This document shows positions 1-64,000 of a stretch of DNA of 64,000 nt, piece after piece. The translations under genes were made by a program, and so were the position numbers. Source of the stretch: a virus. Positions within the stretch are counted from its first letter, which is position 1; every line of letters begins with the position of its first letter. The notes beneath the pieces are model-generated. The model had not been told where the DNA came from. It did no database searches and was given only the letters and a program-made list of their open reading frames with translations. The stretch covers positions 1 through 64,000 of the IMG/VR virus record IMGVR_UViG_3300012971_000001; one strand, given 5' to 3'.

Positions 1-1
1 C

Positions 2-472
2 GCAGTCGCCGGTCCCGGCAGCAAGGCTCCTGGCAGCATTAACGTTATGGGCGAGGGGAAATACCCCACGCGGGAATGGTTCGGCCGCATCTCGCCGGAA
101 GGGCAGTGGGCGCCGTCGGGCAGCCTTCAGAAGGACATGGACCGGCTGCGGGCGCTGTTGGAACTGCTTTTGGAGTTCGCCAACGCCCCGGCAGAGGTCG
201 CAAAGAAGCACGGGTCGCTCACCGGCCAGTGCTGCTTCTGCAACAAGAAGCTCACGGACGACAAGTCAGTCGCGGCTGGTTTCGGCCCCGTGTGCGCTGA
301 GAATTTCGGGCTCAAGGCCGAGTGGAAGGCAGCTGTGGACCATGTTCTGGTCCCAACAGCCCCGGTAGCCCCGGCGACGAAGCCTGCGGTCAGCCAGCCA
401 CGTCCGGACAATGTTCTCCCGTGGGCAACGACGGCAGCCGTGGTCCTGGCGGCGTCACTGTTCAGCATGTAA
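2..472 (+). CDS. DUF6011-like Zn-finger protein, 5' truncated by window edge
   Basis: Frame open from base 2; C-terminal CCFCNKKLTDDKSVAAGFGPVCA fits the CxxC..LTD..S...G.GP.C pattern. Confidence 0.7.
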   Translation, partial: AVAGPGSKAPGSINVMGEGKYPTREWFGRISPEGQWAPSGSLQKDMDRLRALLELLLEFANAPAEVAKKHGSLTGQCCFCNKKLTDDKSVAAGFGPVCAENFGLKAEWKAAVDHVLVPTAPVAPATKPAVSQPRPDNVLPWATTAAVVLAASLFSM

Positions 473-494
473 ATCGTCGGCGGGAAAATCACCG

Positions 495-525
495 GCGGCC
501 GGGACAGCAAACCGGCCGCATTTTT
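495..525 (+). terminator. Rho-independent terminator
   Basis: GCGGCCGG-loop-CCGGCCGC followed by ATTTTT. Confidence 0.7.
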
Positions 526-760
526 GTGCCCGGGTGCCCAGGTTTGATTCAGAACGACTTCCGGGTGTCCAAGGGTCACCCCGCGGTCACCGACTTAGCC
601 TGAGGGCTCTGGATAGAGTACCTTATCCGGTCCTGGAAATAACCGTCGGCAACTCAGCGGATTTACGGCCGTTACGGGCTGTTTCGGAAAATCCGGGTGT
701 CCGGCTGGGTAGTTTTTCGGCATCGGGGATACACCCGGCAGAAAACATCCGGTTTCAGCC

Positions 761-790
761 TTGCATTACAGGTTTGAACCCGTGTAAACT
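761..790 (+). promoter_or_regulatory. Palindromic-spacer promoter, copy 1
   Basis: TTGCAT-TACAGGTTTGAACCCGTG-TAAACT; ATG 6 nt downstream. Confidence 0.7.
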
Positions 791-796
791 CAGAAT

Positions 797-844
797 ATGA
801 AACGTAGTTCATCAGTCCTAGCAAGAAGGAGAAATAACCAATGA
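797..844 (+). CDS. Putative 15-aa leaderless peptide
   Basis: ATG 6 nt after TAAACT; MKRSSSVLARRRNNQ*, stop overlaps next start (ATGA). Confidence 0.3.
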   Translation: MKRSSSVLARRRNNQ

Positions 845-1047
845 GGAAGCCGAAAGCGAAATCTATCCCGTACGACGCGGTCGTGACCACGATTCACGGC
901 AGCAAGTTTACCTGTATCCAGCCCTGCCGTCGCAAAGACATGCTCGTCGGCATGCTGCTGGAGAGGAAGGGCCATGTCGAGGACATGATGCCCGGATTTA
1001 CGTACTCGTTCTATCGCGACGAGATCGAAGAAATTTCCGAAAAATAG
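841..1047 (+). CDS. Hypothetical protein
   Basis: AAGGAG RBS; 68 aa ORF. Confidence 0.65.
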   Translation: MRKPKAKSIPYDAVVTTIHGSKFTCIQPCRRKDMLVGMLLERKGHVEDMMPGFTYSFYRDEIEEISEK

Positions 1048-1060
1048 TTGCGTTTCAGAC

Positions 1061-1089
1061 TTGCGCACAAGTCGAAACCTGTGTAAACT
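1061..1089 (+). promoter_or_regulatory. Palindromic-spacer promoter, copy 2
   Basis: TTGCGC-17 bp-TAAACT containing CACAAGTCGAAACCTGTG; Ku ATG 6 nt downstream. Confidence 0.8.
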
Positions 1090-1095
1090 CAGATC

Positions 1096-1881
1096 ATGGC
1101 AAGTACAATTGCAAAAGTAAATATCAGTTTCGGGCTGGTCAGCGTGCCGGTGAAGGTCACGGTGGCCGCCCGTGGAGAGAGTGTCAGCTTCAACATGCTC
1201 CACGAAGATTGCAAGCACCGCGTGAACATGAAGACGTGGTGCTCGCACTGCGACAAGGAAATCAGCCGGTCGCAGACGCTGAAGGGCCGCGAGATGCCCG
1301 ACGGCAGCATGGTGGTCATCGACCCGGACGAGCTGAAGGCACTTGAACCGCGCAGCACGAAGGTGCTCGAGATTACGTCGACCTGCTCGCTGAGCGAGAT
1401 CGACCCGCTCCTGTTCGACGCGAGCTACTATCTCGAAGCCGACAAGGGCGGCGCCAAGGGTTTTGCGCTCCTGGTCGCGGCGCTGAAGAAATCGAAGCGC
1501 GCGGCGATTGCGAAAATCACCATGCATCAGCGGGAGCATGTCGTGATCATCCGGCCAGTCGCCGGCGGATTGATGTTCCATACCATGTTCTACAGCGAAG
1601 AAATCCGCGAGGCGCCTGAGGTGACGAACGAGAAGGTCAACCCGGCCGAACTCGACCTTGCGGTGAAGCTGCTCGAAGTCAATGCCCAGCCGTTCGACCA
1701 TGCGGCGTACAAGAACGAGTACAACGTCGCGGTTGAGGAGATGGTTGCGGCGAAGTCGAGCAAGCAGCCGGTTCTTATCACCAGCAGGAAGGAAGCCCCG
1801 GTGAAGCAGGGCGACCTCATGGAGCAGATGCGGGCGATGCTGGCAGCTGCCGAAGAGGGGAAGAAGAAAAAATCGGCGTAA
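1096..1881 (+). CDS. ku: Ku DNA end-binding protein
   Basis: ISFGLVSVPVK N-terminus, FNMLH..C..RV, EIDPLLFDASYYL, FYSEEIR, FDHAAYKNEY and DLMEQMR match the prokaryotic Ku layout. Confidence 0.93.
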   Translation: MASTIAKVNISFGLVSVPVKVTVAARGESVSFNMLHEDCKHRVNMKTWCSHCDKEISRSQTLKGREMPDGSMVVIDPDELKALEPRSTKVLEITSTCSLSEIDPLLFDASYYLEADKGGAKGFALLVAALKKSKRAAIAKITMHQREHVVIIRPVAGGLMFHTMFYSEEIREAPEVTNEKVNPAELDLAVKLLEVNAQPFDHAAYKNEYNVAVEEMVAAKSSKQPVLITSRKEAPVKQGDLMEQMRAMLAAAEEGKKKKSA

Positions 1882-1895
1882 GCCGAAAAATTCCC

Positions 1896-1924
1896 TTGTC
1901 ACAGTTCGAAACCCGTGTTACTCT
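1896..1924 (+). promoter_or_regulatory. Palindromic-spacer promoter, copy 3
   Basis: TTGTCA-17 bp-TACTCT containing CACAGTTCGAAACCCGTG. Confidence 0.8.
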
Positions 1925-2010
1925 TGGGATGTAGTCGCAGTAAGGGTGGCCCACCCGGTAGAAGGGCAAATACATAGCGAATCCGGCGCTCTATCCGGTA
2001 AAAGGAAAAG

Positions 2011-3135
2011 ATGTCGCACAATATCGAAAACAATCAAATCGCCTGGAAGGGCGAGACTCCCTGGCACGGCCTGGGATATCAAGTCGAGGACGGCGCAACG
2101 GGCGAACAGATGCTCGTCACCGCCGGGCTGAACTGGGATGTTGAACGTCGCCGGCTGTCGATGAATTCGACCAAGGGCGAGAAGACGCAGAAGTGGCTCG
2201 TCGAGGGCATGAAGGGCTACCGCGCGATCGTGCGGGCGGATACGAACTTCGTGTTCCAAGTCGCGACGCAGGACTACCACCCGATGCAGAACGCGGATAT
2301 CGTGAATTACTTCCGCGAGTTCTGCGAAGCCGGTCACGCCTCGATGGAGACGGTCGGCGGGCTGAAGGGCGGGCGGATGGTCTGGGCGCTGGCGAAGTTG
2401 AACGGCGGCAGCAACGGGTTCGTCAACGGCAACAAAGAGGACGAGACCCGTGGGTACATGCTCATGGCTACCAGCCACGACGGCAGCATCCGGACGATCG
2501 GGATGCCGACTCAGGTTCGCGTGGTCTGCTGGAATACCCTGTCAGCCGCGGTCGGCAAGTATCTCACCACGCGCGGCGAAAAAGCCCGTGTGTCCGCCAA
2601 GCAAGCCAAAGCCGAGGGTGTGTTCCTGATGAAGCACTCCCGGAAGTGGACGGCCGAGGTTGCCAAGGAGGCGAAGGAGACGATGGGTCTGGCCATCGAG
2701 CAGATCCAGGAAGCCAACGAGCTGGCAACCACACTCTCGAAAATCGCGATCGACAACGACGGCCGCCTGGAGTTCGCGGTCCGGTTGTTCACGCCGGAGC
2801 AGGAGCTGCAGGAAGCACTCAAGCTGAAGCCACTGAAGCTCATCCCGGCGTTGATGAAGCTGCAGGACGTGAAGGAGCCGGAAAAGGTGCTCGGCCGCAT
2901 CGGCCAGGGCGTTCTGGAAGCGATGGTGGATTCGCCCGGCAGCGACCTGCCCACGGCGAAGGACACGATGTGGGGCGCGCTCAACGGTGTCACGTACTAC
3001 GCCGACCACATTCGCGGCAAGAATCAGGATCAGCGGCTGTACGGCAGCTGGTTCGGTCCTGGCAACACCCGGAAGCAGCGGGCCGTTAACATCCTGCTCC
3101 AGATGGCCGGCAAGAAGGTGCCGGTCGCAGCCTAG
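2011..3135 (+). CDS. DUF932 (TIGR03299-like) phage/plasmid protein
   Basis: TPWHGLG, AGLNWDV, YHPMQN, SHDGS, VRVVCWNTL, WGALNGVTYYADH motifs. Confidence 0.88.
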   Translation: MSHNIENNQIAWKGETPWHGLGYQVEDGATGEQMLVTAGLNWDVERRRLSMNSTKGEKTQKWLVEGMKGYRAIVRADTNFVFQVATQDYHPMQNADIVNYFREFCEAGHASMETVGGLKGGRMVWALAKLNGGSNGFVNGNKEDETRGYMLMATSHDGSIRTIGMPTQVRVVCWNTLSAAVGKYLTTRGEKARVSAKQAKAEGVFLMKHSRKWTAEVAKEAKETMGLAIEQIQEANELATTLSKIAIDNDGRLEFAVRLFTPEQELQEALKLKPLKLIPALMKLQDVKEPEKVLGRIGQGVLEAMVDSPGSDLPTAKDTMWGALNGVTYYADHIRGKNQDQRLYGSWFGPGNTRKQRAVNILLQMAGKKVPVAA

Positions 3136-3269
3136 CAGCAAGCGGGGCCTGGGAAGAAATTCCCGGGCCTCATCTGCCGGGTGCATTTGGGTTACTGCCG
3201 GTTTGTTGCCATGAACCGCGCAGATTCCTTTCTTTCCTGAATGCACCCCGCAGATGAGGAGATTGATCA

Positions 3270-3662
3270 ATGAAAAAACCAATTATTTACGGCGCATGTC
3301 TCGCGCTGGCCATTTCCAGTGCTGCCTTGATAATAAAGACCCGTAGCCAGCTGGCCGTCGGAAGCAAGCCTCCGAATCAGCTGGCTCTAGAAATCGGTGC
3401 TGAGCTAGAAGAGGGTGGCTACATAGCGGATGTGAGCATCGATGCCAGCACGTTGAATATTCGCGTGATACGGCGTCGAACGCACAACGGGGCAAGGCCC
3501 GACATGCCTGTGAATGCACTACTTCAACAGGACCAGTTAGACTGGATACTAGATTTCGTGCTGCCGGCGCAGCATGCTCGAGAACTGTGTTCTGCCGGCG
3601 TAAGTACGATCAGAGCCAGTGAGGGAGATACCGCCACTGAGCGCCCTATGAGGTGCAGGTAA
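3270..3662 (+). CDS. Hypothetical membrane-anchored protein
   Basis: GAGGAG RBS; N-terminal hydrophobic helix. Confidence 0.55.
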   Translation: MKKPIIYGACLALAISSAALIIKTRSQLAVGSKPPNQLALEIGAELEEGGYIADVSIDASTLNIRVIRRRTHNGARPDMPVNALLQQDQLDWILDFVLPAQHARELCSAGVSTIRASEGDTATERPMRCR

Positions 3663-4684
3663 TGGACTCCCGGTACACGATGGCCTTGGAGCAAAGGCTC
3701 CGGTGGTTCCGGTGGGCCGATACGACGGCGCCTGAGGTCTATAAATCGCCATCGTCTGGGCGGGATTTGCGCATGTTCCGCCAGCTATTGCAGACTGGCG
3801 ATACGTTCTACATGAACAGCCGGTTCTGCCAGCTGGTCGACTATGCCCGGCAGTCCATCCCAGATGATTTGAAATTCGAGCGGGAATGGTTACCAACGAA
3901 GCATGGCTGGATGTGGCTAGAAGAGCCGTTCAAGGTGCCTAAGATACACGACGCGCCTGTAGATGTTTCGCGCATGGCAATCAAGGATGTGCAGCCAAAG
4001 ATATCAGCGGTTGCCTGGGCTATGATTCCGGAGGATGTGATTGCCAGTGGGAAAGTGGCGTCGGCTGTAGATGGAAGGCCCATCAAGCCGGGCGCTGTAG
4101 AGTTTGCTGTCTATCAAGACATGGATCTGTTTGCCAGGGATGTGTTGGCACATTTCGGACCAGACTGTGGCTACCATCATAAGACACAGCTATCGGGCGG
4201 ATTCGGCATGTGGTCTTACTTCGTGATACAGCCGGGAGAGGACGTAATTACCCGCATTCGCGCTTTTGAAAAATTCGCTACAGAACCTGGACGGGAAGGC
4301 AGCTATGCTTTCGAGAAGACATCGGACATGCTGCATGAAATCCGGTGGATCTACACCGCCATGCACCTAATGTCGGAAAAGCTGGCGATGACGGTGGAGC
4401 ACAGGGCAGAGCGCCAAACCCGCCGCCGCATGGAAAAAGAGCACACCCCTATCCAGCCGCTAGTGAGGCTGGTCACGCTGCGGCGGATGGAAGAAGCCAG
4501 AGCCGAAGGCAAGCACAGTGAAATAGACTGGCAGTGGCAGTGGCACGTGCAGGGGCACTGGCGGAAGCAGTGGTATCCGAAGGAGCAGGTGCACAAGATG
4601 AAATGGATCGAGGAGTACATCAAGGGCCCGCAGGACAAGCCGCTGAAGCCTGCCGCGATTACCGTGTATAAGGTGGAGCGATGA
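3662..4684 (+). CDS. Uncharacterised phage protein with C-terminal VxGHWRxQ motif
   Basis: TAATG coupling; WHVQGHWRKQWYP...WIEEYIKGP tail. Confidence 0.7.
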   Translation: MDSRYTMALEQRLRWFRWADTTAPEVYKSPSSGRDLRMFRQLLQTGDTFYMNSRFCQLVDYARQSIPDDLKFEREWLPTKHGWMWLEEPFKVPKIHDAPVDVSRMAIKDVQPKISAVAWAMIPEDVIASGKVASAVDGRPIKPGAVEFAVYQDMDLFARDVLAHFGPDCGYHHKTQLSGGFGMWSYFVIQPGEDVITRIRAFEKFATEPGREGSYAFEKTSDMLHEIRWIYTAMHLMSEKLAMTVEHRAERQTRRRMEKEHTPIQPLVRLVTLRRMEEARAEGKHSEIDWQWQWHVQGHWRKQWYPKEQVHKMKWIEEYIKGPQDKPLKPAAITVYKVER

Positions 4685-4732
4685 CGTATAAATTTCGAAG
4701 AGTGGTAGCATTTAGTGTGGGAAGGGGTGTTC

Positions 4733-5257
4733 ATGATAGACAAGAACAGATTCAGTAACAATCTTTTGACAGCGCTAGCAGCAGCGACGAAGATGCTAGA
4801 AGAAAACTGGATGCCGGGAGTAAACAATATCCTGTGTGGCAAGTTCCGGCTGTTCGCGCCGACGGAGATTCCGTACCTGAACGGTGCTAAGAAAATCACC
4901 GTGGGCAAAGCCGGGGAGCGCACGAGCACGACGCCAGTATCGGAATTCGCCATGAAGCTTGATGGCGGCAATCTGAACGAGCTGACGTACGCGATCAACG
5001 CCTATCTGTGGCAGCGCCTGGGCGGGAAGCGAACCTCCGCGTCGGTGGAGATGCCAAACGTCGAGTTGCCGTCCGGCCGCCGTCCGGTCACGCGCCTGCC
5101 AGAGATCCCGCCCTCAGGTGATCAGGCTGGGTGGTCCGCAACAAGTAACCCGGGCACCGTCATTGACGTGCCTGGACAGCTCCCACGGGCTCCAGGATCA
5201 GGGCCTCAGCACCAGCTTGGACCGTCGTCACCACAGCTTCTACCGGGTAAAGAGTAG
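4733..5257 (+). CDS. Hypothetical protein
   Basis: AAGGGG RBS; Pro-rich C-terminus. Confidence 0.6.
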   Translation: MIDKNRFSNNLLTALAAATKMLEENWMPGVNNILCGKFRLFAPTEIPYLNGAKKITVGKAGERTSTTPVSEFAMKLDGGNLNELTYAINAYLWQRLGGKRTSASVEMPNVELPSGRRPVTRLPEIPPSGDQAGWSATSNPGTVIDVPGQLPRAPGSGPQHQLGPSSPQLLPGKE

Positions 5258-5421
5258 CCTCTCCGAGGTATCGGTCCACCGACTCCGCAACGATCGTTCC
5301 TGAGGGCTCTGGACGTCGGAAAATCTGGTCAAAACACAGCAGTTACAGGCCGGATTTTCCGGGTAGTCCACAGCCATAGCCTCCGGTAAATCCCTTTCCG
5401 AAAATAAATCCGTTCTGGCAC

Positions 5422-5450
5422 TTGTCACGGGTCCGAACCCGTGTTAACCT
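5422..5450 (+). promoter_or_regulatory. Palindromic-spacer promoter, copy 4
   Basis: TTGTCA-17 bp-TAACCT containing CACGGGTCCGAACCCGTG; ATG 6 nt downstream. Confidence 0.8.
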
Positions 5451-5456
5451 TGTGCC

Positions 5457-5702
5457 ATGGAAGCACTTCAAATATCCAAAGTCACCGCCGCCTACAGCGG
5501 CAGAGCCGGGGCATGTTGCTGCGGCTGCAAGGGCAAGCATTATAGCAAGCGCCAGGGCACGCCCAACGACTTCAAGCAGATGGGGCGCATCTTCAGCAAG
5601 GTGGAAGCCCTGGTCAACGACAAGAGCTTCGAGATCAACAGCACGTACGCGGCTGCCGAAGAGGGCAACCGTCTGTACGTGGTGTATTTCGACGAAAGGT
5701 AA
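5457..5702 (+). CDS. Small Cys-rich hypothetical protein
   Basis: YSGRAGACCCGCKG motif; leaderless start. Confidence 0.7.
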   Translation: MEALQISKVTAAYSGRAGACCCGCKGKHYSKRQGTPNDFKQMGRIFSKVEALVNDKSFEINSTYAAAEEGNRLYVVYFDER

Positions 5703-5708
5703 AAAAGC

Positions 5709-6089
5709 ATGGCTAAGAATCTCCGCGCGAAGATCGCGCTGCAAGAGAAAGAAATCCGCCGCTGGAAAGACGCGGCCGCTGCGATGGCGATCGGCAACAT
5801 TCGCTGGTCCGCCTGGCAGTCCGAGACAGCATTTCAGCCCGGCTGGCCGAAATACGAATCCCGGTGCGGGCTGCTGCCTGACCAGATCACGGTGGTGCTG
5901 CATACGCGCTACCAAACGCAGAACCAATCCGGCAGCAACGGCATTCCGGCGCCGGACGGAACCTGGCATGCGATGCGCTTCGCAGACTTTGTCGACACCG
6001 GCCACGCCTTACGCAGGCATTTCCCCGATATCCTCGAAGGAACGATGACAGACGCGTTGGTGGGCCTGGACGAAGAAAATTCGAAATAA
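5709..6089 (+). CDS. Hypothetical protein
   Basis: Operon-packed ORF. Confidence 0.6.
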   Translation: MAKNLRAKIALQEKEIRRWKDAAAAMAIGNIRWSAWQSETAFQPGWPKYESRCGLLPDQITVVLHTRYQTQNQSGSNGIPAPDGTWHAMRFADFVDTGHALRRHFPDILEGTMTDALVGLDEENSK

Positions 6090-6103
6090 TCCTGTTTTCG
6101 GAC

Positions 6104-6132
6104 TTGCGCACGGGTTTGAAACCGTGTAGACT
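6104..6132 (+). promoter_or_regulatory. Palindromic-spacer promoter, copy 5
   Basis: TTGCGC-17 bp-TAGACT containing CACGGGTTTGAAACCGTG; ATG 6 nt downstream. Confidence 0.8.
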
Positions 6133-6138
6133 TAGGAC

Positions 6139-6351
6139 ATGGTAGCAATCAAAGACATTCAAGTCGGAGACGAGGTTCTCTACACCAGCCAATGGCGCGC
6201 TTCGCGCAAGGCCGAGATCGAGGAGATCGAAGAGACAGGTTTCGTGATTTCCTCTGTCAAGAACGGCCGGGTTTGGGTCATCGACCCCGAGGGCGGCGAA
6301 AAGGAAATCGCAGTCGCGCGGCTGACGCTGCTGAACCGGGAGCAGAACTAA
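6139..6351 (+). CDS. Small SH3-like hypothetical protein
   Basis: IQVGDEV start typical of SH3/KOW-like barrels. Confidence 0.6.
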   Translation: MVAIKDIQVGDEVLYTSQWRASRKAEIEEIEETGFVISSVKNGRVWVIDPEGGEKEIAVARLTLLNREQN

Positions 6352-6581
6352 TGAAACCGTACCACCTGATGACACCCGCGGAACGCACCGCTGCGCGGAT
6401 CGCCAAGAACAAGGCGATCGACGTGCGGGTCGAAGAAGCGAAGCGGAAGCTGAAGCAGATCCGTTTGATGAAGAATTACATCGCAGCACGTGGCGCGTTT
6501 CAAGAACTGCTTAGCATGGTCTGCGAGGAAGACCGTCGTGAACTGCTGGCGATCTGGAATCGCTATGGAAGGAATTTCTAA
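6351..6581 (+). CDS. Hypothetical basic helical protein
   Basis: TAATG coupling; likely start 6351, not 6192. Confidence 0.6.
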   Translation: MKPYHLMTPAERTAARIAKNKAIDVRVEEAKRKLKQIRLMKNYIAARGAFQELLSMVCEEDRRELLAIWNRYGRNF

Positions 6582-6583
6582 AT

Positions 6584-6889
6584 ATGCGCGGTTCAGATTT
6601 CGATCGGTGGATCACCGGCAATTACGGCGAAGACCAGTTTCGCGACACGTTCGAATACCCGGACGATGCCATCTGCGAACCCTGCGAAGGCAGCGGCGAA
6701 CTCCCAGTGGGCGAGTACGTCGAGGGGCAGTTGCGGTTCGGCTGCAAGGCGTGCAACGGGACCGGGCTGAACCCGGAGAAGAAAGCTCAGTACGATGCCA
6801 AGTACCAGAAGCAGGCAGAGGCGGAAGCCGATGCCGAGTACGCTGCGTATATGGAGAGCGTGGGCGACGAGCCAGAAGATTTTGACTAG
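6584..6889 (+). CDS. DnaJ-type Zn-ribbon small protein
   Basis: CEPCEGSG and CKACNGTG repeats. Confidence 0.65.
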   Translation: MRGSDFDRWITGNYGEDQFRDTFEYPDDAICEPCEGSGELPVGEYVEGQLRFGCKACNGTGLNPEKKAQYDAKYQKQAEAEADAEYAAYMESVGDEPEDFD

Positions 6890-6916
6890 CGCACGGGTGT
6901 CGACCTGTGTTAGAGT
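6887..6916 (+). promoter_or_regulatory. Palindromic-spacer promoter, copy 6 (degenerate)
   Basis: TAGCGC / CACGGGTGTCGACCTGTG / TAGAGT. Confidence 0.6.
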
Positions 6917-6932
6917 GGTTTAGGAGAAGATT

Positions 6933-7220
6933 ATGAGCTACGCAGTTACAGACGCGGGTGAAGGCGACATGAAAGTCGAGCTAAAAAAGCTCGACGAGCT
7001 GGCCGACAACATCGACCAGTTAGCATCGGAAGCAAGGGATTGCGACACGCTCGCGCCTGAGGTCAAGCGTCTGCTGGATGTGGCGTGGTACTTCGCCGAG
7101 AAGGCACTGCGCGAAGTGAACGGCCGTTGCTCGGCGCACAGCAGCAGCGGGTGGTGCGCGTGTTGCGCTCACTTCAACGAACTCAAGAATAAGGCCGAGT
7201 CGGTCGGAAGGCAGCTTTGA
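6933..7220 (+). CDS. Hypothetical protein
   Basis: AGGAG RBS; Cys/His cluster near C-terminus. Confidence 0.6.
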   Translation: MSYAVTDAGEGDMKVELKKLDELADNIDQLASEARDCDTLAPEVKRLLDVAWYFAEKALREVNGRCSAHSSSGWCACCAHFNELKNKAESVGRQL

Positions 7221-7477
7221 TGAGAATGGCATTCGAATACCCGGTGGGTCAGTTCACGTCGCACGAGGGCAGCCTGGTCGCCGAGGCGTCAGACCTGGGC
7301 TTACCGATCGGGAACTGGCCGAGGCAGATAACGGTGATCAGCGCTGACGGTGCTGTCACCCGGTACGCGTGGAGCACGTCAAATCGCGACCGCGAGGGCG
7401 ACATGTTGTACGTCGAGTATCTGCCGGTAGCCGCCAGCCCGGCAGCCGCGAAGAAGGTGGTGGTGTTCAATGACTAA
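7217..7477 (+). CDS. Hypothetical phage protein
   Basis: EASDLG...DREGD...VVFND; overlapping operon. Confidence 0.65.
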   Translation: MMRMAFEYPVGQFTSHEGSLVAEASDLGLPIGNWPRQITVISADGAVTRYAWSTSNRDREGDMLYVEYLPVAASPAAAKKVVVFND

Positions 7478-7688
7478 GCTGACGCTGAAGGACTTCAAGA
7501 AGAAATACGGCCTGCGCCAGCTGCCGTACTCCGATGTCCACGAATGGGCCAACCGTCGCACGGGCATTTATGTCGCACCGAACCCGGTGGGATTGAGCGT
7601 CGTTATCAGTGCCGGCCGCCGCAAGGGCCAGAGCACTATCGTCAAGACGCTCGAGGCCGCCGACAAATACCTGTCGAGGTCGAAATGA
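7470..7688 (+). CDS. Hypothetical protein
   Basis: Overlapping operon ORF. Confidence 0.55.
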   Translation: MTKLTLKDFKKKYGLRQLPYSDVHEWANRRTGIYVAPNPVGLSVVISAGRRKGQSTIVKTLEAADKYLSRSK

Positions 7689-7894
7689 AGATGTACGTGG
7701 TCCGCTACGAAAAGAATTTCCTGTCCGGCCCCCAAGCCGGGACACCGATCCTGCTTGAGTTGACAGTGCCGGAAGAAAAGGCCATGGAATGTGTCCAGCT
7801 GCTTGAGCAGTGCAGCCAGGCCAGCCCGGGCCTGGACATTTCCAACGCCCTGCGGTACACGCTGGGCAGAATTCACGTTGAGGAGAAGGTATGA
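7685..7894 (+). CDS. Hypothetical protein
   Basis: ATGA coupling on both sides. Confidence 0.55.
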   Translation: MKMYVVRYEKNFLSGPQAGTPILLELTVPEEKAMECVQLLEQCSQASPGLDISNALRYTLGRIHVEEKV

Positions 7895-8175
7895 TGCGCT
7901 ACCGCGTGATTCCGTTTGTCTGCGAGGGTGTTCAGATGTTTACTCTCGTTCAGGAATGGTCGGAGGGTGGCAAGGTTGTACGCGACTCTCGCCAGCAGAT
8001 GACGAAGGAACAGTTTTATCAGCTTCAAACGGCTGTGCTGTCCGTGAAGGACACCAAGCCCAAGCCGAAGAAGCCGCGGAGGCAAATGAGCGCCAGAGCC
8101 CTGGAAAATATCAGGGCAGCGGGAGCATATCGCAAAGAGCACGGGAATTCCCCGGCAAAACCGGAGAAAAAGTAA
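7891..8175 (+). CDS. Hypothetical basic protein
   Basis: GAGGAG RBS; ATGA coupling. Confidence 0.55.
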   Translation: MMRYRVIPFVCEGVQMFTLVQEWSEGGKVVRDSRQQMTKEQFYQLQTAVLSVKDTKPKPKKPRRQMSARALENIRAAGAYRKEHGNSPAKPEKK

Positions 8176-8375
8176 TGGACCAAGATTACATCGCGCGCAG
8201 GCTGCGCAACATAGCCATGAACATGGACCACATGGTCAAGCAACCGATGCGCCCGGACCTTGCAGGCAACTACATGCGCCCGTGGGTAGAGGAGCTGCGG
8301 AAGCTAGCTACAGCAGTCGAGCAGCTACCTCCGCCGGGACGCATGCGGGATGCAATTAAATCGGGGCGGTGGTAA
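8175..8375 (+). CDS. Hypothetical protein
   Basis: GGAG RBS; TAATG coupling (MDQDYIARRL...). Confidence 0.55.
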   Translation: MDQDYIARRLRNIAMNMDHMVKQPMRPDLAGNYMRPWVEELRKLATAVEQLPPPGRMRDAIKSGRW

Positions 8376-8376
8376 A

Positions 8377-8568
8377 GTGCCCAAGGTCCGATACATGCCC
8401 AAGACAGCTGTAAAGCGTATGGTGCGCAAGACGTGGCTGCTCTACATCCAAGCGGAGCAGTCGGGCATACTGGTCGACCTGGACATCTACCGCGCGCAGC
8501 GTGACATAGCCCTGAAGGCCGTGGAAGCCGGGGATCCTAAGTGGAAGAAAGAGTTCGTACTACCATAG
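8377..8568 (+). CDS. Hypothetical protein
   Basis: GTG start just after upstream stop. Confidence 0.45.
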   Translation: MPKVRYMPKTAVKRMVRKTWLLYIQAEQSGILVDLDIYRAQRDIALKAVEAGDPKWKKEFVLP

Positions 8569-8615
8569 AATAGGCTTCGCCGTAAGCCGGGTATAATCGT
8601 AGCCGGGAGGCTACG

Positions 8616-8906
8616 GTGTTAACTCCGGTCGAGTGCTTTAGCGTGATCATCGAAGATGCTCGCAAGGAAGAAAAGGGCAAATACGATTACGACAGGGTAC
8701 ACAAAGTGCTGTCGAGTATGGGTTTGACCGTAAAGGAGTGCGATCAGGTGGAGTTCATCCTGGGCTACCGTGACGAGAAGCTGCAGCTGTTGGACGTGTT
8801 CAAGAACGAGAAGTTCCGTAATCGTGGGGAGAGGCTGAAAAAAAGTTTCGAGAGGGCAGTAATGAGTGCACCTCCCAGACCACCAGCCAAACGCAGGACA
8901 GCATGA
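8616..8906 (+). CDS. Hypothetical protein
   Basis: TATAAT and GGGAGG upstream. Confidence 0.6.
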   Translation: MLTPVECFSVIIEDARKEEKGKYDYDRVHKVLSSMGLTVKECDQVEFILGYRDEKLQLLDVFKNEKFRNRGERLKKSFERAVMSAPPRPPAKRRTA

Positions 8907-8999
8907 CAAAACCGGCGTGTCACAAGTTCGAAACAATAAATGACCAAGGCAGGATCGAGTACTGTCCCACTTTGCTGATAAAGTGGGTAGAATAGCTAG

Positions 9000-9515
9000 G
9001 TGGCCCCGAGTTACGGCTCGGGGCCTTTCAATATGGGAAATCCATTTGAAGGCATGTCACGAGAGCAGTTGGAAGCCCTGGACGAGATGACACGCGTGGA
9101 TGACTCAGTCGTGCGTGCAGCGATGTCCCGCGTTCCACCCAGCTGGACGATGATCCAGGAAAAGCCAGCGGGTGGAGCCTTCAAGCGCGGTAGCTTGCAA
9201 GTGCTCTTCACCGTGCAAAAGTACGAAGACAGGCGGGTGTGGCTGCATGTCAGCGTCTGCGGCAGAAAAGGCAACACATGGGGCCCGAGTGATCCACGAC
9301 ACGCCTCGACTTACTACCTGCCTACGTACGAAGAAATCAAGCGGGTGAAGAACGATTTCATCGGCGAGAATAAATGGGCGTACCAGATATTCGCACCTGC
9401 GAAGAAGCATGTGAACGTCAACCCGTATGTGCTGCACCTGTACGCGCTGATGGACCAGCACGATGACGGGGAGTCGGCATTGCCAGATTTCACGATGGGA
9501 GTAGGAATGCTGTAA
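9000..9515 (+). CDS. Conserved phage protein (HVSV...PTYEE...HVN...LHL family)
   Basis: WLHVSV, LPTYEEIKRVK, HVNVNPYVLHLY; TAGAAT 6 nt upstream of GTG. Confidence 0.65.
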   Translation: MAPSYGSGPFNMGNPFEGMSREQLEALDEMTRVDDSVVRAAMSRVPPSWTMIQEKPAGGAFKRGSLQVLFTVQKYEDRRVWLHVSVCGRKGNTWGPSDPRHASTYYLPTYEEIKRVKNDFIGENKWAYQIFAPAKKHVNVNPYVLHLYALMDQHDDGESALPDFTMGVGML

Positions 9516-9527
9516 AGGAGAGAGATA

Positions 9528-9818
9528 ATGACGATTAGACAACTACAGATGCTTGGTGAAATTTCCCGCGCCGGGATTATGGTCGAGGAAGCTCTTACAC
9601 TGAATCAGCTGACGTTCGGGTCGCTGTGCTATCAGAAGTGGGTAGTCTACACGCTTCCGGCGCAGCGGTTCGTCAAGTCCAAGCTGGGACTGCACATGGA
9701 GCACGTGTTCACGCACATCAGCCCAATACGCCAGCACAACACCGGCAAATTCTCCAAGCGGGTGCATGTCCGCCGCTGGAAAGATAACGTTGTGTCCATG
9801 CGCAAGAAGGTGGCCTGA
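9528..9818 (+). CDS. Hypothetical protein
   Basis: AAGGAG RBS. Confidence 0.55.
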   Translation: MTIRQLQMLGEISRAGIMVEEALTLNQLTFGSLCYQKWVVYTLPAQRFVKSKLGLHMEHVFTHISPIRQHNTGKFSKRVHVRRWKDNVVSMRKKVA

Positions 9819-9834
9819 TGGTGGGATAACTACG

Positions 9835-10377
9835 ATGGATAACCGGATGCTGACTGAAAGCGAGAAGCAAGCGCTGCTCCGCAAAGAACAGGAAATCGAC
9901 GAAGCCTTGCACGTTATCCAGCCTCGCACTTGCGGCAGCTGCACGATGTGTTGCAAGATCATGGGCGTAGAGGAGCTGGGAAAACCACCGCATGAGTGGT
10001 GCCGCCATACAGATGTCGGCTACGGCTGTAGGATATATCCTGATCGCCCGCCTACGTGCAAAGAGTTCGAATGCCTGTGGCTACAGCAGACCATATTCCC
10101 CGAGGAGCTGCGGCCCGATAAATGTCGCGTCGTACTCAGCTCGCTGAGAGACGGTGACGGCCTCGTAGCTTTTGAAGATGTTGGCTATTTCGGAGCAGCA
10201 CAGAAGGGCCGGATGGGCCGCGTATTGGAAAAAGCAGGACGAGCCGGAGTTCCGGTTATCATCGTGCGGGGAGACGATCGGGTCATCCTGTACAGTGGCA
10301 GCAAGACCAATCCGAAACTGGTCGAAATGATCAACCGTATCAACCAACATGGGGATGGTCCCGGCGATCAAGCCTGA
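9835..10377 (+). CDS. YkgJ/CxxCxxCC family Cys-cluster protein
   Basis: CGSCTMCC ... GCRIYPDRPPTCKEFECLW. Confidence 0.8.
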   Translation: MDNRMLTESEKQALLRKEQEIDEALHVIQPRTCGSCTMCCKIMGVEELGKPPHEWCRHTDVGYGCRIYPDRPPTCKEFECLWLQQTIFPEELRPDKCRVVLSSLRDGDGLVAFEDVGYFGAAQKGRMGRVLEKAGRAGVPVIIVRGDDRVILYSGSKTNPKLVEMINRINQHGDGPGDQA

Positions 10378-10409
10378 GGGACCTGTGGGGCAGGAAAACA
10401 GGGGATTAA

Positions 10410-10694
10410 ATGGCTACGTGGTTAAAAAATAGTCGTCATATCCGGCTGGGTATGCGGAACCGCGAGGCACGGCAGGCGGTTTTGGTCCGCAGCATGCACG
10501 GCGAATTCATCCGGACGGTTGCAGACGTTAGAAAATCCTCGCCGCTGAACGTTACGTTGTACCTCGATTGCGGGCACCAACAGCTTGAGCGCATGCACGG
10601 CACAGCGGGTAAGCGCCCGATTGTGCAGGGTGATAAAATCAGTTGCATCAAGTGTGCCACGCAGGCCATCGACAACGAATTATCCAAACCGTAA
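10410..10694 (+). CDS. Hypothetical Zn-binding protein
   Basis: LDCGH ... CIKC. Confidence 0.55.
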   Translation: MATWLKNSRHIRLGMRNREARQAVLVRSMHGEFIRTVADVRKSSPLNVTLYLDCGHQQLERMHGTAGKRPIVQGDKISCIKCATQAIDNELSKP

Positions 10695-10799
10695 CAGATC
10701 GAACTCTAATAGAATTAACCTGCCAGTTCCATTGGTTAGTATGCCACTGGAAGGCAGACCAGAAGGTCTGCACCATGGCACTGTGAAAGAACGGGCAAG

Positions 10800-11333
10800 A
10801 TGAAGCTGAGTTTTGAAACGCCGCTGGTCGTAATCCACCAGCAAGCGCCGCAACCGCAAGTTGCTGTGATTACGTTTAAGACAGGAAATTTCGTTTTCGA
10901 AGGAGTGAGCATTTATATGCCAGGACAAACAGGAACACAGGCAGTATCGCAGAAAAGCTCCGCCACCATGCAGTCTGGAAGCATGGGGACGGTTTCGGTT
11001 CAATGGAAGGACGCGAGTGGCAAGCCCGTGGCAGTCGATGGCCCCACGAAGTGGAGTTCGACAGACGAGACGATCGTGCAGGTGACGGACGGGGAAACGA
11101 ATCCCGGGAATCCATTGATCAACAATGTCTACGCACCGGGGCCATATGGCACTTGCGAAGTCCATGCCAACGCGGATGCTGATATCGGGCAGGGCGTCCA
11201 GCCGGTGACCGCCATTATTCAATTTACGGTCATCAGTGGGCAGGCCACGAGCGGCGAGATTACATTTACGCCGACGGGCACGCATCCGCCATCTCCCGGC
11301 GGGCCAAGCACAGCTCAGGGATTGCGACGGTAA
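10800..11333 (+). CDS. Ig-like (Big) beta-sandwich protein
   Basis: KWSSTDETIVQV Big-domain motif. Confidence 0.55.
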   Translation: MKLSFETPLVVIHQQAPQPQVAVITFKTGNFVFEGVSIYMPGQTGTQAVSQKSSATMQSGSMGTVSVQWKDASGKPVAVDGPTKWSSTDETIVQVTDGETNPGNPLINNVYAPGPYGTCEVHANADADIGQGVQPVTAIIQFTVISGQATSGEITFTPTGTHPPSPGGPSTAQGLRR

Positions 11334-11470
11334 GCTTTATAGATCGCCGGCCCTGTTTGTTGGGGCGCCTTGCTATTGGATAAGTAGGGCGCCCTATTTG
11401 TTACTCAAGATATGTAGATGTTTGATGGGTAGGCAACCTGTGTTATCGTTCTGTAAGAGGAGACGCCGCA

Positions 11471-11623
11471 ATGCCACAGAAAGACATGAGCTCAAAGCTC
11501 GGCAGCTCACCAAGCAAGGTCATCAACCGGGTAGTTCAGAATAACAAGAACGTCCAACAGCCAGGCAAGGCGCCTGGTATCCTCAAGTCAGCTTTCAACA
11601 AGCACCCGGAGCCATGCAAGTAA
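11471..11623 (+). CDS. Small hypothetical protein (not in ORF track)
   Basis: GAGGAG RBS; MPQKDMSSKLG... 50 aa. Confidence 0.5.
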   Translation: MPQKDMSSKLGSSPSKVINRVVQNNKNVQQPGKAPGILKSAFNKHPEPCK

Positions 11624-11800
11624 ATGGCAGTCAAGACGGGCGGCAAGTTCACGTCCGAAACAGCCAAGCTGTGCGGCAAGATGTCCGCCAGCCGCTTCAC
11701 GCCGGCAGAGCATGAAGCGAGGGCATCGGAGCGGGGCAATATAGTGCTTCAGCGGTACGGGAAGGACTACTACTCCGCACTGAGGAAGAAGCGCAAGTAA
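11624..11800 (+). CDS. Small basic KGG-like protein (not in ORF track)
   Basis: MAVKTGGKFTSETAK...RYGKDYYSALRKKRK, 58 aa, coupled on both sides. Confidence 0.55.
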   Translation: MAVKTGGKFTSETAKLCGKMSASRFTPAEHEARASERGNIVLQRYGKDYYSALRKKRK

Positions 11801-12606
11801 TGCTACGGCGGCCCGGGCGGAAGAAAAGAGAGCTGGAGGTGCAGCGTTTCTTCCGCAGGACCAACTGGGCAGACCTGTGGGAAGACTTCAGCACCAAGCT
11901 GAAGCCCAACGGGATGCATTGGTATAAGACGATTCGCGAATTCGTCGTAGCTCAGAAAATCAAAGACTCAGAAACCCTGCGGTTCTTGCACTATTACCTT
12001 GGACCGGAGGATATGGCAGACGAGGCAGAGCGCGCCCGCTACCCGTTCGCCAAGCCACAGGACTGGAAGAAAAGGCGTGACACGGGCGGCTGGTACTCCG
12101 ACGAAGCCATCACGCAGCTGAGCCGGACTATCAGCGTCAAGATGAACGCGCTGGAAGCACTGGCAGAAGCCGGGAACAGCGTCACGCTGCGCGCCTTTGT
12201 CCGTATCAGCAACTTAATGCGTCAGCTAGACAACGCGTTTCAAGGCCGTTTCTTCGTAGATGACGTAGACTTCGCCACCAACATCGCCAGATCAGAAGCG
12301 TATCTCCGGTTGTATCACCGTGTACTGAACATGCTCGGCACCGCGCAGGATCTGTATGCAAAGTCACGCGGCATAAACTTCGATGACATGGAAGGACTGG
12401 CGCATATCCTCGCGGCCACTGCCCAGATGGCGAAGCAGGTTGGCGATAGTAGCAACAAGTACGAAAAGGCATTGGGAGCGCTGGTGCAAATGACGATGCA
12501 CAAGGCTTCGGAGTACGACTTGCCGATCCCACAGGATGCCAAAGATAAGCTGATCGAAGTCACGCAGGAAGAAGATCAGCCTCCGCCCAAGAAGAAATTC
12601 CACTAA
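11800..12606 (+). CDS. Hypothetical helical protein (possible terminase small subunit)
   Basis: 268 aa, helical; TerS is only a guess from composition. Confidence 0.5.
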   Translation: MLRRPGRKKRELEVQRFFRRTNWADLWEDFSTKLKPNGMHWYKTIREFVVAQKIKDSETLRFLHYYLGPEDMADEAERARYPFAKPQDWKKRRDTGGWYSDEAITQLSRTISVKMNALEALAEAGNSVTLRAFVRISNLMRQLDNAFQGRFFVDDVDFATNIARSEAYLRLYHRVLNMLGTAQDLYAKSRGINFDDMEGLAHILAATAQMAKQVGDSSNKYEKALGALVQMTMHKASEYDLPIPQDAKDKLIEVTQEEDQPPPKKKFH

Positions 12607-12630
12607 CCAATTCGTTATAATCCCGGTACG

Positions 12631-13143
12631 ATGATAAAGAATCCTCGCAAGATGGGCGAGACGCATGGCTACTGGACTGGCAATGAAGTAGAACATACGC
12701 AGTTCTACGGGCTGAAGACAGTGTTCATCAGTCGCTTCGAAAAAACAGAAGCAGTGCTCGCCAAGTACAAGGCAGCAGATGTGCCGCACGTGTTTTTCTG
12801 TCAGATCAACCCAAAATTCGGAGGCGATCTGACAGCCCTGTGCCATGCTGCTGGGAAGTTGTTACGGCAGGGGCGGTATGTTACGATAGAAGTGTCCGCT
12901 TGTGACGCTGATGCAAAAGATGCCTTAGAAACATTGCGGCTTGACTACGATCGCTTTTGTTTGCTTATGGTGGTCGAGTTATCGTCGCCGGAGGACGGTG
13001 GCTTTGCCGTGAAGGTCGCACCACCTGTGGTGTTCGATGGGAATGTCGCACCGGGTGTCATGACAGCCTCGATCGAGCGCATGGAAAAAGGGCTTACGCG
13101 CTGGGAAGAATATGTCGGAGATAAAGATGGAGAACCGCTATGA
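12631..13143 (+). CDS. Conserved phage hypothetical protein (G.EVEHT motif)
   Basis: WTGNEVEHTQFYGLKTVF and terminal W..Y..D; TATAAT upstream. Confidence 0.6.
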   Translation: MIKNPRKMGETHGYWTGNEVEHTQFYGLKTVFISRFEKTEAVLAKYKAADVPHVFFCQINPKFGGDLTALCHAAGKLLRQGRYVTIEVSACDADAKDALETLRLDYDRFCLLMVVELSSPEDGGFAVKVAPPVVFDGNVAPGVMTASIERMEKGLTRWEEYVGDKDGEPL

Positions 13144-13826
13144 TAAAAGAGATGCCGGGAGTTAGCATAATCGTCGGATGTTTTATGCAGGAGAAGTACC
13201 TTGAGCAAGCTTACTGGTCTGCGGTCAATCAGGACTACGATGGGCCGCTGCAGGTGTACATCAACCACGACGGCTGTGATACTGGGAAAAATACGAGTGC
13301 CTCGAAAGCCAGAAACAGAGCTATATCGTACGAAGCTGTCCATGACTGGATTATCTGCCTGGACGCAGATGACTTACTGCCTAGCAATTATGTCACCACG
13401 CTGATGGATCATCTGGTGAGTGATACGTACAATATCACCAATGGCATCGCGGGCTGCCCGGTGCAGTTCATCTCCGGTAGAAATCTTGCACGGTTTGGTA
13501 ATGTCGATGCAGACACTTACTATCTGTCCGATTTCACGACGGAGGTGCCACCGATCCCGTCATCCGCGTTGTTTCACAGGATAGCGTGGTCAGAAGTAAA
13601 CGGCTACGACGAAAGCCTGCGGTCGATGGAAGACTTTGATTTCTGGTACAAGCTGCTGAGCAGAGAGGGGGCTGCCTACTTCCACACGAAAGATACCTGC
13701 TTACTCAAGAACAACGATGGCAACGGGAAAGTGCACCGTACGCCTCAGCGTGTACGGCAAGCAACGATTCAGCACATGAACAAGATGTATGGGCTAACCT
13801 TAGAAGCGCCACAGGTGATCCAATGA
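13140..13826 (+). CDS. Glycosyltransferase family 2
   Basis: ARNRAI, CLDADD (DxD), NGYDESL..MEDFDFW. Confidence 0.88.
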   Translation: MIKEMPGVSIIVGCFMQEKYLEQAYWSAVNQDYDGPLQVYINHDGCDTGKNTSASKARNRAISYEAVHDWIICLDADDLLPSNYVTTLMDHLVSDTYNITNGIAGCPVQFISGRNLARFGNVDADTYYLSDFTTEVPPIPSSALFHRIAWSEVNGYDESLRSMEDFDFWYKLLSREGAAYFHTKDTCLLKNNDGNGKVHRTPQRVRQATIQHMNKMYGLTLEAPQVIQ

Positions 13827-14065
13827 TAGATGAGAAGGACGATCAGCTGATGCTTGAAAAGATGACAGATGAACAACTGCTAGAAGACCGTGAAATCGTG
13901 TCTGTTACACCTGCAACAGACAAAACTTGGAACGTAATGCTTAGCTGCTCCCACCAAGCAATCTTCGCGATACAGCCATATGTGGGCAGTACATTAAAGT
14001 GCGCACAATGCGTAGAGCTGCTCCTAATCCGGCATAAGTCCCGTATCAGAAACGCGAAGGCATGA
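13823..14065 (+). CDS. Hypothetical Zn-binding protein
   Basis: LSCSH ... CAQC, resembles 10410 ORF. Confidence 0.55.
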   Translation: MIDEKDDQLMLEKMTDEQLLEDREIVSVTPATDKTWNVMLSCSHQAIFAIQPYVGSTLKCAQCVELLLIRHKSRIRNAKA

Positions 14066-14086
14066 AATTGTGTTATAAGTAACTGC

Positions 14087-14548
14087 ATGAAGCTCGCCAC
14101 GGCCATCGCCTATGTAGCTGCCCAGAACGCGCCTACTCAGAAGTCGGTGACTCACAGTGGAATGAGCATAGCCATCGAGCATCCGAAGGGATCGATGCGC
14201 GAAATCAAGAACGATGATGGCCAGACGGTCTGGAAAAAGCAGATGCAGTACGATTACGGCTACATCCGGAATACGCAAGGCCGTGACGGTGACGAGATCG
14301 ATGTAATGATGGGGCCGCTTCAGCAATGCAGTGATGCTTATGTAATCCACATGGTTGATATGGGCCCGGATGTATCCGAGAGACAAGACGAAGACAAAGT
14401 GATGTTGGGCTTCCCATCCGCGGGAGCTGCACGGCAGGCATTCCACTCGCACTATCCGCCAGACTTCTACGGCGGCATGACAGTGGTGCCGGTGTCGGAG
14501 TTCAAGCAGCGCGCGATGGGCAAGCAGGTGGCTAATTTTGCAGTGTGA
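14087..14548 (+). CDS. Inorganic pyrophosphatase-like domain (polyvalent-protein InPase type)
   Basis: IEHPKGS.R, YDYGYI..T.G.DGDEIDV, DEDKVMLGF. Confidence 0.82.
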   Translation: MKLATAIAYVAAQNAPTQKSVTHSGMSIAIEHPKGSMREIKNDDGQTVWKKQMQYDYGYIRNTQGRDGDEIDVMMGPLQQCSDAYVIHMVDMGPDVSERQDEDKVMLGFPSAGAARQAFHSHYPPDFYGGMTVVPVSEFKQRAMGKQVANFAV

Positions 14549-14593
14549 AAGATATCGAAGAGTAGTTGCATTCTAATTTTTTGGAGGTAGCAA

Positions 14594-15598
14594 ATGCAAT
14601 TCAGCGGGGCTATTATCGGCGAGCTAACGCAGATCCCTGCTCTCGATGCTGCCGGCGACTTTCACCTGCTCAGAGTCAATTTGGTGCGTGCGGGATGCCC
14701 GAAGACCTTGCTTGCCACGCGAGCAAATACGATGGCAGAAATGCCGATCGTCATCGCACATAACCGCGAGAAGCACGGCTGGATAGAAAAGACTCAGTAT
14801 TGCCCAAAGGCAGTGGTGGTCGCAGGAGCTGACCGCAGGGCCGTGCTCCTGAAAAATTCTATCTTAGCTTCATGGGCATGGGTGGAAGCAGGCGCCATGA
14901 AAGCAAACGACGAGGCAATGGGCACATACGAGCTGTCGCAGAAGCTGACGCACGCACTTGCCCGCAAGTATGTCGGGCCACAGCTCAACTACCAGGAGTT
15001 GCCGTTCCTTGCAGAGGCCTACCCGTTCGAAAATGTCTGTGTGTTCGGCTTCCGCAACGGCATGTACCGCCAGGCATTCGCCTTGAGCAACGAAGATAGA
15101 AATGTCTCGCTGGTCGGCCCGGTGGTGCGTGCAGACATGGGTATCGTCAACGCCTGCACGGACGTGATGCCGCTGTCGCAGACCGGAGCACGCTATGCCT
15201 GGGCACCTGTGCACGGACACCATAACATCGTTTCAATGGGCGCTAAGAATTCGGAATTGTATATCCAGATCATCAGAAACTGGGATAACATCAACGAAGC
15301 GGCAGACGCATACGTCGAAGCCGTAAAGCATGGCCTCTACACGCCTATGACGCCGTCGTTTCAGCCGGTAGCAATTCCGGCCAACCACAAGCCCTACACA
15401 GCTTTGGCAGCGCAGGGAATTCCGCCAGCAGATTTTGCCATCTGGTCAGAAGCTGCGCAGAAGAAGATCAAGGATGAAAAAGCCCTGCGGAAGAACCTGA
15501 AGACGCCGTTCGGAAACACGAGCAAGACGCCGACGAGCAAGAAGGGCTGGCTCAACAAAGCAAAGGCTACAGGCGACAGCACGGGCATGGGGCTGTAG
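14594..15598 (+). CDS. Hypothetical protein, possibly virion-associated
   Basis: GGAGG RBS; 334 aa. Confidence 0.6.
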   Translation: MQFSGAIIGELTQIPALDAAGDFHLLRVNLVRAGCPKTLLATRANTMAEMPIVIAHNREKHGWIEKTQYCPKAVVVAGADRRAVLLKNSILASWAWVEAGAMKANDEAMGTYELSQKLTHALARKYVGPQLNYQELPFLAEAYPFENVCVFGFRNGMYRQAFALSNEDRNVSLVGPVVRADMGIVNACTDVMPLSQTGARYAWAPVHGHHNIVSMGAKNSELYIQIIRNWDNINEAADAYVEAVKHGLYTPMTPSFQPVAIPANHKPYTALAAQGIPPADFAIWSEAAQKKIKDEKALRKNLKTPFGNTSKTPTSKKGWLNKAKATGDSTGMGL

Positions 15599-15652
15599 GG
15601 CCCTGGGGATGGGGCCAACGATCGTGCCTGCCGTGCCGTAGGGGCGGAAAAT

Positions 15653-15958
15653 ATGCGATTGTGGGATGCAGTAAGGCTTACCATCATGGCTGACGGGAGC
15701 ACAGGCGAGTGGTTCGAAACTTATTACGGGTTTCAGCAGCCGCCTACGTTCCATCCGCCTTCGCTAAAAAATCCCTTGCCCGTGCCGACACATCATCCGC
15801 ATGATGGCTGGCGTAAGAACGACCCTGCCGGATTGAAGACGCGATCGCGAGAAGACTTAGTCGAGATAATGAAGAGAGTCAGACGTCAGCAAGGGAAACC
15901 GGAGATCACGCGGCAAGCAGCATATCCGCTTTTCCCGTCGATTGCACACTGGACGTAA
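15653..15958 (+). CDS. Hypothetical protein with MRLxDAV..TIMA leader
   Basis: N-terminus resembles that of the 49924 ORF. Confidence 0.55.
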   Translation: MRLWDAVRLTIMADGSTGEWFETYYGFQQPPTFHPPSLKNPLPVPTHHPHDGWRKNDPAGLKTRSREDLVEIMKRVRRQQGKPEITRQAAYPLFPSIAHWT

Positions 15959-15972
15959 AAGGAGATTAGCAA

Positions 15973-16146
15973 ATGACACTCGAAGTCTGGTATTGGATCC
16001 TAATGCTGTTGTGGCTGCTATTCGGCTTCTGGACTTACTATGTGCCTGGCCAGCCTTATCCCGTGTGGCGCGGAGGACGCCACATGCTTTTATTTTTCGT
16101 GCTGCTGATCCTGGGGCTGAGAACTTTCGGATCGCCGGTAAAATAA
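15973..16146 (+). CDS. Small two-TM membrane protein (not in ORF track)
   Basis: AAGGAG RBS; MTLEVWYWILMLLWLLFGFW...LLFFVLLILGLRTFGSPVK. Confidence 0.65.
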   Translation: MTLEVWYWILMLLWLLFGFWTYYVPGQPYPVWRGGRHMLLFFVLLILGLRTFGSPVK

Positions 16147-16297
16147 CTGAGCTCTCGATAAAAGGCAGGGATTACTGGGCTAAGCGTTCGGAATCATACA
16201 GAATACGCCTGCCATACGAATGTTATTCTGTCAAAATCCCGTCACAGAAGCTGACCCGTGTTGAATTTATCCTGGATTATTGTTAAATTATGGACGT

Positions 16298-16525
16298 ATG
16301 GGGACACAAGCAGTAGCTATCGATCAAAAGACGGAGCGTACCCTTGCCAAGATCCCCGACGACGTGATCTTTCGCGAGGCTAAGAAGCGATACCGCGATC
16401 TTCGGGAATCACGAGGCAAGTATGCTTCGATGAAGATATTTCGAACGTGCAAGGGATGCGGTAAAGAATTCTCAGCTCGCGAGATGCGCTCGCATGACTG
16501 CATCGTCAGCTATGCCAAGCGGTAG
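16298..16525 (+). CDS. Small Zn-finger protein
   Basis: CKGC...H.C; TTGAAT-17-TAAATT upstream. Confidence 0.6.
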   Translation: MGTQAVAIDQKTERTLAKIPDDVIFREAKKRYRDLRESRGKYASMKIFRTCKGCGKEFSAREMRSHDCIVSYAKR

Positions 16526-17009
16526 CTCTGTAGAATGTATCGCTGAGAGGCTACTGCAACGCTTAGATAAAACTTCATCGCCAAAAGGCTGTTGGCTCTG
16601 GTTGGGCAACAGGCGTGCTACTAGGCATGGCCAGATGAAAGTGCGCTTTCCTGATGGTGTGGTTGAATGGCAAGTGCATCGAATAGCCTATCGCTGTTTT
16701 ATCGGTCCTATTCCTGATTCTTTGTGGGTTTTGCATAAGAGGCACTGCAACGATGGAGCTTGTTGCAATCCAGATCACCTTTACGCCGGAAATGTTCAGG
16801 AGAATGTGGATGATCGAGAAGCTACGGGTGGCACTGCACGTGGCAACAAAAGTGGGCAAGCCAAGCTGATAGACTCGGATGTGCAAAAGATAAGAGCTCT
16901 GAAAAGGGCCTGGATTTCGCATCGGGAAATCGCTAAATTGTTTAAAGTATCCGAGGGCACGATAAGGCATATATTGCGGGGGCGAACATGGAAGGCAACT
17001 TCGTTGTAG
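16512..17009 (+). CDS. HNH homing endonuclease with C-terminal HTH (copy 1)
   Basis: DKTSSPKGCWLW, HRIAY, CCNPDHL..G...N, IAKLFKVS..TI..I. Confidence 0.88.
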   Translation: MPSGSSVECIAERLLQRLDKTSSPKGCWLWLGNRRATRHGQMKVRFPDGVVEWQVHRIAYRCFIGPIPDSLWVLHKRHCNDGACCNPDHLYAGNVQENVDDREATGGTARGNKSGQAKLIDSDVQKIRALKRAWISHREIAKLFKVSEGTIRHILRGRTWKATSL

Positions 17010-17518
17010 GGCTCGACCTGTCTCTCACGGGAACGGGCTGGGCGACCTACAACGGGAAGGTCGCCTTCGGCACGCTCTCGCCACCCAAGCACAAGCGGGA
17101 CGGCATGAGGCGCATCGGCTGGATGCTCAGCAAGGTGCTCCGCATCGTCGAAAGTGAAGACTACGCTCCAAAGCTGGTCGCCATCGAAGGCCTAGCCTTT
17201 GCCAGCCGAGATAGAAATCTTGAACGCGCCGGGCTAGCCTTCATGGTCCGTTACATGCTGTGGCGTCGCAACATTCCTTATGTGCTGGTCGCACCAACAT
17301 CGCTAAAGAAATACGCAGCAGGCTCAGGTAAGGCTGAGAAGTCGCAGATGATGCTCAAGGTGTATCAGCGGTGGAAGATAGAGCCAGCCAACGACAACGA
17401 AGCTGACGCCATCTCATTGGTGCACGTCGCGAAGTGCGTCGCTGGCTTAGACACGCCAAAGACTAAGTCAGAACAAAAGCAGATAGAACGGCTGAAGTCG
17501 ACTATCGTTCGGGACTAA
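16988..17518 (+). CDS. ruvC: RuvC-like Holliday junction resolvase
   Basis: GLDLSLTGTG, VAIEG, PTSLKKYAAGSG.A.K, NEADA. Confidence 0.85.
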   Translation: MEGNFVVGLDLSLTGTGWATYNGKVAFGTLSPPKHKRDGMRRIGWMLSKVLRIVESEDYAPKLVAIEGLAFASRDRNLERAGLAFMVRYMLWRRNIPYVLVAPTSLKKYAAGSGKAEKSQMMLKVYQRWKIEPANDNEADAISLVHVAKCVAGLDTPKTKSEQKQIERLKSTIVRD

Positions 17519-17536
17519 TCCCGTTATTATCCAGCC

Positions 17537-18049
17537 ATGGATCCGACCTTCAAAGCGACGAAGACGGTAGAGCTGGATTATGGACATCGGGTGCCGAACC
17601 ACGATAGCAAGTGCTACAACGTGCACGGCCACCGGGGCAAGCTGGAAGTGACCGTGACAGGGTGCCTGCTTACGGCGGGCAGCTCGACAGACATGGTGAT
17701 GGACTTCGGCCACATCAAGCAGCTCATGATCAAGGAAATCGTAGAGCTGTTCGACCATTGCCTCATCCTGTATGAAAATGACCCACTCACCCATCGGTAC
17801 TTCGAGGACACGGAGCTGATAGAAATCAATGACTTCGGTGCCCGGTACAAAGTGCCTGATCTCGGCATAGTGCAAGAACTCAGCTATGGCGCGCCGACAG
17901 CAGAAGTACTCGCCTACGCCTGCTGGAAAGTGCTAGAAGATAAACTGCCCAAGGGATGCAAGCTAGCCTGCGTGCGCTTCTGGGAGACGCCGAACAGCGT
18001 GGCAGAATACGAAGGCAGCGTAGCCCTTGCCATGAGCCATGCTGGATAG
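17537..18049 (+). CDS. queD: 6-carboxy-5,6,7,8-tetrahydropterin synthase
   Basis: HRVPNHDSKCYNVHGH, MVMDFG, FDH, PTAE, VRFWETP. Confidence 0.92.
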   Translation: MDPTFKATKTVELDYGHRVPNHDSKCYNVHGHRGKLEVTVTGCLLTAGSSTDMVMDFGHIKQLMIKEIVELFDHCLILYENDPLTHRYFEDTELIEINDFGARYKVPDLGIVQELSYGAPTAEVLAYACWKVLEDKLPKGCKLACVRFWETPNSVAEYEGSVALAMSHAG

Positions 18050-19070
18050 AGACAACGCGATCGTCTTTTTGCCATCGTGGGTAGATGCCTGCGCGCTGTG
18101 GCGGATGTACATGCCCTACGCGGAAATGGAAGGCACGAGTTTCTTCGCATTCACGCAGCCCATCTTCCAGCTGATCCTCGATAAAGATATAGCGGTGGTG
18201 CAGAGATGCTACAGCCAAGCCCAGTACAATTTCATCCGAGCATGCAGGAATGCAGGCATGAAAGTGATCATGGACTTAGACGACGATATGTGGCATATAC
18301 CGCCGCACAACCCGGCCTATGAAATGCTGGGCAAGTGCAAGCAGGGATTTGCCGCATGCATGCAGATCGTAGATGTGATCACGGTGTCGACGAAGCCGCT
18401 AGCGAGAATAGTGCAAAGCATAATCAAGAAGACACCAAAGCCAGTGATAATAGCAGAAAACAGAATCAGCACACGGCTGTTTGCGCGGCCTAGAAAGAAG
18501 AACGAAATTACGGTCGGCTGGGGCGGCAGCCTGTCGCATCAGGGATTCAGCGGCCAACGCGGCACGGGAGATCTGGGCCTGGTAGAAGAAGCAATAGCGG
18601 ACATAGCAGCAGAAGAGCCGGATGTAATATTCGAATTCCGCGGGGCCGTGCCAGATCCGACGGTATTTCGCACGCAGAACGTGCACCACCATGCCGGAGT
18701 TCCGGTAGCGGAATATGCAGCACGCATGCCGGTGTGGGGCTGGCACATAGCACTCGCACCGTTGACAGCAGATGAATTCAATCAAAGCAAAAGTTGCATC
18801 AAAATGGTAGAAGCAGGATACTGCGGCATACCGTGCCTAGCCAGCAGCGTGGAGCCTTACGATCGCTTTGCCAGCTTTGACGCAGAGCTCAGATGGCTGC
18901 TGTGCCATCGCCCAGCGGACTGGGCGCAGAAGCTCAGAATATTAATCCACGAGCCTGAGAGGCGAGAAGAACTGGGCCAGCGCATGCACAGAGTGACCAT
19001 GCAGCATTTCAGTATGAGCAAAGAGCACGAGGGCTGGCAGGCAGCATTTGCCGCAGCAAGAAAATGTTGA
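18039..19070 (+). CDS. Glycosyltransferase (GT-B, GT4-like)
   Basis: DLDDDMW, ITVSTKPL, VGWGG, IALAPL....FN..KS.IK.VEAG. Confidence 0.82.
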   Translation: MLDRDNAIVFLPSWVDACALWRMYMPYAEMEGTSFFAFTQPIFQLILDKDIAVVQRCYSQAQYNFIRACRNAGMKVIMDLDDDMWHIPPHNPAYEMLGKCKQGFAACMQIVDVITVSTKPLARIVQSIIKKTPKPVIIAENRISTRLFARPRKKNEITVGWGGSLSHQGFSGQRGTGDLGLVEEAIADIAAEEPDVIFEFRGAVPDPTVFRTQNVHHHAGVPVAEYAARMPVWGWHIALAPLTADEFNQSKSCIKMVEAGYCGIPCLASSVEPYDRFASFDAELRWLLCHRPADWAQKLRILIHEPERREELGQRMHRVTMQHFSMSKEHEGWQAAFAAARKC

Positions 19071-19306
19071 TGTGGACCATAGCCGTGATTGTAGCAGTAG
19101 CCGCATTATATGTGGCAGCAGTGTTGTGGGACGTCAAGCACGATGTACATAACGCACCGCGGACAGACATGTTTTTGTGTAATAAGCACGGAGCAGTGCC
19201 TATAAAATACGCCGTGCATTTAGACATGGCAGGAATAACTGAGAAGCCTATTCCGTACTGTCCGTTTTGTTTTAATGAGAAGATGAAGAAGGCAAGAGGA
19301 AAATAA
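19064..19306 (+). CDS. Membrane-anchored Zn-binding small protein
   Basis: N-terminal TM; CNKHG ... YCPFC. Confidence 0.55.
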   Translation: MLMWTIAVIVAVAALYVAAVLWDVKHDVHNAPRTDMFLCNKHGAVPIKYAVHLDMAGITEKPIPYCPFCFNEKMKKARGK

Positions 19307-19548
19307 TGCTTAAGTTTACGACGGTGAAAGAGGGCAAGACGTGCCTTGGGCTGGGCATCAGCCGGGAAAACGTCAAGCGGCTGATAGAGGGCAAGCCCAT
19401 CGTGGTCCGCATGAAAGAGCTCGGCGTTTCGGTCAACGGCGAGATTATGATTTTCTTCAAAGAAACGGAGGCCGAGCTGCTGGATGAGATATCAGAGTTC
19501 GTAACAGCAGATACGGTCACGCACGTCGACCCAAAGCTAAAGCAATGA
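19306..19548 (+). CDS. Hypothetical protein
   Basis: LGISRENVKRLIEGKPI motif; coupled. Confidence 0.6.
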   Translation: MLKFTTVKEGKTCLGLGISRENVKRLIEGKPIVVRMKELGVSVNGEIMIFFKETEAELLDEISEFVTADTVTHVDPKLKQ

Positions 19549-19751
19549 AGCGCAAGTGCATGATCGTAAACGACGATACGATCGTTGATTTTATTGTCCG
19601 CTATAACGGCATCGGCACGCCGCTGACCAAAGACGAAACGCAGATTCTCCTGTTCGCTCTGGTCGCAGAAAGCACGATGAAGAATGGCTTAGCAAGACGC
19701 GCAGAAAATAAATGCAACGAGATATGGCGCAATGAGAGACGCAAAAGATAA
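19545..19751 (+). CDS. Hypothetical protein
   Basis: Coupled ORF. Confidence 0.45.
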   Translation: MKRKCMIVNDDTIVDFIVRYNGIGTPLTKDETQILLFALVAESTMKNGLARRAENKCNEIWRNERRKR

Positions 19752-20463
19752 GGTCCGGTTCTTGATGCCGCTGAGCAGAGAGCTGCAGTTCCCCGCCATG
19801 GCCGTGCTCCAGACCTACGTCAACGAATACGACGCGAAAGTCTATTTCACCGGCATGCGCGCGATGGGCATAAATCTAAATCTCGAATACAGCGTAATTA
19901 TGCCGGAAGAAGACTGGCAGCTGTTCCAGGACATCGGGCTTGAATTAAAGCAGCAGCCGGTGCACAGCATAGCCGAAGCAGATGCGGAAGTCGATTTGAC
20001 AGAAGACAGGCTAGCATCCTACCAATGGCGCACCGATCAGCATGTTGCCCAGATCTACGGGCAGATGATCGGCGTGGAAACAAAGGTGCTTCCGAAAATA
20101 CGACAGCTACAGCCGGGCCAACAGTGGTTTACGGTCGACGGAGAGATAGCGGTGGGCCTTGGGTTACCTGAAATCGACGGCGATACCCTTGTGCGTGCCG
20201 TGGACGGGCAGATCGGTGGCATTATAGGCTGGGCCAGCTGGGTCACGTACCTCGCCTGTGCGCAGGGGCTGCCGGTGATAGAAATCAAGCCGTCCGGTCG
20301 CTCGCCCAACTATCTTAGCAAGTGGTCGCACAAGCAGTACAGAATGATAGACGGCGGCAGCAGCCTGATGCCGCAGCTGCAGAGTGCGTTGTTAGACCTG
20401 GAGACACCATGTTCCACAGCAGTAGCAGAAGCAATAACCGGCCGAATGCAGATGGCACGGTAA
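19732..20463 (+). CDS. Divergent GT9-like (heptosyltransferase-fold) protein
   Basis: C-terminal IIGWASWVTYLACAQGLPVI resembles the GT9 IG.DS...HLA.A.G.P.V motif. Confidence 0.45.
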   Translation: MRDAKDKVRFLMPLSRELQFPAMAVLQTYVNEYDAKVYFTGMRAMGINLNLEYSVIMPEEDWQLFQDIGLELKQQPVHSIAEADAEVDLTEDRLASYQWRTDQHVAQIYGQMIGVETKVLPKIRQLQPGQQWFTVDGEIAVGLGLPEIDGDTLVRAVDGQIGGIIGWASWVTYLACAQGLPVIEIKPSGRSPNYLSKWSHKQYRMIDGGSSLMPQLQSALLDLETPCSTAVAEAITGRMQMAR

Positions 20464-20858
20464 ATCTGTTTTGTTGCACGTGCGGAGAGTTTGTCTCGCG
20501 CGGCACGATCATCATGCGGGTGCAGTGCGAACTGTGCCGCAGAGCAGAAAACGGTGAAGAGCTCACAGCCGAGATGATAGCCACGTACCAGCAGGGAAAG
20601 AAGCCACCGTCAGCCTACGAGATATCGATGGTGGTGCTGCCGTCGGTGCCCGGCAAGGAAGAGAAGAAATTCAAGCTGGGCAACATGACCGGCAACATCC
20701 TTGAAGCAGTCGGGATCAAGAGGAAGAAAAAGAAGGCGTCGCCCTCCCAAGTCGCCTCGAAGGAACAACGCCGGGGCCGGATCTTCGATGGAGTTACTCT
20801 TGCGGACAGTTTGGGTAACATGGCCCAAGTCGACGAGGACTTAAAGAGGGACAAATGA
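20409..20858 (+). CDS. Zn-ribbon hypothetical protein
   Basis: CCTCG ... QCELC. Confidence 0.55.
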   Translation: MFHSSSRSNNRPNADGTVNLFCCTCGEFVSRGTIIMRVQCELCRRAENGEELTAEMIATYQQGKKPPSAYEISMVVLPSVPGKEEKKFKLGNMTGNILEAVGIKRKKKKASPSQVASKEQRRGRIFDGVTLADSLGNMAQVDEDLKRDK

Positions 20859-21532
20859 CAGGCACTACTAACTACCCGATCGCAGAAATATTCACGAGTG
20901 TACAAGGCGAGGGACAGTGGACGGGGACGAGGATGACGTTCGTGAGGCTAGCCGGATGCACGGTGGGCAAGCCTTACGGCAAGCTCGACAAGCCGAACGG
21001 ATTAGAAATATATCAGGAAAAATGCACCTTGTGGGACGGCAGAGAATTTCCCTGCGACACGAACTACAAGAAGACCGCGACCATGACGGTCGAACAGATA
21101 CTGAACGAGGTGGGTGACGAGGTGAGAGTCTGTATCACGGGCGGGGAACCGTTGATGCATGACTTGTTGCCGCTGTTGACAGCATTGCATAAAGCCAGGA
21201 AGATGATTCACCTGGAAACGTCGGGCACGATCAGCTTAGAGCCGGTCCGGTCCGACGTAGACTGGATCACGGTCAGCCCAAAGCAGGGAGTACTTCAGTC
21301 CAGCCTGATGATAGCGGATGAAGTGAAATTTCTCATAGACGAAAGGTTCCAAAAAGAAGTATTCGAGCAGGAGATGAAAGGGCTGCTTGTTCGGGGACGC
21401 ATCTGGTTTCAGCCAGTAAACGGGCTGCACGAAATAGATGACCACAACCTAAAGCTCTGCCAGGATTTGCAAGCCACTTACAAGAGTGCCCGCATCTCCG
21501 TTCAAATGCATAAATGGCTAAAGGTAAGATGA
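20855..21532 (+). CDS. queE: 7-carboxy-7-deazaguanine synthase (radical SAM), atypical Cys motif
   Basis: EIFTSVQGEG, FVRLAGC, CDT, ITGGEPL, LETSG, TVSPK, SVQMHK. Confidence 0.9.
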   Translation: MTGTTNYPIAEIFTSVQGEGQWTGTRMTFVRLAGCTVGKPYGKLDKPNGLEIYQEKCTLWDGREFPCDTNYKKTATMTVEQILNEVGDEVRVCITGGEPLMHDLLPLLTALHKARKMIHLETSGTISLEPVRSDVDWITVSPKQGVLQSSLMIADEVKFLIDERFQKEVFEQEMKGLLVRGRIWFQPVNGLHEIDDHNLKLCQDLQATYKSARISVQMHKWLKVR

Positions 21533-21741
21533 AAAAGACAGCTTGGCCTTGGGCCACGAAGAACATATCGCCAGAAGTATTTGCCAGATTTTTAGCTCGT
21601 ATTGAAGTGGTGGGCATAGTGCGCATAATTCGTGCTTTGCATAGGCGTGGTATGACCCAAATAGAAATATGTAACAGATTACACCTGTCAGATTCTACAG
21701 TGCATAGAGTAGTGCACTATAAGACGTGGAAAGTGAGATAG
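21529..21741 (+). pseudogene. Internally deleted HNH endonuclease remnant (HTH retained)
   Basis: ARFLARIE start and IRALHRRG...S.STVHRVVHYKTWK end match the HNH paralogues; nuclease core absent. Confidence 0.6.
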
Positions 21742-21743
21742 AG

Positions 21744-21992
21744 ATGCCTGACATTGACGTGCCCTGCGCCACTTGCGAAACGATAATCAGGGCACACGTC
21801 GCAATGCCGCATATCGTGAACATGTTCTCCGCGACAATGATCGTGGTGGAGCATCCGACGCCGGAAAGATGTCCGGTCTGCAAGACCCTGTTAGTGGTCA
21901 CCGTGGAGGCGGTGCCCAACCTGTTGCTCAGCATGAGAGAGCCGGATGAAGGAGCCAACTACATCCGTACCACAACGACACCGATCCAGTGA
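21744..21992 (+). CDS. Small Zn-ribbon protein
   Basis: CATC ... CPVC. Confidence 0.55.
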   Translation: MPDIDVPCATCETIIRAHVAMPHIVNMFSATMIVVEHPTPERCPVCKTLLVVTVEAVPNLLLSMREPDEGANYIRTTTTPIQ

Positions 21993-21999
21993 GGGGATA

Positions 22000-22497
22000 A
22001 TGACAGATGACAACATCAGAGAATTTCAGCCACTGTACCCGTGGGTATTCGTGCGGGTGCTGCAGAAGGAGCAGACAGTCGGAAAAATAGTCCTGGTAGA
22101 AGGGCCGAAGCAGAACAAGCCCACGCATGAAGGCGTAGTGCTGAAGACGTGGCTGCCGACGACCAAGATCTTCAAGGGCAAGCCGGTCGAGGTGTATTCG
22201 CAGCTACGGCAAGGGCAGCACGTCGTGTTTCCGCACTGGGCAGGGCTGCCGGTAGTCGGCTTTGATGACAAGCACTATCGCATCGTCAAAGAAATAGGAT
22301 GGGAGTCGAGCAACGAAGGCGGGATCTTCGGCTTAATGCAGGACGCAGACGCAGCCGTAGACTCGTTGCAAAGCTGGCTGCTTGCCCACCCGGAAATCGT
22401 GCATCCAGATAAAGTTATTGCATTCGCGCGAGAGATGCTGGAGCGGTTCGTGATAGTCGACCGCGAGAAGCCATCGGTTACCATGTCGGGAGTATGA
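22000..22497 (+). CDS. groES: GroES/Cpn10-like co-chaperonin with C-terminal extension
   Basis: FQPLYPWVFV..., GKIVL, EGVVL, GQHVVFPHWAG pattern. Confidence 0.65.
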   Translation: MTDDNIREFQPLYPWVFVRVLQKEQTVGKIVLVEGPKQNKPTHEGVVLKTWLPTTKIFKGKPVEVYSQLRQGQHVVFPHWAGLPVVGFDDKHYRIVKEIGWESSNEGGIFGLMQDADAAVDSLQSWLLAHPEIVHPDKVIAFAREMLERFVIVDREKPSVTMSGV

Positions 22498-22733
22498 CGA
22501 CCAGAGAACGAAGGCGCCTGGATGAGCTCAAGGCGCTGGTACGCAGAAACGAACATGTAGAATTTAACGAGCTTATTCCGTTGATCTACAAGGAGATAGA
22601 TGAAGAACTTGAAGCAGGGATCAAAGTCGGCACGCTTACCGAAGACCAGGAAAAGTGCCTTACCGAAGAGCAGCGAAAAAGATATCTGCGTCAAAAGGGG
22701 TTTTCACGATTGGAAAGAGTTCATCGACCCTAA
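22494..22733 (+). CDS. Hypothetical protein
   Basis: ATGA coupling. Confidence 0.45.
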   Translation: MTTRERRRLDELKALVRRNEHVEFNELIPLIYKEIDEELEAGIKVGTLTEDQEKCLTEEQRKRYLRQKGFSRLERVHRP

Positions 22734-22806
22734 GAGCGGCGGTTGGCAGAAGTGCCTGTATTGTGGTAAATCAGTAGACTGCGAGGAAGATGAGGGAGCA
22801 GACTAA

Positions 22807-22992
22807 GTGACATCTGAAGAGCGCTTTGAACGCATAGAAAAGAATCTGGATAGGCTTACTACCATGATGATAGATGTAGCGGACAGCGTCAAACGCCTGG
22901 AACGCGTTGCTGGCGTCCTGCTTATCAATGATGAGGAGTTAGATCGTCGCCTGACCGAGATAGAGGGAAGAACACTAAGAAAGCCTCAGTAA
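22807..22992 (+). CDS. Small coiled-coil protein
   Basis: EERFERIEKNLDRL heptads; GGGAG RBS. Confidence 0.6.
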   Translation: MTSEERFERIEKNLDRLTTMMIDVADSVKRLERVAGVLLINDEELDRRLTEIEGRTLRKPQ

Positions 22993-22998
22993 TCGTAG

Positions 22999-23934
22999 AT
23001 GGCTACCGCGACCATCCGCGTTAAGAAGTACTCCGGCCCAGATAGTGCCCTCGTTAAAGACCAGCTCAAGGCGCTGCAGCAGATGCATGCCGCATGGGGC
23101 ATCGAGCAGTTCATGATGGCCCTGTTCTGGATCTTGACCAAGACGAAGGTCACGTTCAAGAGCGGCAAAGTCAGCAGCCTGGTGCCGTTCCGGTTCAACT
23201 GGATACAGCATGATATGGAAAGCAAGCTGGCGCAAAGAAATCTCCTGGTCAAAGCCAGGCAGATCGGCGGCACGACTTACTACTTGCTCAGACGACTGTT
23301 CGTGCCAGCAATACTCGACTACGGCATCGGCAGTTTGCTCATCTCACAGAACAACGAGTATGTGCAGAAGCACTTTGTAATTGCCCGCAGAGCCTATCGG
23401 TACATCGGCGCTGTCGATCCGTACGACACGAGAGAAAACGCATTTAGCATAAGCCTCAAAAATAACCTGCTGCATACCGAAGCATCAAACAGGCGGGAAT
23501 TAATCTTCGATCAATTAGACTCGAGAGTCATCGTAGCGTCAGCGGAAGTAGAAGAGAGCGGCCAGGGCATCACGCTGCATCACATCCTGGCAGATGAGTA
23601 CAGCCGCTGGCCCGGCAGCCCGGCAGATACACTCAGCAACGTAGAAGGCGCACTCGTTCCAGATGGCACCTTGGATAAGAACTGCACAGCCAACGGAGCC
23701 GGTGGGCCTTTCTTCGAGGACGTCATGCGGTGCATCAACACCCCGCAGGACGCAGATGCAAAGCTGCATTTCTATAGCTGGTACTGGACAGATGAGTACA
23801 GAGTCAAGTTATCGCCGAAGGAGGCGGAGGAGCTCAAGAAAGATCTGACCTCTGAAGAAAGAACGCTGATAGCCCGTTTTCACAAAGAGCTGAAGCCTGT
23901 TGCGTGGGTCAAGAATAAGCGAACAATGGTATGA
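22999..23934 (+). CDS. terL: Terminase large subunit, N-terminal ATPase part
   Basis: PFRFNWIQ adenine-binding motif, LVKARQIGGTT Walker A, HILADEYSRW Walker B, TANG motif III. Confidence 0.88.
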   Translation: MATATIRVKKYSGPDSALVKDQLKALQQMHAAWGIEQFMMALFWILTKTKVTFKSGKVSSLVPFRFNWIQHDMESKLAQRNLLVKARQIGGTTYYLLRRLFVPAILDYGIGSLLISQNNEYVQKHFVIARRAYRYIGAVDPYDTRENAFSISLKNNLLHTEASNRRELIFDQLDSRVIVASAEVEESGQGITLHHILADEYSRWPGSPADTLSNVEGALVPDGTLDKNCTANGAGGPFFEDVMRCINTPQDADAKLHFYSWYWTDEYRVKLSPKEAEELKKDLTSEERTLIARFHKELKPVAWVKNKRTMV

Positions 23935-24227
23935 AGCAATCAGAAAAAGAGACAGCACGCCGCACTAAGTATTCCGTGCATATGAGCCGAGCGGAATCGG
24001 GCGTCGGCCGCGGCGATCGTGTTCGGTTCATCGCACATTGTCCCGGCTTTCACTTCGGCGCGATGGGCACGGTGATGCTCGACGGGCTGCGGCTCGGATG
24101 CGTGCGCGTTCGTTTCGACGACGGTAACGAGTTCTGGGTGAATCGCAATTATCTGCAGTTCGCCCATTCGCCGAGTTTGGCTAATTACAACAAGAAGGAA
24201 CTGGAAGCATGTCACGTGAAAAGGTAG
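23931..24227 (+). CDS. Small SH3-like protein inserted between terminase halves
   Basis: GDRVRF...GTV...VRVRFDDG...WV; overlaps both flanking ORFs. Confidence 0.55.
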   Translation: MKQSEKETARRTKYSVHMSRAESGVGRGDRVRFIAHCPGFHFGAMGTVMLDGLRLGCVRVRFDDGNEFWVNRNYLQFAHSPSLANYNKKELEACHVKR

Positions 24228-25091
24228 ACGATGCTGATATCACGCTGGACGATCTGGAGAGGATAGCTTGGCGTAGAAAAGTAAAGTTGCAGCAGCGGGG
24301 CAACTTCGACGAGAAATATCCCTGAAGACGTCCTAACTGCGTTCCTGGTTAGCGGCCTACAGTACTTCAATCGCCAGATCCTGGTTGCCCGCAAGCGAGA
24401 GCTGTTCGGCTACAAGCCACTTAGCATACTTAGAAACGGAGAAGGGGCAATATACAAGTCACGCGTGCCCGGGCGACGTTACCTGATGGGCGCAGACATT
24501 GCCACGGGGCGTACGGTAAGCAGTGAGGAGACGGACTGGAACGCAGCCACGTGCGTAGACCTCGAAACGGGCGAGCAGGTCGCTTCGCTCCACGCGCACA
24601 GCTCGCCAGAAGAATTCGCCTACGACTTAGCAGATGTCGGCAGTTACTACAACAATGCCCTGATAGCAGTAGAGAGAACGGGAGACGGCGGCACGACCGT
24701 ACTTACGCTGAAGGGCGAGTGCAGGTATGGCGCGATCTACAAGCACCGTGACTGGTGGAAGAGAGAAAGGAAAATCGTAGAAGTGGAAGGCTTCCCGACT
24801 ACGGTCAAGACACGGCCGATAGCCTTGAACAAGCTCAACCGCTTTGTCACCGATAGCCCGGAGTTACTGTGGGAAGAAGGTTTCTTCGCAGAAGCACTGA
24901 CCTTCGTGCGGGACGAGAAGGGAAGGCCAGCAGCATCGACCGGAGCGCACGACGATAGAATATCCGCCGGATGGATAGCTTACTATTGCCGCCTGGTCGT
25001 GCTCGGCTACCTCGATCCAATCTCTGTCCCAGCTGAAGGCTACATCCCGTCAGATCGCCTGATCGACGAGGATGAAGCAGAGTCCGAGTAA
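24209..25091 (+). CDS. terL: Terminase large subunit, C-terminal nuclease part, needing a +1 frameshift at 24320-24325
   Basis: ATG 24209 gives ...RIAWRRK...FDEKYP-TGA; +1 frame continues EDVLTAFLVSG..YF into GADIATG, IAVER, GAHDDR (RNase H fold). Confidence 0.8.
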
Positions 25092-25329
25092 CGATCACTG
25101 CCGTTTCTGTATAATGTGCCAATCGGGCTGCGAGGCTCAGAAATTGGCGCAGCAGAGGGGCCGGTAACGGTTGATTCCCTAACTCGAAGACCTTGGGCAC
25201 ATGGACCGGCCCCGACCCAGAGGAAGACGATGTTAGTGATGATAGCGATAGGGCTTATGATCGTCACCGGGGCAGCGATAATCATCGGTGCCTGGATAAC
25301 CAAGACCAGTAATTCCGTAGGAGACCTAG

Positions 25330-25914
25330 ATGAGATGGTTAATAGCTGTTATCGCAACGATAATGCTTTGCGGATGCGCGAAGCACATTCCCGTGCCAAC
25401 GCCGACGGCAGCGCGCACCGTGGTGATCAATTGGACCGCAAGCACTACGCCGGGCGTGAGCTATAACGTGTATCGGGCCACCGTCACGTGCGCCTCGGCG
25501 AGCACCGGAACCAAGCTGAACTCGTCACCGGTCACGGTGCTCACCTACACCGACAGCAACGTCACGGCGGGCACGTATTGTTACTGGGCCACGAGCTATC
25601 TGCAGTCAGCGGCAACGCAGGAATCCGCGCCGAGCAACAAGGCCGAGGTGGTGATTATTGATCAGCCCGCACCACCGCAAAATCTCACCATATCGCCACC
25701 GGCGGTGACCATGCAGACCGGGACCACGCAGCAGTTCACCGCGAATCTGCCCGATGCTGTCTGGTCGATCAGCCCGGTGGACATCGGTAGCATCGACGCA
25801 GCGGGCCTGTACAGAGCACCGGATAAAATACAGGGCAACAACGTGCAGGTGCAAGTAATAGCTCACAGCGGAGTACAGACAGCGACGGCAGCAGTTACGA
25901 TTAGAAAAAATTAA
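25330..25914 (+). CDS. Lipoprotein with Fn3 and Ig-like domains
   Basis: Lipobox MLCGC; WTASTTPGVSYNVYR, YTDSNV..GTY.Y, ESAPSN; GSIDAAGLYRAP. Confidence 0.75.
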   Translation: MRWLIAVIATIMLCGCAKHIPVPTPTAARTVVINWTASTTPGVSYNVYRATVTCASASTGTKLNSSPVTVLTYTDSNVTAGTYCYWATSYLQSAATQESAPSNKAEVVIIDQPAPPQNLTISPPAVTMQTGTTQQFTANLPDAVWSISPVDIGSIDAAGLYRAPDKIQGNNVQVQVIAHSGVQTATAAVTIRKN

Positions 25915-25954
25915 TAATGATGCAGTCCCGATTTTTTTTTTCAAGGAGTTTCCA

Positions 25955-28447
25955 ATGTTCAGAGTAACGACTGCATTGACCGCCTCAGTTATCCTTCTGA
26001 TCGCATCCGGGTGTAAGAAGAAAGCCAAGATCGTCAGTGGCGCGCAGGTGAGTCTTTCGAACCCGTCGGCGAGCGCGATCGATTCGGTAAAAACGCTGGT
26101 GTGGGGATTCAAGAAAGGGGACATAGCGCACTTCCCTAGGCCCGTGTACAACGGCGTGGCGTTGCCGACGTGGCAAGTGGATCAGGTGCGGCGGTGGTCG
26201 GACGGCTCAGTGAAGGTGGCGATCGTCAGCTTTCCGATTTCGTTCGCGGCCAGTCAGGGGAAGATGATCAACTGGGCGGACGATCTGGCACAGTCGAGCA
26301 GTGGCGCCGCCATGACCTCGCAGGAGATGTTGAACTTCATGGGCGGCCGGTGGAACGCTGCGGCGAAGCTGGCGTACAACGGGCTTGGGCAGCAGGTCAG
26401 TGCGCGGACCATGCTGCAGGACGATGTGGACGCGGGGCGGCAGTGCGGGGATCCGCAGAGCAACTGCACGTACTGGCTGCGCGGCCCGGTGGTGACGGAG
26501 ATGGTGCTGCAGGGCCCGCTCGACGATCAGACGAATTTCTTCAAGTACACGATGGGCTTCGACGAGGGGCACGGCATCATCAAGCCGATCCGGCCAGTGA
26601 TCGCGCTGCGTGCTTATCCATCGTGGCCTACCGGCATTCGCGAGGAGGTCCAGATTCGCGCGGACATGGGATCGCGCCTGGAGTTGCTGAATTTCGACTA
26701 CAGCGTCCTGAACGGGCCAGCGCTCACGAACACCGTGTACGCGAAGGCAGGCGTGAGCTTTTACCCGACCACGACGTTTAGGAAAGTCGCATGGGACGGC
26801 GAAGCACCGCCGGTCGTGAACACCGCCAACTACAACGTGGCCTATAAAGCGGACAGCGGCCTGTTCCCGCATTGGGATGCGACGGTCAAGATCGCAAGCG
26901 GCTCGACGCTATACTGGCAGCAGCAGTGGAACAAGAGCGACAAATGCGCCGACCCGACGTCGCATGGGACGATCACGCAGAACTTCAACCTGGTCGGCGG
27001 GCGGTGGGATATCGGGCCAACGACGCAGGCGCACGTGCTGGCCCTGTATGCTCCCGGTCCGATGCGGGTGATCGCGCTGGGCGAGAGCGATTGTTCCGCG
27101 ATGATCCCGTTCCACCTGCTCGACACCAGGGCGGGCACGCAGAAGTTCTGCCCGCGCACTTGCACCGACGCGAACGCCCAGGCGCCGGCCTTTGGCAGGT
27201 TTCCGTCACCGGAAGCACGGCCGACATGGCTCTCCGGCAGGTATGGCATTACGTGGGATTTCGTGGCCGGAGTTGCCGCAGCAGACAAGATCCAACCGAT
27301 CTACTTCCCGCAGAGCTCGAGCGTGAACGGCTGGACGCTCGACGGATCGCATCATCCCGACCTGTGGTACACGGCCTTTTTCCTCTCTGACGGCGAGCGG
27401 TATTACGTCGATGAGATCGTGAACTTCGCGCTCTATCTGCGCGCGGCCGATACCGCCGGGACGCTCGGATATCAGCACCATAACTGGTGGGCAATAAGTC
27501 ATTACAACGGCAGTTATCAAGCACGCGGCTATGCCTGGGGGCATCGCACGCTGGGCGGCGCCGTCACGCTGCTGGATCAGAGCGATCCGCGCTATCAGTT
27601 CCTGACGAAGCACTGGGAATACGACGCGAGAGTCGGCGAGGGCGCGTATGAGATCGTCAACGGCAAGTACCCGCCGGCCGACCCTGCCTGCACGGGCTTC
27701 AACGTCGCGACATCGAACGCGGTCGCCGATATGTGGTGCTGGGGCAAGCTATACGTCGGCCGCTTCCAGAACGCTTCGCTGCCGCAGCCTGCTTTGTGGA
27801 GCAATGCCAACGCGGTACCGCTTCCGGCTCCGCGAAGAGCGGCGAATAAGCCGGAGCTATACCCGTTCGATTGGACTAAGATCGTCGCACTTTACCCGCC
27901 CTGGATGTCGCACTACAAGCAAATCATTGCCACCTGGAACGGCCAGCGCGAACTTGGCTACGACGATGCAGTGCAGCAGCGTGAAGCGACCGGCGAGATG
28001 AGGATGCTGATGTCGCCGGGCCACAATCGCTGGCTGGCGGCCGAGGCGGAATGGCCATCGACGCTGGACGATGGGCATGGAGCGGGCGATGCAGCCAAGC
28101 CGGGGCGCTACATCATAACGACCGATGACTGGCGTAGCGCGTGGCTCAATGGTTTCGTCTCGAATGGCGCCGGTTCGTGCGACGACGCGCCACCGTTCGA
28201 TTTTGATGCCGTGAATTTCTGGAGATGCAGCGGCTACTGGGCCTACAGCTCGTCCACGCACTCACTGGAGACGTACGCATACTCGTTCCGCGCCACGGCC
28301 GCGGGCTGGGTCGGCCTCCAGACGATTGCGCTGGACGGCTCGACACCGATCACTGGCAGGCAGGTGTGGGACTGGGTGAACAGCGACGAGGCAAAGCTGC
28401 GCACGGCGCAGTGGGGCGACGATCCGCGCTATGCCATCGTGCCTTGA
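25955..28447 (+). CDS. Large secreted/lipoprotein, Trp/Tyr-rich, possibly carbohydrate-active
   Basis: AAGGAG RBS; lipobox IASGC; RWSDGSVKVA motif; 830 aa. Confidence 0.7.
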   Translation: MFRVTTALTASVILLIASGCKKKAKIVSGAQVSLSNPSASAIDSVKTLVWGFKKGDIAHFPRPVYNGVALPTWQVDQVRRWSDGSVKVAIVSFPISFAASQGKMINWADDLAQSSSGAAMTSQEMLNFMGGRWNAAAKLAYNGLGQQVSARTMLQDDVDAGRQCGDPQSNCTYWLRGPVVTEMVLQGPLDDQTNFFKYTMGFDEGHGIIKPIRPVIALRAYPSWPTGIREEVQIRADMGSRLELLNFDYSVLNGPALTNTVYAKAGVSFYPTTTFRKVAWDGEAPPVVNTANYNVAYKADSGLFPHWDATVKIASGSTLYWQQQWNKSDKCADPTSHGTITQNFNLVGGRWDIGPTTQAHVLALYAPGPMRVIALGESDCSAMIPFHLLDTRAGTQKFCPRTCTDANAQAPAFGRFPSPEARPTWLSGRYGITWDFVAGVAAADKIQPIYFPQSSSVNGWTLDGSHHPDLWYTAFFLSDGERYYVDEIVNFALYLRAADTAGTLGYQHHNWWAISHYNGSYQARGYAWGHRTLGGAVTLLDQSDPRYQFLTKHWEYDARVGEGAYEIVNGKYPPADPACTGFNVATSNAVADMWCWGKLYVGRFQNASLPQPALWSNANAVPLPAPRRAANKPELYPFDWTKIVALYPPWMSHYKQIIATWNGQRELGYDDAVQQREATGEMRMLMSPGHNRWLAAEAEWPSTLDDGHGAGDAAKPGRYIITTDDWRSAWLNGFVSNGAGSCDDAPPFDFDAVNFWRCSGYWAYSSSTHSLETYAYSFRATAAGWVGLQTIALDGSTPITGRQVWDWVNSDEAKLRTAQWGDDPRYAIVP

Positions 28448-28907
28448 GACTTACTTCGGCCCCATGCAGGCAGGCCACACCAGATAGTTTGTGTCAAGCA
28501 TCGGGAGAAAATTTCCGAAAAAAATCCCGATCTGTGGGTCCACCTGATCGGGTACACTCCACAGTACCGGGAAGCCCCCAACGATGGTGCCTGAGGGACC
28601 TTTGCGGGTGTTTTCGGGTCATATTTTCAATGGTTTAGGGGAGGCAACGTGTTCAGGAATCTACCGGAGCAGGATAATCGGTTTTTCCCTGTAAAAACGC
28701 AGGAAACAGCCAAAAAAGCCGAAAATAAGCCTACAGCAACGCAGGCGTCACAGCATTTGTTGATCACGGAGCCGCCAATTCGCTCGGTTCTGTATGCATC
28801 ACCCTACATTCGGCTAGAAGGACCGCACCCAATGCCGAACTGGTGGTGGCGTTTCTGGTACTGGGCGCTACTTGGCTGGAAATGGAAAATAAATTAGCAG
28901 TTTGGAC

Positions 28908-28936
28908 TTGCGCACAGGTTCAAACCTGTGTAGACT
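28908..28936 (+). promoter_or_regulatory. Palindromic-spacer promoter, copy 7 (perfect 8-bp arms)
   Basis: TTGCGC-17 bp-TAGACT containing CACAGGTT-CA-AACCTGTG; ATG 6 nt downstream. Confidence 0.85.
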
Positions 28937-28942
28937 GGTGAT

Positions 28943-29296
28943 ATGAAGCAGTTACCTCTATTCTCACCACGGCCCTACTCCGGGACGCCGTTGAACACGC
29001 CAAAGGGCGTGTGTCAGCGTTGTGGTGGTCTGGGCCAGGTGGCGGAGATCATCGACGACGAAAAGGCAGAAGCCCTGGTTCCGTGTTACGCGTGCCACGA
29101 ATTCTGCCGGGTCTGCAAGAAGGTGGTCAAGAAAAGCGGCCACGACTGTGTAGCGGCACCCAAGCCGGTGCAGGCGGAAACGACTGCGACCTGCACGTCG
29201 TGCGGCAAGATGGTCCGAATCGACGGTGCCATGCGGACGCAGGACATGCAGTATTACCATCAGGGCTGCCCGGCGCCCGATCGGAAGGCAATTTGA
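28943..29296 (+). CDS. Multi-Zn-finger protein
   Basis: Four CxxC pairs plus H..C. Confidence 0.65.
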   Translation: MKQLPLFSPRPYSGTPLNTPKGVCQRCGGLGQVAEIIDDEKAEALVPCYACHEFCRVCKKVVKKSGHDCVAAPKPVQAETTATCTSCGKMVRIDGAMRTQDMQYYHQGCPAPDRKAI

Positions 29297-29460
29297 AAAT
29301 CCAGTGCACAGCCCACACGCCGCGGAAGGACTTCAAGCACGTGATGTCGTGCATCCGGTGCGGTGCGTTGATCAAGCTGTGTACGTGTGTTCAGGACCGC
29401 GATGGAGATGTCGATCCCTATTGCCGCAAGTGCAGAGGGACAGGATGGATCAAAAGATGA
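29293..29460 (+). CDS. Small Zn-finger protein
   Basis: TTG start overlapping upstream stop; CIRC, CRKCRGTG. Confidence 0.5.
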   Translation: MKIQCTAHTPRKDFKHVMSCIRCGALIKLCTCVQDRDGDVDPYCRKCRGTGWIKR

Positions 29461-29945
29461 GCTCACGAGTCGAATTAACAGAAAAAGAAAAATTGGAGAT
29501 CGAACAGCTGAAGGCGCTACCGCTGCCCAGAAAGCTGGAAGGCGAGTGCGCCGGCTGCCATCGCGGCATCCCGGTGGGTTACTTCGCGCTGGTCACGAAG
29601 TGGAAAACGCGGACCTGGACGGGCGGGACGAAGGTCATGGTGCCCGCCGAGCAGTGGTGCCAGGACTGCAGGCCGGTCGCAGCAGGCAAGAGTCCCAGCA
29701 AAAACGGCAGCAGCAGCAAGAGCCACCCGGTGATCGAGAACAAGGTCAGCAACACGCCGTTGAACGAGCTGCTGGCAAAAAAGTTGAAGACGGTCATGTC
29801 CAAAGAAAAGGCACATTCGCCGCGGTGGATGATGAAGCGTCTGGGTATCAACCCGGAGCAGAAGCAGCAGGTGGTCGACACGCTGAAGAAGCTCTACAGC
29901 GATAAGCAGATCGAGTTCGAAGACGGGCAGTGGAAATTGGTGTAA
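29457..29945 (+). CDS. Zn-ribbon plus winged-HTH protein
   Basis: CAGC..CQDC; C-terminal helix-helix-helix-wing pattern ending IEFEDGQWKLV. Confidence 0.6.
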   Translation: MSSRVELTEKEKLEIEQLKALPLPRKLEGECAGCHRGIPVGYFALVTKWKTRTWTGGTKVMVPAEQWCQDCRPVAAGKSPSKNGSSSKSHPVIENKVSNTPLNELLAKKLKTVMSKEKAHSPRWMMKRLGINPEQKQQVVDTLKKLYSDKQIEFEDGQWKLV

Positions 29946-29947
29946 CG

Positions 29948-30094
29948 ATGCTCAAGAAGATGATGAAGAAAATCGAGAAAGCCGGTTTCGAGATCACCGG
30001 CCGCAGCAGACGGGGATTTCAGGTTGCGGGGTACATCGACGTCCTGCAGTATTGCTGGCACGAACAGTCGTCTGAGCAAGTAAAAGTGTGTTAG
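29948..30094 (+). CDS. Small ORF whose 3' end is antisense to terL
   Basis: MLKKMMKKIEKAGFEITG... 48 aa, starts 2 nt after upstream stop. Confidence 0.4.
   Translation: MLKKMMKKIEKAGFEITGRSRRGFQVAGYIDVLQYCWHEQSSEQVKVC
30048..30082. repeat. 35-bp exact inverted copy of terL 23281-23315
   Basis: Reverse complement TACTTGCTCAGACGACTGTTCGTGCCAGCAATACT is identical to 23281-23315. Confidence 0.95.
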
Positions 30095-30111
30095 CATGGA
30101 AAGTAGTGACG

Positions 30112-30204
30112 TGGCATTTCCAGCCAGGGCGTCGAAAGACACTGCAAGGACCAGCGCGGTAGACTGTGGAAGCGAACCTGAAGCTGCCCTGGCTGGAAAT
30201 GCCA
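30112..30204 (+). ncRNA. Structured element closed by a 19-bp perfect stem
   Basis: TGGCATTTCCAGCCAGGGC (30112-30130) pairs with GCCCTGGCTGGAAATGCCA (30186-30204); inner GTC-GAAA-GAC hairpin. Confidence 0.55.
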
Positions 30205-30231
30205 TGAAGATTGGTTACACTGTAGTTTCTC

Positions 30232-30939
30232 GTGACACTCGACTTCAGAGGCGCAGAGCAACTGTGGCATGCACTGGCTGGAGTCCTGATTGCGCAGCAT
30301 AACTCTGCTTATTTTTCCACCCCGCATGGAGAAGTAGCCAAATTGCTCCGGCGCTTTCGGTTGTATTCCGGTCTGGTTGCCGAGCCGACGATTCCGCTAG
30401 AATTTCACCTGCCAGATAGCAATGACGATGTCAGCATCGTAGAATCCATCGCCGACGCTTCGGGTCTACCCTACACCACCACGATGCCGCGGTTGATCCT
30501 GCCTGAGGGACCGTACAGCGACGGAAATCACATTGTTATCGCATTGGGGGACATACATCCCGACTTCGAGCTTCCGGTGTCGGCGTTGCGGGCAATACTG
30601 CGGCTGGCCAAGACTTATACGGGCAAGGTATATATGATCGGGCTGGGCAAGCGCCCGGAAGTAGCATTGATGGAAAATGAAATCCTGTTTCAGCTGAGAT
30701 GCCCCGAAAAGGAAAAACTGTTGTCCACAGCCAAGCTGGTGATCGGCACGCCCAATGACTGGACTTGGCTAGCATCTGCTTGGCAGAAGAAAATCGTGGT
30801 CCTGTATGCCGACAGCCAGCCGATGAGGAAATGGTTTCCGTTCGCCGATGACAACTTCGGCAGAGTCCTGTTCAGCCATAATAACCTGGACATAGCCAAC
30901 TTAGTAGCTCAGGTGCGGGTGTTGATCAAGATGTTGTGA
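30232..30939 (+). CDS. GT9-like glycosyltransferase
   Basis: LSTAKLVIGTPNDWTWLASAWQKKIVVLY resembles the GT9 C-terminal motif. Confidence 0.55.
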   Translation: MTLDFRGAEQLWHALAGVLIAQHNSAYFSTPHGEVAKLLRRFRLYSGLVAEPTIPLEFHLPDSNDDVSIVESIADASGLPYTTTMPRLILPEGPYSDGNHIVIALGDIHPDFELPVSALRAILRLAKTYTGKVYMIGLGKRPEVALMENEILFQLRCPEKEKLLSTAKLVIGTPNDWTWLASAWQKKIVVLYADSQPMRKWFPFADDNFGRVLFSHNNLDIANLVAQVRVLIKML

Positions 30940-30949
30940 GGAAAATAGA

Positions 30950-31276
30950 ATGACTGATGAGATGATGAAGCTGCTGAAGAAGATAGGAGAAGGCATCAGC
31001 CAAGAATTACTGCCGAAGATGAAGGCATCAGAGTTCATAATGCTTCTTGCCGATCCAGAGGGAGCAGAGGATGTATTCTTGCTGCTGCAAGCAGGTGCAG
31101 CGTTAATGCTTAACAAGCCGATCATCGTCGTAGCATTGAATGGATACAGAGTTCCCTACAAGCTACGCATGATATCCGAAGCCGTGATCGAGACGAACGA
31201 GTTTGATGATGCAGCAAAGGAAAAGGTGCGGGCTGCATTAGCCAAGATCGTGGCCAGAAAGGCAGCAATGCAATAA
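30950..31276 (+). CDS. Hypothetical protein (nucleoside deoxyribosyltransferase-like fold?)
   Basis: LQAGAALMLNKPIIVV resembles E.G.A....KPI. Confidence 0.5.
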   Translation: MTDEMMKLLKKIGEGISQELLPKMKASEFIMLLADPEGAEDVFLLLQAGAALMLNKPIIVVALNGYRVPYKLRMISEAVIETNEFDDAAKEKVRAALAKIVARKAAMQ

Positions 31277-31470
31277 TGCCCTGCGAAGACTGCAAGCGGA
31301 TGAAGGAGCAGCTCGATTATGCCATCGAGTTCCTGCGCACGGAGATGGAATGGGAGTATTGGCGTGCAGAGTGGCTTCACGACGATGTAGAGCAAACAAA
31401 TTGCTCGATGGAGAACGCACGCAAGCTGCGCAATTTCCTGATAGAATGTGGATATAATCCGAGCCGCTAA
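31276..31470 (+). CDS. Hypothetical protein
   Basis: TAATG coupling. Confidence 0.45.
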   Translation: MPCEDCKRMKEQLDYAIEFLRTEMEWEYWRAEWLHDDVEQTNCSMENARKLRNFLIECGYNPSR

Positions 31471-31499
31471 ATAGTTACTCATTCACGGAGGTGACGTAA

Positions 31500-32849
31500 A
31501 TGAAATCGTTCTGCATCCTCTTTGCGATCCTGACTGCGCAGCTTTGCGGGCAGGCTCTGAGCACCTTTACCTGTATGCCAACATCGTTCGGTGCAGGATC
31601 AGCAACTGCATGCACTGCGGGGCTGACGGCACCAGCCGGGACCGCGGGCTTCAAGATAGCGATATCGGTGCAATTGGCACGCAGACGAGAGCACGGAGGC
31701 AGGACTGCCACAGGCATTACAGCCCCGGCATCTGTCACGGTCGGCTGGACGAGCTCGAAAGTGACATTCAATGTTACGACGACGACATCAACGCCTGCGC
31801 AGACAGCAACGATTACAGCAGCAGCCGGGACGGTGAGGCTAACGCAGCAAATAAACGTGGTTGCAGGCGCCACGATTGTTTATTCGATTACAGCACTTAC
31901 TTGCAATCCGGCTATGTTGATTCCCGGCGAAAATACATCATGCACCGGCAGCCTGTCACCCGCAGCCCCACTTAGCGGATTCAGCGCATCGATCACGAGC
32001 AGTTCCGCGAATCTAACGGTGCCCGCATCGGTCAGCATTCCCGGCAACTCGTCCAGCTTCAAATTTCCGGTTACAGCTTCGGCGCTAGCCACCGGCATAG
32101 AAAAAGATACGATCACAGCCAAGGTTGCGGGTGCAACGAAGACAGTTGCAGTTACGATTGATCCAAGCGCGAAATTTCAATTCCGCGTAACGACCACGGA
32201 GATGCCGTCGCTCGTGGATTCCGCGACCGTGACGCCGGTCGTGAAACCCACGGGATGGACCGGCACGCTGACGGTGCGCGGCGGCGGCAGCGTGATCATG
32301 AATGCGACCGGCGCGGGCGCGGCATTTCTGAACGGCGGCAACCAGGGCAGCGATGCCGCATATGTGAATTTCACGAGCGCATCGTTCGGCACCGTGTTCA
32401 ACAATTCGTCGGAGATCTCGCTGTATCTCAGATCCGGCTACACGTTCGCGGAACGGCAGGCGCTCGCAAGCCCGAACATGCGCAGCGCCTTCGAAATCTA
32501 CGACGCCAACGGAAGCTGGTGGAGTTTCAACACGTACACGAGTACGGACGGCGCGCTGCGGTTCGGGTTCGGCGCGAAGGGCTACGCGGCGGTATACGCG
32601 ATCCCGGCGGGCACGGAAGACGCAGTGTTCGGCAAAGGCGTGATCGTGAAAATTCGCATTACATGGGATGCCAGCACATTCAGCCTGTGGGTGAACGGCC
32701 AGATGGTGCAGACGAATTCGGTTACGCAGCCGAAAAATCCTTCGTGGGGATCGACATCAGCTTTTACGATCGGCGCGCGCAGTGTTCGCTTATCAGGTGG
32801 CGGCTTTTACTCCAGCGATGACACGGTTGCAGAGTTCATGATGAGATGA
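31500..32849 (+). CDS. Secreted protein: two Ig-like repeats plus LamG/ConA-like domain
   Basis: GGAGG RBS; signal peptide; repeated C.P...G....CT..L...A units; ITWD...SLWVNG...FTIG. Confidence 0.72.
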   Translation: MKSFCILFAILTAQLCGQALSTFTCMPTSFGAGSATACTAGLTAPAGTAGFKIAISVQLARRREHGGRTATGITAPASVTVGWTSSKVTFNVTTTTSTPAQTATITAAAGTVRLTQQINVVAGATIVYSITALTCNPAMLIPGENTSCTGSLSPAAPLSGFSASITSSSANLTVPASVSIPGNSSSFKFPVTASALATGIEKDTITAKVAGATKTVAVTIDPSAKFQFRVTTTEMPSLVDSATVTPVVKPTGWTGTLTVRGGGSVIMNATGAGAAFLNGGNQGSDAAYVNFTSASFGTVFNNSSEISLYLRSGYTFAERQALASPNMRSAFEIYDANGSWWSFNTYTSTDGALRFGFGAKGYAAVYAIPAGTEDAVFGKGVIVKIRITWDASTFSLWVNGQMVQTNSVTQPKNPSWGSTSAFTIGARSVRLSGGGFYSSDDTVAEFMMR

Positions 32850-32913
32850 TGAGATAAGGGCTTAGCCGTGCTCTATAAGCTTTGACATAGCCAAGGTTCA
32901 TGTTAGTATCTGG

Positions 32914-33414
32914 GTGACGATGAGAAAGATTCCAGATACACTAGCGGCACAGCAGGCTCGGTTTTCGAAGTTTGTTGATAAGAGTTCGTCGCCTAAGGGC
33001 TGTTGGCTTTGGACCGGATCTAAGGATCATTCTGGCCATGGTCACATAAAAATGAAGATGGCAGATGGCCATTTTGAATTTCAGGCTCATCGCATTGCAC
33101 ATATCTGGTGGATAGGACCTATTCCAGACGGTTTGTATGTTTGCCATAAACGCATTGATGTGTGCGGCAATGCAGCTTGCGCAAACCCTGCACATCTTTA
33201 TATTGGAAACAGCTTTGATAACTTCGCTGATGCAGTAGCTGACGGGCGCCGGCGCCATAACGCTGCACTAACCGAACAGCAGATTGGGCTAATAAAAGCA
33301 ATGTATACTGCCAACATTGTGCATGGAGCTATTTCTGCTATAGCACGAAGGCTAAACCTCAGCAGAGCTACCGTTAGTGCTGTCATAACAGGCAGGATAC
33401 GGAACCGTATATGA
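32914..33414 (+). CDS. HNH homing endonuclease (copy 2)
   Basis: VDKSSSPKGCWLWTG, AHRIA, CANPAHL; TTGACA upstream. Confidence 0.88.
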   Translation: MTMRKIPDTLAAQQARFSKFVDKSSSPKGCWLWTGSKDHSGHGHIKMKMADGHFEFQAHRIAHIWWIGPIPDGLYVCHKRIDVCGNAACANPAHLYIGNSFDNFADAVADGRRRHNAALTEQQIGLIKAMYTANIVHGAISAIARRLNLSRATVSAVITGRIRNRI

Positions 33415-36400
33415 TTGAAATTTTGCGGCGAATGCATAACAGCTTTCGTGCCCGGTTACTCAAGCACTACCGGACGAAGGAAGTCGTGCGGGTGTTTCAG
33501 ATATCCCACGCACAGGAACTGAAGGATTTGCCATATCATCAGTGGCCCGCCGTGCAGGCGCGGCAGACGCAGGAGATAGCAGCAGTGAAGGCCGGGCGCC
33601 TGGATATCGTAGATAGAAAATCCTGGGCATGGCCGTTCATCCCAGCTACGATCAACCGTCTGGCAACGCCGCTGATGAAAGCGACGCCTTACGCACTGCG
33701 GCGTATGTCTCGCACGCCTGTGCCGCGCAGAGCCATCAACCTGATTAAAAACGCTTTGATCGGGCAGGCCTGGGATGTGCAGCCGATAGATGGCGTAGCA
33801 GTACTTGACTCAGATAAGGAGCGGGATGCCCGCATACGGATCGCCAAGAAAATATTCACCCATCCGAATAATGAAGATAGCTTTCAGACGTGGATGGAGC
33901 AGGGGCTGGAGGACTTACTCATCTTCGGCTCATTCTCAACGGAGCTGTCACTTACGCCTGACCCGGAACGCCCGATAAAAATGTGGGCAGTGAATACAGA
34001 GAGCATTCGCATATTTCCCAACTGGGCAGAATCGCTGTCGCAGGACTATCCTCACTACGCGCAGATGACCGGATTAAAAGGCGAGCGCGGAGCCGTTTTG
34101 TTCTACGATGACGAATTAATGTACGTGCGTGACAACATAGCCACGGATACACCATTCGGCACGGGCAAGATGGAAGTCGGATTTCGCTCGATCACAGATT
34201 TTCTGGGCGTGCAGGACATGAGCGGCAGAGCAGGCACGGATCAAGTCCACAAAACGTGGTTGTGGTGGGAGCAGCCACAATGTTTTGACGATCAAACGGA
34301 AGTGTTGACAACGCGGGGATGGGTGCCATGGTCTGGTACTTTAGATACCGATTGCTTTGCTACTCGTAGTGCTGATGGAAAGTTCGAGTGGCAGCAATGC
34401 ACAGCTTTGCATAAGAAGCACTACAAGGGCAATTTGGTCCAGTTTCAGAATCGTAATCTTCGCATACAAGTGACGCCGAATCATCGAATGTTTGGGCGTT
34501 ACAAGTATTCGGGCAGACAGGATGGGAAGCATATCTATTATTTCGGTGACGAGCAGTTTGCGCAAGCGTGCGATGTGATTAGTACGGTTGCCAATAAACC
34601 TGGAAAGGGCAGTAAAATATCCGTTGGCTCAGATATAGCACGGATGACTACACGAAAGCCAAAATGTCACATTGATAGGCCAGATCCGAATTGCAAGCGA
34701 TGTAGAAATCGCCTGGTCATGCGAAGGTACTATGATCGCATATATCAGGGCATAGCGCCTGGCCAGTCTAGCAAGAAAACCCCTGCCGACTTTGTTATTC
34801 CAGCTAGATCTAAGTGGGTAGACGGCGTGCTGCCGGCAGAAAAATTTACAGTAGGCAAATGGGAGTTTGATTGGCAAGATTGGGCAGCATTCCTTGGAAT
34901 ATGGATGGCTGAGGGTTCTACTAGCGGCAACATGCATGCAGCACGCTTAAAGAAAAAGCAAGGGGTAAAAGAGCCTGGTTATATAGCTGCGATAGCAGCA
35001 TCAGCAGATGGAAATGCTTTCGCTCATCAGAAGAAGCATTGCACTGATATCCATACGTTTAAGGTAATCGTGGCTCAGAGCAGTAAGGCCAATTCAGAGA
35101 AGTATCAGGCTATTAAGTCCTTGATGGACAAGATGAACTTGCCTTACTACACGCACGGCAATGCCTTTACTTTTACTTGCCGAGACATTTGGGAACATCT
35201 CGCACAGTTTGGAAATAAATATACCAAGTGGGTGCCAGACTACATTAAGGACGCGCCTTCTGATGTTATCAGCACGTTTGTGCATTGGGCTTGTATAGGT
35301 GATGGCTGGCTTAGGGGAAATAAGGGTGCCAGAGGATACTTCACGACCAGTCGAAAACTAGCTGACGATCTGCAAGAACTATTTCAGAAGATAGGTAGCA
35401 GTGCCAGTATTGGTCGATCGAATGCGCATGTTGACAAGCATGGACGCTGCATATCACCTGGCTATTCCGTGATAGAACAGACGACTGAAGAGATCAGCTT
35501 AATGCCTAGCGCTTATAGGCCTGGTCGAGGGATGTGCAAGCCGCAGCTAGTGCCATATGATGGGATGGTGTACTGTGCGACAGTGCCAAATAGCACTCTA
35601 TACTGTCGCCGAAATGGCTATGCATTTTGGAGTGGGAATTCCGAGGCAGCCTATCAAATCGTGCGCAGGCATATCCAGAACGAGCTAGAAGGGCAGGCAA
35701 AGATATCGATCGTCGGCGGGATGAAGAAGCCAGAAGTCATCGAGGTGCAGCCGACGGTCGAATCCGACTTACTGTTGGGCTGGCAGGAAGTGCTGATCCG
35801 GATGATCGGCAACGCATTCGACTTATCGGCGATGGCACTTGGCGTGGAACACGACGTGAACAGAGCAGTGGGTGAAGTGCTAGACGACCGTGACCACAGA
35901 TCGGCCGTGGTCCCGATGGGCAAGCGCCTGGCAGAAGCACTTACGACGCGCGTCCTACACAACAAATTGCATTGGTACGATATCGAGTTCGTCTACCTGA
36001 ATTTGGACGACCCGGATATGGTCACCAAGCTCGACATGCTGACGCGGATGTACAGCGCCAATGCCGAGACGCCAAACGGAATCAGAATCGGCATGGGCAA
36101 GCAGCCGCTGGATAGCCCATTCGCAGACCTTACGCAGTTTGAATGCATGTTGCTCAACGTGCAGGCGCAGGTGTACGCCCAGGAAGAAGCCGCCAAGACT
36201 CAGCAGGAAATGCAGCCGCCAGCGCCGCCTGCAGGACCGGGCGGTCCCAGTGGTCCCGGGCAGGGGCCGGGGACGACGCCTGCGGTCAATGGACCGCCCC
36301 AAAAATCGATCCCACCGGGGCAGGCGCCGGGGAAAAAGGGCCTACCACCGGGGCAACAGCCGCCGACTACAGCACCCGGCGGTCCTGGCGGGCAGAAACC

Positions 36401-36872
36401 ATTAAAGATAAAGCCCAAAGTTGCCTCGCCAACCAAGCTCAGCCTTCCGAAATTCCCTATCTCCGGCACTGCATATACCGCCATGGAACTCGCGGAAATG
36501 CCGGTGGATCAGCTTCGCAACCTGTTCGACCAGGAGCAGATGCCGCCGGTCAAAAATGTCATGCACGACATGGAAAATCAGGAGCCGGGCATCCTCGAAC
36601 AGCTGTCGGAAGAAACGAAGGAATTCTTCGAAGAGCGCAAGCAAAAGGAACAGGCGCAGCATCGCGTCAAGCCGATAGATCCGAAAATCATCAAGCAGTG
36701 GGCCAAGGAACAGCAGGACCGCCTGAAGGAGCACAGCAAGCGTACCGCGTCCTATTCGGAATTCGTTGAGAAACGCGGTCAGCAAGCCATGAAGCCCGGC
36801 GGCCCGGGATCAAAGGGCATAATCCCCAAGGCAGGCAAGCCGGGGCAGATTAATCCGATAGTCAAGCAATAG
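33411..36872 (+). CDS. Portal protein with intein and Pro/Gly-rich C-terminal extension
   Basis: Portal-like extein (HPN....F...LEDLL, YAQ, ELMYV, GTG, AFDLS...LG); lies upstream of protease and capsid. Confidence 0.82.
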   Translation: MIEILRRMHNSFRARLLKHYRTKEVVRVFQISHAQELKDLPYHQWPAVQARQTQEIAAVKAGRLDIVDRKSWAWPFIPATINRLATPLMKATPYALRRMSRTPVPRRAINLIKNALIGQAWDVQPIDGVAVLDSDKERDARIRIAKKIFTHPNNEDSFQTWMEQGLEDLLIFGSFSTELSLTPDPERPIKMWAVNTESIRIFPNWAESLSQDYPHYAQMTGLKGERGAVLFYDDELMYVRDNIATDTPFGTGKMEVGFRSITDFLGVQDMSGRAGTDQVHKTWLWWEQPQCFDDQTEVLTTRGWVPWSGTLDTDCFATRSADGKFEWQQCTALHKKHYKGNLVQFQNRNLRIQVTPNHRMFGRYKYSGRQDGKHIYYFGDEQFAQACDVISTVANKPGKGSKISVGSDIARMTTRKPKCHIDRPDPNCKRCRNRLVMRRYYDRIYQGIAPGQSSKKTPADFVIPARSKWVDGVLPAEKFTVGKWEFDWQDWAAFLGIWMAEGSTSGNMHAARLKKKQGVKEPGYIAAIAASADGNAFAHQKKHCTDIHTFKVIVAQSSKANSEKYQAIKSLMDKMNLPYYTHGNAFTFTCRDIWEHLAQFGNKYTKWVPDYIKDAPSDVISTFVHWACIGDGWLRGNKGARGYFTTSRKLADDLQELFQKIGSSASIGRSNAHVDKHGRCISPGYSVIEQTTEEISLMPSAYRPGRGMCKPQLVPYDGMVYCATVPNSTLYCRRNGYAFWSGNSEAAYQIVRRHIQNELEGQAKISIVGGMKKPEVIEVQPTVESDLLLGWQEVLIRMIGNAFDLSAMALGVEHDVNRAVGEVLDDRDHRSAVVPMGKRLAEALTTRVLHNKLHWYDIEFVYLNLDDPDMVTKLDMLTRMYSANAETPNGIRIGMGKQPLDSPFADLTQFECMLLNVQAQVYAQEEAAKTQQEMQPPAPPAGPGGPSGPGQGPGTTPAVNGPPQKSIPPGQAPGKKGLPPGQQPPTTAPGGPGGQKPLKIKPKVASPTKLSLPKFPISGTAYTAMELAEMPVDQLRNLFDQEQMPPVKNVMHDMENQEPGILEQLSEETKEFFEERKQKEQAQHRVKPIDPKIIKQWAKEQQDRLKEHSKRTASYSEFVEKRGQQAMKPGGPGSKGIIPKAGKPGQINPIVKQ
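34281..35639 (+). mobile_element. Intein with LAGLIDADG endonuclease
   Basis: Starts CFDDQTEVLT; block B VTPNHRM; FLGIWMAEG and WACIGDG; YDGMVYCATVPN; ends WSGN with +1 Ser. Confidence 0.9.
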
Positions 36873-36880
36873 CTTTAGCC

Positions 36881-36910
36881 TTGTCCACGAGTTCGAACCC
36901 GTGGTATAAC
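36881..36910 (+). promoter_or_regulatory. Palindromic-spacer promoter, copy 8
   Basis: TTGTCC / CACGAGTTCGAACCCGTG / TATAAC; GTG 5 nt downstream. Confidence 0.75.
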
Positions 36911-36915
36911 AGGGC

Positions 36916-46052: not shown

Positions 46053-47489
46053 ATGGCACAGAGACTGGAACTAATCCAAGGATCGGTTAGCATAACCGCA
46101 CAGGAGACTCATCCCAACAAGATGAAATTCCGCGGAGTGCTGGTCCGTTTGGATGAGCCGTCAACCCGGCCGCCGAACGGAGCCGAAGGGCACCGAATCT
46201 ACGTTCCGACAGCGGTTGCAGCCAAGCGGTTGCAGACTCTGGTCGGCATGGGATTAAATTACGCTGAGAACTTAGATGGCCATCAGCAGAGAAGAAAAGT
46301 CGGAGTTATCCAGAAGGCAAATATCGAGGGCAAGGATCTGTGGGTTGAGGGAATTGTTTGGAAGCATGACTTTCCCGAAGCCACGGATGACTTGAAGCAG
46401 AAGAACCTGGGCATGTCGATGGAGATCGGGCAGGTAGCGGTCGACGACATCAACGCAGATGTGTGGGTGCTGAACGACTTCTATTTCCTGGGCGCCACGA
46501 TTCTGTTCCGTGATGCAGCAGCCTATGAACGTACGCAAGCAATTGCTGCGCAGGCAAACAAAGGGAGCGCAAACATGAAGAAACCGACGGTAACAAAGCC
46601 AGCAGCCGTACAGCGGATGGACGCTGGCGCCATTGCACAAATCGCCACGCAGGCTGCTGTGGAAGGCGTGTCCAAGCATTTCGCGGGCACGTTCAACCGG
46701 CAGACCAACCTGCTGGCAAGGATGGCCGCACAGTTCGAAGACGTGAACTCGCGGCTTACCGCCCTAGAAGCCGGGGCTGTCACGGATGACGAGGACGACG
46801 ACGAAATCGACGACATCGACGCAGAAGGCAACGTCGCACCTCCGCCTGCGGCAACAGCAGTTCCGAAAATGACGACAAAGAAAAAAGTCGCCGCAGCCGA
46901 TGACGAGGACGATGAGGACGATGAGGACAAGAAGGCGGACGAGGACGACGACGAGGAAATCGAATCCGAAGCCATCGACAAGGGCGATCTTGAAGAGATG
47001 GGTCCGGACACTGCCGGTGGGGACCTCGGCACGCCGGCGCATCAGAACGAAGACGACGAAAACAAAGGGAGCAGAACGACCTTGAACGACGACGTCGGAA
47101 AGACCGTAGCTTCGGCGGCTTTGAAGTCGCTTCGCAAGCAGGTGGCCAAGCTGACAGCAGGGCACGTGCAGCTGCAGCAGGAAAACAAGCGGCTGAAAAA
47201 GCAGCTGGCTGCCACGCATCGCCAAGTTACCGCAGCAGCCAACGATGTCACCCGGCGCTCGCGGCCAATCCACAATGACGTGCAGGGTCTGCTGGCAAAG
47301 AGCGGCCTGGATCCGATGAACATGCAGGCCTCGTCCCAGAAGCTTTCGGTCGCCGAAGTGGACGCACTGATCGCCTCGTCGCTTCCGAATGTGGACGTCA
47401 CCACGCGGATGACGCTCAAGAACAAGATGCTCGAAATGGGGCTGATGGAAGAAGGGGCAGTCCACCGGCAGTTGATTCCACGGGGCTAA
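46053..47489 (+). CDS. Prohead protease plus scaffold
   Basis: DGH...KVGVI, G.VWK..FPE, LGMSMEI, F.GA.IL...AAY; acidic linker and coiled coil; precedes capsid. Confidence 0.8.
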   Translation: MAQRLELIQGSVSITAQETHPNKMKFRGVLVRLDEPSTRPPNGAEGHRIYVPTAVAAKRLQTLVGMGLNYAENLDGHQQRRKVGVIQKANIEGKDLWVEGIVWKHDFPEATDDLKQKNLGMSMEIGQVAVDDINADVWVLNDFYFLGATILFRDAAAYERTQAIAAQANKGSANMKKPTVTKPAAVQRMDAGAIAQIATQAAVEGVSKHFAGTFNRQTNLLARMAAQFEDVNSRLTALEAGAVTDDEDDDEIDDIDAEGNVAPPPAATAVPKMTTKKKVAAADDEDDEDDEDKKADEDDDEEIESEAIDKGDLEEMGPDTAGGDLGTPAHQNEDDENKGSRTTLNDDVGKTVASAALKSLRKQVAKLTAGHVQLQQENKRLKKQLAATHRQVTAAANDVTRRSRPIHNDVQGLLAKSGLDPMNMQASSQKLSVAEVDALIASSLPNVDVTTRMTLKNKMLEMGLMEEGAVHRQLIPRG

Positions 47490-47525
47490 GTGCCCGGAAA
47501 GAAAAAGAAGAGGGAGACGCAGACA

Positions 47526-48506
47526 ATGGCAGAAAAAAGACCAGCAGTCTTTCAGGACTTCACAGCAGCAGCGGACTACCTCGGACCGGGCGCTATTGAA
47601 GTCAACCGTTACCAAACGGAAATCGTGGACATGGTGCGGAGACGGTTCGTGCTCGGCCAGCGGATCAATCAAACGCCGGCCACCGGGCAGCCGTCGCGTT
47701 ACTTCGAGCAGCTGGCCATCCCGACGGCCAACTTCGTCGATCCGCGTGCACTGTCCGCCACGCCGTCGCAGCCGCAGCGCCAGGAAAGAGTCCTGATGCT
47801 GAAGGCAATCACGGCTCAAATCAACTACGGGATTTTCGACGTCGAGGTGAACCAGCAGCAGGGCCAGTTCGCGTACCTCGAAGCGAAGGATCTCACGGAC
47901 ACCGTTGACGGGTGTCTGAAGGTGCATGACCAGGGCCTGTGGAACGGCAACGACACGGACCTGATCGTCAGCACGACGGCGCAGTATTACGGCGTCAGCG
48001 GCCAGCTGGTCGCAGGCGCCGGCACTCCAATCGGCAACCCGATCATCAACGTGGGCGCCGCGCCAGCCAGCCTGGTCGACGCAGTGAAGACCGGCATGGC
48101 AGCAATGGCAGCCAGGACGGACTTCGAAGTGCGGCCGTCGGCCTTCTACTCGAACCCGCTTTTCCTCGACCTGTTCGACAAGGAAGCCAAATCGCTGCAG
48201 CTCTACTACAATCAGGTGGAAATCCTGCCGGGCGTGGTGGTCGAGGGCATCCCAACGCAGCTCGGCATCCTGCCCCTGATCGGCGACCCGGCGGTGACGG
48301 TGTTCGGGACCACGACGAAGACTTACACCGGCTTCATCGTGTCGGAAGACATGATCGAATATCACTATCTGACCGACCCGCTGCCCAGAGTTTTCCAGCT
48401 GGGCTTGCTGGCAAATTTGGCCGCGCAGTATGTGGTGGTCAAGTTCGGCGCGCCGGTAGCCAAAGGTGCCGGTTACGCACATCAGGTAATTCAGACGGTT
48501 CGTTAA
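47526..48506 (+). CDS. Major capsid protein
   Basis: GGGAG RBS; ~326 aa after protease, terminator downstream, HK97-like pattern (LWNGN, YYGV, IPT.LG.LPLI.DP). Confidence 0.8.
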   Translation: MAEKRPAVFQDFTAAADYLGPGAIEVNRYQTEIVDMVRRRFVLGQRINQTPATGQPSRYFEQLAIPTANFVDPRALSATPSQPQRQERVLMLKAITAQINYGIFDVEVNQQQGQFAYLEAKDLTDTVDGCLKVHDQGLWNGNDTDLIVSTTAQYYGVSGQLVAGAGTPIGNPIINVGAAPASLVDAVKTGMAAMAARTDFEVRPSAFYSNPLFLDLFDKEAKSLQLYYNQVEILPGVVVEGIPTQLGILPLIGDPAVTVFGTTTKTYTGFIVSEDMIEYHYLTDPLPRVFQLGLLANLAAQYVVVKFGAPVAKGAGYAHQVIQTVR

Positions 48507-48538
48507 TTTCGTTCGGCGGAGAGTCCGAACCTCTGGGA

Positions 48539-48581
48539 GGGCTTGCATCTGTAAGAGGCATGGCAGGTGCAAGCCCATTTT
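48539..48581 (+). terminator. Rho-independent terminator
   Basis: GGGCTTGCATCTG...CAGGTGCAAGCCC-ATTTT. Confidence 0.75.
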
Positions 48582-48607
48582 GTTAGGTGTATAACGGTTT
48601 GTAGGAG

Positions 48608-49492
48608 TTGCTAATTGTGTCACCGACGGTCACTACCACCGAACTGAACGTGATGCCGGCAGACCTAAAGCCGTACATGCCGATGTATATCCTGCCCGAT
48701 GACTTTAGCACGTTCGGCTTACCATCCGACCCGAACTGCAATGCCGCGGGGCTGGTACAGTTCGCGAGCGCATACATCGACGAAGCCTGCGGGCGGATTG
48801 ACGGGGACGGCAGTGGTTCCTTAGCCTACTCCACCTATGTGCAGCGGCTGCTGCTACAAACAAGAAATCGCAATCTCATCCACTTAGCCATGAAGCCCAT
48901 CGTGCCGGTGGATCAAGCGACGGTAGACGATCTGATAGCACTGGCAGCGGCCGCTCCGACGGGAGAATACAGTTCCCTGTTTCAGAATACGCAGCCTTAC
49001 TACACCGGCGTGCTTCCGACCACGATCAACAGCTACAACGGCACGCCGTCGGGCTTCATAGCAGCATCCGGTCGATACGGCTACACGCGGCAGGACCGCA
49101 GCGTGGGATATCCTGATTTATATGCCATGATCAACCCGCTGAACCTCGTTACCATGTGGGGCGGCCCGGCACCGTGGGTGCCTGTGGACGCCACAATGAT
49201 CGAGTACGATCCGAAAACGGGTGAGGCATGGATTCCGGCGGGCTTACAGCTGCAGGCTTACTCAGAAATCCTTTGTATCTACAACAGCGGCTATGACCCG
49301 CGGAAAATCCCGTACACGATCAAAGCAGTGGTGGCCGGATTAGTGAAGAACGCAATCGTGCGCGGCGGCGTGACCGGAATCACGTCGTTGAATTTCGGCA
49401 AGCTGGGAGCCAGTTACAGCTTTTTCCAGGACTTGCTTGATCCGATGCTGGACAGGATGCTGACTCCGTTCAAGACGGTGAGAGGTTACTAA
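48608..49492 (+). CDS. Head-tail connector/adaptor
   Basis: ASAYIDEACGR, YNSGY..IP..IK.V, ML.PFK; position after capsid. Confidence 0.7.
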   Translation: MLIVSPTVTTTELNVMPADLKPYMPMYILPDDFSTFGLPSDPNCNAAGLVQFASAYIDEACGRIDGDGSGSLAYSTYVQRLLLQTRNRNLIHLAMKPIVPVDQATVDDLIALAAAAPTGEYSSLFQNTQPYYTGVLPTTINSYNGTPSGFIAASGRYGYTRQDRSVGYPDLYAMINPLNLVTMWGGPAPWVPVDATMIEYDPKTGEAWIPAGLQLQAYSEILCIYNSGYDPRKIPYTIKAVVAGLVKNAIVRGGVTGITSLNFGKLGASYSFFQDLLDPMLDRMLTPFKTVRGY

Positions 49493-49493
49493 G

Positions 49494-49937
49494 ATGCGAC
49501 TGGATGAAATGCTTTTGCTGAGTAAGTCAGCTACAATTCAGGCTGGCAGTGCAAAGAACGATGGCGAGATTTTCCGCGAGATGCACGACACACTGCAACA
49601 GCACGGCTTCCAGCAGGAAAGCAAGGACGACCACCACGCCGACTACCGGCACCAGAACGGAGACTTAGTCAAGCTGCGGCATTCGACGAGCAAGATGTAC
49701 CCCGAATCCAAGGCGGCTGGTAATTTTACTCTCAAGCCGCAGATGGCTTACGACAAGCGCGGCATCCCTGTGGATCGTCCTGGCGTGTCAACAAAGGGCA
49801 AGTCGTTCCGCCAGCTGCACGAGGATTCGGATGCTGAAGGCAGCGGGCATGAAGCGTTGAAGAGCACGCTGGAGCAGTTTGGTCACAAGCCGGCCTACGG
49901 GCCGCCAGAAAAGGCAGGAAAAAATGCGACTAAGTGA
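49494..49937 (+). CDS. Hypothetical virion protein with HicA-like L..HGF...Y.H..G unit
   Basis: Leader MRLDEML...TIQA; similar to next ORF. Confidence 0.55.
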   Translation: MRLDEMLLLSKSATIQAGSAKNDGEIFREMHDTLQQHGFQQESKDDHHADYRHQNGDLVKLRHSTSKMYPESKAAGNFTLKPQMAYDKRGIPVDRPGVSTKGKSFRQLHEDSDAEGSGHEALKSTLEQFGHKPAYGPPEKAGKNATK

Positions 49938-50319
49938 TGCAGTAGCAATGCGGAATATGGGCACCTTCGGCCGAACTATCATGGCAGGTGGCCCGGGCAG
50001 CGGTCGCCATCCCGGTGGCGGAAGCCAGGAAGACCAGGCAAAGGCGGATGGAGGGAAGCTTCACTCTGCCCTGTCGGAGCATGGCTTTAAGTACTCTAGC
50101 ACCGAACACGACGACCCGAGCGGAGTTGATGAGCACACATACTCGCATCCGAATGGCGAGAGCGTGAGCTTTGCCAGCTATGGCGGCGGCCCGTCGAAAG
50201 GCGGCAACACCGAATGGGAGCACAAAGACTCCAGCGGTGACAGAATCCGCAGAGGTGAAGGTGCCAAGTCGTTCGGTCAGCACATGGAACGCCATTACGG
50301 CGTAAATAAAATGAAATGA
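49924..50319 (+). CDS. GGPGSG-tagged small virion protein
   Basis: MRLSDAV...TIMAGGPGSGRHPG; LSEHGF...YSHPNG...WEH. Confidence 0.6.
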   Translation: MRLSDAVAMRNMGTFGRTIMAGGPGSGRHPGGGSQEDQAKADGGKLHSALSEHGFKYSSTEHDDPSGVDEHTYSHPNGESVSFASYGGGPSKGGNTEWEHKDSSGDRIRRGEGAKSFGQHMERHYGVNKMK

Positions 50320-50804
50320 GCAACTGTCCGCCTATCCCGAATTTAGCCTGTGCATTGGGCAGCATGCTGGACTTTCAGTTCAACATGGCAAAATCCGGTC
50401 TGCCTGCATGGCTGCGAGTTAGAAATTTTCCCGACGTGCAGAACGAGGAGGCCATCCAGCTTGGCTTCGACTTACAGCCGACCGGAGGCAAGGGCGGCGT
50501 GGGCACGACAGACATGCGGATCATGCCGCAGCCGATCATAGAAAATGTCTCGATGCATAACATCGGCCAGAGCCTGGGCAAGCTGTTGTTCGGCGCCAGG
50601 AAATTTACGGTGTCGCAGACGTTTGTCTGCAATGCCATGGCACAGCTGCACTTACAGCAGTGGCGGGACGTGTGGGAGCATCCGAAAATCGTCGGCATCG
50701 TAACCGAGGGCGTTTTATTCAGCATCGAGAGCGTCGGGCATACCGATATACAAGGTTGTCCGGTAACATGGGAATTGCTGTGCAATGCCAATGAGAGGAA
50801 GTGA
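50316..50804 (+). CDS. Putative head-closure protein
   Basis: Size, beta-rich pattern and position in neck module. Confidence 0.5.
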   Translation: MSNCPPIPNLACALGSMLDFQFNMAKSGLPAWLRVRNFPDVQNEEAIQLGFDLQPTGGKGGVGTTDMRIMPQPIIENVSMHNIGQSLGKLLFGARKFTVSQTFVCNAMAQLHLQQWRDVWEHPKIVGIVTEGVLFSIESVGHTDIQGCPVTWELLCNANERK

Positions 50805-50806
50805 CT

Positions 50807-50983
50807 ATGCCGTTGAAGAAAGGCTACGGAAAGAAAACCTTCCAACATAACGTAGCCAAGTCGATCAAGGAAGGCAAGAAACCAAATCAAGCCGTAGCTA
50901 TCGCGTACAACCAGCAGCGGGAAGCAAAGCGTGACGTAGCTTCGGCCATCGGCTTCATCAAGAAGATGAAAGGCAAATCATGA
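50807..50983 (+). CDS. Small basic phage protein (MPLKKG...QAVAIA family)
   Basis: MPLKKG....NV...IKEGK..QAVAIAY. Confidence 0.7.
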   Translation: MPLKKGYGKKTFQHNVAKSIKEGKKPNQAVAIAYNQQREAKRDVASAIGFIKKMKGKS

Positions 50984-51228
50984 AGGATGTATTTATCCGG
51001 CGCAAGCACCTACACGGGAACCTGTCGGAGCTGCTGCGCTGTCAGGTGCTGTCGGAAAACGGGGACAAGCTGCGAGTCAAGCCGGAAGGCTCGATGGCTC
51101 CGATAGAAATCAATCGATCGGAAGTAATGCCGGCAAACAAGATGACGGGAGCCAAGGATAGAGTAGCACTGGTACAGCAGCTGTTTCCGACTTCAGCCGG
51201 TGCCATGCATAACCGGCTTCCCAGATAG
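50980..51228 (+). CDS. Hypothetical protein
   Basis: ATGA coupling. Confidence 0.5.
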   Translation: MKDVFIRRKHLHGNLSELLRCQVLSENGDKLRVKPEGSMAPIEINRSEVMPANKMTGAKDRVALVQQLFPTSAGAMHNRLPR

Positions 51229-51337
51229 ATGACGGATTCAACAGATGAAAGAAGAAAGGAAGTTCAGAATGAGAGTCCAGCTTGAGAACGACGAGTTAGC
51301 GACGCCGAAACCGTCAAATAAGTCAGGAGACGGAAAT

Positions 51338-51931
51338 ATGGCCGACACGAAAGAAAAAGAGCATCAGCATAAGCAGACTACGGTTCAGGAGCATTCCGGC
51401 ACCGTTGCCAAGACGCACAAGGACGGCGAAGAAGTCGAGACGCTCGTAGCCAGCACGAATCTGATCGGCGACGCGACCACGCTGCTTGGCATGACACCGA
51501 CCGCAGCAAGCGTCGCTCTCGCCACTAACCCGAACGGACCGCTGCAGGACATCAGCGGCAACGTCGGGCTGGTGCTGAACCATTTCAAAGAGGCGGCAGC
51601 GCTGCTGAAAATCGTCAACACTGTGACCGATGCGGCAGATACAGACAAGGCCAAATTCACCGGCGTTGTCAACGCACTGACCGGAGGCGGCAGCCCAAGC
51701 GGGACCCTGCTCGCAGATATGGCTTCAGCCTTAGCCACGGCGCCGACGGCAGCCAGCGCTGCATTGGCCATCAGCCCCAACGGCCCGATCATCGACGCGC
51801 CCGGAAGCGCCGATCTGGTCAATCTCATGCTGAAGGAAGCAAAGATGATCCTGGCCCTCGTCAATCGCGTGATGGACGCGTCAGATCCGATGAAGACCAT
51901 CGTCGGCAATCTGAGCCAAGCATTGGTGTAA
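51338..51931 (+). CDS. Protein with two tandem ~70-aa helical repeats
   Basis: AGGAG RBS; PTAAS.ALA..PNGP..D..G...LV....KEA repeated twice. Confidence 0.6.
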   Translation: MADTKEKEHQHKQTTVQEHSGTVAKTHKDGEEVETLVASTNLIGDATTLLGMTPTAASVALATNPNGPLQDISGNVGLVLNHFKEAAALLKIVNTVTDAADTDKAKFTGVVNALTGGGSPSGTLLADMASALATAPTAASAALAISPNGPIIDAPGSADLVNLMLKEAKMILALVNRVMDASDPMKTIVGNLSQALV

Positions 51932-51934
51932 CTT

Positions 51935-52327
51935 ATGGCGCCGGGCGGATGCTGCAGCGGCGGCGATGAAGTCAATGTCATCGACTTCACACAGGGAGAT
52001 GACTGGGCGAGCAGCGTTACTGTCTACGATGACAGTGGCGCTGCAGCCGACCTGACCGGATTCACCGCCGAAGCGCAGATCCGCCGAGATGTAGCAGATC
52101 TTGATCCAGAGGTTGCAGCAGAGATAACGACGGAAATTGTATTGCCCAATATCATCGTGCTGTCGCTGTTACACGGAGTAACAGCGTTACTGTCGGGCAA
52201 TTACGTGTGGGATCTGGAGCTGACGTCGCCCAACGGTGCCGTGCAGACGATCCTCAGCGGCACGGTAGTCGTTACGCCGGAAGTAACCCGACCTGCCGGC
52301 CTGGTCTTGCAATACTCTGAGATATGA
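51935..52327 (+). CDS. BppU-N-like fibre attachment domain protein
   Basis: [36 protein letters not shown]. Confidence 0.65.
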
Positions 52328-55300
52328 ATGGAAACGGAAACGGCAAGAAATTCACTGCATCGCTTCGGAAGCCACCGAAGCAGCTTTCCGCATCGCTAAA
52401 ACCAGCCCAAAAATTCAGCACAAGCGGCGTAGTGACAGAAACCATGCCTGTGCCAGGGCCTCCCGGCCCGCCGGGGCCAGAAGGGCCGCAGGGACCTATC
52501 GGACCTGAAGGACCGCAAGGCACAACCGGAGCGCCCGGCACACCCGGAGCACAGGGCCCGCCTGGAGCGCAGGGAGCAACTGGCCCGCAGGGGCCGGAAG
52601 GATTGACCGGGCCAAAAGGCGTGCAAGGCGATCCGGGGCCTATTGGACCGCCTGGAAATACAGGGCCAGCGGGGCCTGCAGGACCGATGGGGCAGCCCGG
52701 CCCGATGGGACCACAGGGCACGCAAGGGCCGACCGGACCGCAGGGCATAGATGGAGTGCCCGGTCCGCAGGGTCCGCAGGGATCAGCTGGTCCGATCGGT
52801 CCGCAAGGTCCGCAAGGCGTAATCGGCTTGACCGGGCCACAGGGAGCCAAAGGCGATACCGGAGCACAGGGATTGCCTGGGCAGCAGGGACCGGCAGGCC
52901 CGACTGGAACTCAGGGTCCGATGGGGCCGAAGGGAGACCCAGGCACGACGGGAGCAACCGGCCCGCAAGGTCCAGCTGGAACGCAGGGGCCAGTCGGCCC
53001 AGCCGGAGCAGCCGGTGCCACGGGACCAAAAGGAGATCCTGGAATAGCAGGCCCGGCAGGACCTCAAGGGCCGCAAGGAAATCAGGGAGCACCCGGTGCG
53101 GTGGGAGCCACGGGTCCGCAAGGAGCGCCTGGCACGCCGGGAGCAGCAGGCCCAGCAGGACCGACAGGGCCACAGGGAGTAACGGGTCCGCAAGGCTTGC
53201 AGGGAGCGACTGGAGATCCCGGCACACCCGGAGCACAGGGGCCGACTGGGCCAACCGGACCGCGCGGTGCCACCGGCCCGGCAGGACCGCAAGGAATTCA
53301 GGGTCCGCAGGGAGTTGGAATAGAAATAAAAGGCACCGTGCCCACCGAGGCAAACCTGCCAGCAACAGCTAATCCCGGCGATGCTTACATTGTAGCAGAC
53401 ACCGGGCATATGTGGGTCTGGGATGCACAGACGGGCTGGGTAGATGCTGGAATGGTGCAGGGACCTCCCGGCCCGCAGGGCATTCAGGGGCCTGCCGGCG
53501 CCACCGGAGCAGTTGGCCCTCAGGGTCCGCAGGGAGTGCAAGGAACTCAGGGTCCGAAGGGTGATCCGGGTTTGACGGGAACGACGGGGCCTGCAGGCCC
53601 TACGGGGCCACAGGGTGTGCCTGGTCCCGAGGGGCAGGCGGGCCAGACAGGGCCTCAGGGGCCGACTGGGTTAACGGGAGCAGAAGGGCCTGTCGGACCG
53701 CAGGGACCACAGGGTGCCACCGGCCCTACGGGGCAGCAGGGCGCGACGGGCGATCCTGGCCCTACCGGACCGACTGGAAATACCGGCCCTGCCGGTGCAG
53801 CTGGTCCGCAGGGTGCAGCTGGTCCGCAGGGAGATCCTGGCATTCAGGGACCAAAAGGAGATCCTGGCCCTACGGGTCCGCAGGGGCCACAAGGCGTGCC
53901 TGGACCGCAGGGAATAAAAGGCGACACTGGCGCGCAGGGCGCGACCGGGCAGCAGGGGCCGCCTGGAACGACCGGAGCCACTGGCCCTGCCGGTCCGCAA
54001 GGCACACAGGGCTTGCCAGGGCCACAGGGCGATCCTGGTGCAACTGGTGCGCAGGGACCAGCTGGAGCGACTGGCGCGACTGGAGCACAAGGCCCGAAGG
54101 GCGATACGGGTGCAGATGGAGCGACTGGGCCTCCCGGCGCAACTGGCAATACCGGACCAGCAGGGCCGCAGGGATCTCAGGGCGTGAAGGGCGATCCTGG
54201 CACGCCTGGTGCGACTGGCCCGGCAGGTGCACAGGGGCCAGCAGGTCCGACTGGCGCTCAAGGTCCGCAAGGCCCGCAGGGATTGCAGGGTGCCCAAGGT
54301 CAGCAGGGACCCGTGGGCGATACTGGTGTCGCGGGGCCGCCGGGACCGATAGGCCCTGCAGGCCCGGTGGGGCCGGAAGGTCCGCAAGGCGTGCAGGGTC
54401 CGGTCGGACCAACCGGAGCGACTGGCCCGCAAGGCCCAAAAGGCGACCCTGGACCGCAGGGCGTAGCCGGACCTACCGGCCCAATCGGAAATACCGGCCC
54501 TGCTGGCCCTCAGGGAGTAAAAGGCGACACAGGGCTGACCGGCCCGCAAGGCCCGATTGGAAATACTGGCCCTCAGGGCGCGAAAGGCGACCCCGGCGCG
54601 ACGGGAGCTACCGGGGCAACGGGACCGCAGGGACCAATTGGAAATACAGGCCCGGCTGGCCCGCAAGGACCTACGGGTGCAGATAGCACGGTGCCCGGAC
54701 CGCCCGGAGCGACAGGGCCAGCAGGTCCGCAGGGACCAAAAGGTGATGCCGGACCACAGGGCTTGACCGGCTCGCAAGGCCCTCCCGGCGCAGCCGGATC
54801 GACCGGACCGATTGGGCCAGTAGGGCCGCAGGGAGCGCAGGGAAATCCCGGCATTCAAGGGCCGAAAGGTGACACGGGAGCTACTGGCCCGCAGGGATTG
54901 ACAGGACCACAGGGATTAACAGGACCACAGGGAGTCGCTGGTCCGACCGGACCTACGGGAGCCACGGGTCCGCAGGGACCGATTGGAAATACGGGTGCCA
55001 CAGGCCCGCAGGGTCCGCAAGGTATACCAGGAGTCATCCAAGGCGTGCAGGACGAGGGCACGAACCTGCCCGGGCGTCAATATATTAATTTCATCGGCGG
55101 TGCAGTTACCGCAGTAGATGACTTGGCCAACAATCGAACAAATATCACGATCCCAAGCGTGACGCCAGCCGGAAGCACGGGCTACGTACAGTTCAACAAC
55201 GCCGGAGCGTTCGGCGCATCGTCCGCATTGTTCTGGGACATCACCAATACGCGGCTCGGCATAGGCACGACGACGCCGAATGTAAAGCTTGACGTGAGAG

Positions 55301-64000: not shown

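Follow-up and report, generated by a model that had tools for sequence, protein, structure and literature searches.

The window analysed here covers the first 64 kb of an IMG/VR virus record of 117,450 bp, bounded by direct terminal repeats of 123 nt, and it contains a 35-nt stretch that is a backward copy of a piece of the phage's own large terminase gene, terL. The copy is real, discrete, unique and derived from terL, and the slot in which it lies is specific to this lineage. How can a phage come to carry such a short piece of its packaging gene in reverse orientation? It may well be a recent scar of fragment capture or of template switching in a dispensable slot, a reading that we hold with middling confidence and in which the repair mechanism and the absence of selection on the copy are what we infer. 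The phage is uncultured, and its DNA is found in soil-metagenome runs.

The copy and its donor gene

The features needed at this point are the two arms of the repeat and the gene from which the copy was taken.

30048-30082, + strand: inverted 35-nt copy; a + strand transcript of it would be antisense to terL mRNA
23281-23315, + strand: donor arm, codons 95-106 (YLLRRLFVPAIL) of the TerL N-terminal ORF, assigned by sequence match
22999-23934, + strand: TerL N-terminal (ATPase) ORF of 311 aa, the donor gene, assigned by translation, homologues, tblastn and Walker-A-like residues
24209-25091, + strand: TerL C-terminal (nuclease) part, which needs a +1 shift, assigned by PHROG terminase hits

The stretch 30048-30082 is the reverse complement of 23281-23315 with 35 matches in 35 positions, and 6732 nt separate the two arms, just as the initial annotation had it (an exact reverse complement about 6.7 kb away). 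In 117,450 bp, about 6e-12 exact inverted matches of 35 nt are expected by chance. Apart from the 123-nt terminal repeat, the pair is the longest exact repeat of the whole genome, and the next-longest ones, of 23 nt, are in repetitive genes. Weak extra similarity on one flank of the arms had also been described, but it is not significant against 2000 shuffles: the alignment score of the right flank is reached by 445 of them, and that of the left flank is below the scores of 1998. Because the flanks of the two arms have no significant similarity, the copy is to be regarded as discrete.

Could such a copy be a product of assembly or of chimeric reads? Logan contigs, which are built from 31-letter words (k=31), were compared with the phage genome in several DNA runs. 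In run X1, which is possibly the source sample of the record and thus not independent, contigs stop at 23310 and 30077 and resume at 23286 and 30053. These break positions match exactly what is predicted at k=31, and therefore indicate a 35-nt repeat in two copies. In the same run the 35-mer forms a unitig of its own with a depth of 37.2, double that of its flanks (18.6, 15.1, 18.3 and 19.2), and the 31-mers spanning the junctions are present at full depth. The break on the terL side, at 23310, is also found in run X2, from a different sample and a different study, and run X5, from a third sample, provides junction-containing contigs (29340-30062 and 30048-30352) with 0 differences from the genome. 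With the junctions supported by three samples, the doubled depth of the 35-mer and an N count of zero in the 117,450-bp genome, the copy is genuine, and an assembly or chimeric-read artefact can practically be dismissed. The variant carrying the copy is fixed in contigs from at least three samples; thus, it is at least tolerated.

The donor had been taken for the terminase ATPase gene from its letters alone, and homology searches back this. For the N-terminal ORF, 92 homologues with lengths of about 300 aa are found, and tblastn against cultured phages yields annotated large terminases in 37 records, at 25-28% identity and with a best E of 1e-8. The donor arm starts two codons past a Walker-A-like RQIGGTT, so that its earlier placement just after the Walker A codons is correct, and K85, R87, Q88, G90, T92 and T93 of the Walker-A-like region are invariant in 26 homologues. 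The donor ORF (22999-23934) is intact and conserved. Throughout the TerL family the peptide YLLRRLFVPAIL is conserved, which makes terL the donor and the stretch at 30048 its copy; the underlying nucleotides are not conserved. In the closest relative (L004, with 85% TerL identity), 11 of the 35 bases of the donor arm differ, as do 52 of the 201 bases around it. The two arms in our phage show 0 differences from each other; the copy therefore follows the terL of its own lineage, and is either recent or kept identical.

The architecture of the terminase itself deserves a few words. The large terminase (22999-25091; 1042-3151 in L004) is divided over three ORFs: one for the ATPase, with about 300 aa, a small one, and one for the nuclease. 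The ATPase form of about 300 aa is the norm among the 92 homologues. With PHROG, the ORF at 24465-25091 gives matches to terminase families. The frame of 24209 is stopped by TAT-CCC-TGA (24317-24328), and the +1 frame runs on to 25091; the closest relative has an intact nuclease ORF of 291 aa with CCG-GAA at the shift point. The extra base at this site is reproduced by the X1 contig 23286-26988, and the frame break reflects either a gene that is broken or a +1 shift that is programmed. Just 5′ of the terminase, at 21946-22497, lies a GroES-like gene (Cpn10, E 4.2e-6).

Do related phages have the copy? Profile searches of viral and metagenome contigs with an alignment of the TerL N-terminal part gave 79 loci, 74 of them distinct, with 753,583 nt; a 5453-bp contig of P0003 (84% identity) stands outside this set. 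An exact inverted repeat of at least 17 nt with one arm in terL occurs in none of the 74 distinct loci. The sole distant inverted repeat of at least 17 nt is a 22-nt pair in L047, located outside terL. In L006, a 16-nt pair between the terL nuclease part and the homologue of the 235-aa gene does not exceed chance, since 1.2 pairs of this kind are expected across all loci. The TerL homologues listed include relatives with 50-62% identity on long contigs, and the nearest relatives, apart from near-identical contigs, are those at 84-85%, none having been found between 85% and about 99% TerL identity. The exact 35-mer has no match in the viral contigs, a megablast search with 10 kb of the phage has none among cultured phages, and searches with each of the flanking-gene proteins singly detected no related locus. 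The initial annotation had named two findings that together would speak against it, namely relatives without the copy and a copy that is not transcribed; the first of the two is what is seen here, as the closest relative is devoid of the whole slot, including a second copy of the 35-mer, and the copy is found in none of the 74 loci. Among the relatives, the distance from terL to the 235-aa gene differs by kilobases, and the assembled orientation is collinear with L004 on both sides of the segment.

The slot that received the copy

The copy lies within a short variable region between two genes, and most of that region is occupied by a small ORF and a hairpin.

29946-30231, + strand: lineage-specific 285-nt slot from the Zn-ribbon gene (29226-29945) to the 235-aa gene (30232-30939), recognized by comparison with L004
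29948-30094, + strand: ORFan of 48 aa (ORF48), in which the copy and a 12-nt tail make up the last 16 codons
30110-30206, + strand: multi-branch hairpin with a 21-bp closing stem (19 bp perfect) and no U-tract after it, found by folding

The Zn-ribbon gene and the 235-aa gene on the two sides of the slot are both conserved. At the same position L004 has an unrelated acidic ORF of 82-95 aa, with neither the terL copy nor the hairpin. Among 5.8 billion proteins, ORF48 finds only itself as a homologue (lengths of 26-84 considered). Its codons 2-33 score as coding, with 0.47, a value that is reached by 2% of out-of-frame windows, and the copied part has a codon score of -0.11. The coding signal thus ends where the copy starts, as if the insert had cut a small gene. 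Against Pfam at E<=10, ORF48 has only a match to DNA_pol_B_palm at 0.084, which we judged meaningless. A resemblance of its N-terminus to HicA/YcfA proteins was also considered and is not borne out.

The hairpin, of which a 19-bp stem about 30 nt downstream of the copy had been recognized, is real. The arms of the perfect 19-bp stem are at 30112-30130 and 30186-30204, and the stem starts 29 nt past the copy. The whole structure has a predicted energy of -54.6 kcal/mol with a z of -6.2, and none of 200 shuffles folds equally well. Over 28000-31000, no Rfam family is matched at E<=1. In 9 relatives, a perfect stem of at least 10 bp was sought within 500 nt 5′ of the homologue of the 235-aa gene and was found in none. 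One hairpin arm together with its following bases has no match in genome contigs, and the two arms with a gap between them have none in viral contigs.

A patchwork of pieces from the phage's own genome was not detected in the slot. The best other match of the slot in its own genome, 19 of 20 nt at 80679-80698 with 32.2 bits, is at chance level, since 56 of 400 random windows reach it, one of these 400 being the slot itself and the sole window to reach 50 bits.

Two possible readings: a scar of repair or a newborn antisense RNA

According to the reading that we prefer, 35 bp of the phage's own terL (codons 95-106) would have been copied once, recently and in reverse. The landing site would be a dispensable and fast-turning-over slot between two conserved genes. 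The likeliest route would be capture of a DNA fragment, or a template switch by a polymerase, during repair of a double-strand break, and the copy would then be a mutational scar and no evolved device. Sharp edges and a lack of flank homology are expected of a captured fragment. Here the copy is discrete and sharp-ended, an intact donor is present elsewhere, and the acceptor site is variable and dispensable, all of which are features of fragment capture. Moreover, the setting is break-prone: the genome has a gene with HNH and HTH hits, a probable intein in the portal protein, and a homologue of Ku (PF02735, E 2.6e-41) at 1096-1881, which is the first gene after the left-end promoter.

It is to be noted that in the bacterium Sinorhizobium meliloti pieces of DNA can be captured at breaks by Ku/LigD end joining, whichever their orientation (PMC6379672). 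The insert described there resembles ours in being discrete, in having no flank homology and in its free orientation, and our phage carries Ku. However, the usual insertions by non-homologous end joining in that study are of a few nt, and the only piece shown to be captured was an electroporated resistance cassette, which entered an I-SceI cut in a bacterial chromosome (PMC6379672), while here 35 bp of own DNA are concerned and the phage has no ligase. Indeed, an ATP-dependent ligase and a LigD primase-polymerase are both absent from the phage genome. Ku may serve for end protection alone, as described for Mu Gam (PMC1378119), and this counts against a repair scar. So does the placement of the copy, which, judged from the sequence, looks purposeful: antisense, in an early-type operon, and 29 nt before a hairpin with a z of -6.2. 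If the copy is a scar, the phage genome, which abounds in homing endonucleases and encodes Ku, would offer a clean natural example of a short insertion templated by the genome itself, and the case would also warn that spacer-sized self-matches need not be guides.

The main alternative is that the copy acts as a newborn trans-acting antisense RNA against terL mRNA. To consider it, the transcription context has to be described.

28901-28946, + strand: promoter-like motif TTTGGACTTGCGCAC-palindrome-TAGACT with an ATG 6 nt later (leaderless start), recognized from 7 copies in the genome

The consensus of this motif is TTyGGACTTGCGCAC, a palindrome as the spacer and TAnACT as the -10-like box, with an ATG 6-7 nt on. 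Its seven copies are at 1057, 6100, 6883, 28904, 114901, 116193 and 116993; six of them are near the genome ends, before small genes and the Ku homologue. The copy at 28904 is located 1.1 kb 5′ of the inverted copy and is kept in L004 before the homologous gene. The seven copies suggest leaderless early mRNAs under one regulator, their assignment to an early class being presumptive. Nearly all long ORFs of the genome are on the + strand, and from 28944 to 30048 no terminator-like site is predicted on that strand. The statement of the initial annotation that the copy is antisense to terL and lies on the transcript expected from a promoter at 28908 is therefore in line with what is found, namely a promoter-like motif 1.1 kb 5′ and no terminator-like site between.

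By this explanation, the promoter at 28904 would transcribe the two Zn-ribbon genes, ORF48 and the copy, and the hairpin would end the RNA or stabilise its 3′ end. The duplex with terL mRNA would be cut by RNase III of the host or would block ribosomes, and thus the packaging ATPase would be held back or throttled early in infection. The complementarity is 35/35 between co-oriented transcripts. The predicted RNA duplex between the copy and terL mRNA has -67.6 kcal/mol, to be set against predicted opening costs of 10.8 and 11.9 kcal/mol for the two RNA sites. The accessibility of the two sites is ordinary (33rd and 46th percentile), and their more accessible ends face each other. According to these models, pairing is physically likely if both RNAs co-occur. 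Further points in favour are the promoter-like motif, which is common to the six sites at the genome ends and is kept in the closest relative, the run without a terminator-like site followed by a stable hairpin 29 nt downstream of the copy, and the fixation of the variant in several samples. A split terL that needs a +1 shift would also fit a tight dosing of the enzyme. A second multi-branch hairpin of like build is present at 116002-116119 (16002-16119 in L083), with a 16-bp perfect stem, -71.6 kcal/mol and a z of -6.8, where it ends the unit directly 5′ of the promoter at 116193.

Against such a regulator stands first of all its absence elsewhere: neither the closest relative nor any of the 74 distinct related loci has it. 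The target is in the middle of the ORF (codons 95-106 of 311) and is neither a translation start nor a control site. The architecture is not repeated at the second hairpin, beside which no antisense match rises above a background of 150 windows, one of these, at 61.9 bits, possibly overlapping one of the two arms. The part of ORF48 that precedes the copy looks coding, so that ribosomes may cover the copy as well, and RNase III is not encoded by the phage. The claim that an antisense or guide RNA silences terL therefore stands in part: the context and the strong predicted pairing speak for it, and the relatives without the copy speak against it. What keeps an antisense RNA in view, as possible but doubtful, is the orientation of the copy together with the promoter, the hairpin and the duplex strength. 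Even if the copy is a repair scar, its antisense position in a co-oriented operon means that incidental pairing of its RNA with terL mRNA may occur.

These two explanations may also be joined. It is rather unlikely that a regulator has been caught at its birth. In this case a piece of terL, captured backwards where an early operon has its 3′ end and right before a stabilising hairpin, would now yield an early antisense RNA; by a perfect duplex of this RNA with terL mRNA, the packaging ATPase would be kept off or low until late.

Phage RNAs that invite comparison are the c4 RNA of phages P1 and P7 and the CI RNA of satellite P4, which are encoded on the same strand as their targets and are cut from an operon transcript. 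Their seeds are short and located at ribosome-binding or termination sites, and these RNAs are conserved and regulate immunity genes. Our candidate RNA resembles them in being a same-strand antisense RNA encoded within an operon transcript and acting on messages of its own phage; unlike them, it would use a single perfect match of 35 nt in the middle of the terL ORF that is not conserved, and the RNA itself is a prediction. As for the hairpin, phage T7 has RNase III processing hairpins between its early genes. The hairpin described here is likewise long, has no U-tract and is in a co-oriented early-type operon, and its cleavage could leave a stable 3′ end; in contrast to those of T7, it has no sequence or family match, is lineage-specific, and its cleavage is hypothetical.

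In the literature searched, no report of a terminase being targeted by a trans-encoded antisense RNA came up. If the antisense explanation is true, the phage times or doses its terminase by RNA pairing, and capture of a gene fragment would have given rise to a trans-acting antisense RNA in a single step. Control of phage DNA packaging by a trans-encoded antisense RNA would then be described for the first time, and the case would show how such RNAs originate.

Less likely readings: guide RNAs, binding sites and invertible segments

What other roles can be thought of for a 35-nt perfect self-match? A length of 35 nt is within the sizes of CRISPR spacers, and virus-borne mini-CRISPR arrays exist. 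The copy might be a lone spacer or guide RNA that the phage carries, or else a fragment of prespacer size that adaptation enzymes of the host integrated in the wrong place. Its spacer-like size and sharp edges, together with the existence of guide RNAs borne by phages, point in this direction. On the other hand, no flanking direct repeat was found, in agreement with the earlier remark that no CRISPR repeats flank the copy, and there is neither a CRISPR repeat nor a tracrRNA family at E<=1. Cas1, reverse transcriptase and RNase III are absent from the phage genome. A 25-nt core of the 35-mer has 0 hits in the contig collections of metagenomes and species genomes, from which near-identical records may be missing, and therefore no matching CRISPR spacer was found in them. 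A perfect self-match would also be suicidal for a cutting guide. The viral sgRNAs described in a preprint target the promoter of host cas9 and not the phage (bioRxiv 10.64898/2026.06.01.729453). Compared with virus-borne guides, our copy is alike in that a spacer-sized match is followed by a structured RNA region and is carried by a phage, and it is unlike them in having no repeat, anti-repeat or known scaffold, in matching the phage itself, and in having as its target neither the host cas9 promoter nor a rival virus. An object related to CRISPR is accordingly very unlikely.

It is also conceivable that the 35 bp are a duplicated DNA-binding site, to which one phage protein binds at both places. 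An exact duplicate has the look of a second operator, and orientation is irrelevant for many such sites. However, the terL arm is not conserved in L004, where it has 11 changes in 35 bases, against 52 in 201 around it, the second copy is missing there, and the 35-mer is unlike the palindrome of the promoter-operator motif, which makes such a duplication highly improbable.

Finally, the initial annotation had offered one end of an invertible segment of 6.7 kb, whose flipping would break terL, as an alternative to a guide RNA. In Mu (G/Gin), P1 (C/Cin) and Salmonella (Hin), inverted repeats of about 26-35 bp bound invertible segments of a few kb. Like these, our arms are short, exact inverted repeats (35 bp, a size like that of known invertase sites) that bound a few-kb segment of a phage. 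No flipped junctions were reported among the contigs, whose 31-letter words are too short to bridge the 35-nt arms, so that a minority of flipped genomes would escape notice. Unlike the segments of Gin, Cin and Hin, however, this one comes with no invertase gene: serine (PF00239) and tyrosine (PF00589) recombinases have 0 matches in the whole genome, the controls being positive. All long ORFs within the segment are on the + strand, so that there are no alternative genes on the opposite strand, and a flip would split the ORF of the essential ATPase at codons 95-106 with no alternative gene to take its place. Since, in addition, the assembled orientation agrees with that of L004 on both sides and no inversion joints are reported, an invertible segment is scarcely credible, and this alternative of the initial annotation finds no support.

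Several further genes near the slot are worth recording. A 166-aa gene at 32914-33414 has weak hits to HNH_3 and HTH_22; its homologues are found between the terL halves in L011, 5′ of terL in L046 and after the terL nuclease part in L049, and it looks like a mobile endonuclease gene. The portal protein (33411-36872; PF04860, E 6.6e-19) has an insert of about 450 aa at residues 292-743, which is missing in L004, L011 and L023 and has a weak LAGLIDADG_3 hit (E 0.0027); this insert is probably an intein. The 830-aa gene at 25955-28447 varies between samples: a contig from X5 differs at 53 of 554 bases (26026-26579), and contigs from X1 and X2 diverge into unlike sequence at 26816/27340 and at 28017/28049. 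This gene may encode a host-recognition protein with swapped segments.
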